Virus record (IMG/VR): IMGVR_UViG_3300020576_003846
Span: 1 to 29,912 of that record
Source: a virus
Reading direction: 5' to 3' (one strand)
DNA: 29,912 nt
The notes beneath the pieces were generated by a model. It saw nothing but the letters and a program-made list of their open reading frames with translations. It did no database searches and had not been told where the DNA came from. How positions within the stretch are numbered: the first letter of the stretch is position 1; each line of letters starts with the position of its first letter. Both the position numbers and the translations under genes were made by a program. This document shows, piece after piece, positions 1 through 29,912 of the stretch.

Positions 1-180
1 TGCTCGACCCGCCGCTAATGGTAGAGGCTTGCCCGCTTGCGGTGTTGCTCGACCCGCCGCTAATGGTAGAGGCTTGCCCGCTTGCGGTATTACTTTCCCC
101 GCCGCCAATGGTAGATCTCACCCCGCTTGCTGCGTTGCTCGACCCGCCGCCGATGGTTGAATATTGCCCACTTGCCACCT
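1..180. repeat. Four tandem 45-bp (15-codon) coding repeats of the tail-fibre gene, continuous with the repeats at 29741..29912
   Basis: Units are 1-45, 46-90, 91-135 and 136-180. The first two differ at a single base, and the later two are diverged but keep the GGxSN.ASG periodicity. Confidence 0.9.
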
Positions 181-721
181 GTGCAGCGGTCGCCCGCGTC
201 ATCTGGAAATCGACAGCACCTATCCCCCGCTTGTTGCCGCCGGTAGCCGTGCCATCGGGAACATGAGCTAATATGGCGCCATTGCCTTTTGGCTTTAGGA
301 CAAAGTCAACATTCGTAGTACTTCCTTTGGCCTCGAGAGCGCTAACATTCGTTGTATTGTTCGGTGAACTTGTGTACGCATTATCATCGAAGTTTACCAA
401 ACCACCGCCACCTGCTGCGGGTTGCCATGCGCTGCCACCGCTGCCGTCAGCTGTGAGAACGTCACCACTACTTGCGCCCGTGCTAACAATATCCGCATCG
501 GTATGCGTGTGTGCTTTTTCGGCAGCCTCAACCCATGCGGCATCCTTGCGCCCGTAAATTTTGGTATCGCTTGGGGCTTCGCTGATACCACCTGCGTTGT
601 CTTTGCCAAACTCTGCGTAATGGTCACCGGTTACGTCCGGCTCCGTCAGGGTCATAGACCCCGTACCGTCACGCCGTGTGAACCGCAAACCTTCTTTAGT
701 TTCTTCTATTTTTATTTTCAT
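1..721 (-). CDS. Tail fibre protein, 5' part (about 240 codons). The gene leaves the window at position 1 and resumes in frame at 29875 if the ends are joined.
   Basis: ATG at 721..719 overlaps the TGA (720..718) of the upstream gene (ATGA junction). My translation is MKIKIEETKEGLRFTRRDGTGSMTLTEPDVTGDHYAEFGKDNAGGISEAPSDTKIYGRKDAAWVEAAEKAHTHTDADIVSTGASSGDVLTADGSGGSAWQPAAGGGGLVNFDD..., open to position 1. It is absent from the ORF track because there is no stop in the window. EAPxDxKxYxRK..W and HTHTxxDI are motifs I associate with phage tail-fibre N-termini. The 3' part consists of 15-aa GGxSNTASGxxSTI units resembling Hep_Hag/YadA-head repeats. Confidence 0.75.
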   Translation of the reverse strand, partial: MKIKIEETKEGLRFTRRDGTGSMTLTEPDVTGDHYAEFGKDNAGGISEAPSDTKIYGRKDAAWVEAAEKAHTHTDADIVSTGASSGDVLTADGSGGSAWQPAAGGGGLVNFDDNAYTSSPNNTTNVSALEAKGSTTNVDFVLKPKGNGAILAHVPDGTATGGNKRGIGAVDFQMTRATAAQVASGQYSTIGGGSSNAASGVRSTIGGGESNTASGQASTISGGSSNTASGQASTISGGSS

Positions 722-1197
722 TTACTTTTTCCTCCGAATAAAAAACCTATGACGAACGCCGCGCCGTGCGTTCCTATATCTGACCATATAGTGCGCTTGC
801 TGTAATTGTTTACAACACGAGCAACAGGGACATTCATGATTATCGTATCTGGATGATACTTAGCCCACAAGCTTAACACGCTTTCCGGATACCTGTATTC
901 AACATTCATTGTATCGTTATTTATCACAGTATCCAACGTAGCAACAAATGCCGGTGAGCAGTACAGCCCTTCAGGTGTTACTTGTTTTACAACGGTGTCA
1001 AACTTGACAACCGTGTCACGTCGGATAATATTTTTTGTTACCACGTCGGTAACGACTAACGGGTCACGCTGAACAACCTTTGTCACAACGACAGTATCAA
1101 CGATACGCTCAACGGTACGGATGCCGCCGCACCGGCTTAAGAGCCATAAGGATGCAACAACAATAATTCCGGCAATAATGTAATTTATAGTATTCAT
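718..1197 (-). CDS. Membrane-anchored protein, possible spanin (unimolecular-spanin-like topology)
   Basis: It lies immediately downstream of the endolysin, with an ATGA junction at 1197..1194. The N-terminus is hydrophobic (IIAGIIVVASLWLLSRCGG), the middle is V/T-rich and probably beta-rich, and the C-terminus is short and hydrophobic (GAAFVIGFLFGG). The Cys is not in a canonical lipobox (R at -1), so the call rests mainly on position. Confidence 0.3.
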   Translation of the reverse strand: MNTINYIIAGIIVVASLWLLSRCGGIRTVERIVDTVVVTKVVQRDPLVVTDVVTKNIIRRDTVVKFDTVVKQVTPEGLYCSPAFVATLDTVINNDTMNVEYRYPESVLSLWAKYHPDTIIMNVPVARVVNNYSKRTIWSDIGTHGAAFVIGFLFGGKSK

Positions 1198-1778
1198 ATG
1201 CCAACCAAGCCTAAGACCAACATACGACCCAACGGGTGCGTTAAATTTCGTGACCGATTGTACACGCCGCCGCCATCACGCTGCGAGCCTGCCGCACCGC
1301 TTGATGTATTAAACGCAACTGTCTTTACCCAACCCGCTCTGCCAATTTCGCGGATGCGCTCCACGTGACCACTTGCGCTCGTGGCATAGCCCCAACAAAG
1401 GAAGTCGCCACGTCGTGGCGTGTAGTGTACACGCTGCCCCTTGCGCTTGGCCCAATTCCAGAACGTCCGGACGTGGCCTGTGCGCATAATGCATATAGAT
1501 GTACAAATCTGCGCAAAGGCCCAATATTGCCCCGCCATGCAGTAAGGTGAACCCTTTGGGTTGCCAACGGCAGCATTATATTTATTTATGGCAACGCCAT
1601 CATTGCGCCCTGTACGCTCACGCACACCTACTTGGCTTTGCGCAACAGCTAAACTATTATACCAAAGTGCGCTGTCACAGCTAATAACAACCTTAGTTGC
1701 TGAATGCAATGAAGTAGCTGCCAGCATAGACAAGACCAACAAGCAGAGCCACAGCATTGAAAATACGTGCTTTCGCAT
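1194..1778 (-). CDS. Endolysin, CHAP / NlpC-P60-superfamily cysteine peptidase with an N-terminal signal or signal-anchor sequence
   Basis: TGRNDGVAINKY...GSPYCMAGQYW (catalytic Cys context), RGDFLCWGY...SGHVERI (His) and AFNTSSG fit the CHAP-like pattern seen in phage lysins. The N-terminus MLWLCLLVLSMLAATSL is hydrophobic. An RBS-like GAAGGGA lies 7-8 nt upstream of the ATG at 1778. Confidence 0.6.
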   Translation of the reverse strand: MRKHVFSMLWLCLLVLSMLAATSLHSATKVVISCDSALWYNSLAVAQSQVGVRERTGRNDGVAINKYNAAVGNPKGSPYCMAGQYWAFAQICTSICIMRTGHVRTFWNWAKRKGQRVHYTPRRGDFLCWGYATSASGHVERIREIGRAGWVKTVAFNTSSGAAGSQRDGGGVYNRSRNLTHPLGRMLVLGLVGI

Positions 1779-1992
1779 TTAGATTCCCTTCACCGTTGAA
1801 AGAGTCTGGACTGTAAACAAATAATACTATATGGCTAAGTATCACCGTTAGCATGACCGCAAAGGAGGCCTGCTTAAAGGTGTCGTATACCTCATTGCGC
1901 AACCCGCCAAATGCAATGAACGCAATAACGACAACAAGCAAAGTACCATGACGTGCGAAAAAGTTGCCAACAGCTGTTTTATCAATTTCCAT
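1693..1992 (-). CDS. Holin candidate with three predicted TM segments
   Basis: I prefer the internal ATG at 1992 (MEIDKTAV...) because GGGAG lies 5 nt upstream. Hydrophobic stretches are LLVVVIAFIAFGGL, FAVMLTVILSHIVLFVY and FNAVALLVGLVYAGSYFIAF. It sits directly upstream of, and overlaps, the endolysin gene. Confidence 0.5.
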   Translation of the reverse strand: MEIDKTAVGNFFARHGTLLVVVIAFIAFGGLRNEVYDTFKQASFAVMLTVILSHIVLFVYSPDSFNGEGNLNAKARIFNAVALLVGLVYAGSYFIAFSN

Positions 1993-2111
1993 ATTACTCC
2001 CAAATAAATAATTGTACTTTGTGCGAGGGCTGCCGTATGATACAGCCCCCAGCAAAGCACAATCTTAGTTGTGCTAAACGTACGCCACCACTTGCGTACA
2101 TGCTTCTACGA

Positions 2112-2579
2112 TTAACAAATCAGCTGCGCAACAACTCCCTTATCTGTTGCCGTGTACGGCCCGACATCGCCGCGACCAAGGAAGGCTACAGCTGCGCCGT
2201 AGGTTCCACTTGTGCCGTCACCTGCCGTTGCAACTAATTTAATGTATCGTTTTTTACCACGCAAGTCAACGAACCATTGGAAGATACCGTCGTCATCGGT
2301 GGCCGACGGCAAAGCAGACGTTCCACCTCCATCAACTTGCGGCAGCGAAGAAGTACCGTACACACTACCGGTAATATCGGTAGCCCCGCCCATGCCGCTA
2401 TCATCGGATTCAGTCAGCTTAAGTGCCGCCATTGCAATGTCGGTGGCACCCAAAGCAAAAGAAACAACGAGGTAATCATAACCGAAGGTATCAATTACCG
2501 TTGTCGTAAAACTTGCGTTGTCCTTTATCGCACCCGGTGGGCATGCGTTCACGACTTTTATGGATTGTAATTCAATCAT
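2112..2579 (-). CDS. Hypothetical virion protein downstream of the major capsid gene (possible head decoration or accessory protein)
   Basis: A 155-aa ORF with G/T/S/D-rich, beta-type composition. The call rests only on its position directly after the capsid gene. I recognised no motif. Confidence 0.3.
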   Translation of the reverse strand: MIELQSIKVVNACPPGAIKDNASFTTTVIDTFGYDYLVVSFALGATDIAMAALKLTESDDSGMGGATDITGSVYGTSSLPQVDGGGTSALPSATDDDGIFQWFVDLRGKKRYIKLVATAGDGTSGTYGAAVAFLGRGDVGPYTATDKGVVAQLIC

Positions 2580-2602
2580 ATTATTTCCCTTTGTAATAAA
2601 AA

Positions 2603-3949
2603 TTAAGAAGCTGCTGTAATCAGTCCAACGACAGGGCCGGCCTTGCGTGCTGAAGCCGTAGCCGATGCGTTACCTACGTCGTGAACAACGATGTCAACGC
2701 GCTGCGTTGTCTTGACGTAAACTGTATCAGAGAGGAAGCCCGCCGAATCATCGCGTTTCACTGCAATTTGTGAACGCCGCCCCATCGTTGAGGCTAGCGA
2801 CAGGTCACCAAGCAATGCGCATACCTGACTATTTGCCTCGACCTTCGGCATGGCATCCGTGAACACAACAGGAATGCCAAGAAGTTTAGCATTGCCAATA
2901 CCATTAACAAAGTCCATAGGCGTTACCCCTGAGGCAGCCATAATCAATCGCTCTGGGGCTGCTGCCCAAAACTGCCTACTCATGAACCAACGTGTATTGG
3001 CGGTATATCCTAAATTTGGCAACAAACCTTTTGCGGCTACGAAGTCTTCCATCGTTAGCTCAGAGTACGCATTGCCGCTACCGACCTTAAGACCTGCGAT
3101 ATGGGCAATCGTGTTGCTAAGTGATTTTAACCTCGTGGTAACCCCAACGATACCATCATAACTACTTGTACCATCACCAACGAAACCGGCTTCGTCAATT
3201 TTTTTAGCAGCAGCCCGCGCCATATCGCCGGCAAGGATATCGCCAATGCGGATGATTGCGTCGTCTTCTAACTCATTGGTAAACGATGCTAATGAATGAA
3301 TTTTTTTAGCAATTAATTTAATGCGATTAGTCAGGCTACCACTGTCCAAGCCCGATAACGACGAGGCTTCAGAACCCCAATAGGCCGTGGCGTTATCGGT
3401 GATGCGGATAACATCACGCGTATCCGAACCCATAGGCTCCACGCGTGTGTACTGCTCATATACGCCGTACTGCTCAATAAGGTGGATAACGTACGATGAC
3501 AGTTCATTTGGCACCAACGCGCCACCGAGTGCGTTGTCGTACTCAACGTTAAACGCTTTGGTGTTTATGTTCAAGTCGTTTAGCTTCGTCTTTGCTTTGT
3601 CGCTACCGCTCACAGCCATGCCGAAGAGGCCGAACTTATACGCGATTTCGTCAGAAGGTAAATTTTTTGCAATTACCTTAGATCCCCCTGTGGCGTATGG
3701 CATGGCCTTCACTTCAGGGGCAGGCGTTGGTAAGGTCTGCACATCGAGGGGGGGAGCAGCTTGGACGCTCTTTTTCTTTAGCTCTTCGAAGTTCTGCAAA
3801 GATTTGATTTCCGTTTTAACGGTTTCGATTTCACCCGCTAACTGTGCAGCCTGATCTGCCTGTACCGCCGTCGGTGACGGCAAAGCAAAGAGGGAATTGA
3901 GTTGAGACTCTAAATCTCTTTGCTTATCATGCATTTGTTGTATCGTCAT
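2603..3949 (-). CDS. Major capsid protein, HK97 fold family, with an N-terminal coiled-coil delta domain
   Basis: 448 aa. The N-terminal roughly 100 aa are helical (QQMHDKQRDLESQLNSL...EIETVKTEIKSLQNFEELKKK). The ALGGALVPNELSSYVIHLIEQYGVYEQYTRVEPMGSDT block is typical of the Phage_capsid (HK97) family. It lies directly downstream of a prohead protease. Confidence 0.85.
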   Translation of the reverse strand: MTIQQMHDKQRDLESQLNSLFALPSPTAVQADQAAQLAGEIETVKTEIKSLQNFEELKKKSVQAAPPLDVQTLPTPAPEVKAMPYATGGSKVIAKNLPSDEIAYKFGLFGMAVSGSDKAKTKLNDLNINTKAFNVEYDNALGGALVPNELSSYVIHLIEQYGVYEQYTRVEPMGSDTRDVIRITDNATAYWGSEASSLSGLDSGSLTNRIKLIAKKIHSLASFTNELEDDAIIRIGDILAGDMARAAAKKIDEAGFVGDGTSSYDGIVGVTTRLKSLSNTIAHIAGLKVGSGNAYSELTMEDFVAAKGLLPNLGYTANTRWFMSRQFWAAAPERLIMAASGVTPMDFVNGIGNAKLLGIPVVFTDAMPKVEANSQVCALLGDLSLASTMGRRSQIAVKRDDSAGFLSDTVYVKTTQRVDIVVHDVGNASATASARKAGPVVGLITAAS

Positions 3950-3952
3950 AAT

Positions 3953-4756
3953 TTAGTTTCCTTTGTGATAATTGTGTTTAGCTTTAATGGCGGCCATACG
4001 TAATATGGCTGCCTTGTCCTCTGGCTTGGCACTATCAGCGAGCGTGCGTATATCAGCTGCCGAATCCTGAAGCGCACTAATAGCGTTGTCAATAGAGTTA
4101 AGATGTTCATTCAAACTTTTAACGTTGCTACTTGACAGTACTCTGCCTTCTTTAGTACGCATATCTACACGAGCTTTCAACCTGTCCACAAGCCCCGCTA
4201 TATCAACCCGTACAGCGTTTACATGGGCATCGAAGCTCAGCGAGTTATACATACTTTTATTTATCGTCGTAGTCAAATTATTTACAGGGAAAGTCACCAC
4301 CGACCACTCCCAAAGTTTGCCATTTATAAGTTCGCGCACACCGTCATGAGCAATGCGGTCTTCAAAGGTTTGTATGCCGACGCTATACTGCGATAATATA
4401 CCTTTTTTTATATTGCTGTACACTTCGGCCCCTTTCGTTCCTGGCTCTGTATTAAATTCAGCCCGAACAAATAAACCGCCATAGTTTTTTAACGACGCTG
4501 GCAACAAAGCGTCATGCGGTGCAAGGCTGCGCACTTCGACAGTTCGCGCAACAGGTGCGCTGGGGTCATGCTGCCACAAGCCCATAATAGGCGTTCCCTG
4601 CTTGAACTCTTCAATCGAGGCATCGAAGTAGCCGTAAACAATGCGCTCATTGTACCTATCTACATTACCGTACACCGCCGCGATGAGGTCAACGGTGCCT
4701 TCGGGTAAACTCTCATTATCAAGCTTGACAGCGTTAATAAATTTATGTGTTATCAT
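3953..4756 (-). CDS. Prohead maturation protease (HK97-type, S78/U35-like)
   Basis: AAVYGNVDRYNERIVYGYF...GLWQHD (His context) and EWSVVTFPVNN (Ser context) fit the family. The C-terminal helical region suits capsid targeting. Its position between the portal and capsid genes is the expected one. Confidence 0.8.
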   Translation of the reverse strand: MITHKFINAVKLDNESLPEGTVDLIAAVYGNVDRYNERIVYGYFDASIEEFKQGTPIMGLWQHDPSAPVARTVEVRSLAPHDALLPASLKNYGGLFVRAEFNTEPGTKGAEVYSNIKKGILSQYSVGIQTFEDRIAHDGVRELINGKLWEWSVVTFPVNNLTTTINKSMYNSLSFDAHVNAVRVDIAGLVDRLKARVDMRTKEGRVLSSSNVKSLNEHLNSIDNAISALQDSAADIRTLADSAKPEDKAAILRMAAIKAKHNYHKGN

Positions 4757-4766
4757 AATTTTTCTT

Positions 4767-6680
4767 TCATTGCTTTACTTTACTTTTCTTCACAAGTCGC
4801 GTGCGACAACGGCAGTTCACCGCGTTCCATGCCGAAAGCCCATCACCGGCAGGCTTATCGGTAACTTCGCCACCCACGACAAATAAACCTGCTTCGTTTT
4901 CGTACTGCCCGTTAGCCTCCCTATGTGCCTTCCGTGCCTTCGGCAAAGCAACCCACATGCGTACGACCTGTTTTTCCGGTGGCTTGCGGCTATTGTAATC
5001 TTTTTGAACTTCGGCTTTTGCGGTGGCCTCTGTAGCTGTCACCGTCGTGCGTGCTATCATGGCGGCCTGTGCCGGTGCAAGAGTTTTGAAAAACGTTGTT
5101 AGCTCATAGTAAATATCTTCAACACTTGCGTACGGATTAGCCACAAGAACTTTCTGCACTTCCTCACGTATCGTCCCTATGCTCTTTCTGATTTTGCTTG
5201 CTGATTCTTTTACACCGCTACGCACTGCCTCCGTATATTCGCCCTCTGCATCTGTTCCTATTTCATTAATAGCGGTAGCAATAGCGTTTAGTATAATTGT
5301 TTTGCGCTCTTCCTCAGTAGCGTAAAGAAGTTTGTCTGTCCAATCGTCCCAAGCAATACTCTTGCGCTCAGTGACGTGAACACCTAATTTGTACGTTTTT
5401 GTAATGTCCTTGCCCAGCTCTTCTATCCCCTTGCGCAAGGCTTCATACAAGGGGCGCTCTTCGTCGGTTATGTCGTTATCACCATCTTTGTAGTCATAGG
5501 CTTTATTGCTTATTTTAGTACTTGTTGCCACGGGCTCCGGCACTACAGCCGCCGCCAAGTCGTAAACTTCCCTAACTTCGGCAATGGTCATGATGCCCGC
5601 AAGGTAGGCTTCACGCGCCTGCGTTAACGCTTCGGCTTGCGTGGGTTTGAGTACCTGCAAACTGTCAACATTAAAGCGCAAATTTATATCCGGATATTCA
5701 GAGCGAAAACCCTCCGTGAGTTGCGATGATAATATTGCATACAATGGTACGCGTGTGTACTGTGTGAAGTCTTTGGCGGCCTGCTCAAAATTTGAATATG
5801 TGGTCATTTGCAAACCTGCGTATGTGTACGCCATAATAGGATGCACTCGGTAGGTTCCACAGATGCGGCTTTCGAGTTGGGCAAAGGTGTCGGTCATGCC
5901 CATTTCGCTATAATTCAGCGCAAGCCTTTGTACAGACCGCACACCCCACAGGTGCGCCGCCATGCCCTTGTTTGCACCGCCGTAACGCTTGCCGAAACTC
6001 TCGCGTATTGTTGTCTGCTGCGTAGGTGTTAACTCTTCGTCGTAAACTATTACAGTATTTGGCACCGCGTCGTTTTTGTGCAAACTATACACAGTAGTTG
6101 CAGCCTCGTTAAAAGATGCTACCGAAGTATATGATAATCTTATTGGTGAATCACCCATCCAATCGCGTCGCGGATCGTGCCAGAACGCAGTAAGGTGGAT
6201 GATGTCTTCTTTGTCTATGGGGATTTCCTTTGCATCTACCGTATATCTGTACTTCGTTACTACTCCGTATTTATCTACGATAGGCGTGATAAACTCGTCA
6301 GAATACACCTTCAAATATTTTACTACGCCGTTAGCCCTAACCTTGTATATGTACGCATTGCCGGATATGCACAGGTAGAGCATAGCCCGGCTGAATACGC
6401 GCTCCCATTGCGAAGCCTCAAGGATCGCATATACGCCATGCTGTTCTATTACTTTACCGTTGTTGTCGTATGCCCACAAAGGAGCCTCCGGCATGGTCAG
6501 CTGATACGCCATTGCGCAACCTTGTAGTATTGGGTTCTGCTCATACAGCTGCAAATATTGCCCGTAGTTAACCACGCTGCCAAATGCTTGCCGCCCTGCC
6601 ATACCAACAGGTAAGGCCACCGTTGCGGTGGGTTGCGTCGCTTTTACTTGCACTCCAAACAATTTTTCTAACCAGCCCAT
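4767..6680 (-). CDS. Portal protein (HK97-family portal domain) fused to a C-terminal MuF / SPP1 gp7-like head-morphogenesis domain
   Basis: The N-terminal ~400 aa have portal-like blocks (GNAYIYKVRANG...YRY...IIHL..F.HDPR...GDSPI...NKG). The C-terminus has ARTTVTATEA...RMWVALPKARKAHREANGQ...NCRCRT, the MuF signature (ART..., H..., NCRC). The track starts at TTG 6686; I prefer the ATG at 6680 (MGWLEK...). Confidence 0.8.
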   Translation of the reverse strand: MGWLEKLFGVQVKATQPTATVALPVGMAGRQAFGSVVNYGQYLQLYEQNPILQGCAMAYQLTMPEAPLWAYDNNGKVIEQHGVYAILEASQWERVFSRAMLYLCISGNAYIYKVRANGVVKYLKVYSDEFITPIVDKYGVVTKYRYTVDAKEIPIDKEDIIHLTAFWHDPRRDWMGDSPIRLSYTSVASFNEAATTVYSLHKNDAVPNTVIVYDEELTPTQQTTIRESFGKRYGGANKGMAAHLWGVRSVQRLALNYSEMGMTDTFAQLESRICGTYRVHPIMAYTYAGLQMTTYSNFEQAAKDFTQYTRVPLYAILSSQLTEGFRSEYPDINLRFNVDSLQVLKPTQAEALTQAREAYLAGIMTIAEVREVYDLAAAVVPEPVATSTKISNKAYDYKDGDNDITDEERPLYEALRKGIEELGKDITKTYKLGVHVTERKSIAWDDWTDKLLYATEEERKTIILNAIATAINEIGTDAEGEYTEAVRSGVKESASKIRKSIGTIREEVQKVLVANPYASVEDIYYELTTFFKTLAPAQAAMIARTTVTATEATAKAEVQKDYNSRKPPEKQVVRMWVALPKARKAHREANGQYENEAGLFVVGGEVTDKPAGDGLSAWNAVNCRCRTRLVKKSKVKQ

Positions 6681-6693
6681 TTGCAAAGTTTAT

Positions 6694-7905
6694 CTATATG
6701 GTAAATATACCTACCGTACTTTTACTTGCTAACGTGTCAGCGTGGACTAAAGCATCTACGAAATGATCATCTTCGTTCTTTGTTTCCCCTGTGAACGCAA
6801 GTAATGACTCTTCAAACTCTCGCGGTAGCGTGCTTGCAAACCCGATATTACCATGCTCAATGCGCCCTTCAACAGGCAGAAACCTTGAAAGTTTACTTTT
6901 TGTTGCAGGCATGCCACGCACATAAATATCAGGCATAGCGCGACGCACGTCGTCAACAATTATACGTTGAAACGCTACATCTTCAATACCGCATTTTTCC
7001 GCACCGTACCTTTGACAAAAAGCGACAATGCGCTGCGTGATTTCGGTGAGTGAAGATTTGCGGAACCGTTCCGCACCAATAACCACACGAGGGCGGTGCT
7101 TGTCTTCTGGAACAGCAAGGGCCACAAGTGCCGTAAAGTCTGCATCTTCTGCCTCACTAATAGCAAGGTCAACACCAACGCAAACGGTGTAGTCTGCATC
7201 TGGTATCATGTGGCGATACCACTCGCGTTTGATTCGTGCACCTTCCGCGTCTACGAATTCAGCTAGCGCCTCTTGCGCAAAGATGCGTGAAGATACTTGG
7301 CTTTTGTATCTATCCAACTCTTCGACTGGCAGATGCGGGTTGTCGTACGAAGTGTAATGATACCTCTTCGCATATTCCGCCGACTGATCCCACAAGCGCC
7401 TAAAGTACTGCCCGCCCTTGTCAGTCTTTGGCGTTGATAGGTGCCACGCCGTACCCTTGCGCTTCATGAGGGTGGGCTGTATTGCCTGCGTCCACGCATC
7501 TTCGTAGTTGCGCGAAATAGCACACTCATCAATTACAACAACATCATATTCACGAGGTCTTATAGCATCATAATTATCGAGGCTCCACAGGTCAAGTTGC
7601 GCACCCGTGACAAATTCAATAGCGTGTTCATTACGTGCGCTGCGTGTGATTGCCGGCAAATAAATATTTATAAAATCATTCATCCATTGTGATAAATATT
7701 TATACTCTGGCGCTATGTAAGCCATCACCTTACCCGCTGCCATGCCCCTCGCTATGGGCGCTCTTGAGCCTCGAGACTTACCGAACTTGCGACCGCACCG
7801 CGCAATAACAAGACGCGCATCGTCGTTATGTTTACCAAAAACGTCGCGCTGTTTTTCGTGGTGATTCGGTTTAACTTCTATCACGCGGGTTCCCTTCGAC
7901 TGCAT
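6694..7905 (-). CDS. terL: Terminase large subunit
   Basis: It has a Walker A-like CGRKFGKS, a Walker B VVVIDE and a C-terminal RNaseH-like nuclease block VGVDLAISEAEDADFTALV. It lies upstream of the portal gene. Confidence 0.85.
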   Translation of the reverse strand: MQSKGTRVIEVKPNHHEKQRDVFGKHNDDARLVIARCGRKFGKSRGSRAPIARGMAAGKVMAYIAPEYKYLSQWMNDFINIYLPAITRSARNEHAIEFVTGAQLDLWSLDNYDAIRPREYDVVVIDECAISRNYEDAWTQAIQPTLMKRKGTAWHLSTPKTDKGGQYFRRLWDQSAEYAKRYHYTSYDNPHLPVEELDRYKSQVSSRIFAQEALAEFVDAEGARIKREWYRHMIPDADYTVCVGVDLAISEAEDADFTALVALAVPEDKHRPRVVIGAERFRKSSLTEITQRIVAFCQRYGAEKCGIEDVAFQRIIVDDVRRAMPDIYVRGMPATKSKLSRFLPVEGRIEHGNIGFASTLPREFEESLLAFTGETKNEDDHFVDALVHADTLASKSTVGIFTI

Positions 7906-7933
7906 CCTTCAGAGTCCATCTATAAATCTCTCT

Positions 7934-8341
7934 TTAGTCTCCAGTAGCTCCATAATTTTTACCTTTATTAGTTAGGTTATAACAGTCCATTAATACAGAG
8001 TAGGGAGCTTCTATCTCCTGAGCTATACTCCTGAGGCCTGGTAGTAACATTAAAGAGGCTGGCTCATTTATCATAAATTCAAAGGATATAGCCCAAAGGA
8101 TAGAGCTATACTGGTCTGAGCCTAAACATCCGCTCCAGGTCTTAGGTAGTCCAAAATCTTGAGGTTTAATCTGTAGGAGGTCTTTATATTTTGCTCCCTC
8201 CTGTAGGGCTTTCTCTAAGGCTCTAAAGTATTTACTATATCTGGAGCTTATTACTGTCTCCTCTAAGCCCTCCAGCGTCTCCTTTGTAATCCCTGTAAGT
8301 TTCTGTTTGTATGGGAATTTATGTTTAATCTCACTAATCAT
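7934..8341 (-). CDS. Hypothetical protein encoded on a compositionally foreign (CpG-poor, lower-GC) island between terS and terL
   Basis: A 135-aa ORF. Its ATG at 8341 overlaps the terS stop by 8 nt. Arg is encoded by AGA here, versus CGN elsewhere in the genome. I recognised no motif. Confidence 0.55.
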   Translation of the reverse strand: MISEIKHKFPYKQKLTGITKETLEGLEETVISSRYSKYFRALEKALQEGAKYKDLLQIKPQDFGLPKTWSGCLGSDQYSSILWAISFEFMINEPASLMLLPGLRSIAQEIEAPYSVLMDCYNLTNKGKNYGATGD

Positions 8342-8669
8342 TTATAACAACGTGTTGGTTTGTGTGTAGTTCTTCAATCCTGTCACTTTGTTGAAGCAGT
8401 TGTTTACCAAGCCATATTTGCATGGTTACATTACCCTCTTCGGCTTTCAAATACTGCATGCGCCGAAGCGAGGCTTTACCCTCTTCCTGTGCCTTTTTAA
8501 TAACGTGGGAAAACCGATCGCGCAAAGTATCGATAGAGCAATTCAAGATTGCCGCCATTTCCTGATACGTACAATGAATTTTTGCAAGTGACGCGAGCAG
8601 CTCGGTATCGATCGCAAGGGGCGGTCTTCCACCTTTATTTTTTGGCGCGGTTTGGGCGGTTGTTTCCAT
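8334..8669 (-). CDS. terS: Terminase small subunit (HTH DNA-binding type)
   Basis: KGGRPPLAIDTELLASLAKIHCTYQEMAAILNCSIDTLRDRF followed by GNVTMQIWLGKQLL matches the small HTH packaging proteins found upstream of terL. It is the first gene of the leftward unit, with AGGAG 8 nt upstream of the ATG. Confidence 0.7.
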   Translation of the reverse strand: METTAQTAPKNKGGRPPLAIDTELLASLAKIHCTYQEMAAILNCSIDTLRDRFSHVIKKAQEEGKASLRRMQYLKAEEGNVTMQIWLGKQLLQQSDRIEELHTNQHVVIND

Positions 8670-9124
8670 AGTCTTAGTGCTCCTTAGCGAATATAATCAT
8701 TGCATAGCAAAAAAGCAAGCAAATTGATAAAATTTTTATCGCCATGATGATTATTTCGTTTTCAAACACAGCAAGCAAAACTTCCTTTTATGACGTTCAT
8801 TATAATTCAGACCTGTTTTTCAGACTTTCTATAATAATTATATTAAATATATTTATATTAAATTGGGTTACAATAAGGAAGTATAATAATAATATTAGAG
8901 AAAGTCTGCAAAACCCCCATTAATCGTAATAAATCATCATGATGTTAAATTTGTTTATATCATCTGGCGCAAAAAATGCCTCTTGCGGAACTTCTATGCC
9001 TATATTCACCATGTTTTTACGACGTTATTTTTAATTTTTACAGAAAAAACCATTTTTTTACCCTTTGTAACCCATTGGTTTCAAACGACTTGTTAAATTT
9101 ATGACGAAAAAACGAAAAAAATAC

Positions 9125-9154
9125 TTGACAAATGCGGAAAATTCAGTAGTTTTG
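9125..9154 (+). promoter_or_regulatory. Candidate early promoter for the rightward operon
   Basis: TTGACA at 9125..9130, a 16-nt spacer, then TAGTTT at 9147..9152. It lies upstream of the AAGGAG RBS (9180..9185) and the ATG at 9192. The -10 element is weak, so this is tentative. Confidence 0.35.
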
Positions 9155-9191
9155 TGGTGTAATAAAAAACACACAACACAAGGAGTTAACA

Positions 9192-9644
9192 ATGAGCACA
9201 ACATACTACAAATTCGAAAACTGCTACCTATGCTGCCAACAAGGACACTTTAGCGTGGTGTTTGGCACCCCAAATGCAACAGTAAATGACCTCGTACGCA
9301 CCCTAAATGAAGGTGGTACCTATGAGTTTGAACAGGCTTATGAACTTATTGAGGCCCGTGAAGTGCCAGAGCCTCCCACGCCGGTATCTGAAGTTGTTGA
9401 AGAATTTTTAAACAACGAAGATATTGAATATAGCGAATACCGCGCATCCACAGGGTCTACATATATAACAGTGGTTAACGAAGATGACGAAGCCGTGGTT
9501 ATCCGCATAGCCGACCACCTCGAGTGCTACCCGCCAAACCGCACCATAGTAGCGCAGGTAACAATTAACAGGAATGAAACTAATCACGCAGAAATTAAAA
9601 CAGCAGTGGCAGCGGTTATTGCCAAGATTGGATACACTTTATGA
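9192..9644 (+). CDS. Hypothetical early protein
   Basis: A 150-aa ORF with a strong AAGGAG RBS. It is the first gene after the control region. No motif recognised. Confidence 0.6.
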   Translation: MSTTYYKFENCYLCCQQGHFSVVFGTPNATVNDLVRTLNEGGTYEFEQAYELIEAREVPEPPTPVSEVVEEFLNNEDIEYSEYRASTGSTYITVVNEDDEAVVIRIADHLECYPPNRTIVAQVTINRNETNHAEIKTAVAAVIAKIGYTL

Positions 9645-9868
9645 CGACGCTTACCAACATGCGCACCGGTGAAATTCACAGTTTTGCTACACAAATGGAG
9701 TACGTTCAGTTTCTGATGGAGCTGCAAAAAATATACGGAAAGCATACCAAGTTTGCAGATGGCGTAATAACGTACTATTACTCCAACGACCGGTACAGCC
9801 CTGCGCGTAAGATTCGCGCAAGGTTTAAGCTTGAGTGGACAGAAGAGAACGATAACGACACCAACTAA
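9641..9868 (+). CDS. Hypothetical early protein
   Basis: A 75-aa ORF coupled to the upstream gene by an ATGA overlap at 9641..9644. No motif recognised. Confidence 0.5.
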   Translation: MTTLTNMRTGEIHSFATQMEYVQFLMELQKIYGKHTKFADGVITYYYSNDRYSPARKIRARFKLEWTEENDNDTN

Positions 9869-9897
9869 CTTTATTTCACAAACTACAAGAAGCACTC

Positions 9898-10449
9898 ATG
9901 AAAAACAATGAAAGCAAGTTATCCGCCGAAGATATAGAACAGGGGCTAACAAATGGAGACAAGTACATACGTAGAGCGTTTGCCAAGCGCACCGACTACA
10001 CACCCACGCCGGAGCAAATCGAACGTGGGCTAACGGACACCAGCGAGTATGTGCGCACAGCGTTTGCCGATCGCAGGGACTACACACCCACGCCGGAGCA
10101 AATCGAACGTGGGCTAACGGACACCAGCGAGTATGTGCGCATTGCTTTTGCCTATCGTGGCGACTACACGCCGACGCCGGAGCAGATCGAACGTGGGCTA
10201 ACGGATGTTGAGTGGAACGTGCGTGTAGAGTTCGCGTGGCGCAGGGACTACACGCCGACGCCGGAGCAGATCGAACGTGGGCTAACGGATGAGAATGCTG
10301 ACGTGCGCCTTGCGTTTGCGGAGCGCACCGACTACACACCCACGCCGGAGCAGATAGAGCGTGGACTAACGGATGTTGAGTGGTTCGTTCGCACAGCGTT
10401 TGCGCTACACGCAAAGCGTGATGCAGAGCAAAGGAAAGAAGATAACTAA
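9898..10449 (+). CDS. Alpha-solenoid-type repeat protein, copy A (six 28-aa HEAT/LRV-like repeats)
   Basis: After MKNNESKLSA the protein is E-x-IE-x-GLT(D/N)-xxxx-(V/I)R-x-(A/E)FA-x-R-x-DYTPTP repeated with an exact 84-bp period. The D-xxxx-VR-x-A-x-A core resembles PBS-lyase/EZ HEAT and LRV repeats. Confidence 0.8.
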   Translation: MKNNESKLSAEDIEQGLTNGDKYIRRAFAKRTDYTPTPEQIERGLTDTSEYVRTAFADRRDYTPTPEQIERGLTDTSEYVRIAFAYRGDYTPTPEQIERGLTDVEWNVRVEFAWRRDYTPTPEQIERGLTDENADVRLAFAERTDYTPTPEQIERGLTDVEWFVRTAFALHAKRDAEQRKEDN

Positions 10450-10478
10450 CTTTATTTCACAAACTACAAGAAGCAATA

Positions 10479-10919
10479 ATGAAAAACAATGAAAGCAAGT
10501 TATCCGCCGAAGATATAGAACGTGGGCTAACAAATGGAGACAAGTACATACGTAGAGCGTTTGCCAAGCGCACCGACTACACGCCGACGCCGGAGCAAAT
10601 CGAACGTGGGCTAACGGATGTTGAGTGGTTCGTTCGCACAGCGTTTGCGGAGCGCACCGACTACACGCCGACGCCGGAGCAAATCGAACGTGGGCTAACG
10701 GATGTTGAGTGGTACGTTCGCACAGCGTTTGCGGGGCGCAGGGACTTCACGCCGACGCCGGAGCAAATAGAACGTGGGCTAACGGATGTTGAGTGGTACG
10801 TGCGTGTAGAGTTCGCGTGGCGCAGGGACTACACGCTGACGCCGGAGCAGATAGAGCGTGGACTAACGGATGTTGAGTGGTTCGTTCGCACAGCGTTTGC
10901 GCTATGCGCAAAAGCGTGA
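10479..10919 (+). CDS. Alpha-solenoid-type repeat protein, copy B (five 28-aa repeats), tandem paralogue of copy A
   Basis: It has the same 5' leader and first 10 codons as copy A and the same repeat architecture, with one unit fewer. An extra A (A4 at 10910..10913 versus A3 at 10413..10415) ends the frame 9 codons earlier than in copy A. Confidence 0.8.
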   Translation: MKNNESKLSAEDIERGLTNGDKYIRRAFAKRTDYTPTPEQIERGLTDVEWFVRTAFAERTDYTPTPEQIERGLTDVEWYVRTAFAGRRDFTPTPEQIERGLTDVEWYVRVEFAWRRDYTLTPEQIERGLTDVEWFVRTAFALCAKA

Positions 10920-10977
10920 TGCAGAGCAAAGGAAAGAAGATAACTAACTTTATTTTTCACCATACATAATAAAAACA

Positions 10978-11802
10978 ATGTTACGATCATCTGAATTAGC
11001 AGCAGCCTTAGGCGTTGCCAAGTACACAACGCAGCGCGAGTTGTGGGAAAGACGGCAGGAAGGCTATGAGCCACCTGCCGACGACTTAGCCCGCCGCATG
11101 GGACGCCGTATGGAGCAGGCAGTGCTAGATGAGTACGCCGAGCGCCACGGCGTAATAATAGATACGCCGCAGGTAGCAGAGCGTGGGATTATCCGCGGTA
11201 TAGCTGATGGCGTAGACAAGCTAAATAAAGTCATAATAGAAGCTAAAACAACAACAAGCTATGCCCGCAAATCATGGGGGGATTGGCTATTGCCTGACTA
11301 CTTTTGGCAAGTGCAAAGTTACATGTATCTTTACAACATGGATAAGGCAATAGTAGCCGTGTTCGAAACAGATACAAAAACCTACATGGAGTATAGCGTT
11401 GACTTTGCGCATGGCTTTGACGAGGCCTTAGCGGCAGCGACAAAATTTTACAGTACATATTTAGCCGAGCCTAATTTACCTGCACCGCCGGATACCGTGA
11501 TGCAAAGTGAACCCGGTAAACAGTACAACGCAGATGACGATACCGCTGAAAAATGGGAGCAATACAGGTACGCTAAGGAACAAATAAAAGTTTACGAATC
11601 GCAAGCGGACGAAGCGTTGACCTACATAACCGCCGCGATGGGAGACGCTGAAACCCTTGTTGTTGCGGGTTTGGCGGTAGCCACGTACAAAAGTAGCACA
11701 GTAAAAAGGGTTGATATCGCAGCCCTGCCTGAAGACATTAAAGAAAAATACACAAAGCAAAGTGAAGTACGTACGTTTAGAATAAAGAGGGGACGCGCAT
11801 GA
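10978..11802 (+). CDS. YqaJ-type viral recombinase exonuclease (PD-(D/E)xK, lambda Exo-like role)
   Basis: SSELAAALGVAKYTTQRELWERR...RMGRRMEQAVLDEY...GIADG...IIEAKTT...YFWQVQSYMYL follows the YqaJ domain pattern. It is coupled by ATGA to the recT gene downstream. Confidence 0.8.
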   Translation: MLRSSELAAALGVAKYTTQRELWERRQEGYEPPADDLARRMGRRMEQAVLDEYAERHGVIIDTPQVAERGIIRGIADGVDKLNKVIIEAKTTTSYARKSWGDWLLPDYFWQVQSYMYLYNMDKAIVAVFETDTKTYMEYSVDFAHGFDEALAAATKFYSTYLAEPNLPAPPDTVMQSEPGKQYNADDDTAEKWEQYRYAKEQIKVYESQADEALTYITAAMGDAETLVVAGLAVATYKSSTVKRVDIAALPEDIKEKYTKQSEVRTFRIKRGRA

Positions 11803-12758
11803 CACCGCAGGAAATAATAAAGCAGCAGGCAGAGCAGCAGCGCAAACAGGTAGTAAATGCGATATTAAAGCAAATTAGTGGCGTCGTAGCAAGTGGCTAC
11901 ACGCTCGACGATTGGGCAAAAATTGCCGTTGACGTGTTTGCGACAAATCCAAAACTCGTGACGTGTAGCACCGTATCACTTATCCGCGCTTTTTCGGATG
12001 CGATGGAAGCAGGTTTGCGGCCAAACAGTAAGGAAGGTTATTGCTACATAATTCCATTCAGAGGTGAGGCAACCTTTGTCATGGGTTATTACGGACTGCT
12101 CGAGCTTGCTTACCGCACCGGTATGGTGCGTGACATACGGGTGCAACTGGTGTATGCAAATGATGAATACAGCTCGGAAACACAAAACAACGCAATAGTG
12201 ATAAACCACAAATATAACTCTATGCAACCTATCGCAGATCGTGGTAAGTTAATTGGTGGCTATGCGATATTGCGCACCGTTAATGACGGCACATACACGA
12301 CTGAACTAAGCTACGAAGAATTAGAACAACGCCGCCTAATGTCTCCCGCCGCCGAACTCGAAGTGTGGCGCAACAATCGAACTGAAATGTACAAAAAAAC
12401 ATTACTAAGGAATTTAATAAAATATGTTAGAAAACAATGGGAAGACAGAAGCCCATATACAGCGGCAGGTGGTGAATTGGCTGCTACAAAACAGGTGGAT
12501 AGTGATCCGAATCAACTCCCTACGGATGCGCCACCTTGTGAGTTACGTAGTATATCCGAAGAGCCTAACAACGGGGCTGCCGGATCTATTAGCCTACCGG
12601 TCTGGGATGTCGGTATGGATCGAAGTGAAGGCAGCGGAGGGCCGTCTGTCACCGTCGCAAAAAAACACGCAAAAAATACTAACCCATTACAGGTGGCTGG
12701 TGCTGACGGTCAGCTCGGTGGAAGAGTTGGAAGCGAAAATAAAGGAGGTGGAAAATGA
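11799..12758 (+). CDS. recT: RecT-family single-strand annealing protein with an unusually long low-complexity C-terminal tail
   Basis: NPKLVTCSTVSLIRAF..AMEAGLRPNSKEGYCYIIPFRGEATFVMGYYGLLELAYRTGMVRDI...VYANDEY...MYKKTLLRNLIKY are RecT-like blocks. The last ~110 codons overlap the VRR-NUC ORF in another frame. The stop forms an ATGA junction with the next gene. Confidence 0.8.
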   Translation: MTPQEIIKQQAEQQRKQVVNAILKQISGVVASGYTLDDWAKIAVDVFATNPKLVTCSTVSLIRAFSDAMEAGLRPNSKEGYCYIIPFRGEATFVMGYYGLLELAYRTGMVRDIRVQLVYANDEYSSETQNNAIVINHKYNSMQPIADRGKLIGGYAILRTVNDGTYTTELSYEELEQRRLMSPAAELEVWRNNRTEMYKKTLLRNLIKYVRKQWEDRSPYTAAGGELAATKQVDSDPNQLPTDAPPCELRSISEEPNNGAAGSISLPVWDVGMDRSEGSGGPSVTVAKKHAKNTNPLQVAGADGQLGGRVGSENKGGGK

Positions 12759-12771
12759 AACTGAAAGATAA
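12424..12771 (+). CDS. VRR-NUC domain nuclease (PD-(D/E)xK)
   Basis: EAHIQRQVVNWL...GLPDLLAY...VWIEVKAAEGRLSPSQK...LVLTVSSVEE matches the E...GxPD...ExK...LSxxQ layout of VRR-NUC proteins. AAGGA lies 12 nt upstream of the ATG. The ORF lies in the +1 frame inside the recT ORF. Confidence 0.75.
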   Translation: MLENNGKTEAHIQRQVVNWLLQNRWIVIRINSLRMRHLVSYVVYPKSLTTGLPDLLAYRSGMSVWIEVKAAEGRLSPSQKNTQKILTHYRWLVLTVSSVEELEAKIKEVENETER

Positions 12772-13027
12772 ACTAAAACATTATCTACAAGTTTACAGGG
12801 TGCGCAGGCTGACGCATGAATCGGCTCGCGCCCTCTACAAGGCTGCCAAGTATGGCTTGCGGATAACGTACCCGTATAAAGTTATCAAAAGCACAAGTAA
12901 AGCGGAAAACCTTATGCGGATACGCCGTAAAGAATTTACGCACATGGCGGAACTGCATGAGCAGAAGGCAGCCCTTTATCGCTCCTTAGCCGAGTTAACC
13001 ATCGACACCGACAACGAAAAAAAATAA
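12755..13027 (+). CDS. Hypothetical basic helical protein
   Basis: A 90-aa ORF with a strong AAAGGAGGTGG RBS. No motif recognised. Confidence 0.5.
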   Translation: MKLKDKLKHYLQVYRVRRLTHESARALYKAAKYGLRITYPYKVIKSTSKAENLMRIRRKEFTHMAELHEQKAALYRSLAELTIDTDNEKK

Positions 13028-13063
13028 CTACATTTACAAACATATTTACACAAAGGAAAAAAA

Positions 13064-13465
13064 ATGAGTTCAATTAGCGTAACGATGCGCGGAGTAATTG
13101 CCGATAGCACCCCAATCGAACATACCAAATACGGTTCACGAATGAAGCTAACAATATTGGTGGGTTATGGCGAAGAGCGTGAAAATTACTACCAGATAGA
13201 AGTAAAAAAGGATGCAATAGTTGCCCTCATTACCACACTGCCCATAGGTGCCGAAGTGATAGCAAATTGTAGCTTGCGCGGTATCAAGTACCAAAAGAAG
13301 AGTGACGGCAACACAGCGTATTTCACTACGCTTGAGTGCTGGAAGTTAGAGCCCGTAAACAATGCGGCAACACAAAGCGCACCTGCCGCCGCCCTGTTCG
13401 ATGGGCCAACGTCGGAAAACCCGTTTCCGCGTCCACAGGAGACGAATGAAGATATAAGTTTTTAA
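13064..13465 (+). CDS. ssb: Single-stranded DNA-binding protein-like (OB fold, acidic C-terminal tip)
   Basis: At 133 aa, the beta-rich N-terminal ~100 aa are followed by a P/A/Q-rich linker and a terminal ETNEDISF that resembles the SSB DDDIPF tip. It lies within the recombination/replication block. Confidence 0.5.
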   Translation: MSSISVTMRGVIADSTPIEHTKYGSRMKLTILVGYGEERENYYQIEVKKDAIVALITTLPIGAEVIANCSLRGIKYQKKSDGNTAYFTTLECWKLEPVNNAATQSAPAAALFDGPTSENPFPRPQETNEDISF

Positions 13466-13482
13466 TATGACAGCGCGGACCA

Positions 13483-14874
13483 ATGCAGCTAAGAGAGTAT
13501 CAAAAAAATTTAGTAGGTGACGTTTACACCGCATGGCGTGCGGGTTTCCGCAGGGTATGCATGCAGTTGGCAACAGGTGGCGGCAAGACGGTTGTTTTCG
13601 CTGCCATCTGTGCCGACGCGGTAGCCTCTGGACGTAGGGTGCTGATACTTGTACACCGTGAAGAAATACAACAACAAGTGGTGGCAACACTTACTAAATT
13701 TGGTTTACAACCGCATTCATTATATGCCGGTGGCGATGTGTATGAGGCCGCCCAAATCGTTGTCGCTATGGTGCAGACAGCCGTACGCAGGCATTACATT
13801 CATGCCGATGTGGTCATCGTGGACGAGGCACACCACGCAGCTTCAAAGTCGTACGAAGAGTACCTAAATAAATATACCGATGCACTGGCACTTGGCGTAA
13901 CGGCAACACCCGAAAGACTTGACGGCAAAGGTTTAGATAATCAATTTGATGAGTTGGTTTGCGGCCCGCAAGCAAAAGAATTAATTCGGTTAGGCTATCT
14001 TGTGGACGCAGATATATACGCCGTTCCGCTGCCAACGGATGCGCTAAAAAACGCTAAAATAAGTATGGGAGACTTCCGCAAAAGCGACGTCGAAAAGATA
14101 ATGAAAAATAATATAGTTTATGGCGACGTTGTTAATACGTATTTGGACTGTGCCGATGGGGCGCAGGGCATCGTCTTTGCCAGCAGTATAGACCTTGCCA
14201 CGTCCTACGCAGCGGAGTACGCTGAAGCAGGCATACCTTCAAAATTAATACATTCCAAGATGCCGCCAGCAGAGCGAAAAAGCAATGTAAATTTATTTCG
14301 CAAAGGGAAAATAAAAATACTCATTAACGTAGCGATTGCAACCGAAGGGTTCGACGTCCCGCAATGCGATTGCGTGCAGATGCTTCGTCCTACGGCCTCT
14401 TTAACGTTGTACTTGCAGATGGTAGGTCGCTCATTGCGCCCGGCCAACGGTAAACAAAGTGCTATAATATTAGACCATGTGGATAATGTACGCAGGCATG
14501 GAGTGCCAACGGCAGACAGGCGGTGGAGTTTGCGCGGCAAAAGTTACCGTGAGCGTGAAGAACTACCAGAACTCATAGAAGTAGAGGGTTTGCCGGACTT
14601 GGACGGCACCACAACAGGGCGGATGATAGAACACAAAAGAGCAGTAAAACTTGTGCCTATTCACCGCGCTCACCGTGACCCTCTGCCCGCACAATTGCGC
14701 GCATTGGCAAACGGTGCGAAAGAATATAAATTTATCAACCACAGCTATATAATAAAACGATGGCGTGAATTAGGTGGCGAGCCTACGCCGGATATTATCA
14801 GGGAGTACGCAACTGAATTCGGCCTCCCGTATGATTGGCAAATCAACACACTATTACTAACGAAATTTAGCTAA
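13483..14874 (+). CDS. Superfamily 2 DEAD/DEAH-box helicase
   Basis: LREYQ is followed by motif I ATGGGKT, motif II VIVDEAHH, motif III TATPERLDG and motif VI LQMVGRSLR. Confidence 0.85.
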   Translation: MQLREYQKNLVGDVYTAWRAGFRRVCMQLATGGGKTVVFAAICADAVASGRRVLILVHREEIQQQVVATLTKFGLQPHSLYAGGDVYEAAQIVVAMVQTAVRRHYIHADVVIVDEAHHAASKSYEEYLNKYTDALALGVTATPERLDGKGLDNQFDELVCGPQAKELIRLGYLVDADIYAVPLPTDALKNAKISMGDFRKSDVEKIMKNNIVYGDVVNTYLDCADGAQGIVFASSIDLATSYAAEYAEAGIPSKLIHSKMPPAERKSNVNLFRKGKIKILINVAIATEGFDVPQCDCVQMLRPTASLTLYLQMVGRSLRPANGKQSAIILDHVDNVRRHGVPTADRRWSLRGKSYREREELPELIEVEGLPDLDGTTTGRMIEHKRAVKLVPIHRAHRDPLPAQLRALANGAKEYKFINHSYIIKRWRELGGEPTPDIIREYATEFGLPYDWQINTLLLTKFS

Positions 14875-14880
14875 AGTCTT

Positions 14881-17358
14881 ATGGAATACAAAGAATTTAC
14901 AGATTTGTTTTATCAGCAGGGGTTGCAGGTTATTCCGTGCGGAGCTAACAAGAGGCCAACAGTAGACCGGTGGCGTGACGTGGAACTGCGGCAAATTGGT
15001 GAAGAATTACTTGCGTCAGCAGGCTGCATTGCGATACGTTGTGGCGATGGCGTAGAGTGTTTAGACTACGATAAAAAAAATGATGATGGCGACAACTTTG
15101 GTGAGGCCATGAAGTTGCTATCTGAAGACTTGTATCAACGGCTATACATAGAGTCCACGCCGTCTGGCGGTAAACATATTTGGTATAGATGTGCAGATGC
15201 TTCGTACGGGAATCAAGTATTGGCCCAGAGCGCAAATGGCCGCAGCACATGGGAAACACGCGGTGATGGTGGTTATGCAATAGTAGCACCCTCACCGGGT
15301 TACGAAGTTCTGCAAGGTGATTTGACCGTGTTTATCCCGGAAATCACAAGGGCAGAGCGCGATATGCTTTTTACGGCTGCCCGTGCACAAAATAAATTCG
15401 TTCAAGCCATGCTGCCAGAATCTAAAGACGGCATTGAAAAAAAAGCGAAGAGCATGCAACAAGGTTATTTGATTGGTTACTCACCTTTTGATGAGTACGA
15501 CCGCCGTGGCGAAGCCTTGCCCCTGCTGTTAGAACATAAATGGGAAATAACCGGCAAACGTAATGAAGTGTATTACTTGCGCAGGCCAGGCAAAACAGAA
15601 GGGGCACATAGTGCTACCTTAAATTATGTTGGTAAAAACATACTGTACGTATTTAGTACCGACGCGCAACCCTTCGAAGCGCAGCGAAGTTATAGACCTT
15701 CGGACATATACATACAGTTGGTTCATGGCGGCAACATCGCCGCAGCCCTTGCAGACCTTGCGGAACAAGGGTACGGCACAGCAGGCACCGTTGGCACCGA
15801 GTACGAACGCATAGCACCGGATACCGCTATGGCGTATATTATGCGAGGGCAAGAAGGGTTTGCAGACCTCATCACCGACCTGCATGGTGGCAAAGTAACG
15901 CCCTCAAAATTTGCAGCGGGTCGGGTCATGTATGTTGCCGCCGAACATTGCTGGTACATATTCACGAACCCAGCTAATATCAGAGTTTACGACCCTGAAG
16001 ACCCGCATAACCAATGGTTTCAAGACGGTGCGGAGCCAAATATTGTGCGTGCGCTGGTAGTAGATTCAGCGATAAATATTTGTACTATTGCAATTACCTA
16101 TTATGGTGAGTTGCTAAAATCAAATACGCTTGAGGGCTATGAGTTTCAGTTCGCTGAAAAAGCCTACCAGAGAGCGCAAAAAGCACTCACAAAAATTGAA
16201 GATAACGCAAGTTATGTAACGGGAATATTAACGCGCTACCGGTCGCGAGTTACAACTCGTGCCGTAAGTTGGGACGCAAACCCCGAAGTTATCGCCGTTG
16301 CCAATGGCTTACTAAGCCTTACTGACCGCAGCATAAGGCCGCAACTGCCATCCGACTACGTGCAGACCACCGCACCGGTGGAGTACGACAGAGCAGCTAC
16401 CGCGCCAACGTGGGAGCGCGTGTATTCTGATATTATCGATGATTACAAATCGGAGCAATGGTTCCGCCGTTGGCTTGGTTACTGCTTATCGGGTCATATT
16501 AAAGAACACTATCACCCTATACTTTACGGGGCTGAGGGGCGCAATGGGAAAGACACGATAATAAACGCTATTAGTGCGACTCTCGGTGGCTACACCGGTC
16601 AGGTGTCCCCTGCTGCCCTTATGGTTCGCAGTAGTAGCGTTGGTAGTGCTACTCCCGAAATCATTGACTTGCAGGGAAAGCGGATAGGGTGGCTTAATGA
16701 AACCAACGAAAGCGATAAAATAAATTTGGCATCGTTAAAACAACTCTCGGGTTCGCAAACCCTCAAAGGTCGTGCGTTGTATCGTGGTTATGTTGAGTTT
16801 CGGAACACAACGAAGATACACACGGTTACTAACGCTTTGCCCCGCATTAACGCCGACGATTCGGCCACGTGGGCAAGGCTTGTAGTAATAGAATTTAGAA
16901 GACGTTATTTCAGCTCGGACCATCCGGACTATGACCCCGACAACCCACTGCATGGCATAGCGGATAAAGACCTATCTGATAAACTTCGCAATGAAACAGC
17001 AGGCATATTAAATTGGCTTCTCGATGCTTATGCCGAATACCGTAAACACGGTTTAGGTGCGCAACCCGAAAGCATGCGCGAAGCGTTAAAGGTGTACCGT
17101 GCGGACCAAGATAGTATAGGTATGTTTGCCGGTGAGTGCTTGCGCGAGGCACAGGGTACCGAAGAAAGACACAAAAATATTTACATGGCGTATTTGCGTT
17201 GGTGTAAAGATTTACAAATACAACCACGCACAAGTAACGCGGTATCGCGAGCCTTGCAAGGTATGGGCTACCAGAGAGCAAATAGAGGTGGTATCATCTG
17301 CTGGCGTGATATTGCGCTGAAGCCAGACTTCGAACCGGTACCAATTTTCAACAACTAA
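14881..17358 (+). CDS. Bifunctional primase-polymerase (Prim-Pol N-terminal domain) fused to a D5/P4-family SF3 helicase
   Basis: The N-terminus has GLQVIPCGANKRPTVDRW...GGKHIWY...GYAIVAPS. The C-terminal half has Walker A LYGAEGRNGKDT, Walker B-like IGWLNETNE, and the ARLVVIEF block typical of phage/plasmid P4-type primases. Confidence 0.85.
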   Translation: MEYKEFTDLFYQQGLQVIPCGANKRPTVDRWRDVELRQIGEELLASAGCIAIRCGDGVECLDYDKKNDDGDNFGEAMKLLSEDLYQRLYIESTPSGGKHIWYRCADASYGNQVLAQSANGRSTWETRGDGGYAIVAPSPGYEVLQGDLTVFIPEITRAERDMLFTAARAQNKFVQAMLPESKDGIEKKAKSMQQGYLIGYSPFDEYDRRGEALPLLLEHKWEITGKRNEVYYLRRPGKTEGAHSATLNYVGKNILYVFSTDAQPFEAQRSYRPSDIYIQLVHGGNIAAALADLAEQGYGTAGTVGTEYERIAPDTAMAYIMRGQEGFADLITDLHGGKVTPSKFAAGRVMYVAAEHCWYIFTNPANIRVYDPEDPHNQWFQDGAEPNIVRALVVDSAINICTIAITYYGELLKSNTLEGYEFQFAEKAYQRAQKALTKIEDNASYVTGILTRYRSRVTTRAVSWDANPEVIAVANGLLSLTDRSIRPQLPSDYVQTTAPVEYDRAATAPTWERVYSDIIDDYKSEQWFRRWLGYCLSGHIKEHYHPILYGAEGRNGKDTIINAISATLGGYTGQVSPAALMVRSSSVGSATPEIIDLQGKRIGWLNETNESDKINLASLKQLSGSQTLKGRALYRGYVEFRNTTKIHTVTNALPRINADDSATWARLVVIEFRRRYFSSDHPDYDPDNPLHGIADKDLSDKLRNETAGILNWLLDAYAEYRKHGLGAQPESMREALKVYRADQDSIGMFAGECLREAQGTEERHKNIYMAYLRWCKDLQIQPRTSNAVSRALQGMGYQRANRGGIICWRDIALKPDFEPVPIFNN

Positions 17359-17374
17359 AAAAAAAGGAAAAAAA

Positions 17375-17602
17375 ATGATACAAGTAGTAATGACTGATGG
17401 GTACTACAATCCTAAATATCCTGACTCAATCTTACAATTTGCAACATTCACCGAAACCGAAGCATACATACGCGGCTATGCGGATCACAAGTTTTTAGGC
17501 GTGTGGCATGAATTAATAATTGCAGGTGGCCGCATTAGCGTTATTGCCCACGAAGAGGGGCAGCGGTACGTGGTGCAGGTAGGTACTTATGCGGATGTGT
17601 AG
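17375..17602 (+). CDS. Hypothetical protein, last gene of the rightward unit
   Basis: A 75-aa ORF preceded by AAAGG plus seven A, the same initiation context as at 13064. No motif recognised. Confidence 0.45.
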   Translation: MIQVVMTDGYYNPKYPDSILQFATFTETEAYIRGYADHKFLGVWHELIIAGGRISVIAHEEGQRYVVQVGTYADV

Positions 17603-17604
17603 CG

Positions 17605-18144
17605 TTACGGCAGCGATGACAAACGCGGGTGCAACTCCAAGTAAATTTGTATCCACAGTTGGCTCGATGCGGCAAATGTGTACCCGGTCCCGTTATCTGA
17701 AGTGACAACGGCAAACAGGCTTGTTGCATCGCCGCCGCTACCATTGCTAACCATCGTTATATTCGTTGCAACCTGTGCTTCGTAAACATTATCGGCAACA
17801 CGGGAGTAGTCCGCCGTAGCTACGGTAACAGACCCGCACAGCCCAACGGTACTACCTGCGTACGTGCTGCCGCCTGTGGGGCTGCTTGGAGCAACCGCAT
17901 GGTAAAGGTGTATGCGAATAGCAGGTTTGCATATATCGCCTGCGGCATTGGCTTTTTCATAGGCATACACAGCGACAACCCTAAAGGGTTGGTATACGCC
18001 ATGAAGAACAGAGGGAAATTGTATAACGCTACTGTTAAGGGCCTCCCCTGTTGTTAGCGCGCCCGCCGTGTATAGTGTTGTTACTTCTTTTGGTGTTGTT
18101 GTTGTCAGCACCGTTGCGTATGGTGCCATCGCTATGCAGCTCAT
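17605..18144 (-). CDS. Hypothetical distal-tail/virion protein, last gene of the leftward unit
   Basis: A 179-aa ORF with a strong AAGGAGG RBS and T/S/G/A-rich beta-type composition. The call rests on position only. Confidence 0.4.
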   Translation of the reverse strand: MSCIAMAPYATVLTTTTPKEVTTLYTAGALTTGEALNSSVIQFPSVLHGVYQPFRVVAVYAYEKANAAGDICKPAIRIHLYHAVAPSSPTGGSTYAGSTVGLCGSVTVATADYSRVADNVYEAQVATNITMVSNGSGGDATSLFAVVTSDNGTGYTFAASSQLWIQIYLELHPRLSSLP

Positions 18145-18160
18145 ATATTTTTTTACCTCC

Positions 18161-18892
18161 TTAAAATGTTAAATTCAAACCTGACAAACCCCCCTTAGCC
18201 CCTGTGCCACACGATACACGGTGACCACCTGCATAACTCCAAATATTTGTATCGTGTGTTAGCGTTGACACGCCTGCATGAGCATTAACGAAAATCATAA
18301 ATTCGATTAGGTCGCCGCCATTACAAACAACGTGGCGGCCACCTTTAACAAGCCCCTTAGTAATGGCAGCCCCGTTGAAAAATTCCAACGGCATATCATC
18401 AATTAAGCTATAAATAGCGTTATTGCGGAAGATAGCAAGTCGCACCCGTGTTGCCGCAATGGCACTATGTAGCACAACGGCACAGAACCCGTAGAACCAC
18501 CAAACGCCATCAGCGTTGTGCGGTACACGGTAGCGCGCTCCGCCGCTCACCATGTATCCCCCTGAAGTGCTGACGACGGTTTCACCGAAAAAAGCAAGAG
18601 GCACCCAAGTGTTATGCGCGATGTATAGGCTGCCCGAGCCGTTGCCGTCAAAGGCCACGTGCCACCCGGCAGCCTGCGTTTCGGCAGCCAAACCGTAGTG
18701 CTGTGCCGTATTGGCGGCAAGGTATTCACTTGCTCCCTGTACCGTTGTTTGTTCAATGATTATATTATTGGTTATAACGTTGTTAACTGTACTTTGGTTC
18801 ATGCCCGCACCTGCCCGCTTGCCCGCCGAATCGGGAAAGGCCAACGCATCAGGTAATATACTACGATTTTTTACAGGTGTGTTCAGCGGCAT
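18161..18892 (-). CDS. Hypothetical distal-tail protein (possible receptor-binding tip)
   Basis: A 243-aa ORF directly after the 591-aa tail gene. The G/N/A-rich beta-type sequence suggests a jelly-roll-like domain. No motif recognised. Confidence 0.35.
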   Translation of the reverse strand: MPLNTPVKNRSILPDALAFPDSAGKRAGAGMNQSTVNNVITNNIIIEQTTVQGASEYLAANTAQHYGLAAETQAAGWHVAFDGNGSGSLYIAHNTWVPLAFFGETVVSTSGGYMVSGGARYRVPHNADGVWWFYGFCAVVLHSAIAATRVRLAIFRNNAIYSLIDDMPLEFFNGAAITKGLVKGGRHVVCNGGDLIEFMIFVNAHAGVSTLTHDTNIWSYAGGHRVSCGTGAKGGLSGLNLTF

Positions 18893-18895
18893 AAA

Positions 18896-20671
18896 TTATC
18901 CTAAGATAATAGTGAATTTTACGGTGTGGTTAGAAAAATCATACTCAACTCCAGTGACGTTAGCATCGGCCCACCCGATATTGGCAAGCCTCGTTGTGCG
19001 CGCCCCTGTGAACGTCCACCCGTCTTGCAGAGCACCAACGGTGACCTTAGCACTCGCGAGAGTCTGCGCCATAAATGTAGCCTCGGTCTTGTACATAGTG
19101 GTGCCGAAGCCAGCGATAAGAGCATCGGCAAGAGCCCTGCCAATAGTTGCATTTTTTTGCACCTCGTTGCACCATACAGCGTACAAGTCAGCGATATTAA
19201 AATTAGATGTTGAAGGTGGCTCAGCGGAAACAGCTGTGGATGCTGTTACATGGCCGGAAGCCGAATAATAAACTTGCGTATATTCATGGCAGCGTAGTGG
19301 TGTACTACCTGCGCATGTAAGTAATACATTTGTTTCAGTTAGTCCCTTGCGCATACAGTCCTGAAAGGGCAGGGCAGGGAAAACACTTGTATCTATATCG
19401 GTAGATTTTTTTCTACCGCCCAACACGGAGGGGGAATTCGTAAACAAATTGCATTGGATAGTATATGATTTATCTGTCCTTGTACTGCCACTGCTTGCCT
19501 TGTATTCAATAACGTTACCATCACCGTTGTAGCTCGCTCTTACCTCAGCCCTTGCAATACCCGACGGTTCAACGTCACCTATGTCGAGGGCATCATCAAG
19601 AGAGAGAGAGGCGCCCGCTACGAATTTACACACTGTTATACTCCATTTGACGCCCACGTAATGGCTACCGCCGGATAGCCCATAAACAAAGGAATACGAA
19701 GCCCTCGCAAGGGCAGCCTCAATGTAGTCACGCAAATAATCGTAGGCTGATTCATAACTACCTATACTATACTTGTCGTCTTCGGATAAAAGGCCACCGA
19801 CAACATCGCCATCCTTGTTGTATACTTCGGCAACAACAAATAAATTAGCTGCGTTGTTTATTACGCCATCTGTTGCGCGTGGGTATGTGTCATGTTTGGC
19901 ACCCCAAAAGCGAACGCCTCCAGAAATTAACAAATCTGATAAATAGCTTCCGCCAGCCTCACGAAGCCAGCTATTTACAGTGCCTGCGGTTCTATTGCCA
20001 ACATCGCCGGCAGCCCTGCTAATAGCCTCTGTTAGCCAATTCCAGTACGTAGCTACATTTGTAACCCTAAAATTTGTAGTATAACCTGTGTCTTCGAGTC
20101 GCGCACTTTGGTATGCATCTGAGCGGTCAACACTACCGAAATTTACATCCCATAGGACAGGGTATAAATTGCTATCACTATAACGCGGTGTACTATTCGT
20201 AGCCCCTGCCGTGATAACGTCTTTGCCGCTAACTGCGGAAAGTGATGCGTATAGCAAATCAACTAAATTAACTTCATACAGCTCGCCGTTCAGCTCGCTA
20301 TCAAAAACAAACTTATTATCATTCAATGCAGGCTCACACCCTGCAAACTCTAAGGTTGTAGGGCTGCCACTACCTCGATTGCTGAAGACAAGCCACGTGT
20401 TACGTTTGCCCCCCGAAGAAGGTTCACGTAGGTAGCCCTGTAGGTCCGGGTCTAGAACATCATACCAAAGTTTACAACTAAACTCATACGGCTTAACAAG
20501 CCCGATAGGCAGCTCATCAAAAACATATTTAAGGTTACCAAGTTCCAATACAGGGGCATGCGCCGACACAGGGGCAAAGGGTTTGACTGTGGCGTCGTCG
20601 AAATGCGTATCATGTGGAATGATGCGAATCTTCCACGTCCACGCCAGCTCTATCGTTTCTTCAAAAATCAT
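18896..20671 (-). CDS. Tail tip/hub protein (Tal-like) by synteny
   Basis: A 591-aa ORF, second gene after the tape measure, which is the usual Dit-Tal order in long-tailed phages. No sequence motif recognised. Confidence 0.4.
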   Translation of the reverse strand: MIFEETIELAWTWKIRIIPHDTHFDDATVKPFAPVSAHAPVLELGNLKYVFDELPIGLVKPYEFSCKLWYDVLDPDLQGYLREPSSGGKRNTWLVFSNRGSGSPTTLEFAGCEPALNDNKFVFDSELNGELYEVNLVDLLYASLSAVSGKDVITAGATNSTPRYSDSNLYPVLWDVNFGSVDRSDAYQSARLEDTGYTTNFRVTNVATYWNWLTEAISRAAGDVGNRTAGTVNSWLREAGGSYLSDLLISGGVRFWGAKHDTYPRATDGVINNAANLFVVAEVYNKDGDVVGGLLSEDDKYSIGSYESAYDYLRDYIEAALARASYSFVYGLSGGSHYVGVKWSITVCKFVAGASLSLDDALDIGDVEPSGIARAEVRASYNGDGNVIEYKASSGSTRTDKSYTIQCNLFTNSPSVLGGRKKSTDIDTSVFPALPFQDCMRKGLTETNVLLTCAGSTPLRCHEYTQVYYSASGHVTASTAVSAEPPSTSNFNIADLYAVWCNEVQKNATIGRALADALIAGFGTTMYKTEATFMAQTLASAKVTVGALQDGWTFTGARTTRLANIGWADANVTGVEYDFSNHTVKFTIILG

Positions 20672-20673
20672 AA

Positions 20674-21147
20674 CTAACTATATGCTTTTACTTCCCATAG
20701 CATGGTAAGGTTGCGGATGCCGTTGTCGTCGTCAGGCTCTTCCTCCCATGCGCGGAGTGCCACAGGATGAACCTTATTTGTATCCGTTGGGTATGTCCGT
20801 GAACCTGCTTCAATGCTTATCCAATAATAACCCGCAGCGGAAATAAAGTTTACCAAATCATCAATATCAGTAAGGTCTGGTTCTGTGCCGTCGTCGTAGG
20901 TGTGGGGGTACGTTGTGACGCTGAAGACCCTGCGCTTGCGCACGCGTATGGTAGGGTAGTAGCCACTGACATCCTGCACTTCGGGAGTGACAACCGCCCA
21001 AGTAGCATGAGGGGCGGTAATGTACACAGCTTTCGTTGTGTACCCTGATAGGACGGATATAGTTGATTTGTTTAATTCTGTGTCCGTTTTCGCCCCTGCA
21101 TTATCGTCAGCCCTGTGAATAGTCAGCTTGAAAGATTCAAGTTTCAT
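20674..21147 (-). CDS. Distal tail protein (Dit-like) by synteny
   Basis: It lies immediately after the tape measure gene. I prefer the ATG at 21147, which makes an ATGA junction with the tape-measure stop (21146..21144), over the GTG at 21165 used by the track. Confidence 0.4.
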   Translation of the reverse strand: MKLESFKLTIHRADDNAGAKTDTELNKSTISVLSGYTTKAVYITAPHATWAVVTPEVQDVSGYYPTIRVRKRRVFSVTTYPHTYDDGTEPDLTDIDDLVNFISAAGYYWISIEAGSRTYPTDTNKVHPVALRAWEEEPDDDNGIRNLTMLWEVKAYS

Positions 21148-24100
21148 GCTCGTGCCGCGCTCCACCGCGAATTATCAATTTGGGTAATAACCGAACGGCT
21201 CTCAGGCTGTACCGTGACGATGCCATAGTTGTTTGACATTCGGTCCACGCGCCGCAACTGTTTTGCTATGCCGTCGAGCCTTGCTTCAAGGCCTGCAACA
21301 GGCAATGGCGTGACGTGTGCGGCAGAAGAAGACATAGAAATATTATGCTTTGCAAGTATTGCAGGCAGCCCCTGCCATGTATGCAACTGACCGCCACGAT
21401 GCAGGTGCTCAAATAACGCTCTATTTTCTTTAGTGACTCTCGCCGTATGGACAAACTCGCGTCCGTGAACAACACCTGCAACAGCGTTATCATTGCCGTC
21501 ACCTGTATACCCGCCCTCTTTGAAGCCTGATATTACGGAAGCCAACATGGCTTTCAGCAAGGCCGCCATCGCTTTTGCGGCAGGCAAAGCAAAGGGACCT
21601 AAGGTACTAATATAACTCGCTATCATTGGCACGACGTACACATCAACGAGGGATGATGCTATCGTTATCGCAAACTTTTTTAATGCTTTGCCGGACTCTT
21701 CAGTGCCAGCTAAAATCGTTCCTAACGCCGCCCCCGTTGCCGTTGCCAACGTGGAGTACATTAGTTCAGTTTGTTTTGTTGTTTCCTTGTTGTTATCTAA
21801 AAGTTTAGCATTTTTTTCTTCGCTGCTCAAGCCCATGTCCGCTTCAATAGCCTCGCGCTCCGAAGCAAGGGACGCAATCTTTGCCGTTGTATCTTGAATT
21901 AACTTAGTATTTGCATTTAGCACCTCAATGTATGCCCCGCTAATAGCGGATTGTAATCTTGTATAGAAACTTTCGGTTTCGGTTGCCCCATCGCGTAACT
22001 TACCCATTGCGTCTTGGTAGGAAAGTATCCCCGCCCTTGCATCTTCAACAACTTTTTTAGCGGCCTCATTGGTTATATCTTCGGGTACTTCAAATAACGC
22101 ATCCCATTTAATATTGCCGAAAGCATCAATAAATGAGTTTGATAATTGCTTGCTAAGTTTAGTAAAAGAATCTTCAGTTGGGACAAAGTCAATTTTAACA
22201 GGCTCAATTTTTAGCGCGTGTAATTCTTTCGCAAGGTTCGATAAATCAACGCTTGGAGTAATAGTAATCTTCTTTATAGAAAGCGCAACATCAGGGGCAA
22301 GGTCGGCAAATATTTGGCGTATATCGTTGGTTGTTTCGTCTTTGTTTAATTTGATTTTAGTGGAAATAAACAACCCTTCTTTGTCCACCGTTGCCTTGAA
22401 TATTTCCTGCGCTTGTTGAAAAAGTTTATTTGCTGCCTCTCTATCTATTTCCTTTAACTTTATCTCTGCCTCTTCGCTTGTTATAGCCCCAATTTTTTGA
22501 AGCACTTCAAGCCGTGCAGCCTCTTCTTTACGTGCTGTGGCGATAGCTTGCTTAATGTCGTTATATTTTTTTAGTGCTTTTTCAAGTGCCGACGCGGTGC
22601 TTCCTGCCGCCCCCGCCCCCGTCCTTGCGGCCTCGGCTCCAACCTCTGCTGCTGCCTCAGCCTCAGCCTTAGCCCGTGCGGCCTCTTCACGCGCTTCTTT
22701 CGCTCTGGCTACGACGTCATTGAAGCCTCTGTCGTAAGCCCTGCTAATGCGTTCACCACTACCTGCAAGAATTTCTGCAATCTTAGCAAAGTTAAACGAT
22801 GATAGTGCTTCGAAAAATTCGCCAATGATATTTTTTGTTTCTCGGAACGCTACGGCGACACCGCGCAAAGTGCCTTTGATATTATCAAAAATTTTCCTAA
22901 GTCCATCAATAAAACTACCAGATTTATTGGCGGCTTGGCCAACGCCCGTTGTTTCCTCTTTCGCACCCTTAAAAAGATTTATGATAGGCTTCAGCACAGC
23001 CATCAGCATATCGAGGCCGGAAACCAACACTTCAACAACTATACCCGCAAGCTCACCAACAACGCTGCCCACTTCGCTCGCTATTTCGGCAAAAATCTGC
23101 AACCCATCAGTAAACAACTTCATAATGTCCACGCCCTCACCCATGCCGCCAAACCAACTCCTAAACATATCTATAATTGGCGTTAGTGAGCGCAAGACAG
23201 CGTCGAAAACCTTTGATAATATATCGTAGAAAGTTCCAATCGCCGTAATCGTAACCGTAAGAGAAGTTACAATATTCGCTATAATAGCGCCGCCAATGGC
23301 CATGAGTATTGGTTTAGCGACAGCCCACAGCTTCGAGAAATACCCCTGAAAACTTGCGAAGGTCTTTTGAATTACGGGGCCTAAAACCGTCTTAAAAATA
23401 TTTATCACGGGGACCAACACAGCAGACAACCCTTGATAAATAGATATACCAAAATCAGCGACGACGGACTTCATACGATTAAACATCTCGCCGAGAGTAT
23501 TCATATTGGTGGCGGCTTGGTCATAAGCTGCCGTTGTGTTTGTTATCTCAGCAGTCCACTCCCTTATTGTGCCCGCCCCCTGCGCCAGCATGCCCGCGGC
23601 TGCTGCATTTTCTTTGCCGAAAATGGTTGCCATTGCAGCATTTCTTTCGTAGTCCGAACCGAGAGTTGCAAGACCTGCGTTTAGTTTTTCCAGGGCTTCA
23701 CCAGCGCCCTGCGTTGTTAGCGTTGTGCCGAGCTCCTTAGTTGATAAACCCATTTTCTTTAATGCTTTTTCGCCTTCGCCACTTTGCTTTTGCAGGCTCG
23801 CCAAAACGTTGCGTAAACCAATACCCGCTTCGCTGCCCACCTTGCCACCGGCAGCAAGAACCTGTAAGGCTGCGTTCGCTTCCTCAAAAGAAACATTAGA
23901 ACCCTTCACCGCAACACCTGCTTGCAAGAAAGCCTCACCAACCTGCGGTATTTCTGCGGCACCTACTTGTGCAGAGGCTGCCAAAACATTGATGAAGCGC
24001 GCCGATTCGCGTGCAGCCTCGTCGGCATCCTCAACATTAACGCCCATCTGTAGCATAGAGTTCGCAAGTGTGTCCATAGACTGCGCTGCGTCCAGCCCGC

Positions 24101-24770
24101 CAGCTTTAGCAAGTATGTTAACATTTTTTGTAATCTCTCCCAACGCTTCGGGAGTGCCTGCCAACTGCGGACCAAATTTCGACAGGATGCCCTGAAAGGC
24201 CGCCAGCTGCGTACTTGCCTCGCCGCCAAAGTCTTTAGCCAGCTGCCTCCCCATGTCACCTAAATTAGTTAATGCCTCCCCTGTGACACCCGTCACTGCG
24301 GAGAGCGCCGCCATGTCCTGTTCGAATTGTTGCCCAAGCTCCATTGCTGATTTGAAGCCACCAATGAGCGCACTTACTCCGGTACTCACTGCCCCTGCAA
24401 CTCCCCCGCCAATGAGGCCCCCCATCAGTGCACCCTTCATATCGGCAGCCGAAGCCTTGAACATATCACTAAATTTATTTCCTGCCGACTTTCCTGCGTC
24501 GCCAGCCTCACCGGTAAACCTTGCTTTCATTTTCGTCCACCAGCCTGTAAGGCCCTGTTCATTGGGTTTTACAGGTATTTCAACAGGCTTAACGGCAACC
24601 CCTGAAGTGGCTGCTTTGACATCGGAAACAAATTTATTTACAGAACCTGAATCAAGTTTAACAGCTGCCTTTATGTCCCCAACATTAGCGGTTTCCTTGT
24701 GCAGTTTTTGCAGGTTAGATATGGCGGGGCCCGTATCTATCGAGAGCGTAGCGGTAAGATTCGTTGCCAT
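21144..24770 (-). CDS. Tail tape measure protein
   Basis: 1208 aa. It has a TP901-type core block (MAALSAVTGVTGEALTNLGDMGRQLAKDFGGEAS...ILAKAGGLDAAQS), long Ala/Gly-rich hydrophobic segments, coiled-coil stretches and a C-terminal GGYTGDG...GVVHGREFVHTA motif. Confidence 0.9.
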   Translation of the reverse strand: MATNLTATLSIDTGPAISNLQKLHKETANVGDIKAAVKLDSGSVNKFVSDVKAATSGVAVKPVEIPVKPNEQGLTGWWTKMKARFTGEAGDAGKSAGNKFSDMFKASAADMKGALMGGLIGGGVAGAVSTGVSALIGGFKSAMELGQQFEQDMAALSAVTGVTGEALTNLGDMGRQLAKDFGGEASTQLAAFQGILSKFGPQLAGTPEALGEITKNVNILAKAGGLDAAQSMDTLANSMLQMGVNVEDADEAARESARFINVLAASAQVGAAEIPQVGEAFLQAGVAVKGSNVSFEEANAALQVLAAGGKVGSEAGIGLRNVLASLQKQSGEGEKALKKMGLSTKELGTTLTTQGAGEALEKLNAGLATLGSDYERNAAMATIFGKENAAAAGMLAQGAGTIREWTAEITNTTAAYDQAATNMNTLGEMFNRMKSVVADFGISIYQGLSAVLVPVINIFKTVLGPVIQKTFASFQGYFSKLWAVAKPILMAIGGAIIANIVTSLTVTITAIGTFYDILSKVFDAVLRSLTPIIDMFRSWFGGMGEGVDIMKLFTDGLQIFAEIASEVGSVVGELAGIVVEVLVSGLDMLMAVLKPIINLFKGAKEETTGVGQAANKSGSFIDGLRKIFDNIKGTLRGVAVAFRETKNIIGEFFEALSSFNFAKIAEILAGSGERISRAYDRGFNDVVARAKEAREEAARAKAEAEAAAEVGAEAARTGAGAAGSTASALEKALKKYNDIKQAIATARKEEAARLEVLQKIGAITSEEAEIKLKEIDREAANKLFQQAQEIFKATVDKEGLFISTKIKLNKDETTNDIRQIFADLAPDVALSIKKITITPSVDLSNLAKELHALKIEPVKIDFVPTEDSFTKLSKQLSNSFIDAFGNIKWDALFEVPEDITNEAAKKVVEDARAGILSYQDAMGKLRDGATETESFYTRLQSAISGAYIEVLNANTKLIQDTTAKIASLASEREAIEADMGLSSEEKNAKLLDNNKETTKQTELMYSTLATATGAALGTILAGTEESGKALKKFAITIASSLVDVYVVPMIASYISTLGPFALPAAKAMAALLKAMLASVISGFKEGGYTGDGNDNAVAGVVHGREFVHTARVTKENRALFEHLHRGGQLHTWQGLPAILAKHNISMSSSAAHVTPLPVAGLEARLDGIAKQLRRVDRMSNNYGIVTVQPESRSVITQIDNSRWSAARA

Positions 24771-24772
24771 GA

Positions 24773-25099
24773 TTACATTCGCCTTTTATCTCTATTTATA
24801 TTTATTGTCTTCATTGTAGGCTGATCCCATGCGGCAGCTCTGTGCAGGGCTACACGTCGTAGCCATGCGGAGGCAGGTAGAAGTTGGAAGTCATCAGGTG
24901 TCATGTGCCAAACTTTCGCAACCTCATAACTAACAATATAGTCCGCATACTCATCCGCCACCACCTCAACCCCTGTAACCCTTGTAGGTAGAGGCTCTCC
25001 GTATTCATCCATTGGTTTCAACGTTAGCACAGGGAAAGCCTCCATCACATCGTTACATTTATTTACTTCGCTGTAATAGCAAGGTGCGAAAGGATTCAA
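24773..25099 (-). CDS. Tail assembly chaperone, downstream (T-like) ORF
   Basis: It sits between the upstream chaperone ORF and the tape measure gene. It overlaps the upstream ORF by 41 nt in the +1 frame and has only a TTG as a possible own start. Confidence 0.45.
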   Translation of the reverse strand: MNPFAPCYYSEVNKCNDVMEAFPVLTLKPMDEYGEPLPTRVTGVEVVADEYADYIVSYEVAKVWHMTPDDFQLLPASAWLRRVALHRAAAWDQPTMKTININRDKRRM

Positions 25100-25634
25100 C
25101 GGCGCTCATGACTTCTTCGATATCCTGCTGATCCCAAAACAAATTAGTCCCGTCCTCAGCGTCGTCCAATGTGTCAAATTGCTCACGTTGAGCGTCGGTG
25201 AGTTTCGTCGTGTCAGCTATAACCCTAACAATAGTTATAGCATCAGCAAGTACCGCAAGGTCATTACGTGGCAACTCCAACACCGGGTTATTAACTGCCT
25301 TGATGATTGCGGGGAACGCGCTTTGCATCGTGCCGATAAAATTTTTATTTACCATATCGGCAACCTGTGCTTCCTCCATGTTAGGGCTGCTCTGCCGTAT
25401 GCGCGCTGCCTCTTCGGCAGCCCACTTAGGATTAGGCGTGCCATTGTGCAGCATGACGGTGAGCGCCTCCGGATGCGCTTCCAAAGCCTTAACGAAAGCC
25501 GTATTCGCCGATGCCGCAGAGATGGATTGCAAGGGTGATTCACAACGCCGCAACACAGAGCGTGTAACGGTTTGGCGCAGCGGAACATCGATAGTAATGT
25601 TGTCGTTAAAGGTAAGTTTAATTGTTTTTTTCAT
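25059..25634 (-). CDS. Tail assembly chaperone (G-like) by synteny
   Basis: A 191-aa acidic helical protein encoded between the major tail protein gene and the tape measure gene. Confidence 0.5.
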   Translation of the reverse strand: MKKTIKLTFNDNITIDVPLRQTVTRSVLRRCESPLQSISAASANTAFVKALEAHPEALTVMLHNGTPNPKWAAEEAARIRQSSPNMEEAQVADMVNKNFIGTMQSAFPAIIKAVNNPVLELPRNDLAVLADAITIVRVIADTTKLTDAQREQFDTLDDAEDGTNLFWDQQDIEEVMSAVESFRTLLLQRSK

Positions 25635-25656
25635 ACGTTTATTTAGGTTAAAGATA

Positions 25657-25676
25657 GGGCGGGTTGCAGCCCGCCC
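25657..25676 (-). terminator. GC-rich hairpin after the major tail protein gene (attenuator or partial terminator candidate)
   Basis: GGGCGGG (25657..25663), a 6-nt loop, then CCCGCCC (25670..25676). On the minus-strand transcript it is followed by UAUCUUUAA, a weak U tract. It lies between the tail-protein stop (25687) and the next ATG (25634). Confidence 0.35.
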
Positions 25677-25686
25677 ATAAAAAAAA

Positions 25687-26256
25687 TTACATGAAGGCTA
25701 CACGGCCATACGGGAATCCCGACGTAAGCGATAGGGGCGCCGGTGTGGTTGCCACAGCACTGAAGTATGACGAACCAATCGTTAACGAGCCACCGAGTTT
25801 AAACGAAGTGAAAGCCAATGAAACACGGTTCCATTTTTCCCCTTCTTGCTTGTACGACCCGCTTTGCCCATCAAGCCTAACGCCGGCAGCGAAGACCTTA
25901 CGAGCCTGCCCCACAGTACCACCAATCAAGCCACCACCTGCGATAATAAGTTGCGTTGCATTAGTGGATGTTGCAGCCTCTTCCTTTGTGCCATCTTCAA
26001 ACGTGACAGCCTCGCGCCCAGAGGACACAGCGTTATTCATGTAGGTTTCCAGATAGGTGTTAAGTGCCGCATCATCCTTAACGCCATCTACGGTAATCTT
26101 ATACTCATTCGATTCTTGTCGCTGCACGTCAACGCTAACGATTTCGCCGTTGTAATCATATATTGGCGATGCCCCAATTGTTGGCGACCCCCCGTCGGTC
26201 AGCGAGAACATTTGTGTTCTGTTCCCGCCACCAAGCACTCTATTCGTTGTTGCCAT
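25687..26256 (-). CDS. Major tail (tube) protein by synteny
   Basis: A 189-aa beta-type protein directly upstream of the chaperone pair and tape measure, followed by a stable hairpin. Confidence 0.6.
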   Translation of the reverse strand: MATTNRVLGGGNRTQMFSLTDGGSPTIGASPIYDYNGEIVSVDVQRQESNEYKITVDGVKDDAALNTYLETYMNNAVSSGREAVTFEDGTKEEAATSTNATQLIIAGGGLIGGTVGQARKVFAAGVRLDGQSGSYKQEGEKWNRVSLAFTSFKLGGSLTIGSSYFSAVATTPAPLSLTSGFPYGRVAFM

Positions 26257-27007
26257 TATTACGATCCTTGTCTAAAAGTGAAAGAAAGTTATTTGAATCC
26301 CTTGCAAGAAGTTGCGTAAAAAATCCAATATTGTCGGCATCAATATCAACGATTTTTACAAAGGTCTTTGCAAGTAGATATACATTCCGTTGCAATTTTG
26401 CGCGTAACCGCGCTGGGTCAACGGTGTACCCGCTGTGTAGTATCTGCACCGAGCAGTCGGCAGTGTTGTATCCTGCTCTTTGCACTGAATAAATTATTTG
26501 TTCATGGCAGTCACCCACATAGTATAATTCGCTAAGGTTGCGGTAAAGACGTACCGCGCTTTCATTGTAGCGCGTGACTGTGTCAGGCTCTTCAATATTG
26601 CGCATGCATCCGGCAATACCCACGAAGAGGCCCGCTATACCTTGCGGGTATTTATCTAAATTTTTATCAAACCAATCGCGTGAAGCATCGGCAAGCCTCT
26701 CGTCCATATCCATCGCCAGCACCCAGCTACGGGTCGCATATTGCCCCGCAAGGTTGCGAAGCTCCGCAAACGATTTGTATGGTTCGGTGTATTGCATCTC
26801 ATAGGCTGTATACACAACGTTATTATGTATCACCATTTCTTTGACCAACGCAGGGTCTGTACATGTTTCGCCGCGCTTGTTAAAAAGGATGACAACTTCG
26901 CACCCGTCCGGCACATTGGCAAGGAACTCATCAAGTAGGGGCATATCTTCATAACTTGCAATTGCAACTACTGATAAATTTATGTATGGTTTAGCTTCGG
27001 TTGCCAT
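26240..27007 (-). CDS. Glycosyltransferase family 2-like (GT-A fold) protein
   Basis: LSVVAIASYEDMPLLDEFL...CEVVILFN (first beta-alpha-beta), FAELRNLAGQYATRSWVLAMDMDERL (DxD-type motif) and VRLYRNLSELYYVGDCHEQI resemble soluble GT2 enzymes. I saw no TM segment. It overlaps the major tail gene by 17 nt. Confidence 0.6.
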   Translation of the reverse strand: MATEAKPYINLSVVAIASYEDMPLLDEFLANVPDGCEVVILFNKRGETCTDPALVKEMVIHNNVVYTAYEMQYTEPYKSFAELRNLAGQYATRSWVLAMDMDERLADASRDWFDKNLDKYPQGIAGLFVGIAGCMRNIEEPDTVTRYNESAVRLYRNLSELYYVGDCHEQIIYSVQRAGYNTADCSVQILHSGYTVDPARLRAKLQRNVYLLAKTFVKIVDIDADNIGFFTQLLARDSNNFLSLLDKDRNNGNNE

Positions 27008-27009
27008 AG

Positions 27010-27246
27010 TTACATGATTGTTGTTTTCGGTTCGTTACCAACGTACATGACAACGGTTGATTTGTTATCGTGGGTAAAAACACCCTCAACAAAACTAACA
27101 GGTGGCTTTAGCAGTTCAACCGCGCTAAGGCTTGTGACCCCTCGCGGCATAGTGTCTTTCCAGATATCCGTATCAACTAGTAGGTCAACATCACCGAGCC
27201 ACCTCTTTAATTGTTGCAGGTGATATATTGCTTCTGATAATTTCAT
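27010..27246 (-). CDS. Hypothetical protein
   Basis: A 78-aa ORF coupled by a 4-nt overlap to the upstream gene. No motif recognised. Confidence 0.4.
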   Translation of the reverse strand: MKLSEAIYHLQQLKRWLGDVDLLVDTDIWKDTMPRGVTSLSAVELLKPPVSFVEGVFTHDNKSTVVMYVGNEPKTTIM

Positions 27247-27707
27247 TTGTAATTAACAATATATTTAATTAGAAACTCATTCATGACTTTGTAGGTGCTG
27301 CCGCCATCATCAACAAAACCTGTATTACGCAGGGGCGCAATAGACGTCACGGCAACATCCGCCGTTACCGAGCTATCACCGACAGGTAACGATTGCGCCA
27401 AAGAGTACATGACGCGCGTTACGTCTTCGACAACACCTCCGTAAAGTTTTATAGCATCGCCCTTTGCGTGTATGCCCGTTGCAAATGAACAGAAAACACC
27501 AACGACCATTTGTTGCCTCTGCCAATCAACGAAGCCCCTTTCATTATCCGCATTAGAATACTGATTGTCAATAATATTCGTATAAACCAAAACACGGTTA
27601 GGGGCAGCCTTTGCCTTGTCGTTATACTGCTCGACAACGTCAAACCGCGAAACAGCAGTAAGGGCGGAATTAACTAACTCTACAATATAATGTTCTTTAT
27701 TTATCAT
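27243..27707 (-). CDS. Tail terminator/tail completion protein by synteny
   Basis: A 154-aa ORF between the HK97 gp10-like gene and the tail tube region, joined to its upstream neighbour by a 4-nt overlap. Confidence 0.4.
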   Translation of the reverse strand: MINKEHYIVELVNSALTAVSRFDVVEQYNDKAKAAPNRVLVYTNIIDNQYSNADNERGFVDWQRQQMVVGVFCSFATGIHAKGDAIKLYGGVVEDVTRVMYSLAQSLPVGDSSVTADVAVTSIAPLRNTGFVDDGGSTYKVMNEFLIKYIVNYK

Positions 27708-28183
27708 GCAATAGCCCCTAATCTACGCACCACCCTATCTGCCAAATCGTTTAGTTCTTCGTCCGCAAACTCTGCCATCGCAGGAGCCACGTACGGCCTT
27801 GCAGGCATCGTAAAACGTGCATTTGCGCGTCCCGTAGTGCCGCCGTACTCATGAATATTTGCGTAAGGAATAAGGTCTGTGTTAATTGCATAAGTTAGTA
27901 CTACTTCCTGCCCATTAGTCTTCACCTTAGATAGGTTTGCGCGGTTGCGCGCTGACGTGGCTGCATCGTACAAAGTTTTAGTATTGGTGTACAGTTGATT
28001 GGTTGCATTCCTTACGTACGGCCTATCATAACGCCCCGTGTCCATATTGAATTTAGGATGCTCACCAATGTTCATGTGGTCGGCAATGTAAACAAAAAGA
28101 GTTTCCAACATAAGTTGCAGCTCGCCGGTAACGATTGCAGGGAGCCTCTCTAATAGTGCGGCAGTATACTCACGTGGTGTCAT
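27704..28183 (-). CDS. HK97 gp10-family neck/tail-completion protein
   Basis: YANIHEYGGTTGRANARFTMPARPYVAPAM matches the vE.GT....A.PF..PA signature of the HK97 gp10 family. Confidence 0.7.
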   Translation of the reverse strand: MTPREYTAALLERLPAIVTGELQLMLETLFVYIADHMNIGEHPKFNMDTGRYDRPYVRNATNQLYTNTKTLYDAATSARNRANLSKVKTNGQEVVLTYAINTDLIPYANIHEYGGTTGRANARFTMPARPYVAPAMAEFADEELNDLADRVVRRLGAIA

Positions 28184-28185
28184 GG

Positions 28186-28761
28186 TTATGTTACCCTTTT
28201 ATATGGTTTCAACCTATGCCGCCAGCTGTGTTCCATGTCTTTATATTTAATGTTCATGCTTACGCCCCCCTCGTTGTTTACGACGGACTCAACACCAAGC
28301 CTTGCATCTGCTGCGTGGCCTGCCTCCAAAAACATGACCGCCACCATCTCGCCGCAAACGTGTTGCAGGTCAGCAGGCACAGGGAACAGCGAACCGTCGT
28401 AGCCAATGGACAACTCGGCAGTAACATAAACATATTTGCCGAAACCTTCTTCACGATACAACGTAAATAAGTTTTCATTGCGCGAAATTAAGCTAACATC
28501 GGTAAGCGTGACAGGGGAGCCTCCGGCAGTTTCGAGGGCCGTAACAGTGCCTAAGACAACGGGTACAGTAAATTGCAAATCGTAATATCGCGTAGCTTCG
28601 ACGAATGTAATTTCAACCGTAGAGCCGTCAACAGGCTGATTACAAATAGAGGCTATGCGCCCCGTAGCTACGGGAATCAATGCCGACAGTACCGCATCAT
28701 ACGCGGTCGTATCTATCTTTAGATTGTTGGCTTTGACCTGTGCGGTCGTGCAAAGTGCCAT
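28186..28761 (-). CDS. Head-tail connector (gp6-like) protein, longer than usual
   Basis: The N-terminus TAQVKANNLKIDTTAYDAVLSALIPVATGRIASICNQPV resembles gp6-like connector proteins. At 191 aa versus the usual ~100, it may carry a fused head-closure domain. Confidence 0.55.
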   Translation of the reverse strand: MALCTTAQVKANNLKIDTTAYDAVLSALIPVATGRIASICNQPVDGSTVEITFVEATRYYDLQFTVPVVLGTVTALETAGGSPVTLTDVSLISRNENLFTLYREEGFGKYVYVTAELSIGYDGSLFPVPADLQHVCGEMVAVMFLEAGHAADARLGVESVVNNEGGVSMNIKYKDMEHSWRHRLKPYKRVT

Positions 28762-28964
28762 TACTTTTTACGCCTGTAATGTTTGCAATAATTATAAATT
28801 TTTAGAAGCCACATTAACAACGCTGCCGAAGAGGCTAAGATAGCCACGATAGCAGCCACCTCTTGCAGGACTAGGGTGGTGTGTACATGGGCTGCTACGG
28901 CACTGCCAGCACCAAGGCCAGTTAACACGTGCGCAATGAGCGAATCGGTCGTATGCCCCGTCAC
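28761..28964 (-). CDS. Small two-TM membrane protein with a basic C-terminus (holin/antiholin-like or other membrane effector)
   Basis: At 67 aa, it has hydrophobic segments LIAHVLTGLGAGSAVAAHV and VAAIVAILASSAALLMWLL and the tail KHYRRKK. The GTG start overlaps the upstream stop (GTGA), and its TAA shares a base with the next ATG. Confidence 0.5.
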   Translation of the reverse strand: MTGHTTDSLIAHVLTGLGAGSAVAAHVHTTLVLQEVAAIVAILASSAALLMWLLKIYNYCKHYRRKK

Positions 28965-29245
28965 GGCAGCACCTTGCCGTTTGCGCCTTCAATAGCTGTC
29001 TTCAGTGCAGACAGTAGCACCGTTGTCAGCGTGTCCGCTTGGCCGCCGGGAAGCTTAACCGTTATATTATCTTTCTCGATTACCGTATTGTCACTTGCGA
29101 TGATATTGTAATTTAGTATAACGTTATGCGCTTTGCCAACGTCATTGAAATCAACTATCACCCTACTACCAACAAGGCTAACGCCATCCTTAGCAGGTGG
29201 TGCGACTTTTGCAGCAGGGAACGAAACTTGGAGTTTTTCAACCAT
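28961..29245 (-). CDS. Hypothetical protein downstream of the tail fibre gene (possible fibre accessory or chaperone)
   Basis: A 94-aa ORF with an ATG start at 29245. The call rests on position only. Confidence 0.35.
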   Translation of the reverse strand: MVEKLQVSFPAAKVAPPAKDGVSLVGSRVIVDFNDVGKAHNVILNYNIIASDNTVIEKDNITVKLPGGQADTLTTVLLSALKTAIEGANGKVLP

Positions 29246-29264
29246 GGTTTTTTCTCTAAAAAAG

Positions 29265-29912
29265 TTAGTAAACTAAATCAGTAAAGTGAATATCTGCAAG
29301 CCAACGCATGGACGTTGCGGCAAGGCCGGTACAGGTAATGATAAGGCCCGCCGCCGCTGATGTTGCGGCAGCCATACTAACAGCAATTGTTCCGGTAGTG
29401 CGGTGTACTACTGTGACATTGCTAACATCTAGAACACCTGTGTTAACTGTTGCGCCGTAGCGTAAGACACCATCAACTGCGAAGACTGCGGATTCGTTAG
29501 TTGCGGAATTACTACGGCACACGACGTAACCACGGAAAGGAATTGTACTTGTTAGCTGACACTCAAGGGTTGCCATAGCAAGGGGAGTGGCGTTAGCCGT
29601 CGTTGCAAATTTCTGCGACTGCCGCGACTGCGCTACCCCGGTGCCGCCACCGCCATCATAGCCGACGACGAAATCGGATGAATTCAAGGCTTTTCCATAC
29701 CCCCCCCCCACCGTCGCGTAACCCCGTGCGTTTGTGGTGTTACTTGCCCCGCCTATCACTGCTGAATACTGCCCGCTTGCGGTATTACTTGCCCCGCCTA
29801 TCACTGCTGAATACTGCCCGCTTGCGGTGTTGCTCGCCCCGCCGCCGATGGCTGCGTAATACGCGCTTGCGGTGTTGCTCGACCCGCCGCTAATGGTAGA
29901 GGCTTGCCCGCT
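29265..29912 (-). CDS. Tail fibre protein, 3' part (repeat region plus a C-terminal ~165-aa globular domain)
   Basis: The frame is open from the right edge: SGQASTISGGSSNTASAYYAAIGGGASNTASGQYSAVIGGASNTASGQYSAVIGGASNTTNARGYATVGGGYGKAL...DLVY, with the stop at 29265. The track's GTG start at 29804 is internal. The frame phase matches the 1..721 part when 1-37 is overlaid on 29876-29912, giving 1332 nt or 443 aa in total. Confidence 0.75.
   Translation of the reverse strand, partial: SGQASTISGGSSNTASAYYAAIGGGASNTASGQYSAVIGGASNTASGQYSAVIGGASNTTNARGYATVGGGYGKALNSSDFVVGYDGGGGTGVAQSRQSQKFATTANATPLAMATLECQLTSTIPFRGYVVCRSNSATNESAVFAVDGVLRYGATVNTGVLDVSNVTVVHRTTGTIAVSMAAATSAAAGLIITCTGLAATSMRWLADIHFTDLVY
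29741..29912. repeat. Tandem 45-bp coding repeats of the tail-fibre gene (three full units plus the 37-nt unit shared with the window start)
   Basis: 29741-29785 and 29786-29830 differ at one base. 29831-29875 is diverged. 29876-29912 is identical to 1-37. Confidence 0.9.

Follow-up and report, generated by a model that had tools for sequence, protein, structure and literature searches.

A gene fragment, apparently from an abundant family of satellite- or plasmid-like elements, lies between the terminase genes of an uncultured phage

The analysed DNA, a 29,912-nt stretch of an uncultured phage (IMG/VR record IMGVR_UViG_3300020576_003846; hereafter the window), carries a foreign fragment between the genes encoding the small and large terminase subunits, terS and terL. 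On sequence evidence, its donor was identified as a very abundant family of circular or concatemeric satellite- or plasmid-like elements of about 9-10 kb. The fragment comprises codons ~65-187 of an element gene, here designated X, with the stop codon of X, and runs 35 nt into the following gene; its X part includes a linker and the whole conserved C-terminal helical domain. The best explanation, to which a probability of roughly 0.6 is assigned, is that this 387-nt piece was taken up by illegitimate capture into a terS-terL spacer of about 62 nt, where it is probably a tolerated passenger.

The region at 7906-8341 (the island) had been described in an earlier note, made from the letters alone, as a CpG-depleted gene inserted between terS and terL. 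Recounting reproduced its figures exactly: only two CG dinucleotides are present in 7906-8341, at positions 8131 and 8276, and the terL-internal 100 nt at 7801-7900 contain 13. The described richness in A/T and CT/AG was also borne out, as the GC content is 39% (window, 47.7%) and the AG/CT odds ratio is 1.72, compared with 0.82 in the remaining window. The observed/expected (o/e) CpG ratio is 0.12 in the island, compared with 1.17 in the whole window, 1.33 in terL and 1.24 in terS. In a scan of all 436-nt windows with a step of 10 (mean 1.17, sd 0.19, 1st percentile 0.64), the island had the lowest ratio, about 5.5 sd under the mean. The Karlin dinucleotide distance between 7919-8306 and the remaining window is 0.46, the maximum among 574 other 388-nt windows being 0.26.

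Two further statements of the note were only partly correct. The island ORF does encode its three arginines by AGA (two) and AGG (one), but CGN use elsewhere in the genome was put too strongly, as the window ORFs of at least 150 aa contain 375 CGN and 131 AGR codons. Similarly, the ATG at 8341 does overlap terS by 8 nt, but the compositional switch is not located at the terS stop codon. The foreign DNA is confined to 8305-7919 (387 nt, CpG o/e 0.13), and the stretches 8333-8306 and 7918-7885 are native phage spacer.

The features of the locus are listed in Table 1. The terS gene has the native composition and is 97% identical in a sibling contig, L014. The only ORF between terS and terL, designated X', is located on the minus strand and encodes 135 aa; its ATG (8341-8339) lies inside the last codons of terS, the stop codon of which is at 8336-8334, and opens a series of 12 phage codons, MISEIKHKFPYK. 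In L014, which has an empty site, a short spacer ORF begins at this ATG. At the opposite end of the insert there is a fused ORF of 14 codons, of which the first 11 are derived from the element gene for a 148-aa helix-turn-helix (HTH)/coiled-coil protein (TerS-like, putative) and the remainder from the phage spacer; its overlap with the end of X' is exactly that of the TerS-like gene with X in the elements. The Shine-Dalgarno sequence of terL, GAAGGGA at 7897-7891, was left intact by the insertion. The start codon of terL is probably GTG 7884, 6 nt past GAAGGGA, rather than the in-frame ATG 7905, which would lengthen the protein by 7 residues, since terL homologues are 390-396 aa long and an insertion specific to L014 breaks the ATG-7905 frame while GTG 7884 is unaffected.

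Table 1. Positions of the features of the terS-terL locus in the window.
Feature	Position	Strand	Evidence
terL, phage large terminase	6694..7884	-	Terminase_6C, Terminase_6N; phrog_2
Native phage spacer downstream of the insertion	7885..7918	-	Identical in L014 and L010
Fused ORF of 14 codons, MELLETKERFIDGL followed by stop	7909..7953	-	Coordinates and element gene order
Inserted foreign fragment, 387 nt	7919..8305	-	96.6% identity to L005; empty site in L014
Chimeric ORF X', 135 aa (12 phage-derived and 123 element-derived codons)	7934..8341	-	ORF and alignments
Phage-native 5' part of the chimeric ORF	8306..8341	-	Identical sequence in island-free L014
terS, phage small terminase, 111 aa	8334..8669	-	ORF; phrog_309, E 8.9e-5

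The origin of the insert in the phage lineage can be followed by comparison with related contigs. L014, from SRR28430727, has a 99% identical terL gene and 97-99% identical flanking DNA, and no island. Its site is uninterrupted, ...CCCATACAA being directly followed by ATGGACTC (read onward as ATGGACTCTGAAGG...), and at this point the window has 387 nt between. The more distant relatives L011-13 (terL identity 70%) and L015 (52%) have a terS-like gene followed about 52 nt later by terL, also in the absence of the island. Since all these relatives are island-free, the insertion is derived in the lineage of the window. As judged from these contigs, it is shown to be recent, and the phage population is polymorphic for it. 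The foreign nature and recent acquisition proposed in the earlier note are thus upheld, as is its expectation that related phages would have terS and terL adjacent.

A second assembly, L010 from SRR32380198, differs from the window at a single base in 4146 nt and has the same terL-side junction; this contig breaks off inside the island. Its positions 1-105 correspond to 7906-8010 of the window, and the sole difference, at 7955, results in K in L010, which is the element consensus, and N in the window. Element reads in that sample may have been co-assembled with the phage and so account for both the break and this base, which would be a hint of co-occurrence. The search for further island-bearing phages gave none: the exact 135-aa product is not on record, a 23-mer from the phage side is absent from JGI metagenomes, and all 54 of the 54 JGI matches to an island 28-mer are elements.

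At each junction one A is shared with the donor, leaving a 1-nt ambiguity, and neither terminal inverted repeats nor a target-site duplication were found at the island ends. These features point to illegitimate end-joining or template switching, rather than to transposition or site-specific integration. The border between the variable N-terminal part and the conserved C-terminal domain of X lies at about codon 65, where the fragment begins. The 135-aa chimera owes its existence to a landing in the sense orientation and in the frame of the phage ATG, an outcome expected by chance in about 1 of 6 cases; such a fusion is unremarkable, yet it is also what selection would favour.

The sibling L014 has an insertion of its own, 74 nt at L014:478-551, which is located about 20 nt downstream of the island site (window position ~7896) and is flanked by CAGT direct repeats. 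One of its frames reads ..KGKVFSCFACGGGM.., and searches of the window, the fetched loci and IMG/VR did not reveal where the insertion came from. That a spacer of about 62 nt has received two independent insertions suggests that this spot is break-prone or tolerant of insertions.

The donor family was recognised through the homologues of X', of which there are 204 with up to 94% identity, nearly all of them longer (about 180-200 aa) and extended N-terminally. Over 388 nt, the island is 96.6% identical to its best DNA match, L005 1732-2119. More than 60 element loci were compared with the window, and in all of them the homologous stretch is limited to 7919-8305; no other part of the 29.9-kb window is similar to the elements. 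The element genes are arranged in the order tyrosine integrase, a 160-190-aa protein, primase-helicase (with DnaG_N or Prim-Pol and DnaB_C domains), ParA, an Arc-like protein, an AlpA-type HTH_17 protein, an optional Endonuclease_7 protein and X, followed by genes for proteins of 148, 66, ~300 (302) and ~320-370 aa. No match to capsid, portal or tail proteins was found in Pfam, PHROG or NCBIfam, with four genes left unassigned, and no host flanks or tRNAs were seen in any element locus. Many of the element contigs are 9.0-10.4 kb long and have terminal overlaps of 123/127 nt, which indicates that the elements are circular; longer contigs consist of two or three non-identical tandem units. In the multi-unit contigs (L001, L008, L071-L075) the units differ in primase type and X length and host DNA is absent; these contigs could be heterogeneous concatemers, tandem arrays or assembly artefacts. 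A literature search revealed no description of this element family.

The transfer appears to have occurred from element to phage, as the X family is broad and the phage has only a fragment. The composition of the island also agrees with this donor. The elements have a GC content of 37-39% and CpG o/e ratios of 0.24-0.34, with a dinucleotide signature of CG 0.25, CA/TG 0.55, TA 1.35 and AG/CT 1.75; the dinucleotide distance of the island is 0.07 to the elements versus 0.46 to the phage. The CpG-poor, AGA/ATA-rich and AG/CT-rich character of the island is therefore the signature of the donor element itself, in line with the suggestion of the earlier note that the donor had very different dinucleotide usage.

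Short palindromes are also strongly depleted in the elements. Counted on both strands against a second-order Markov expectation in loci L002, L017, L020, L029, L032, L035 and L042, the observed/expected numbers are 30/1016 for CTAG, 8/305 for GGCC, 6/92 for GCGC, 30/291 for GATC, 120/762 for GTAC, 0/58 for GATATC, 8/179 for GAGCTC and 2/40 for CAGCTG, so that the ratios for the first four are 0.03, 0.03, 0.07 and 0.10, respectively. Avoidance in the phage is only mild. The pattern in the elements looks like a broad purging of restriction sites, far stronger than in the phage, and such extreme avoidance suggests that the CpG depletion is part of the anti-restriction style of a promiscuous mobile element. 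The odd composition is thus best read as not necessarily the mutational signature of a different host. Since recombination implies co-residence, phage and element would have been present in one cell despite their very different signatures.

The donor looks like a satellite of the PICI or VEIME type (compare PMC9618062) with a plasmid-like ParA. It shares with these a size of ~9-10 kb, the tyrosine integrase, the primase-helicase, the AlpA-type HTH protein, a putative TerS-like gene, the optional nuclease of HNH/EndoVII type and the lack of recognisable capsid and tail genes, and it is likewise recovered as circles or concatemers. It differs from them in the presence of ParA, in its extreme depletion of CpG and palindromes, in the putative status of its TerS, and in that neither an integrated copy nor host flanks were seen, with 185,579 GTDB species genomes containing no copy.

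No copies of X or of the phage terL were found in GTDB genomes or in IMG/VR, and neither the window nor the elements contain tRNAs that could serve as a host clue. All matches of terL to cultured phages are below 31% identity, and megablast of the terS-terL region against GenBank phages gave no match. For the element integrase (L002:4386-5327), the best NCBIfam model is of the archaeal XerA type (150 bits, below the cutoff), followed by XerD with 127, and for the 148-aa protein (L002:1232-1678) the best NCBIfam and PDB sequence matches, which are weak, are to the archaeal Tfx DNA-binding protein. In view of these XerA-type and Tfx matches and of the AGA/ATA-rich codon use, the elements may have either an archaeal or a bacterial host. 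The phage itself has features of bacterial type, namely CHAP, RecT and YqaJ.

Elements that are otherwise collinear differ in whether an Endonuclease_7 gene (145-156 aa) intervenes between the HTH_17 gene and X, as seen by comparing L002:191-661, L008:9526-9996 and L071:8685-9122 with L005 and L016; in this respect the gene behaves like a free-standing homing endonuclease gene. The 148-aa gene that follows X has 1877 homologous protein clusters. Its product has weak matches to HTH_23, Terminase_5, phrog_4102 and phrog_7344 (E 0.001-0.05) and no similarity to the phage TerS. An AlphaFold2 model comprises an N-terminal HTH and two long helices, with Foldseek matches to the HTH alone. This predicted architecture is compatible with a small terminase, and the protein is referred to as TerS-like in this putative sense.

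Protein X is modular and ranges from 124 to 298 aa in the elements. Its conserved C-terminal domain of ~105 aa is preceded by a variable N-terminal part of 0, ~65 or ~150 residues, in some forms with a linker insert. A profile search collected 236 clusters at 50% identity. The N-terminal ~65 to ~160 residues of the homologues are missing from X', and forms of X that naturally consist of the C-terminal domain only also occur in the elements: P0042 (124 aa, L016) and P0319 (132 aa, L076/77), the latter with a different downstream module. AlphaFold2 predicted an all-alpha model for residues ~25-125 of X' (mean pLDDT 81, pTM 0.73), with pLDDT above 90 at residues ~30-125. Neither X nor X' had a significant family match in Pfam, PHROG, NCBIfam or PADLOC; a PDB profile search gave a best E of 0.1, which is not significant, and Foldseek found nothing for X' (best E 0.7 against PDB and 0.6 against BFVD). 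The 135-aa product thus has no recognised motif, curated family or fold, as the earlier note had stated from the letters, but the protein and structure searches that the note proposed revealed that it is far from isolated, its homologues being found in the elements.

Relative to 55 element sequences, the window copy has about three private changes, namely D102G, which affects a near-invariant position, K129N, for which L010 retains K, and one synonymous change. These 2-3 private substitutions are too few for a test of selection on the phage copy and show no sign of purifying selection.

Under the preferred reading, that of a captured passenger, phage DNA and element DNA would have been present together in one cell, and illegitimate recombination with 1-nt microhomology would have pasted the 387-nt X fragment into the terS-terL spacer. 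A sense, in-frame landing behind the ATG that overlaps the terS stop would have produced the chimeric ORF, while the ribosome-binding site and start codon of terL stayed intact. The insert would be transcribed with the terminase operon, and X' may be translated by coupling to terS. Initiation at the X' ATG would need such coupling to terS termination, because a Shine-Dalgarno sequence is absent upstream of ATG 8341; the 8-nt overlap would permit it. The insert is most likely a scar of phage-element co-infection, a tolerated passenger rather than an adapted gene. Against a mere passenger speaks that the fragment keeps precisely the conserved domain of X and that the island-bearing allele, present in at least two assemblies, is no dead end.

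A considerably less probable reading is that the phage has exapted the protein, expressing the X C-terminal domain through terS coupling as a weapon or shield against the element. It could be a dominant-negative protein or decoy that titrates the element X or a partner of X, or else a modulator of the phage's own terminase. The product could be active, since the conserved domain, confidently folded in prediction, is retained completely and X consisting of this domain alone is natural in the elements; the overlap of the ATG with the terS stop also speaks for this reading. In the elements, X is located directly after the AlpA-like regulator and mostly overlaps the TerS-like gene, which makes it plausible that X acts in the late or packaging programme. 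The packaging-interference proteins Ppi of SaPIs and Rpp of PICIs bind the helper TerS. As a working analogy, X would resemble them in being a small protein encoded directly beside a TerS-like gene and co-expressed with it; it is unlike them in having no detected sequence or structural similarity to anything, and some elements have X without the 148-aa gene. Against exaptation are the lack of a Shine-Dalgarno sequence, the non-synonymous nature of two of the three private changes, one of them at a near-invariant Asp, and the allele being polymorphic and not fixed. X is without recognised function, family or fold, and the phage is no more than a putative helper of the element. More doubtful still is the most specific form of this proposal, in which the phage has domesticated the X C-terminal domain as an anti-satellite decoy co-expressed with its terminase and is itself the helper of the element.

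The precedent for such a use of captured DNA is the phage ICP1 of Vibrio cholerae, which with Adi turns functions of its satellite PLE against the satellite (PMC9638900). The present case is similar in that the genome of a lytic-cycle phage includes DNA akin to that of a parasitic element met in the same cell, which may indicate an arms race. It differs in that the functions in ICP1/PLE have been shown experimentally, while here there is DNA transfer alone, of a gene fragment, and the tie between helper and satellite is presumed.

Improbable, though of a different kind, is a reading in which the fragment acts as DNA in cis, as a pac-type site of the element, so that a terminase redirected by the element TerS would also package the phage, or as a decoy. 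Pac-type packaging recognition sites lie in or beside terS in many systems, and SaPIs redirect packaging with their own TerS. The fragment does span the junction into the TerS-like gene of the element and adjoins the terminase genes of the phage, and redirection of packaging by satellites through their own TerS is established (PMC9618062). The TerS-like gene is however represented by 35 nt only and its TerS identity is putative, and no repeat architecture typical of pac sites is present. Nucleotide diversity among 22 element variants is 0.07-0.19 in the fragment versus 0.05-0.25 in the following genes for the 148-, 66- and 302-aa proteins, one sub-window being biased by the anchor 28-mer. Hyper-conservation of the fragment among the elements, synonymous or overall, was thus rejected as indistinguishable from that of the neighbouring genes, and diversity no lower than in the downstream genes gives no support to a special cis-acting site.

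Very unlikely is the proposal that the phage once contained a whole element as an integrated, helper-embedded satellite, of which all but 387 nt were lost by later deletion. Helper-embedded satellites have reportedly been found to integrate in late genes of prophages, which provides a precedent, and the elements encode tyrosine integrases. The remnant is however a single internal collinear segment, far from the integrase and the expected att region, so this model requires two independent deletions with clean ends; moreover, the empty site of L014 is seamless and without an att-like repeat, and a phage contig with a full element was not found. A chimeric assembly of phage and element reads is hardly credible: the elements are abundant in the same sample types and L010 breaks in the island as expected of a repeat in an assembly graph, but in the window phage sequence is present on both sides of the insert, the independent L010, different by one SNP, has the same terL-side junction, and the insert is identical to no sampled element, with 96.6% the best value.

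The class of the insert was also considered. The earlier note had called it a moron, and morons are complete genes, usually with their own promoter and terminator; in lambdoid and HK97-like phages they are extra genes between conserved genes (Hendrix-type mosaicism). The island resembles these in being foreign DNA of deviant composition (CpG o/e 0.12 versus 1.17) precisely between two conserved late genes that are adjacent in relatives, in its absence from close relatives and in its formation by non-homologous recombination. It is unlike them in being a truncated fragment without signals of its own and with a start codon borrowed from the phage spacer. X is truncated at the 5' end, its start and first 12 codons are pre-existing spacer, and 35 nt of the next gene follow. 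Sites resembling promoters or terminators in 7600-9300 are not above shuffled expectation, and the island contains no promoter-like site and one weak terminator-like hairpin (8111-8086). The moron designation was therefore abandoned. The placement for co-transcription with the packaging genes holds, as the island is located between terS and terL, and among the possibilities listed in the note the remnant of a mobile element comes nearest to the truth, the insert being a fragment of an element gene.

Several other classes were rejected. A transposable element, IS or MITE is inconsistent with the single shared A, the lack of inverted repeats and target duplication, and the absence of a transposase ORF. 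A homing endonuclease gene, intron or intein was dismissed since the island is intergenic and has no nuclease domain and no Rfam intron match; the optional Endonuclease_7 gene of the elements is located upstream of X, outside the captured fragment. A non-coding RNA was rejected as there is no Rfam match in 7700-8800.

As an event type, non-homologous capture of foreign DNA in a spacer between phage late genes is ordinary. The present case is unusually fresh, with the donor, the empty site and both junctions identifiable, and therefore provides a clean example of how mosaic joints and chimeric ORFs originate. Its main value is that it ties an uncultured phage physically to an element family that is very abundant and apparently undescribed. 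Because recombination requires a shared cell, the island nominates a phage-element pair, possibly a helper and its satellite, and the donor may be a helper-dependent satellite of this phage. The candidate pair could be followed in wastewater and digester samples. If X' is active, it would offer an entry point to the function of the orphan X family, which stands at the head of the late operon of the elements. Should the decoy proposal be true, this would be the first natural phage counter to packaging piracy by means of a truncated pirate protein, and the phage would be recognised as helper for a hitherto undescribed family of satellites that is globally abundant and restriction-proofed.

Two other parts of the window have distinctive features. 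The AT-rich stretch at 8700-9200 (GC 0.28-0.33) lies between the minus-strand terminase/structural block and a plus-strand early or replication block, and is probably a divergent control region; it contains the few promoter-like matches. Further along, at 9898-10919 on the plus strand, two adjacent paralogous genes encode proteins of 183 and 146 aa built of tandem repeats of ~30 aa with the pattern ..RRDYTPTPEQIERGLTDVEW.VR.AFA.., which match HEAT-repeat models, and the local GC content is 0.60.

Follow-up and report, generated by a model that had tools for sequence, protein, structure and literature searches.

The alphaRep proteins are artificial consensus designs modelled on a natural archaeal or bacterial family. 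Their 31-residue unit has a D..VR..AA.ALG core and forms a hairpin of two helices, and the hairpins stack as a right-handed solenoid (Mth187-type; PDB 3LTJ, 3LTM, 4JW2 and 5DCQ), an arrangement that is also predicted for the proteins described here. In solved complexes alphaRep positions 18, 19, 22, 23 and 26 make up the concave binding face (PMC3754942). The leucine-rich repeat variant (LRV) protein of Azotobacter vinelandii (PDB 1LRV) has a unit of 24 residues in which alpha and 3-10 helices alternate, and carries a 4Fe-4S domain at its N-terminus, while canonical HEAT repeats (Pfam PF02985, e.g. the PP2A A subunit) have units of ~37–47 residues with longer, kinked helices. Tandem arrays of paralogues with a fixed scaffold and variable recognition residues are exemplified by the poxvirus ankyrin genes, the Legionella Dot/Icm repeat effectors and the TALEs; the likeness of these to the present locus is one of analogy only, drawn from solenoid architecture and not from a comparison of sequence or fold.

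The sequence studied (termed the window) is the 29,912-nucleotide viral record IMGVR_UViG_3300020576_003846, positions 1–29,912. It contains two adjacent genes whose products are built from a repeat with a period of exactly 28 residues. The features of the locus are collected in Table 1.

RESULTS

The repeat genes and their operon

Table 1. Features in and around the repeat locus, in window coordinates
Feature	Position	Strand	Details and basis
Divergent intergenic region, presumed promoter region	8670–9191	.	A+T-rich, GC 0.38–0.42; ORF map
First ORF of rightward operon, 150 aa	9192–9644	+	AAGGAG ribosome-binding site upstream
Second ORF, 75 aa	9641–9868	+	Not kept in relative with 86% capsid identity
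Cassette junction and leader, copy 1 (ACTAACTTTATTTCACAAACTACAAGAAGCA...)	9864–9897	+	Exact 13-mer, leader alignment
Repeat gene 1	9898–10449	+	183 aa, pI 4.75, net charge -11
Cassette junction and leader, copy 2	10445–10478	+	Alignment and motif search
Repeat gene 2	10479–10919	+	146 aa, pI 4.97, net charge -5
Out-of-frame remnant of gene 1 tail (GATGCAGAGCAAAGGAAAGAAGATAACTAA) and third junction motif	10920–10955	+	Tail alignment, motif search
YqaJ/RecE-like recombination exonuclease	10978–11802	+	Pfam YqaJ E 9.9e-10, PHROG 434 E 3e-39
RecT-like single-strand annealing protein	11799–12758	+	Pfam RecT E 1.7e-31, PHROG 148

The divergent intergenic region separates a leftward packaging/head operon from a rightward replication/recombination operon, of which the repeat genes are the third and fourth ORFs, with the exonuclease gene immediately downstream. 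The first ORF of this operon has no match in Pfam or NCBIfam, and is 55% identical to the first ORF of a related phage (L137). A scan for promoters and terminators performed no better than on shuffled sequence: the sigma-70-like matches were weak, no convincing promoter emerged and no terminator lies in between. Early expression of the two genes, predicted from position alone, is plausible.

Both paralogues are present as described in the original prediction. Starting at the N-terminus, the product of gene 1 comprises 10 residues, five full 28-residue units (encoded at 9928–10347), a truncated unit that starts at 10348 and, at the C-terminus, a capping helix. That of gene 2 contains four full units (10509–10844) followed by one truncated unit. 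The final unit of either gene matches the repeat for 20 residues and then diverges. Tandem repeat analysis (TRF) places an 84-bp array at 9975–10901 with 11.1 copies and a score of 706. All 11 units are in register, with zero indels inside gene 1 or gene 2, although their number and order are uncertain, since the contig is built from short reads and three independent assemblies of related phages break within this gene. The prediction had counted six and five exact 84-bp units; the register stands, and the count becomes 5+1 and 4+1 on account of the truncated last units. A 172-aa ORF on the minus strand (9896–10414) is a by-product of the repeat, the homologues matching the plus frame only.

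The duplicated element is the entire cassette and extends beyond the ORF. Its 13-mer junction ACTAACTTTATTT has three exact copies, at 9864, 10445 and 10943, for which 0.06 are expected by chance. Both genes were said to share an identical leader and first 10 codons; the codons are indeed identical, while the leaders differ at two bases before the ATG (C vs A at 9895 and 9897). Compared with the tail of gene 1, gene 2 has one extra A (CAAAG to CAAAAG), and this +1 frameshift leads to an early stop and a shortened C-terminus. The gene 1 tail persists out of frame after gene 2, spanning 10920–10947. Gene 2, truncated by the frameshift, may be decaying.

Comparison with related phages reveals turnover at the locus. 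In a phage with a 99% identical capsid (L139) the second unit carries VEWF in place of the TSEY seen in the window. In two phages with 86% capsid identity (L137 and L138) an unrelated Cys-rich repeat gene fills the same slot. The genome of a relative that is more distant by capsid (L140) is laid out differently and is thus uninformative on the slot. Together with the unit alignment and the cassette junctions, the comparison of near-identical phages supports diversification by duplication or replacement of units and cassettes; unit shuffling and duplication had been proposed earlier.

Predicted fold

AlphaFold2 (AF2) models of the two proteins have pLDDT values of 96.7 (gene 1) and 96.3 (gene 2), with a pTM of 0.89. 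DSSP assigns two helices of 8–9 residues to each 28-residue unit, giving 12 helices in the model of the gene 1 product. The top Foldseek matches are all HEAT-like solenoids, led by alphaRep (3ltj, E 1.1e-4) and then 1lrv (E 1.7e-4), with the HEAT arrays of PP2A-A and Integrator also among the matches. The Foldseek superposition on 1LRV has a TM-score of 0.62 normalised to the query and an rmsd of 3.1 Å over 161 columns, with 26% identity. At the level of sequence, phmmer against the PDB finds an alphaRep (5dcq, E 4.6e-4). Both proteins exceed the cut-off of 23.5 bits for Pfam HEAT (PF02985), at 35.8 bits for gene 1 and 28.1 bits for gene 2, scores that are sums over the units, no single repeat passing alone. 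The HEAT/LRV-like solenoid expected from sequence is thus seen both in the models and in the profile matches.

No match to the window proteins was obtained with Pfam HEAT_PBS, HEAT_2 or HEAT_EZ, nor in searches of NCBIfam and PADLOC, and their PHROG matches are to families of unknown function only. Pfam LRV (PF01816) gave no match at E up to 1 with either protein. The period and the Pfam model both argue against membership of the LRV family, which was rejected; the window unit has 28 residues and two 8–9-residue helices, not 24 residues with alternating alpha and 3-10 helices.

AlphaRep is the best match in both sequence and structure. The motif D-xx-xx-VR-xx-(A/F)A-x is common to the two, as is the core D-xxxx-VR-xx-FA-x-R. 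The window unit has 28 residues in place of 31, identity is only ~20%, and the inter-unit linker reads D-Y-T-P-T-P-E-Q in the window in place of G-D-E-R-A in alphaRep. The 28-residue family has no dedicated description in Pfam, NCBIfam or PHROG, and no literature on it was found.

Fixed and variable positions

The variable positions of the unit are 10–13, 16, 17, 20 and 22, and the remaining 20 form the scaffold. On realigning the units, the residues at the four-residue patch and at the single variable sites are exactly those listed previously. Positions 10–13 take the forms NGDK, TSEY (twice), VEWN, ENAD, VEWF (three times) and VEWY (twice). Position 16 is R, T, I, V or L, position 17 is A or E, position 20 is K, D, Y, W, E, L or G, and position 22 is T, R or G. 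The skeleton had been called invariant. This holds with two exceptions, Y24F (unit 3) and P26L (unit 4), both in gene 2. Pairwise codon comparison gives 207 non-synonymous and 14 synonymous differences at the eight variable positions, against 66 and 171 respectively at the 20 scaffold positions.

The same partition is found family-wide. Among 181 units from homologues the entropy exceeds 3 bits only at 10–13, 16, 17, 20 and 22, so that the variation is restricted by position and not uniform, as had been anticipated. The conserved residues are E1, I3, E4, G6, L7, D9, V14, R15, F18, A19, R21, D23, Y24, P26 and T27, and these would provide the scaffold and the contacts from unit to unit.

Residues 12, 13, 16, 17 and 20 are predicted to share one face of helix B (i, i+1, i+4, i+5, i+8), an assignment based upon helix geometry and the AF2 secondary structure rather than on coordinates. 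They correspond to alphaRep positions 18, 19, 22, 23 and 26, which have the same pattern of variability in helix B and are placed likewise around the VR dipeptide. Together with the loop residues 10, 11 and 22, this face may align across the units as a continuous stripe rich in aromatic side chains.

Relaxed constraint would likewise produce strong variation at the exposed positions of a helix. Within 14 Gallionellaceae orthologues the entropy is 0.75 among orthologues compared with 1.81 between units; the unit-specific residues are kept, and these positions are therefore functional and not free to drift. The target of a diversity-generating retroelement (DGR) should lie close to a reverse transcriptase and a template repeat. 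No reverse transcriptase was found in the window ORFs scanned with PHROGs or Pfam, for which reason DGR-driven variation was rejected; the variation lies between tandem units, and not between a template and a variable repeat.

Homologues and their genomic settings

The family is a small one, with 568 clusters in 1.84 billion. The representatives of these clusters, and 131 homologues from a word index, share the unit TPEQIERGLTDxxxxVRxxFAxRxDYTP, and the 28-residue spacing is found in 273 of ~320 inter-unit intervals. Its members are not peculiar to phages. By megablast and tblastn neither the region nor gene 1 had a match in 50,697 phage records, and the family is absent from cultured phages. 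In IMG/VR there is essentially no match: a related-locus search there with gene 1, the exonuclease and the first ORF confirmed nothing, a DNA pattern for PEQIERGLTD had 0 matches, and one for QIERGLTD had two single matches, neither confirmed by the unit HMM. The PLSDB plasmids gave one weak Deinococcus match only, an exact-sequence look-up of gene 1 gave no match, and a metagenome scan with RecT returned just two short contigs, both starting downstream of the repeats. The best matches in BFVD are phage proteins annotated as 'leucine rich repeat variant', already present there and uncharacterised.

The family lies mostly beside DNA-transfer genes of mobile elements, and is nearly restricted to the mobile elements found in iron- and sulphur-oxidising Proteobacteria. 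Close relatives, 62–63% identical, adjoin the relaxases of conjugative or mobilizable (plasmid- or ICE-like) elements. In two loci (L001 and L002) the repeat genes are flanked by TrwC and T4CP, and in another (L009) DotM_C and a relaxase are close by; the repeat gene is flanked by Rep3 and MobA/MobL (L029), or by RepB primase and DUF3854 (L044). The relatives often form arrays of 5–18 paralogues with array-specific conserved C-terminal tails, which are acidic (e.g. ...DDFDDSSIL) or basic (e.g. ...RKKKVL). The tails resemble export signals, which is suggestive only, and translocation is putative. In the analogy with Legionella-type effectors, the ICE-borne relatives have their conserved tail beside genes for T4SS coupling proteins, whereas the phage copies have no such tail.

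Other members are cellular. The Gallionellaceae have a single conserved chromosomal copy, a four-unit protein. Its locus, with chorismate synthase on one side and an oxidoreductase on the other, is conserved in at least 10 genomes. Long cellular members have an N-terminal 4Fe-4S ferredoxin domain, as does 1LRV and unlike the window proteins; the cellular members are fused to 2[4Fe-4S] ferredoxin or cytochrome c, and in some homologues the fusion partner is an RNA polymerase alpha C-terminal domain. The conserved chromosomal copy and the ferredoxin fusions mean that somewhere in the family there is a housekeeping role. A sequence search with a ferredoxin-fused member did not find 1LRV, and one distant long homologue (P0190) is the sole member that matches Pfam LRV.

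DISCUSSION

The explanation that best accounts for the locus, to which we assign as a whole a probability of about one half, is as follows. Genes 1 and 2 are genuine and encode small, acidic, cytoplasmic proteins of alpha-solenoid type with a 28-residue helix-turn-helix unit. The HEAT-like family to which they belong is undescribed and is akin in fold to the alphaRep-type repeats and the LRV protein. They occupy a swappable accessory slot of the replication/recombination operon. The locus evolves through cassette duplication, the duplication or replacement of units, and frameshift. As the most likely mechanism we infer that the variable stripe binds another macromolecule stoichiometrically, probably a protein. 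The proteins would help a newly arrived mobile element to establish: they would neutralise a defence or host factor, or turn a host machine to other ends. The analysis shows the genes, their fold, the pattern of variation, the turnover and the link with mobile elements, whereas binding, timing, target and role are inferred. Establishment is the best guess for the role because the relatives lie beside relaxases and form arrays with export-like tails. The role in anti-defence or host takeover for which the proteins had been put forward is a plausible candidate. Similarity to known defence or anti-defence proteins was not found by PHROG function, PADLOC or NCBIfam, and the literature on phage LRV or HEAT anti-defence proteins contained nothing relevant. 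Also counting against this explanation are the conserved chromosomal and ferredoxin-fused members, the lack in the window proteins of the tails that mark the mobile-element arrays, the possible decay of gene 2, and the fact that relaxed constraint could yield similar variability.

It could be instead that the genes were captured from a host, or mimic a host gene, being derived from a protein like the four-unit Gallionellaceae orthologue. They might then act as an auxiliary or competitor, such as an adaptor for a redox or Fe–S partner, and not in anti-defence. We consider this unlikely, although several observations are in keeping with it. The phage proteins are 64–67% identical to the Gallionellaceae orthologues over 109–110 residues, with GLTN.D..IR in the first unit and FADR in the second common to both, and the GC content of the repeat region is 54% vs ~48% for the phage. 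The conserved housekeeping locus of the chromosomal copy and the cellular fusions to ferredoxin or cytochrome c point the same way. Yet phage and host units differ at the specificity positions, and the relatives on plasmid- or ICE-like elements are similarly close. Near-identical phages show duplication and unit turnover, which suggests that the target changes and is not fixed.

More improbable is that the locus is an artefact or in decay, gene 2 being a non-functional frameshifted duplicate, or the number and order of the units having been misassembled from short reads, or both. The frameshift strips gene 2 of its C-terminal cap, three independent assemblies of related phages terminate within the repeat gene, and the window itself is cut off at its ends in another tandem repeat. 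Against this, the gene 2 ORF is intact, with purifying-type codon patterns and a confidently predicted fold. The cassettes differ at many sites, in ways not explained by identical repeats collapsing or expanding, and the three copies of the junction motif are what a true tandem duplication predicts.

The position of the genes directly upstream of the YqaJ exonuclease and RecT in the same operon, as gam is placed in lambda Red, might indicate an accessory of the recombination module: a Gam-like inhibitor of RecBCD or AddAB, possibly a DNA mimic. The proteins are acidic, and their relatives accompany the machinery of incoming DNA (relaxases). Nevertheless, the link to recombination genes is absent from every homologue context examined, the same slot in a related phage holds an unrelated protein, and the scaffold of each unit has a net charge of only about -1, a long way from Ocr or ArdA. 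Across the family the pI lies anywhere between 4.2 and 11 (median 5.9), so acidity is not a family trait. Since neither charge nor context is conserved, this was rejected as the main reading and is very doubtful. A modular reader of nucleic acid, taking one base or step per unit as in TALE, PUF and PPR proteins, would fit the near-identical units varying at few fixed positions, the RNA polymerase alpha fusions and a weak Pfam match to the HEAT-like DNA_alkylation family (E 0.009), but is extremely unlikely given the net negative charge, variation at eight positions of each unit instead of one or two, a W/Y/F-rich stripe that resembles protein-binding alphaRep surfaces, and just 5–6 units.

We return to the reading of the proteins as solenoid binders that aid establishment. 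The fold is already known, and it is the genomic behaviour of the family that is unusual, with near-confinement to mobile elements, arrays of up to 18 genes with array-specific C-terminal tails, and turnover of units from one near-identical phage to another. If the proteins do have targets in the host, phages and conjugative elements would share in them a new class of factors for establishment or counter-defence. The proteins would also offer a natural and very compact scaffold for binding, with specificity positions that match those engineered in alphaRep. A bolder and tentative extension, which we regard as rather unlikely, is that the ERGLTD proteins are a natural repertoire of modular binders that phages express early from an accessory slot and of which conjugative elements inject arrays of up to 18 paralogues through their T4SS by way of the conserved C-terminal tails. 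They would counter defences or seize host factors, with specificity rewritten by unit shuffling at eight fixed positions. Such a repertoire would be the counterpart in bacterial mobile elements of the designed alphaRep or DARPin binders. Acidithiobacillus ferrivorans DSM 22755 has several copies and is culturable, and the idea is thus testable. In the A. ferrivorans loci (L015 and L044) the large protein upstream of the repeat gene is a DUF3854/AAA protein and not a TrwC relaxase.

Organization of the repeat genes

The window contains two adjacent repeat genes on the plus strand, gene 1 (9898-10449, 183 aa) and gene 2 (10479-10919, 146 aa). Both are real, and the original prediction of tandem repeat genes is upheld with small corrections. 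TRF places them in an 84-bp array of 11.1 copies (score 706). The units are named by gene and order (g1u1 to g2u5), with residues numbered 1-28 within each. The predicted counts of six and five units stand if the last unit of each gene is taken as truncated: after a 10-codon start identical in both, five full units follow in gene 1, with a sixth matching the repeat over 20 residues, and four in gene 2, with one truncated unit at its end. A minus-strand ORF of 172 aa (9896-10414) was rejected as a by-product of the periodic sequence; the plus frame alone is backed by homologues. The kilobase containing the repeat genes (10001-11000) has a G+C content of 54%, against ~47-49% for most of the genome and 38-42% in the adjoining intergenic and leader region.

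Duplication has taken in the entire cassette. The sequence ACTAACTTTATTT occurs at all three junctions (9864, 10445 and 10943; 0.06 chance matches expected), and leader plus unit 1 match at 138/144 positions when the cassettes are compared. Over its first 60 nt the last unit is the same in both (g1u6 and g2u5, 0/60 nt differing), as are the 3′ tails save for one extra A in gene 2, which ends the ORF early, so that the former tail lies out of frame. Gene 2 may be decaying, or part of the array may be misassembled. At the DNA level the units show several layers of change. Between genes, g1u1 differs from g2u1 by 4 nt and g1u4 from g2u4 by 4 nt; within genes, g1u2 and g1u3 are duplicates 9 nt apart, and g2u2 and g2u3 are 5 nt apart. 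Unit g1u5, with the patch ENAD at positions 10-13, has no counterpart in gene 2. At positions 10-13, 16, 17, 20 and 22 codon-pair differences are 207 non-synonymous to 14 synonymous, and at the other 20 positions 66 to 171. Judging by the synonymous differences, at least some of the unit copies are not recent, and purifying selection acts on the scaffold in the plus frame.

Fold of the repeat proteins

The proteins almost certainly adopt a HEAT-like solenoid, as judged from predicted models, in agreement with the HEAT/LRV-like reading made from sequence. The AlphaFold2 model of gene 1, computed from an alignment of 42 sequences, has pLDDT 96.7 and pTM 0.89, and that of gene 2 pLDDT 96.3. In the gene 1 model each unit comprises helix A (unit positions 28-7) and helix B (12-19), and the units are followed by a long C-terminal capping helix. 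Foldseek matches the alphaRep protein 3ltj (E 1.1e-4) and the A. vinelandii LRV protein 1lrv (E 1.7e-4, rmsd 3.1 Å over 161 columns), and then the HEAT arrays of PP2A-A and Integrator. The best matches in BFVD are uncharacterised proteins, several labelled 'leucine rich repeat variant' and from uncultured Caudovirales. By sequence, both proteins exceed the Pfam HEAT cut-off, neither matches Pfam LRV, HEAT_PBS or HEAT_2, and the best PDB match is an alphaRep protein. The 28-residue unit falls between those of LRV (24 residues) and alphaRep-type HEAT-like repeats (31 residues), and belongs to neither by their own definitions. What is new is the 28-residue HEAT-like repeat family, not described before and unusual in its genomic behaviour; the fold itself is known.

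The variable surface

Variation is partitioned between scaffold and surface, both in the window and across the family. Across 120 homologues, which supplied 181 distinct full units, entropy rises above 3 bits solely at positions 10-13, 16, 17, 20 and 22, and is 0.3-1.5 bits at E4, G6, L7, D9, V14, R15, R21, D23, P26 and T27. The high-entropy positions are those variable within the window, which bears out the predicted restriction of variation and makes it a family property rather than a peculiarity of this phage. On an alpha helix (helix geometry, not model coordinates) positions 12, 13, 16, 17 and 20 lie on an arc at 0-140°, and the conserved V14, R15, F18 and A19 at 200-340°. Counted from the VR dipeptide, the first set corresponds to alphaRep positions 18, 19, 22, 23 and 26, which were selected for their hypervariability in natural sequences and which, in crystal complexes, make up the concave face that binds the target (PMC3754942). 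Of the 22 residues at positions 12 and 13 in the window, 6 are Trp and 9 are Tyr or Phe. The proteins are probably binders using this face (probability about 0.7), and would contact a macromolecule through the variable stripe.

Distribution of the family

The family is small. Searched exhaustively with HMMER, 1.84 billion representative proteins gave 568 matches at E ≤1e-3 and 55 at E ≤1e-30. NCBIfam and PADLOC hold no model for it, cultured phages gave no match, IMG/VR essentially none, and plasmids one weak match. Among species-representative genomes, loci with several in-register matches occur in Acidithiobacillus ferrivorans, in Gallionella and other Gallionellaceae, and in Ferrigenium and other Nitrosomonadales. 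Homologues occur in three kinds of context, namely mobile elements, a single Gallionellaceae orthologue, and long cellular fusion proteins with cytochrome c or RNA polymerase alpha-CTD domains or with a 2[4Fe-4S] ferredoxin at the N-terminus (table).

The Gallionellaceae orthologue is a four-unit protein of 116-127 aa, whose gene is flanked by those for chorismate synthase and a Zn-dependent oxidoreductase in at least 10 genomes. Its unit-specific residues are conserved (mean entropy 0.75 bits among orthologues vs 1.81 between units), so that its surface positions are under functional constraint. It is 64-67% identical to gene 1. The main alternative for the phage proteins is a captured or mimicking version of this conserved host protein, acting in its cellular pathway.

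The family is also strongly associated with mobile elements. In A. ferrivorans five neighbouring repeat genes are flanked by TrwC relaxase and the TrwB/TraG coupling protein, and an unrelated metagenomic element (TrwC just 36% identical) has two at the same place. At other loci, 17 repeat ORFs adjoin DotM_C and a relaxase (L009), one gene has a Rep3 initiator on one side and a MobA/MobL relaxase on the other (L029), and another adjoins RepB primase and a DUF3854 protein (L044). Further arrays have 11 (L005), 10 (L134) and 18 consecutive genes, the last of ≤12 units each (L007).

Paralogues of one array differ in their repeat bodies and share an array-specific C-terminal tail of ~25 residues. 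Examples are ...NDEIEDFDDSSIL, ...FSEDxFSPSI, ...RHAxVTxxxRKLEAL, ...VRTVTQQLLMGL and ...QRIRKVL. Endings ...DDFDDSSIL and ...FSEDxFSPSI are acidic, ...RKLEAL and ...TQQLLMGL are further forms, and a basic ...RKKKVL is found on small 101-aa proteins. Tails that are acidic and have a hydrophobic residue close to the terminus are like Dot/Icm signals, and basic tails like VirB/D4 signals. By this analogy the tails may resemble export or T4SS signals, which we regard as a lead; conjugative T4SSs are reported to deliver plasmid proteins to recipients (PMC8406263). The gene 1 and gene 2 proteins have no array-type tail, as expected of proteins made inside the infected cell.

Features of the window, related phages and family loci
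Feature	Location or identifier	Strand
Leftward operon: small and large terminase, portal, protease, HK97-type capsid	8669 down to 718	-
Leftward operon continued across window ends: adaptor, tape-measure, tail genes	29804 down to 17605	-
Rightward operon: two unknown ORFs, two repeat genes, YqaJ/RecE exonuclease, RecT, VRR-NUC-like nuclease, SSB, helicase, primase-polymerase	9192-17358	+
CxxCxxC-repeat gene	L137:3-656; L138:3-179	-
Paralogue arrays (5 to 18 adjacent genes)	L001 9733-11849; L005 1531-11938; L007 4388-20225; L009 1113-17720; L134 183-15550	
Gallionellaceae genomes with conserved chromosomal copy	L035, L043, L056, L068, L077, L079, L080, L084, L089, L131	
Domain fusions: RNA polymerase alpha C-terminal domain (one or two copies); N-terminal 2[4Fe-4S] ferredoxin; cytochrome c; DUF4326	P0011, P0022, P0113; P0025, P0121, P0127, P0131; P0110; P0114, P0116	

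Setting in the phage genome

The window is a nearly complete tailed-phage genome of ~30 kb, in which leftward and rightward operons diverge from a 520-bp A+T-rich spacer. The repeat genes are the third and fourth ORFs of the replication and recombination operon, a place compatible with early or middle expression. A promoter scan performed no better than on shuffled sequence, and no plus-strand terminator lies between the repeat genes and those downstream. A Gam-like role for the adjacent recombination module is less likely than the host-protein alternative, as is a nucleic-acid code read by the repeat units. As binders, the proteins would act soon after entry and might serve establishment, by counter-defence or host takeover. 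That specific role, reasonably proposed in the original prediction and somewhat strengthened by the mobile-element contexts, is a candidate to be held tentatively at best.

Downstream, a 115-aa VRR-NUC/Holliday-junction-resolvase-like ORF (12424-12771, plus strand; PHROG 93, E 5e-14) shares the final ~335 nt of the RecT ORF (11799-12758, plus strand), in another frame. The Pfam RecT domain stops at residue 221 of 319, yet a relative with 69% identity (L133) aligns over the full 319-residue length.

The accessory slot in related phages

Cassettes and units turn over at the position following ORF2, the second ORF of the rightward operon. L139, from another sample and with a 99% identical capsid, has the same repeat gene there, preceded by the ORF2 context. 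This copy starts with GTG; its unit 1 is of gene 1 type and its unit 2 of VEWF type, vs TSEY in the window, and the contig stops there. L137 and L138 (capsid 86% identical) keep ORF1 (55% identity) and not ORF2, and their third slot encodes an unrelated protein of at least 218 aa, nearly all CxxCxxC repeats (GCKGCTDCTGC...) and without a Pfam match, within which both contigs end. The unit change and the replacement together mark the slot as accessory and fast-changing. Assemblies regularly break at repeat genes in the slot, and the exact unit order in the window should be read with caution.

Both window ends (1-175 and 29732-29843) lie in 45-bp tandem repeats of one minus-strand structural gene, running from ~29804 down across the end to ~1 and encoding 15-residue SGGxxNTASGxxSTI repeats. 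Its halves are 77% and 56% identical to a 469-aa protein of L137, with a weak ice-binding-like Pfam match. The frame is not kept on joining the ends, so the contig probably broke inside this second array. Between its small and large terminase genes L139 carries an RyR-domain gene and an N6/N4 DNA methyltransferase (1840-3325), at the place where the window shows just one 135-aa ORF, of unknown function (7934-8341).

Follow-up and report, generated by a model that had tools for sequence, protein, structure and literature searches.

A phage recT gene whose C-terminal tail is probably overprinted on a VRR-NUC nuclease gene

Can one stretch of phage DNA encode, in two frames of the same strand, both the end of a recombination annealase and nearly all of a nuclease? 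Long out-of-frame overlaps are seldom seen in dsDNA phages and are usually hard to distinguish from chance ORFs. In the viral DNA analyzed here (IMG/VR record IMGVR_UViG_3300020576_003846, positions 1 to 29,912; the whole 29,912-nucleotide stretch is called the window below), the 335 nucleotides from 12424 to 12758 are read in the frame of recT and in the +1 frame of a VRR-NUC gene, and the overlap covers 96% of the latter (Table 1). A first-pass annotation of this DNA had reported that recT and a complete VRR-NUC gene share these nucleotides, and the ORFs, their coordinates and the relatives described below confirm this. It had offered three explanations: true overprinting that gives RecT a disordered tail, loss of the recT stop with tolerated read-through, or a frameshift that joins the two proteins. 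We favor a form of the first, with a probability of roughly 0.75. Sequence comparisons point to real, evolutionarily stable dual coding, in which an overprinted tail has taken the place of the native RecT tail.

Table 1. Coordinates of features at the recT and VRR-NUC locus, numbered from the first nucleotide of the window.
Feature	Coordinates	Strand	Description
YqaJ-type exonuclease gene, upstream partner of recT	10978..11802	+	Pfam PF09588, 1e-9
recT, full ORF	11799..12758	+	319 aa; equal length in P0002 and 12 assemblies (one 320 aa)
RecT conserved core, ~residues 1-217	11799..12449	+	LiRecT 7ub2 and Mae-JY24 homology, AF2 helix, conserved residues
A7 run in RecT core, codons K-K-T	12393..12399	+	identical in L001
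Three VRR-NUC-frame stops (12406-08, 12415-17, 12418-20)	12406..12420	+	read from sequence
AAGGA, likely Shine-Dalgarno of VRR-NUC	12407..12411	+	12 nt 5' of ATG 12424
VRR-NUC (PD-(D/E)xK) nuclease gene	12424..12771	+	115 aa, complete, +1 frame relative to recT
Overprinted RecT tail, ~residues 218-319	12450..12755	+	predicted disordered; homologues only inside clade
AAGGAGGT (12742-12749), next gene's Shine-Dalgarno; ATGA 12755-12758	12742..12758	+	
Next gene, 90 aa	12755..13027	+	no family match; overlaps VRR-NUC end by 17 nt

The arrangement is retained in relatives at two tail lengths. Twelve independent assemblies of the window type carry a recT of 319 codons, one of them with an additional in-frame codon (320 aa), and a near-identical contig (L001), the sole match of a metagenome scan, has the same DNA across the junction. 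A second lineage is represented by the protein P0002, a RecT that is 69% identical to that of the window and also 319 aa long, with no indel between them; the tails are 45% identical, compared to 81% for the cores. The third lineage, L002, is syntenic and more distant. Its recT (2914..3771) and VRR-NUC gene (3575..3910) share 197 nt, with their frames related as in the window, leaving an open tail of 65 codons rather than the 111 of the window, and all seven assemblies of the L002 type encode a 285-aa RecT. Between L002 and the window, the RecT cores are 41% identical and the VRR-NUC frame is intact at 47% identity. Thus, both frames are open in the window and in L002, and in the P0002 lineage the recT frame is open and the VRR-NUC frame compatible.

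Among 50,697 phage records, neither a blastn search with the locus nor a tblastn search with VRR-NUC gave a match, and all RecT matches there were at most 38% identical. Pattern scans of viral and genome contigs for close relatives found nothing, and a further DNA-pattern scan recovered only two canonical RecTs, L017 and L018.

These assemblies also settle the suspicion that the true stop of recT is masked by an indel near 12400-12430, introduced in sequencing or assembly. The homopolymer A7 directly upstream makes such an error conceivable. However, the long ORF is present in 19 independent assemblies of two lineages and in P0002, the DNA of L001 is identical here, and a single-base shift at A7 in either direction would truncate the conserved RecT helix KKTLLRNLIKY. 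The 19 assemblies exclude an indel at this place, and we consider the chance of an artifact negligible.

The product of the longer ORF is a RecT family annealase (PF03837) by profile and by homology to a solved core, with its activity being predicted. It matches the Pfam profile at 1.7e-31 (109.8 bits, cutoff 24) over residues 39-221 and PHROG 148 at 4e-53, and residues 73-208 are homologous to LiRecT (PDB 7ub2; E 1e-8). Homology to the RecT of Microcystis phage Mae-JY24 reaches ...LIKYV, past which BLASTP similarity decays, and for the L002 RecT it ends at LMP. Canonical homology ends in the window at KYV, exactly at the VRR-NUC ATG. The canonical C-terminal segment that follows K(Y/F)(L/V)P (the 'S.E(I/L).' helix, Pfam positions 184-198) was not found in the window RecT, whose Pfam match stops at position 183 of 198, although it is present in the relatives L017 and L018.

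The boundary of the core lies slightly further downstream. The last RecT helix of the AF2 model spans residues 194-217, and all three lineages keep K212, W214, R217 and S218. Helix and conserved residues thus reach approximately residue 217, about nine codons inside the overlap, where these last core codons coincide with the non-conserved N-terminal leader of VRR-NUC. The earlier statement that recT stays open for about 110 codons past its last RecT block is accordingly sound for the open length (111 codons), and needs refinement for the place where RecT ends. Beyond this point, the tail has a pLDDT of about 25 with no secondary structure in the AF2 model and no PHROG match. From sequence and model, we consider it a novel, fast-changing frame that is predicted to be disordered.

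The VRR-NUC product belongs by sequence and predicted fold to the VRR-NUC family of the PD-(D/E)xK superfamily. Although its match to Pfam PF08774 is borderline, with a score of 23.8 bits that just reaches the cutoff of 23.8, it matches PHROG 93 at 5e-14 and PHROG 5702, annotated as Holliday junction resolvase, at 2e-10. At E<=1e-3 a search yielded 218 homologues (best 7.6e-24), several of which carry PF08774, and these are stand-alone proteins of 100-130 aa. As the first-pass annotation had claimed, the catalytic motifs are complete: E9, D54, E67, K69 and Q79, corresponding to the family's E, (G.P)D, E.K and Q residues, are invariant in an alignment of 67 VRR-NUC sequences. The AF2 model (pLDDT 93.8) shows the alpha-beta-beta-beta-alpha-beta core fold, and its top Foldseek matches are 4qbl, 4qbn and 4qbo, followed by Hjc and RecU (TM 0.82 to 4qbn, normalized by target length). 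Sequence and fold indicate that the product is probably a Holliday-junction or branched-DNA resolvase, and VRR-NUC is the ancestral frame of the pair.

Might this frame nonetheless be a decaying, unexpressed relic in a region that codes for RecT alone? Gene callers never report it, the window's VRR-NUC protein is absent from a collection of 5.8 billion proteins, and its putative Shine-Dalgarno lies at a long distance from the start codon, all of which would fit a relic. However, a relic would hardly be expected to keep every catalytic residue, a fold predicted with high confidence and an intact frame in L002. The tail of P0002 permits a VRR-NUC product up to 91/111 identical (82%) to that of the window, compared to 26 +/- 4 for shuffled tails; this identity is an upper bound only, given that the P0002 frame was derived by constrained back-translation of the protein. 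The changes forced between the window and P0002 fall mostly on RecT codon position 1, which is the VRR-NUC wobble position (45, versus 24 at position 2). Within the L002 lineage, variable sites are more frequent in the tail (31%) than in the core (4.5%), yet 15 of the 25 variants in the tail leave the VRR-NUC protein unchanged, and there are 18 changes at position 1 compared to 3 at position 2. These substitution patterns indicate that VRR-NUC is under purifying selection, and we regard the relic explanation as very improbable.

A different possibility is that programmed frameshifting produces a RecT::VRR-NUC fusion, uniting annealase and nuclease, in a fraction of products. The two genes lie on one strand in a +1 relation, and A-runs occur at 12393-12399 and 12660-12666. 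However, with three VRR-NUC-frame stops ahead of the ATG, no shift upstream of 12421 could yield a fusion. After slippage on the A7 run, ribosomes would encounter a stop within 3-11 codons in either other frame, which excludes a fusion from this site. A productive +1 shift would need to occur within 12421-12445, before the catalytic E9, and this interval has no recognizable slippery motif and none common to L002. The local RNA shows no stable structure (z -1.0) and no Rfam match, and the longer homologues of VRR-NUC carry no RecT domain, so that fused counterparts of the kind envisaged in the first-pass annotation were not found among them. A fusion is unlikely, to a degree that leaves it little weight.

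The most informative question concerns the recT frame itself. Given the VRR-NUC protein and the codon usage of the genome, the probability that the recT frame would be open over all 111 codons is 1.9e-4, and the probability that no stop arises through the changes from the window to P0002 is 0.013-0.019. An open run of 65 codons, as in L002, is not improbable by chance (P 0.065). Taken alone, an open frame in a single genome is weak evidence, because alternative-frame open runs of 93-108 codons exist elsewhere in the window. The weight of the case for dual coding is therefore carried by the relatives and by tests of codon choice.

These tests reveal an imprint of the recT frame on the silent sites of VRR-NUC. 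Its wobble positions are G-rich and T-poor (A/C/G/T of 31/20/42/10 compared to 30/21.6/24.4/26.9 expected, p = 3e-5), a skew that exceeds that of every other gene of the window. Relative to synonymous recodings of VRR-NUC that keep the recT frame free of stops, the tail of the window contains few F, W, Y and C residues (5 versus 11.6, P 0.008) and a high polar and small fraction (0.745 versus 0.619, P<1/4000). The L002 tail departs in the same directions (0 versus 4.2, P 0.008; 0.766 versus 0.630, P 3e-4); these L002 recoding statistics, like the L002 wobble counts, use a gene set that includes one L002 gene read out of frame, whereas the L002 composition z-scores, which ignore stops, and its probability of openness were computed with that gene in the correct frame, and the results match. 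The composition z-scores are +4.05 for the window and +3.93 for L002, compared to control maxima of 1.89 (113 control windows) and 1.58 (63 control windows). In principle, this bias could stem from foreign codon usage in the VRR-NUC gene. L002 provides an internal control that argues against it: the portion of its VRR-NUC gene beyond recT, which comprises only 45 codons, has no bias (z 1.1). Avoidance of T specifically at sites that risk a recT-frame stop reaches only P 0.057 in a within-gene test, because T is depleted at all VRR-NUC wobble sites.

The conservation of the tail tells a complementary story. At the distance between the window and L002, synonymous variation in every gene is saturated, VRR-NUC wobble sites in the overlap included. 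The first codon position of the tail has a saturation of 0.63, compared to 0.66-0.70 at ordinary wobble sites; because it is as saturated as those, a sequence-specific function of the tail is not indicated. Taken from codon choice and sequence comparison, the novel recT-frame tail appears to be under selection that is compositional only, with a sequence that is not conserved.

These data also bear on neutral read-through, in which recT lost its stop, the extension is tolerated with neither function nor selection, and only VRR-NUC matters. Much about the tail would suit such a scenario: its poor conservation relative to the core, the prevalence of variants that are silent in VRR-NUC, the saturated wobble sites of the overlap, a stop position that varies among lineages, the unexceptional open length in L002 and the long open runs elsewhere. 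However, neutrality does not readily account for the low probabilities of openness in the window and on the way to P0002, for a wobble skew beyond any other window gene, or for tails in two independent lineages that are more polar and less aromatic than their stop-free recodings and all controls. It also fails to predict that the composition effect in L002 ends where recT ends. We therefore consider neutral read-through rather unlikely. The loss of a stop, as put forward in the first-pass annotation, is the probable origin of the overlap, as homology ends at the VRR-NUC ATG, and it is the 'merely tolerated' part of that proposal that conflicts with the composition bias. True overprinting with a disordered tail fits the presence of both frames in three lineages, the age of the VRR-NUC frame, the predicted disorder and the composition of silent sites.

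How might such a locus have come about? We propose that recT lost its native C-terminal segment, together with its stop, in an ancestor of the clade, the break lying right after the conserved ...LRNLIKYV helix, so that recT ribosomes would run on through the adjoining VRR-NUC gene in its -1 frame. VRR-NUC would be translated on its own, by ribosomes that initiate internally at ATG 12424 downstream of AAGGA, and recT ribosomes crossing this start would hold nuclease expression low and tied to recT. The AAGGA ribosome-binding site reported earlier is present, it lies in an A/U-rich stretch that is predicted to be unstructured (local fold z = -1.0), and a similar motif and spacing are also used by other genes of the phage. 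A spacing of 12 nt from AAGGA to the ATG is long, and the counterpart in L002 is only a weak GGA.

At a minimum, selection on the tail would need to keep it soluble and harmless, and the tail could possibly serve as a flexible spacer or bind a partner. Synonymous codon choice in VRR-NUC keeps the tail polar, with few aromatic and hydrophobic residues, and therefore similar to the disordered tails of canonical RecTs. These are 55-145 aa long, with a polar and small fraction of 0.73-0.74 and an FWYC fraction of 0.03-0.04, and the corresponding values for overprinted tails are 0.74-0.77 and 0-0.03. We tentatively raise the further possibility that the overprinted tail is a working de novo disordered replacement of the lost RecT C-terminus that contacts the YqaJ exonuclease, the phage's DUF3127 SSB-like protein or VRR-NUC, that recT translation across the VRR-NUC start sets the nuclease-to-annealase ratio, and that the lineages with 65 and 111 codons represent two stages of tail growth by stop loss. 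If this were true, then shared DNA would couple annealing to resolution in phage recombination.

The locus is a fresh example of an already known phenomenon. Familiar overprinted pairs include Rz/Rz1 of lambda and the overlapping genes of phiX174, which are named here as background. As in overprinted viral pairs generally, an old gene and a younger frame overlap out of register in one stretch of DNA, homology is deep for the ancestral frame, the novel one is disordered and restricted to its lineage, and the embedded gene would be reached by internal initiation. Unlike in those pairs, the novel frame here is no new stand-alone gene but extends an old, conserved protein, RecT, at its C-terminus, and the embedded gene is the ancestral one and is overlapped almost entirely. 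Same-strand overprinted gene pairs in viruses have been reviewed (PMC8227390), and their composition has been studied (PMC6195259).

A second point of comparison is provided by 'ORgenes,' the out-of-frame remodeled genes of the E. coli pangenome (Watson, Lopez and Bapteste 2021, PMC8788219). In such genes, an out-of-frame fusion has left a portion of the protein encoded by another ORF's alternative frame, as is the case here, and a section heading of that article characterizes the out-of-frame regions as short and disordered, which the RecT tail is also predicted to be. In contrast to ORgenes, the donor VRR-NUC gene is intact and co-encoded in the same DNA, the extension occurs in three lineages at two lengths, and there is codon-level evidence of compositional selection on the alternative-frame part. 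With frame ages that are clear, three lineages with two tail lengths that can be compared, and silent sites of the old gene that bear the imprint of the new frame, this locus offers a clean case from nature for seeing how an alternative frame can give rise to a disordered protein tail.

Relative to other phage RecTs (LiRecT, Mae-JY24, L017 and L018), the protein has a homologous core up to the ...KKTxLRNxxKY(V/L) helix, a YqaJ-type exonuclease partner and a long polar tail after the core. It differs in that the 'P.S.E(I/L)...' segment and the more acidic native tail are gone, with residues read from the VRR-NUC gene in their place. The native C-terminal segment of annealases is believed to bind partner proteins (PMC11611040). 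For recombineering, RecTs of this clade, each with an unrelated replacement tail, constitute a natural test of what is required of the tail.

The nuclease likewise resembles stand-alone VRR-NUC proteins (4qbl, 4qbn, 4qbo; PF08774) in its length of ~100-130 aa, its E...D...ExK...Q set and its fold, with its activity likewise predicted only. It differs in that its gene is nested in recT and is invisible to gene callers. Nested resolvases will be missed in phage annotation, because callers keep the long recT ORF and drop VRR-NUC. None of the other VRR-NUC loci inspected (L006-L014) adjoins recT. One of them, L010, has a 340-aa ORF over VRR-NUC, which we rejected as a chance ORF; its contig has a GC content of 71%, and no family matches the ORF.

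The YqaJ-type gene is joined to recT via an ATGA overlap at 11799, and the ATGA junction reported at the 3' end of recT is present as well, its four bases being shared among the last sense base and stop of recT, codons of VRR-NUC and the start of the next gene. That 90-aa gene is missing from L002. The repeated ATGA junctions listed in the first-pass annotation are all real, and the window contains two more, at 27243 and 27704.

The 319-aa open reading frame is a RecT (Pfam, 110 bits). The same-strand frame nested in its 3′ end, with which it shares 335 nt, matches VRR-NUC at 23.8 bits, a score exactly equal to the Pfam cutoff, and also matches PHROG 93 (5e-14) and PHROG 5702 “Holliday junction resolvase” (2e-10). 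Based on Pfam and PHROGs, the gene 5′ of recT encodes a YqaJ exonuclease and the gene at 13064 an SSB-like DUF3127 protein. The first-pass annotation had described the nested gene with its AAGGA and catalytic motifs, as well as a series of ATGA junctions in this genome, and all of the listed junctions are real.

Features of the recT/VRR-NUC overlap in the window and in L002, a distant syntenic phage
Feature	Position	Strand	Details
recT	11799..12758	+	319 aa, ORF table
Inner ORF (VRR-NUC)	12424..12771	+	+1 frame relative to recT; 115 aa, ORF table
A7 run	12393-12399	+	read in sequence
AAGGA	12407-12411	+	12 nt 5′ of inner ATG
Three inner-frame stops	12406, 12415, 12418	+	just 5′ of inner ATG
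ATGA, recT stop fused with next gene's start	12755-12758	+	preceded by AAGGAGGT
L002 recT	2914..3771		285 aa
L002 VRR-NUC	3575..3910		overlaps recT by 197 nt, frame relation as in window

The next gene (12755..13027) shares 17 nt with the end of VRR-NUC (12755-12771). At 12755-12758, the last sense base and stop of recT, VRR-NUC codons, and the start of the next gene all coincide, and the motif preceding them is both the Shine-Dalgarno of that gene and the coding sequence for the final residues of RecT and VRR-NUC.

An indel near 12400-12430, previously raised as an artefactual source of the overlap, is ruled out. The window RecT falls in a 90% cluster whose 12 members come from separate assemblies (Logan, NCBI, JGI), with 319 aa in 11 and one extra in-frame codon in the other. 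In addition, DNA from L001, a near-identical metagenome contig, is identical to the window across the junction, and a shift at the A7 run forfeits the conserved RecT helix and reaches a stop within a few codons. In P0011, a member of the cluster, a 3-nt insertion near window position 12642 (one assembly) adds a Pro to the RecT tail. The insertion preserves both reading frames and lies between the VRR-NUC E.K motif and the conserved Q.

Comparative sequence data indicate that the overlap is old and stable, because the diverged relatives P0002 and L002 keep the arrangement, and that the tail exists in two lengths (111 codons in the window and 65 in L002). P0002, an NCBI RecT of exactly 319 aa, is 69% identical to that of the window without any indel, with 81% identity in the core (residues 1-208) and only 45% in the tail (209-319). 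When all back-translations of its protein tail were screened for +1-frame products, the frame could be open with up to 91/111 identities to the window VRR-NUC, which is an upper bound only; shuffled tails treated identically gave 26 ± 4 identities (maximum 43). Forced nucleotide changes between the two affect RecT codon position 1, the VRR-NUC wobble position, in 45/111 codons and position 2 in 24/111.

L002 (IMGVR_UViG_3300038968_000024), reached via the best VRR-NUC homologue, carries exonuclease, recT, VRR-NUC, DUF3127, helicase, and primase genes in synteny with the window. Identity to the window is only 41% in the RecT core and 47% in VRR-NUC, and every gene shows saturation at third positions (0.63-0.70). 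RecT is 285 aa in 7/7 L002-type assemblies. Between its exonuclease and recT genes, L002 has two adjoining Cys-rich genes (1640-2411), whose products of 140 and 121 aa contain many C..C repeats, plus one gene of 159 aa. None of the three occur in the window, and L002 lacks the window's 90-aa gene 3′ of VRR-NUC.

VRR-NUC is the ancestral, conserved frame. Its 218 homologues (E<=1e-3) are mainly stand-alone proteins of 100-130 aa; the homologue P0151 has 273 aa. Residues E9, D54, E67, K69, and Q79 are invariant among 67 sequences. The AlphaFold model (pLDDT 93.8) most closely resembles VRR-NUC structures 4qbl, 4qbn, and 4qbo, followed by Hjc and RecU resolvases; VRR-NUC enzymes belong to the PD-(D/E)xK superfamily and act as structure-specific nucleases (PMC9635880). 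Within the L002 lineage, 4.5% of RecT core sites vary, versus 31% of tail sites. Among 25 tail variants, 15 are single RecT position-1 changes that are silent in VRR-NUC, and 18 changes affect position 1 versus 3 at position 2. Because these variants are mostly silent in VRR-NUC, the tail evolves at about the VRR-NUC silent rate.

The RecT tail is a novel, lineage-specific frame that is predicted to be disordered, as the first-pass annotation had proposed. It has no PHROG match. Homology of the window RecT to Listeria LiRecT (PDB 7ub2) stops at residue 208 and to that of Microcystis phage Mae-JY24 at ...LIKYV, where the VRR-NUC ATG lies within the TAT-GTT codons of KYV; L002 RecT homology to the latter stops at the equivalent ...SLMP. 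Beyond this point, canonical RecTs instead have a “P.S.E(I/L)” segment and 55-145 more residues. In a shallow AlphaFold run, the last helix spans 194-217, after which pLDDT is ~25 with no secondary structure. Given this helix and the K212, W214, R217, and S218 residues common to the window, P0002, and L002 lineages, the first ~9 overlapped codons seem to be constrained by RecT and fall on the non-conserved VRR-NUC leader, and the remainder is constrained by VRR-NUC.

Is the recT frame itself under selection? Conditional on the VRR-NUC protein and on codon usage in the genome, 111 open codons have P = 1.9e-4 (0/164 control windows are open), and the frame stays stop-free in 1.3-1.9% of simulations using the minimum window-P0002 changes. 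However, other parts of the window also contain alternative-frame open runs of 93-108 codons, the 65 open codons of L002 have P 0.065, and T-avoidance at stop-risk sites by itself gives P 0.057. VRR-NUC wobble usage (A/C/G/T 31/20/42/10 versus 30/21.6/24.4/26.9 expected, p 3e-5) is more skewed than that of every other window gene. Two repeat-protein genes (9898-10919) come next, with G3 at 1.5-1.6x and T3 at 0.67-0.72x expected.

Composition is stronger evidence than openness. Relative to sampled synonymous VRR-NUC recodings that keep the recT frame stop-free, the tails are poor in F/W/Y/C (window 5 versus 11.6; L002 0 versus 4.2; both P 0.008) and rich in small/polar residues (window 0.745 versus 0.619, P<1/4000; L002 0.766 versus 0.630, P 3e-4). 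Composition z-scores are +4.05 for the window (maximum 1.89 in 113 control windows of other genes) and +3.93 for L002 (maximum 1.58 in 63), with 1.1 for the 45 L002 VRR-NUC codons outside recT. The sequence data show selection on the composition of the tail, not on its sequence. In composition, the overprinted tails agree with those of canonical RecTs except for a lower acidity.

A frameshift yielding a RecT::VRR-NUC fusion, another option entertained earlier, is unlikely. The inner-frame stops limit any +1 shift to 12421-12445, where there is no slippery motif, nor one common to L002. The region is unstructured (z -1.0), Rfam has no match in the window, and the longer VRR-NUC homologues contain no RecT domain.

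True overprinting, with a dual-coding region kept in L002 and the recT frame kept in P0002, is the option that stands, and the sequence data establish that a stable dual-coding region exists. The proposal of a lost stop holds in part: the overlap probably arose when recT lost its native 3′ end and stop, but tail composition under selection is at odds with mere tolerated read-through. VRR-NUC would be produced through internal initiation, and recT translation over its start would reduce nuclease output. The tail would stand in for the native C-terminus, which in annealases is believed to bind exonuclease and SSB (PMC11611040), if only as a flexible extension that does no harm. This kind of event is known: viral overprinting has been reviewed (PMC8227390), and PMC8788219 describes genes remodelled out of frame, in which the parts read from the alternative frame are short and disordered. 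No account of an overlap between recT and VRR-NUC turned up in our literature search.

The window's VRR-NUC protein is absent from a collection of 5.8 billion proteins (only one 35% relative was returned) in which the contig itself is present. Evidently, gene callers take the long recT ORF and omit the nested gene. In L010, another VRR-NUC phage contig, a 340-aa ORF (1963-2985) covers the whole VRR-NUC gene with the same frame relation as in the window. It has no family match and is probably a chance ORF, because the contig is 71% GC. Finally, L001 and the window share >99.8% identity starting at the recT ATG, but only ~70-75% over the final ~115 nt of the exonuclease gene (window 11683-11798 versus L001 1-116), and this drop suggests that a mosaic (recombination) breakpoint coincides exactly with the exonuclease/recT ATGA junction.

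Follow-up and report, generated by a model that had tools for sequence, protein, structure and literature searches.

A gene for a soluble glycosyltransferase (GT) was found to be the obligate neighbour of one putative tail-tube protein family across deep divergence, and the phages that carry this gene pair probably sugar-coat their tails, since GT is always located directly ahead of this one likely tail-tube family. The pair was analysed in a window of 29,912 nucleotides, which is the whole stretch of DNA taken from IMG/VR virus record IMGVR_UViG_3300020576_003846, and the putative tail-tube protein, a 189-aa orphan, is referred to as MTP189. GT is a soluble GT-A (GT2-type) enzyme of the clade formed with GmaR, SunS and ThuS, and we regard it as somewhat probable that it is active and O-glycosylates MTP189, the putative tail tube, before or during assembly. 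We infer MTP189 as the acceptor from gene adjacency, which in a packed late operon could also mean co-inheritance of a module.

The GT gene was located within a long co-directional late operon carrying all virion genes (Table 1). The 255-aa ORF was confirmed to be a real gene, far beyond chance, both by its HMMER relatives (1967 at E<1e-3, of which 8 at E<1e-30) and by a confident AlphaFold2 model (pLDDT 93, pTM 0.89), and it is read from the minus strand, which the first-pass annotation had not given. As described in that annotation, GT overlaps the downstream ORF by 17 nt, its stop codon being at 26240-26242. The Shine-Dalgarno sequence of the downstream gene is contained in the 3′ end of the GT coding sequence, and AAGGA or AGGA was found ahead of the downstream gene in nearly all relatives. 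The overlap in itself is little proof, since catalytic amounts of an enzyme and hundreds of tube subunits need no translational coupling.

Table 1. Features of the tail module and of the GT gene in the window, with the evidence for each call
Feature	Position	Strand	Basis
Tape measure protein, 1208 aa	21144..24770	minus	phrog_1533 2.2e-41 and others
Two overlapping ORFs, 191 and 108 aa (p191/p108), in tail-assembly-chaperone position	24773..25634	minus	
GC-rich stem-loop, 7 G-C pairs, T-rich tail, 11 nt past MTP189 stop	25657..25676	minus	
MTP189, 189-aa orphan, putative major tail (tube) protein	25687..26256	minus	Position
GT stop/MTP189 start overlap, 17 nt	26240..26256	minus	ORF coordinates
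AAGGA Shine-Dalgarno of MTP189 gene, inside 3′ end of GT coding sequence	26265..26269	minus	Sequence
GT gene, 255 aa, ATG start	26240..27007	minus	ORF call, HMMER relatives, AlphaFold2, Foldseek, PDB profile match
HEQ motif codons H168-E169-Q170, probable third metal ligand/active-site residues	26498..26506	minus	Alignment
DxD motif codons D100-M101-D102, predicted metal and nucleotide-sugar binding	26702..26710	minus	38-sequence alignment
78-aa ORF (p78) directly upstream of GT	27010..27246	minus	ORF call
p154, 154-aa ORF, tail-terminator-like by position only	27243..27707	minus	
Tail completion/Neck1-like protein	27704..28183	minus	phrog_222 1.1e-4; PF05069 4.2e-4, below its cut-off
Head-tail adaptor	28186..28761	minus	phrog_442 4.9e-14

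The gene order (adaptor, Neck1, p154, p78, GT, MTP189, p191/p108, tape measure) was kept in relatives. GT had been placed between a terminator-like gene and a tail gene; this was correct for the downstream neighbour, whereas p78 intervenes on the upstream side. This small ORF was kept in closer relatives only: no ORF of comparable size was found in loci L005, L011, and L065, and a 55-aa ORF occupies the slot in L066. Both designations, "tail terminator" for p154 and "major tail protein" for MTP189, derive from gene order, and neither protein matched anything in Pfam, PHROG, NCBIfam or PDB. For p154, Pfam and PHROG gave no match and the search of its profile against PDB was empty. The position of MTP189, after the neck and terminator genes and before two chaperone ORFs and the tape measure, fits that of a siphovirus major tail protein, and by this position it is a putative tail-tube protein. 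The two ORFs in chaperone position were conserved in relatives and had no family match in Pfam or PHROG; no obvious heptamer of a canonical -1 slippery site was detected between them, the second ORF being in the +1 frame. The tape measure orthologues of L001 and L002 matched PF10145. A possible spanin was also observed in the genome.

Besides the Pfam, PHROG and NCBIfam searches, in which the Pfam and PHROG comparisons included lax thresholds, MTP189 was compared to PDB with 7- and 16-sequence profiles, and no match was obtained. Comparison with Che8 gp11 by hhalign gave a probability of 0.2%, and AlphaFold2 prediction from a shallow 4-sequence alignment gave an unusable model (pLDDT 26). MTP189 thus belongs to an orphan tail-protein family, putative as such by position, that is missed by current databases and by structure prediction from a shallow alignment. 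The protein contains no Cys, which excludes S-glycosylation of this candidate acceptor, and has conserved Ser/Thr at positions 24, 30, 41, 132, 170, 171, and 176. Downstream of MTP189, a strong hairpin equivalent to the stem-loop in Table 1 was present in 16 of 19 divergent lineages, and the hairpin windows showed a mean MFE of -24 kcal/mol vs -12.4 in control windows. The stem-loop appears to be a terminator- or stabiliser-like element that ends the GT-MTP unit.

The proposal of a soluble GT-A/GT2-like enzyme was borne out by profile matches (PF00535, GmaR, SunS, ThuS) and by Foldseek. According to the first-pass annotation, assignment of a non-GT fold would refute its hypothesis; profile and structure searches instead gave the GT-A fold, a single Rossmann-like alpha/beta/alpha domain with a mixed central sheet, and the hypothesis withstood this test. 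In the Foldseek search of the model against PDB, SunS ranked first (2e-10), ThuS was found at 9e-9 and the rest were also GT-A enzymes, so that 50/50 of the matches listed belonged to this fold (e.g., SunS, ThuS, LARGE1, SpsA, and TarS). A crAss-like "GtrB" was a weak fold match at 5e-7. The window protein on its own gave no match in the Pfam single-sequence scan at E<=0.1, not reaching the PF00535 gathering threshold, and no match in the PHROG single-sequence scan; its membership of GT-A therefore relies on profile and fold. PF00535 was matched by 27 of 38 GT relatives at E<=0.01 (best 6.1e-8). A word-indexed protein search with GT retrieved a near-identical copy only. The lack of a membrane segment was also verified (maximum Kyte-Doolittle 19-residue mean of 1.19).

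When the GT family profile was compared to PDB, GmaR was matched at 4.5e-29 (positions 14-219), SunS at 1.4e-18 (14-223) and ThuS at 1.2e-16 (17-237), and the single sequence alone matched GmaR at 3.8e-5. In these three cases the match extends over the entire catalytic domain and takes in HEQ, HxGY, and K..RN, the motifs of the acceptor side. The matches to other GT2 enzymes were confined to about positions 7-123; the wall-polymer enzymes RmlT, TarS, and TagF were matched over the N-terminal ~110 residues only (1e-3 to 5e-5). By these profile and fold searches, GT is grouped with GmaR and SunS/ThuS and is not a generic GT2 enzyme. The DxD-like motif noted previously was found in AMDMDE (residues 98-103), in which D100 and D102 were invariant in 38 relatives and D100-M-D102 aligned with DAD of GmaR and SunS. 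Following the DxD, the motifs H-E-Q/E, H-x-G-Y, and K-x2-R-N aligned residue for residue with those of GmaR and SunS, and H168, which was invariant, and E169, which was nearly so, aligned with IHEQ in GmaR and VHEE in SunS. Also invariant in the 38 relatives, whose alignment has a mean column identity of 29%, were H191, R207, and N208, and E169, G193, Y194, and K204 were at least 90% conserved. Beyond the catalytic domain, AlphaFold2 predicted two helices only (198-219 and 224-250), which form a C-terminal hairpin. The cellular relatives of GT were GT2+TPR proteins like GmaR; TPR repeats were found in P0002, P0007, and others, and in none of the phage proteins. The clusters of the multi-domain cellular relatives yielded hardly any names or taxa.

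In 39 of 40 GT-family loci, in which GT was 25-39% identical to the window protein, the stop codon of GT and the start of an MTP189-family ORF were -22 to +43 nt apart. The 40th locus ends inside GT, hence all testable loci (39/39) contained the MTP189 neighbour. The reverse search via MTP189 showed GT directly upstream in 28/28 testable IMG/VR loci, and 7 of the contigs in this search were absent from the GT-based search. The pair was kept in L005 and L037, where BLAST loses the other neck proteins. With about 55 distinct public contigs, the GT-MTP189 pair is widespread in uncultivated environmental phages, and dozens of additional single-domain GT relatives were found in a representative library. 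By this two-way comparison, GT and one putative tail-tube family are strictly linked in all testable loci of deeply diverged phages.

Virion-protein glycosylation, as suggested in the first-pass annotation, is favoured more strongly by the protein- and peptide-acting relatives and by the obligate pairing, while the acceptor and the tail-tube identity of MTP189 still come from gene context. According to the model that we propose, GT would be a cytoplasmic, metal-dependent enzyme that shares a late transcript with MTP189, and this transcript would end at the conserved hairpin. As donor it would draw on a nucleotide sugar that is plentiful in the host, and UDP-Glc or UDP-GlcNAc, the donors of characterised relatives, are the most plausible; from this donor one or a few sugars would be moved onto Ser/Thr hydroxyls of MTP189. 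Transfer would occur before or while MTP189 polymerises around the tape measure and would lead to O-linked sugars on the tail surface. A single-step modification with host sugars fits the lack of transmembrane segments in GT and the Pfam scans of the ~30-kb genome, which revealed neither genes for sugar synthesis or a flippase nor a second GT gene. Likewise, no methyltransferase and only this one GT were found in the window; in the distant relatives L005-L007, a Methyltransf_24 gene was found directly after the tail gene. We infer the catalytic activity, the donor, the acceptor with its residues, and the benefit to the phage, which may be stability, masking or an assembly requirement. The predicted structure also provides an argument against this model: GT lacks the TPR or large helical domain that is thought to serve substrate recognition or dimerisation in GmaR and SunS.

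GT could also modify another or an additional co-made phage protein, such as the capsid, the highly conserved head protein p155, a repeat-rich fibre or the tape measure, its position then reflecting operon packing. The glycosylating enzymes of mycobacteriophages modify capsid as well as tail tube, the late operon that contains GT encodes all virion proteins, and MTP189 is a putative acceptor by gene context. However, among 25 loci with shared capsid and p155 head genes and a different tail module, none contained GT (0/25) or MTP189. This result, the two-way character of the pairing and the survival of the GT-MTP189 link beyond the BLAST-detectable neck proteins in L005 and L037 make such a target unlikely.

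It is quite unlikely that GT acts on a host target such as flagellin, pilin or a wall polymer, by which superinfection could be blocked, re-adsorption to lysing cells avoided or a defence disarmed. GmaR, the nearest solved relative, does glycosylate a host filament protein, weaker N-terminal matches to the wall-polymer GT2 enzymes RmlT and TarS were obtained, and phage glycosyltransferases classically change host surfaces. For such a role, strict co-inheritance with one structural protein family is unexpected. Besides, GT is surrounded by late neck and tail genes of one operon instead of being part of an early or lysogeny region, it has neither a membrane anchor nor a flippase partner, and no integrase or repressor was found among the ORFs scanned, a set that did not include several small ORFs.

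A very unlikely explanation is that GT has lost catalysis and helps MTP189 in tail assembly, as a factor or a chaperone, or is a minor sugar-binding virion component. Assembly chaperones are typically encoded in such a fixed pair with a structural gene, and the window sequence falls under curated GT thresholds; the six invariant residues listed above nevertheless oppose it, since the invariance of residues expected for metal and donor binding across 38 divergent relatives indicates selection for catalysis. Modification of phage DNA, a small molecule or a glycocin-like peptide instead of a virion protein is extremely unlikely, although SunS and ThuS, which glycosylate peptides, are encoded by a prophage or in a gene cluster and DNA glucosylation is a common role of phage glycosyltransferases. 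Most of the DNA glucosyltransferases known belong to types other than GT2, and their expression is early, together with that of replication genes, which are here on the opposite strand from GT. A DNA-modification role was rejected on fold, solubility and position, and the glycocin reading is opposed by a score of 16 bits vs a cut-off of 350 for the SunS family equivalog (NCBIfam TIGR04195), by Pfam scans that showed no ABC exporter or thiol-disulfide oxidoreductase, and by the lack of a recognised Cys-rich precursor, p78 being without Cys and missing from some relatives.

Megablast and tblastn searches with the region, GT and MTP189 against 50,697 GenBank phages gave no match, and a scan of GTDB genomes with the GT pattern gave no relative. 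No tblastn match of portal or primase reached 30% identity, and the matches came from phages of many different host groups, so that they give no host call. A p155 scan of GTDB genomes detected 26 loci, of which only L037 (a contig of 25 kb from a MAG of Bradyrhizobiaceae) contained GT and MTP189, and host evidence stays weak since this locus stands alone. The genome has 44-50% GC and no close relative in common with actinophages. MAGs classified as Planctomycetota, Acidobacteriota, and Proteobacteria contained relatives of the head genes, and these together with the possible spanin are weak hints of a diderm, Gram-negative host. It is conceivable, though doubtful, that this tail-tube family is unable to function without its own GT and that, if the host hints are right, this would be the first self-encoded virion glycosylation in phages of Gram-negative bacteria. 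If so, the fact that the pair was never seen broken, in either direction and among deeply diverged phages, would indicate an obligatory modification in tail assembly and not an optional coat. Flagellins in some bacteria need glycosylation before filament assembly, which is a parallel for an obligatory modification of the tail tube.

A phage-encoded GT-A enzyme of GT2 type is also known from temperate enterobacterial phages, in which GtrB is membrane-anchored and encoded beside the integrase, and acts on bactoprenol; a flippase and a transferase that is specific to the serotype are its partners. None of the features of such a Gtr-type (GtrA/GtrB/GtrC) module was found with GT, which is located in a late tail operon. 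As in the first-pass annotation, no partner genes were recognised: Pfam scans of the remaining ORFs gave no GtrA- or GtrB-like match, and no GtrA-like match was found among the small membrane ORFs. A Gtr-type reading was rejected on fold, solubility and position.

The best structural matches of GT were the glycocin S-/O-glycosyltransferases SunS and ThuS (PDB 7msp, 7msn, and 7msk), GT-A enzymes whose substrate is a polypeptide produced by ribosomes; SunS is prophage-borne (SPbeta). The Foldseek TM-scores of GT to SunS and ThuS were only about 0.55, since the C-terminal domains differ. Unlike in the setting of these enzymes, no glycocin precursor, exporter or oxidoreductase was found near GT. 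The best sequence relative with a solved structure was GmaR, the flagellin O-GlcNAc transferase of Listeria monocytogenes (PDB 22ao). The GT domain of GmaR transfers GlcNAc to flagellin, so that the subunit is modified before it is assembled into a helical polymer (PMC9638930). GT and GmaR have DxD, HEQ, HxGY, and K..RN in common, and both are soluble and cytoplasmic. GmaR is a cellular regulator with a length of 637 aa that also contains TPR, linker and anti-repressor domains, whereas the phage GT is a bare catalytic domain with a two-helix hairpin and, unlike GmaR, is encoded in a tail operon with a putative acceptor.

Two proteins of about 250 aa from uncultured Caudovirales in UniProt, A0A6J5M9G7 and A0A6J5MCB8, were shown to be true members of the GT family, with Foldseek TM-scores of 0.86 and 0.85 and identities of 38% and 27%, respectively. 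Both carry only the automatic annotation "Glycosyltransferase 2-like", and no descriptions of their function, context or acceptor were found. The present analysis gives a likely function to this family.

A few mycobacteriophages are the only phages for which glycosylation of the particle by the phage's own enzymes has been demonstrated, and in these it changes how antibodies view the virion. As described by Freeman et al. (2023), cited in other papers, the mycobacteriophages Che8 (gp108-110), Corndog (gp36-38), and Myrna use their own enzymes to glycosylate capsid and tail-tube subunits. The first-pass annotation had referred to mycobacteriophages as a precedent for structural-module glycosyltransferases, and this agrees with the literature on virion glycosylation and with the location of Corndog gp36-38 within the structural gene region, just upstream of the major head gene. 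The proposed outcome is alike: cytoplasmic phage enzymes would act on virion subunits, including the tail tube, as predicted here from the genes. Comparison of GT with Che8 gp108, gp109, and gp110 and Corndog gp37 and gp38 by hhalign gave probabilities of 0.1-3.8%, so that no homology to these five enzymes was detected. The mycobacteriophages use three glycosyltransferases, with an O-methyltransferase in cluster O phages, to build a complex glycan, compared to one enzyme here. In Che8, the enzymes are encoded at the far end of the genome and the tail terminator is directly followed by the major tail gene, whereas GT forms part of the tail module and occurs strictly together with one family of tail proteins. 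This suggests that a far simpler route arose independently, with one enzyme from a different glycosyltransferase lineage in the tail module, and enzyme and acceptor would constitute a minimal two-gene system of about 1.3 kb. If this is true, virion glycosylation extends beyond actinophages, the pair may provide a compact tool for protein O-glycosylation, and the question arises whether some tail tubes need sugars for assembly or for escape from host sensing.

The glycosyltransferase gene (GT) proposed in the first-pass annotation was confirmed as a 255-aa ORF with an ATG start, and its stop codon was found to lie 17 nt into the following ORF on the minus strand (189 aa, MTP189), which is preceded by an AAGGA Shine-Dalgarno sequence within the 3′ end of GT. 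The DxD-like motif was recovered as AMDMDE (residues 98–103), and the claimed lack of membrane segments held, the maximal Kyte-Doolittle mean over 19 residues being 1.19 compared to 2.0–2.5 in small membrane proteins encoded in other parts of the window. GT lies in the neck/tail module as described, except that a 78-aa ORF (p78; such products are named by their length in aa) separates it from the "terminator-like" gene. The labels "tail terminator" and "major tail protein" fit gene position, which is their sole basis.

As a single sequence, GT showed no match in Pfam or PHROGs, and a word-indexed search of 5.8 billion proteins gave one near-identical copy, differing by a single residue (N239T), and nothing else. 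A complete HMMER search of 1.84 billion representatives gave 1967 relatives (E<1e-3), either of ~220–310 aa with 25–39% identity to the query or of 700–2300 aa with the domain in two or three copies; in the six long relatives checked, GT2 domains alternate with TPR repeats. Alignment of 38 short relatives (mean column identity 29%) showed P33, N85, W95, D100, D102, H168, H191, R207, and N208 to be invariant, and 27 of the 38 matched Pfam Glycos_transf_2. Among solved structures, the family profile matched the full catalytic domain of the Listeria flagellin O-GlcNAc transferase GmaR (4.5e-29) and of the glycocin glycosyltransferases SunS (1.4e-18) and ThuS (1.2e-16), and only the N-terminal nucleotide-binding part of the wall-polymer GT2 enzymes RmlT, TarS, and TagF (1e-3 to 5e-5). 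The single sequence matched GmaR at 3.8e-5, with its DMD, HEQ, HSGY, and K..RN motifs aligned to counterparts in GmaR and SunS. For an AlphaFold2 model based on the 38-relative alignment (pLDDT 93, pTM 0.89), Foldseek ranked SunS and ThuS at the top of the PDB (2e-10 to 1.5e-8), and the rest of the 50 hits listed were GT-A enzymes as well. The GT-A reading thus withstood profile and structure searches that could have returned a non-GT fold.

GT belongs to the GmaR/SunS-like clade of GT2. It is a member of neither named family, since it consists of a bare catalytic domain and a two-helix hairpin, with neither the TPR nor the helical domains present in its relatives, and scored 16 bits against the SunS equivalog cut-off of 350. 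Its three closest characterised relatives, GmaR, SunS, and ThuS, all act on polypeptides; the N-terminal domain of GmaR adds GlcNAc to flagellin (PMC9638930). The only database entries found for the family were two automatically named proteins from uncultured Caudovirales (BFVD; TM 0.86 and 0.85), besides a weak link to phrog_13126.

For eight distinct short relatives (25–39% identity), GT was located directly 5′ of a 185–203-aa ORF in the neck/tail module on all contigs. A pattern scan of IMG/VR revealed 24 further GT loci, several on 32–34 kb contigs, with the common order adaptor, Neck1, p154, p78, GT, p189, p191, p108, and tape measure (TMP), and with proteins each 20–50% identical to their window counterparts. 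Using HMMs of both families, an MTP189-family ORF was shown to begin at −22 to +43 nt relative to the stop codon of GT in 39 of 40 GT-bearing loci; in the remaining one the contig ends within GT. Searching IMG/VR with the 189-aa family gave 29 loci, seven on contigs new to this study, and GT was immediately upstream in all 28 that have upstream sequence. Both genes were absent from 25 GTDB-genome loci sharing the capsid and p155 head genes, several of which have 10 kb of downstream flank. Pairing in both directions, together with this absence, indicates that GT accompanies the MTP189 family rather than the head genes. Even in two related loci where other neck proteins are beyond BLAST detection, L005 and L037, the two genes remain paired. 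No p78-size ORF precedes GT in L005, L011, or L065, so p78 is not universal. Where GT is most diverged (25% identity; L005 9272–9892, L006 6499–7119, L007 1456–2076), the tail-protein gene is flanked by a glycosyltransferase and a methyltransferase, as a Methyltransf_24 gene lies directly 3′ of it.

The 189-aa protein occupies the exact siphovirus slot of the tail-tube subunit and is a putative tube protein by position only. Profiles of 7 or 16 sequences gave no Pfam, PHROG, NCBIfam, or PDB match, and structure prediction was unusable (pLDDT 26). A hairpin of 7 G-C pairs with a T-rich tail lies 11 nt past the stop codon, and 16 of 19 divergent lineages have a comparably strong hairpin, not conserved in sequence, 3′ of the orthologue; mean MFE after the orthologues was −24 kcal/mol compared to −12.4 in control windows. 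Strong hairpins are expected 3′ of very highly expressed structural genes, and this one places GT and the 189-aa gene at the end of a transcript unit. Ser/Thr residues conserved at positions 24, 30, 41, 132, 170, 171, and 176 are candidate glycosylation sites; S-linkage is excluded for this putative acceptor, since it contains no Cys.

Compared to two near-identical phages (L001 3514–4083, L002 1174–1743), the 189-aa protein differs at 3–6 residues; six positions vary, and at five of them a Ser/Thr is gained, lost, or exchanged (S24A, T26S, A29T, A64T, S157P); GT showed one change (N239T) among these phages, and the counts are too small for interpretation. Loci L012 and L011 have identical GTs and different downstream genes (L012 2481–3092, L011 2769–3326): the L012 product (203 aa) matches that of L011 for the first ~75 residues, followed by an unrelated Gly-rich tail, which a frameshift, recombination, or an artefact of assembly could explain.

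At ~29.9 kb, the window resembles an entire genome of siphovirus type. The 37 nt at its start recur as its last 37 nt, within a 45-bp tandem repeat at both ends. After circularisation, the minus strand is open on either side of the junction, over 246 aa in one frame and 254 aa in another, and both open stretches are rich in "GGSSNTASGQ" repeats (Gly/Ser/Ala). The window is probably a complete circular assembly opened within a fibre-like repeat gene. No integrase match was found among the ORFs scanned.

Features of the window, with coordinates where available
Feature	Coordinates	Strand	Remark
Terminal 45-bp tandem repeat	1–175, 29732–29912
Terminase, portal, protease, HK97-type capsid		−	First in minus-strand order
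p155, highly conserved	2112–2579	−	After capsid gene
Lysis-cassette look-alike, three ORFs	718–2055	−	Between head and neck genes
120-aa ORF	1693–2055	−
CHAP-domain protein	1194–1778	−
159-aa ORF	718–1197	−	After CHAP lysin
Repeat-rich protein	Spans window ends	−
Holin-like 67-aa ORF	28761–28964	−	Just upstream of adaptor gene
Head-tail adaptor		−	phrog_442, 4.9e-14
Neck1/tail-completion protein		−	After adaptor
p154		−	After Neck1
p78	27010–27246	−	After p154
GT	26240–27007	−	After p78
Shine-Dalgarno	26265–26269	−
189-aa protein	25687–26256	−	After GT
Hairpin	25657–25676	−
Overlap of two chaperone-position ORFs	25059–25099	−	3′ of 189-aa gene
Tape measure, 1208 aa		−	After chaperone-position ORFs
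Distal tail genes		−	After tape measure
RecE/RecT-like genes, helicase, primase		+
84-bp repeat	9975–10901	+
Early-strand ORFs with 28-aa repeats	9898–10449, 10479–10919	+

The best-conserved protein of the genome was p155 (56–63% identity where the capsid shows ~37%; loci L037–L062), which adjoins HK97-type capsid genes in MAG contigs assigned to Planctomycetota, Acidobacteriota, and Proteobacteria, in phages whose tails otherwise differ. It matched no known family and may decorate or cement the head. The holin-like ORF has a strongly hydrophobic core (residues ~27–57) and a basic C-terminus (KHYRRKK). The chaperone-position ORFs have 41 nt in common; the second is read in frame +1 with respect to the first, and no obvious −1 slippery heptamer was seen. 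In public gene calls the second gene is shorter (85 aa), with its start at an ATG further downstream. The 84-bp unit is present in ~11 tandem copies (73% matches), and HEAT-repeat matches of the ORFs containing it were rejected as spurious products of the 28-aa repeats.

GC content was 44–50%, well below that of mycobacterial genomes and their phages. Most head-gene relatives came from MAGs classified as Planctomycetota, Acidobacteriota, and Proteobacteria, and the sole GTDB contig with the GT-MTP189 pair was binned to Bradyrhizobiaceae; MAG binning of phage contigs is unreliable. Of the three lysis-like ORF products, the 120-aa protein contains three hydrophobic segments, the CHAP-domain protein has a signal-like segment at its N-terminus, and the 159-aa protein combines a hydrophobic N-terminal segment, which ends in LSRC, with a membrane segment at the C-terminus. 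This architecture is reminiscent of a unimolecular spanin, which, if correct, would hint at a Gram-negative host. A CHAP or Peptidase_M15 gene occupies the corresponding region of relatives L003, L065, and L066, and L005 has an M15 gene upstream of the terminase. MAG assignments and the spanin-like protein give weak hints of a diderm host, short of evidence.

We propose that GT is an active, soluble, metal-dependent GT-A enzyme made late, on the same message as the 189-aa protein. Drawing on a nucleotide sugar common in the host (UDP-Glc and UDP-GlcNAc serve its characterised relatives), it would attach one or a few sugars to Ser/Thr residues of the 189-aa protein, either ahead of tail polymerisation or in its course. 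The analysis establishes the fold, motifs, clade, solubility, and operon position of GT and its pairing, from which activity, donor, acceptor, and sites are inferred. Taken as a whole, this explanation is somewhat probable in our judgement, and the results support and sharpen the first-pass suggestion that the tail tube or another virion protein is glycosylated. A single enzyme and the lack of sugar-synthesis genes suggest a simple modification and not complex mycobacteriophage-type glycans, and the never-broken pairing with MTP189 suggests that it may be required and not optional. Action on another virion protein would also suit a gene amid neck and tail genes and is unlikely, the constant partner being one protein family. 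A host target has slightly less in its favour: wall-polymer enzymes are GT2 members, with partial profile matches. A non-catalytic assembly role would agree with the strict pairing and is highly improbable beside the invariant DMD aspartates. Least credible is action on DNA or a peptide product; SunS and ThuS modify bacteriocin precursors, and GT scored far below the SunS cut-off.

According to secondary citations, mycobacteriophages Che8, Corndog, and Myrna are established cases in which enzymes of the phage glycosylate capsid and tail-tube subunits. Whereas GT lies inside the tail module, the three Che8 glycosyltransferases are located at the far right genome end, and the Che8 major tail gene directly follows the tail terminator. 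The Corndog glycosyltransferases are encoded a short way 5′ of the major head gene, so the first-pass reference to structural-module glycosyltransferases was fair. Five of these enzymes (Che8 gp108–110, Corndog gp37–38) showed no detectable relation to the GT family (hhalign probability ≤3.8%), GT had no tblastn match in 50,697 GenBank phage records, and full-text literature searches uncovered no account of a tail-tube gene with a glycosyltransferase partner. The glycosyltransferase and Methyltransf_24 genes of L005–L007 echo the glycosyltransferase and O-methyltransferase sets of cluster O mycobacteriophages. GT would represent an independent, single-enzyme putative device for virion glycosylation within the tail module, compact and directly testable; across a broad clade of uncultivated phages, its obligate partner is an orphan family of tail proteins.
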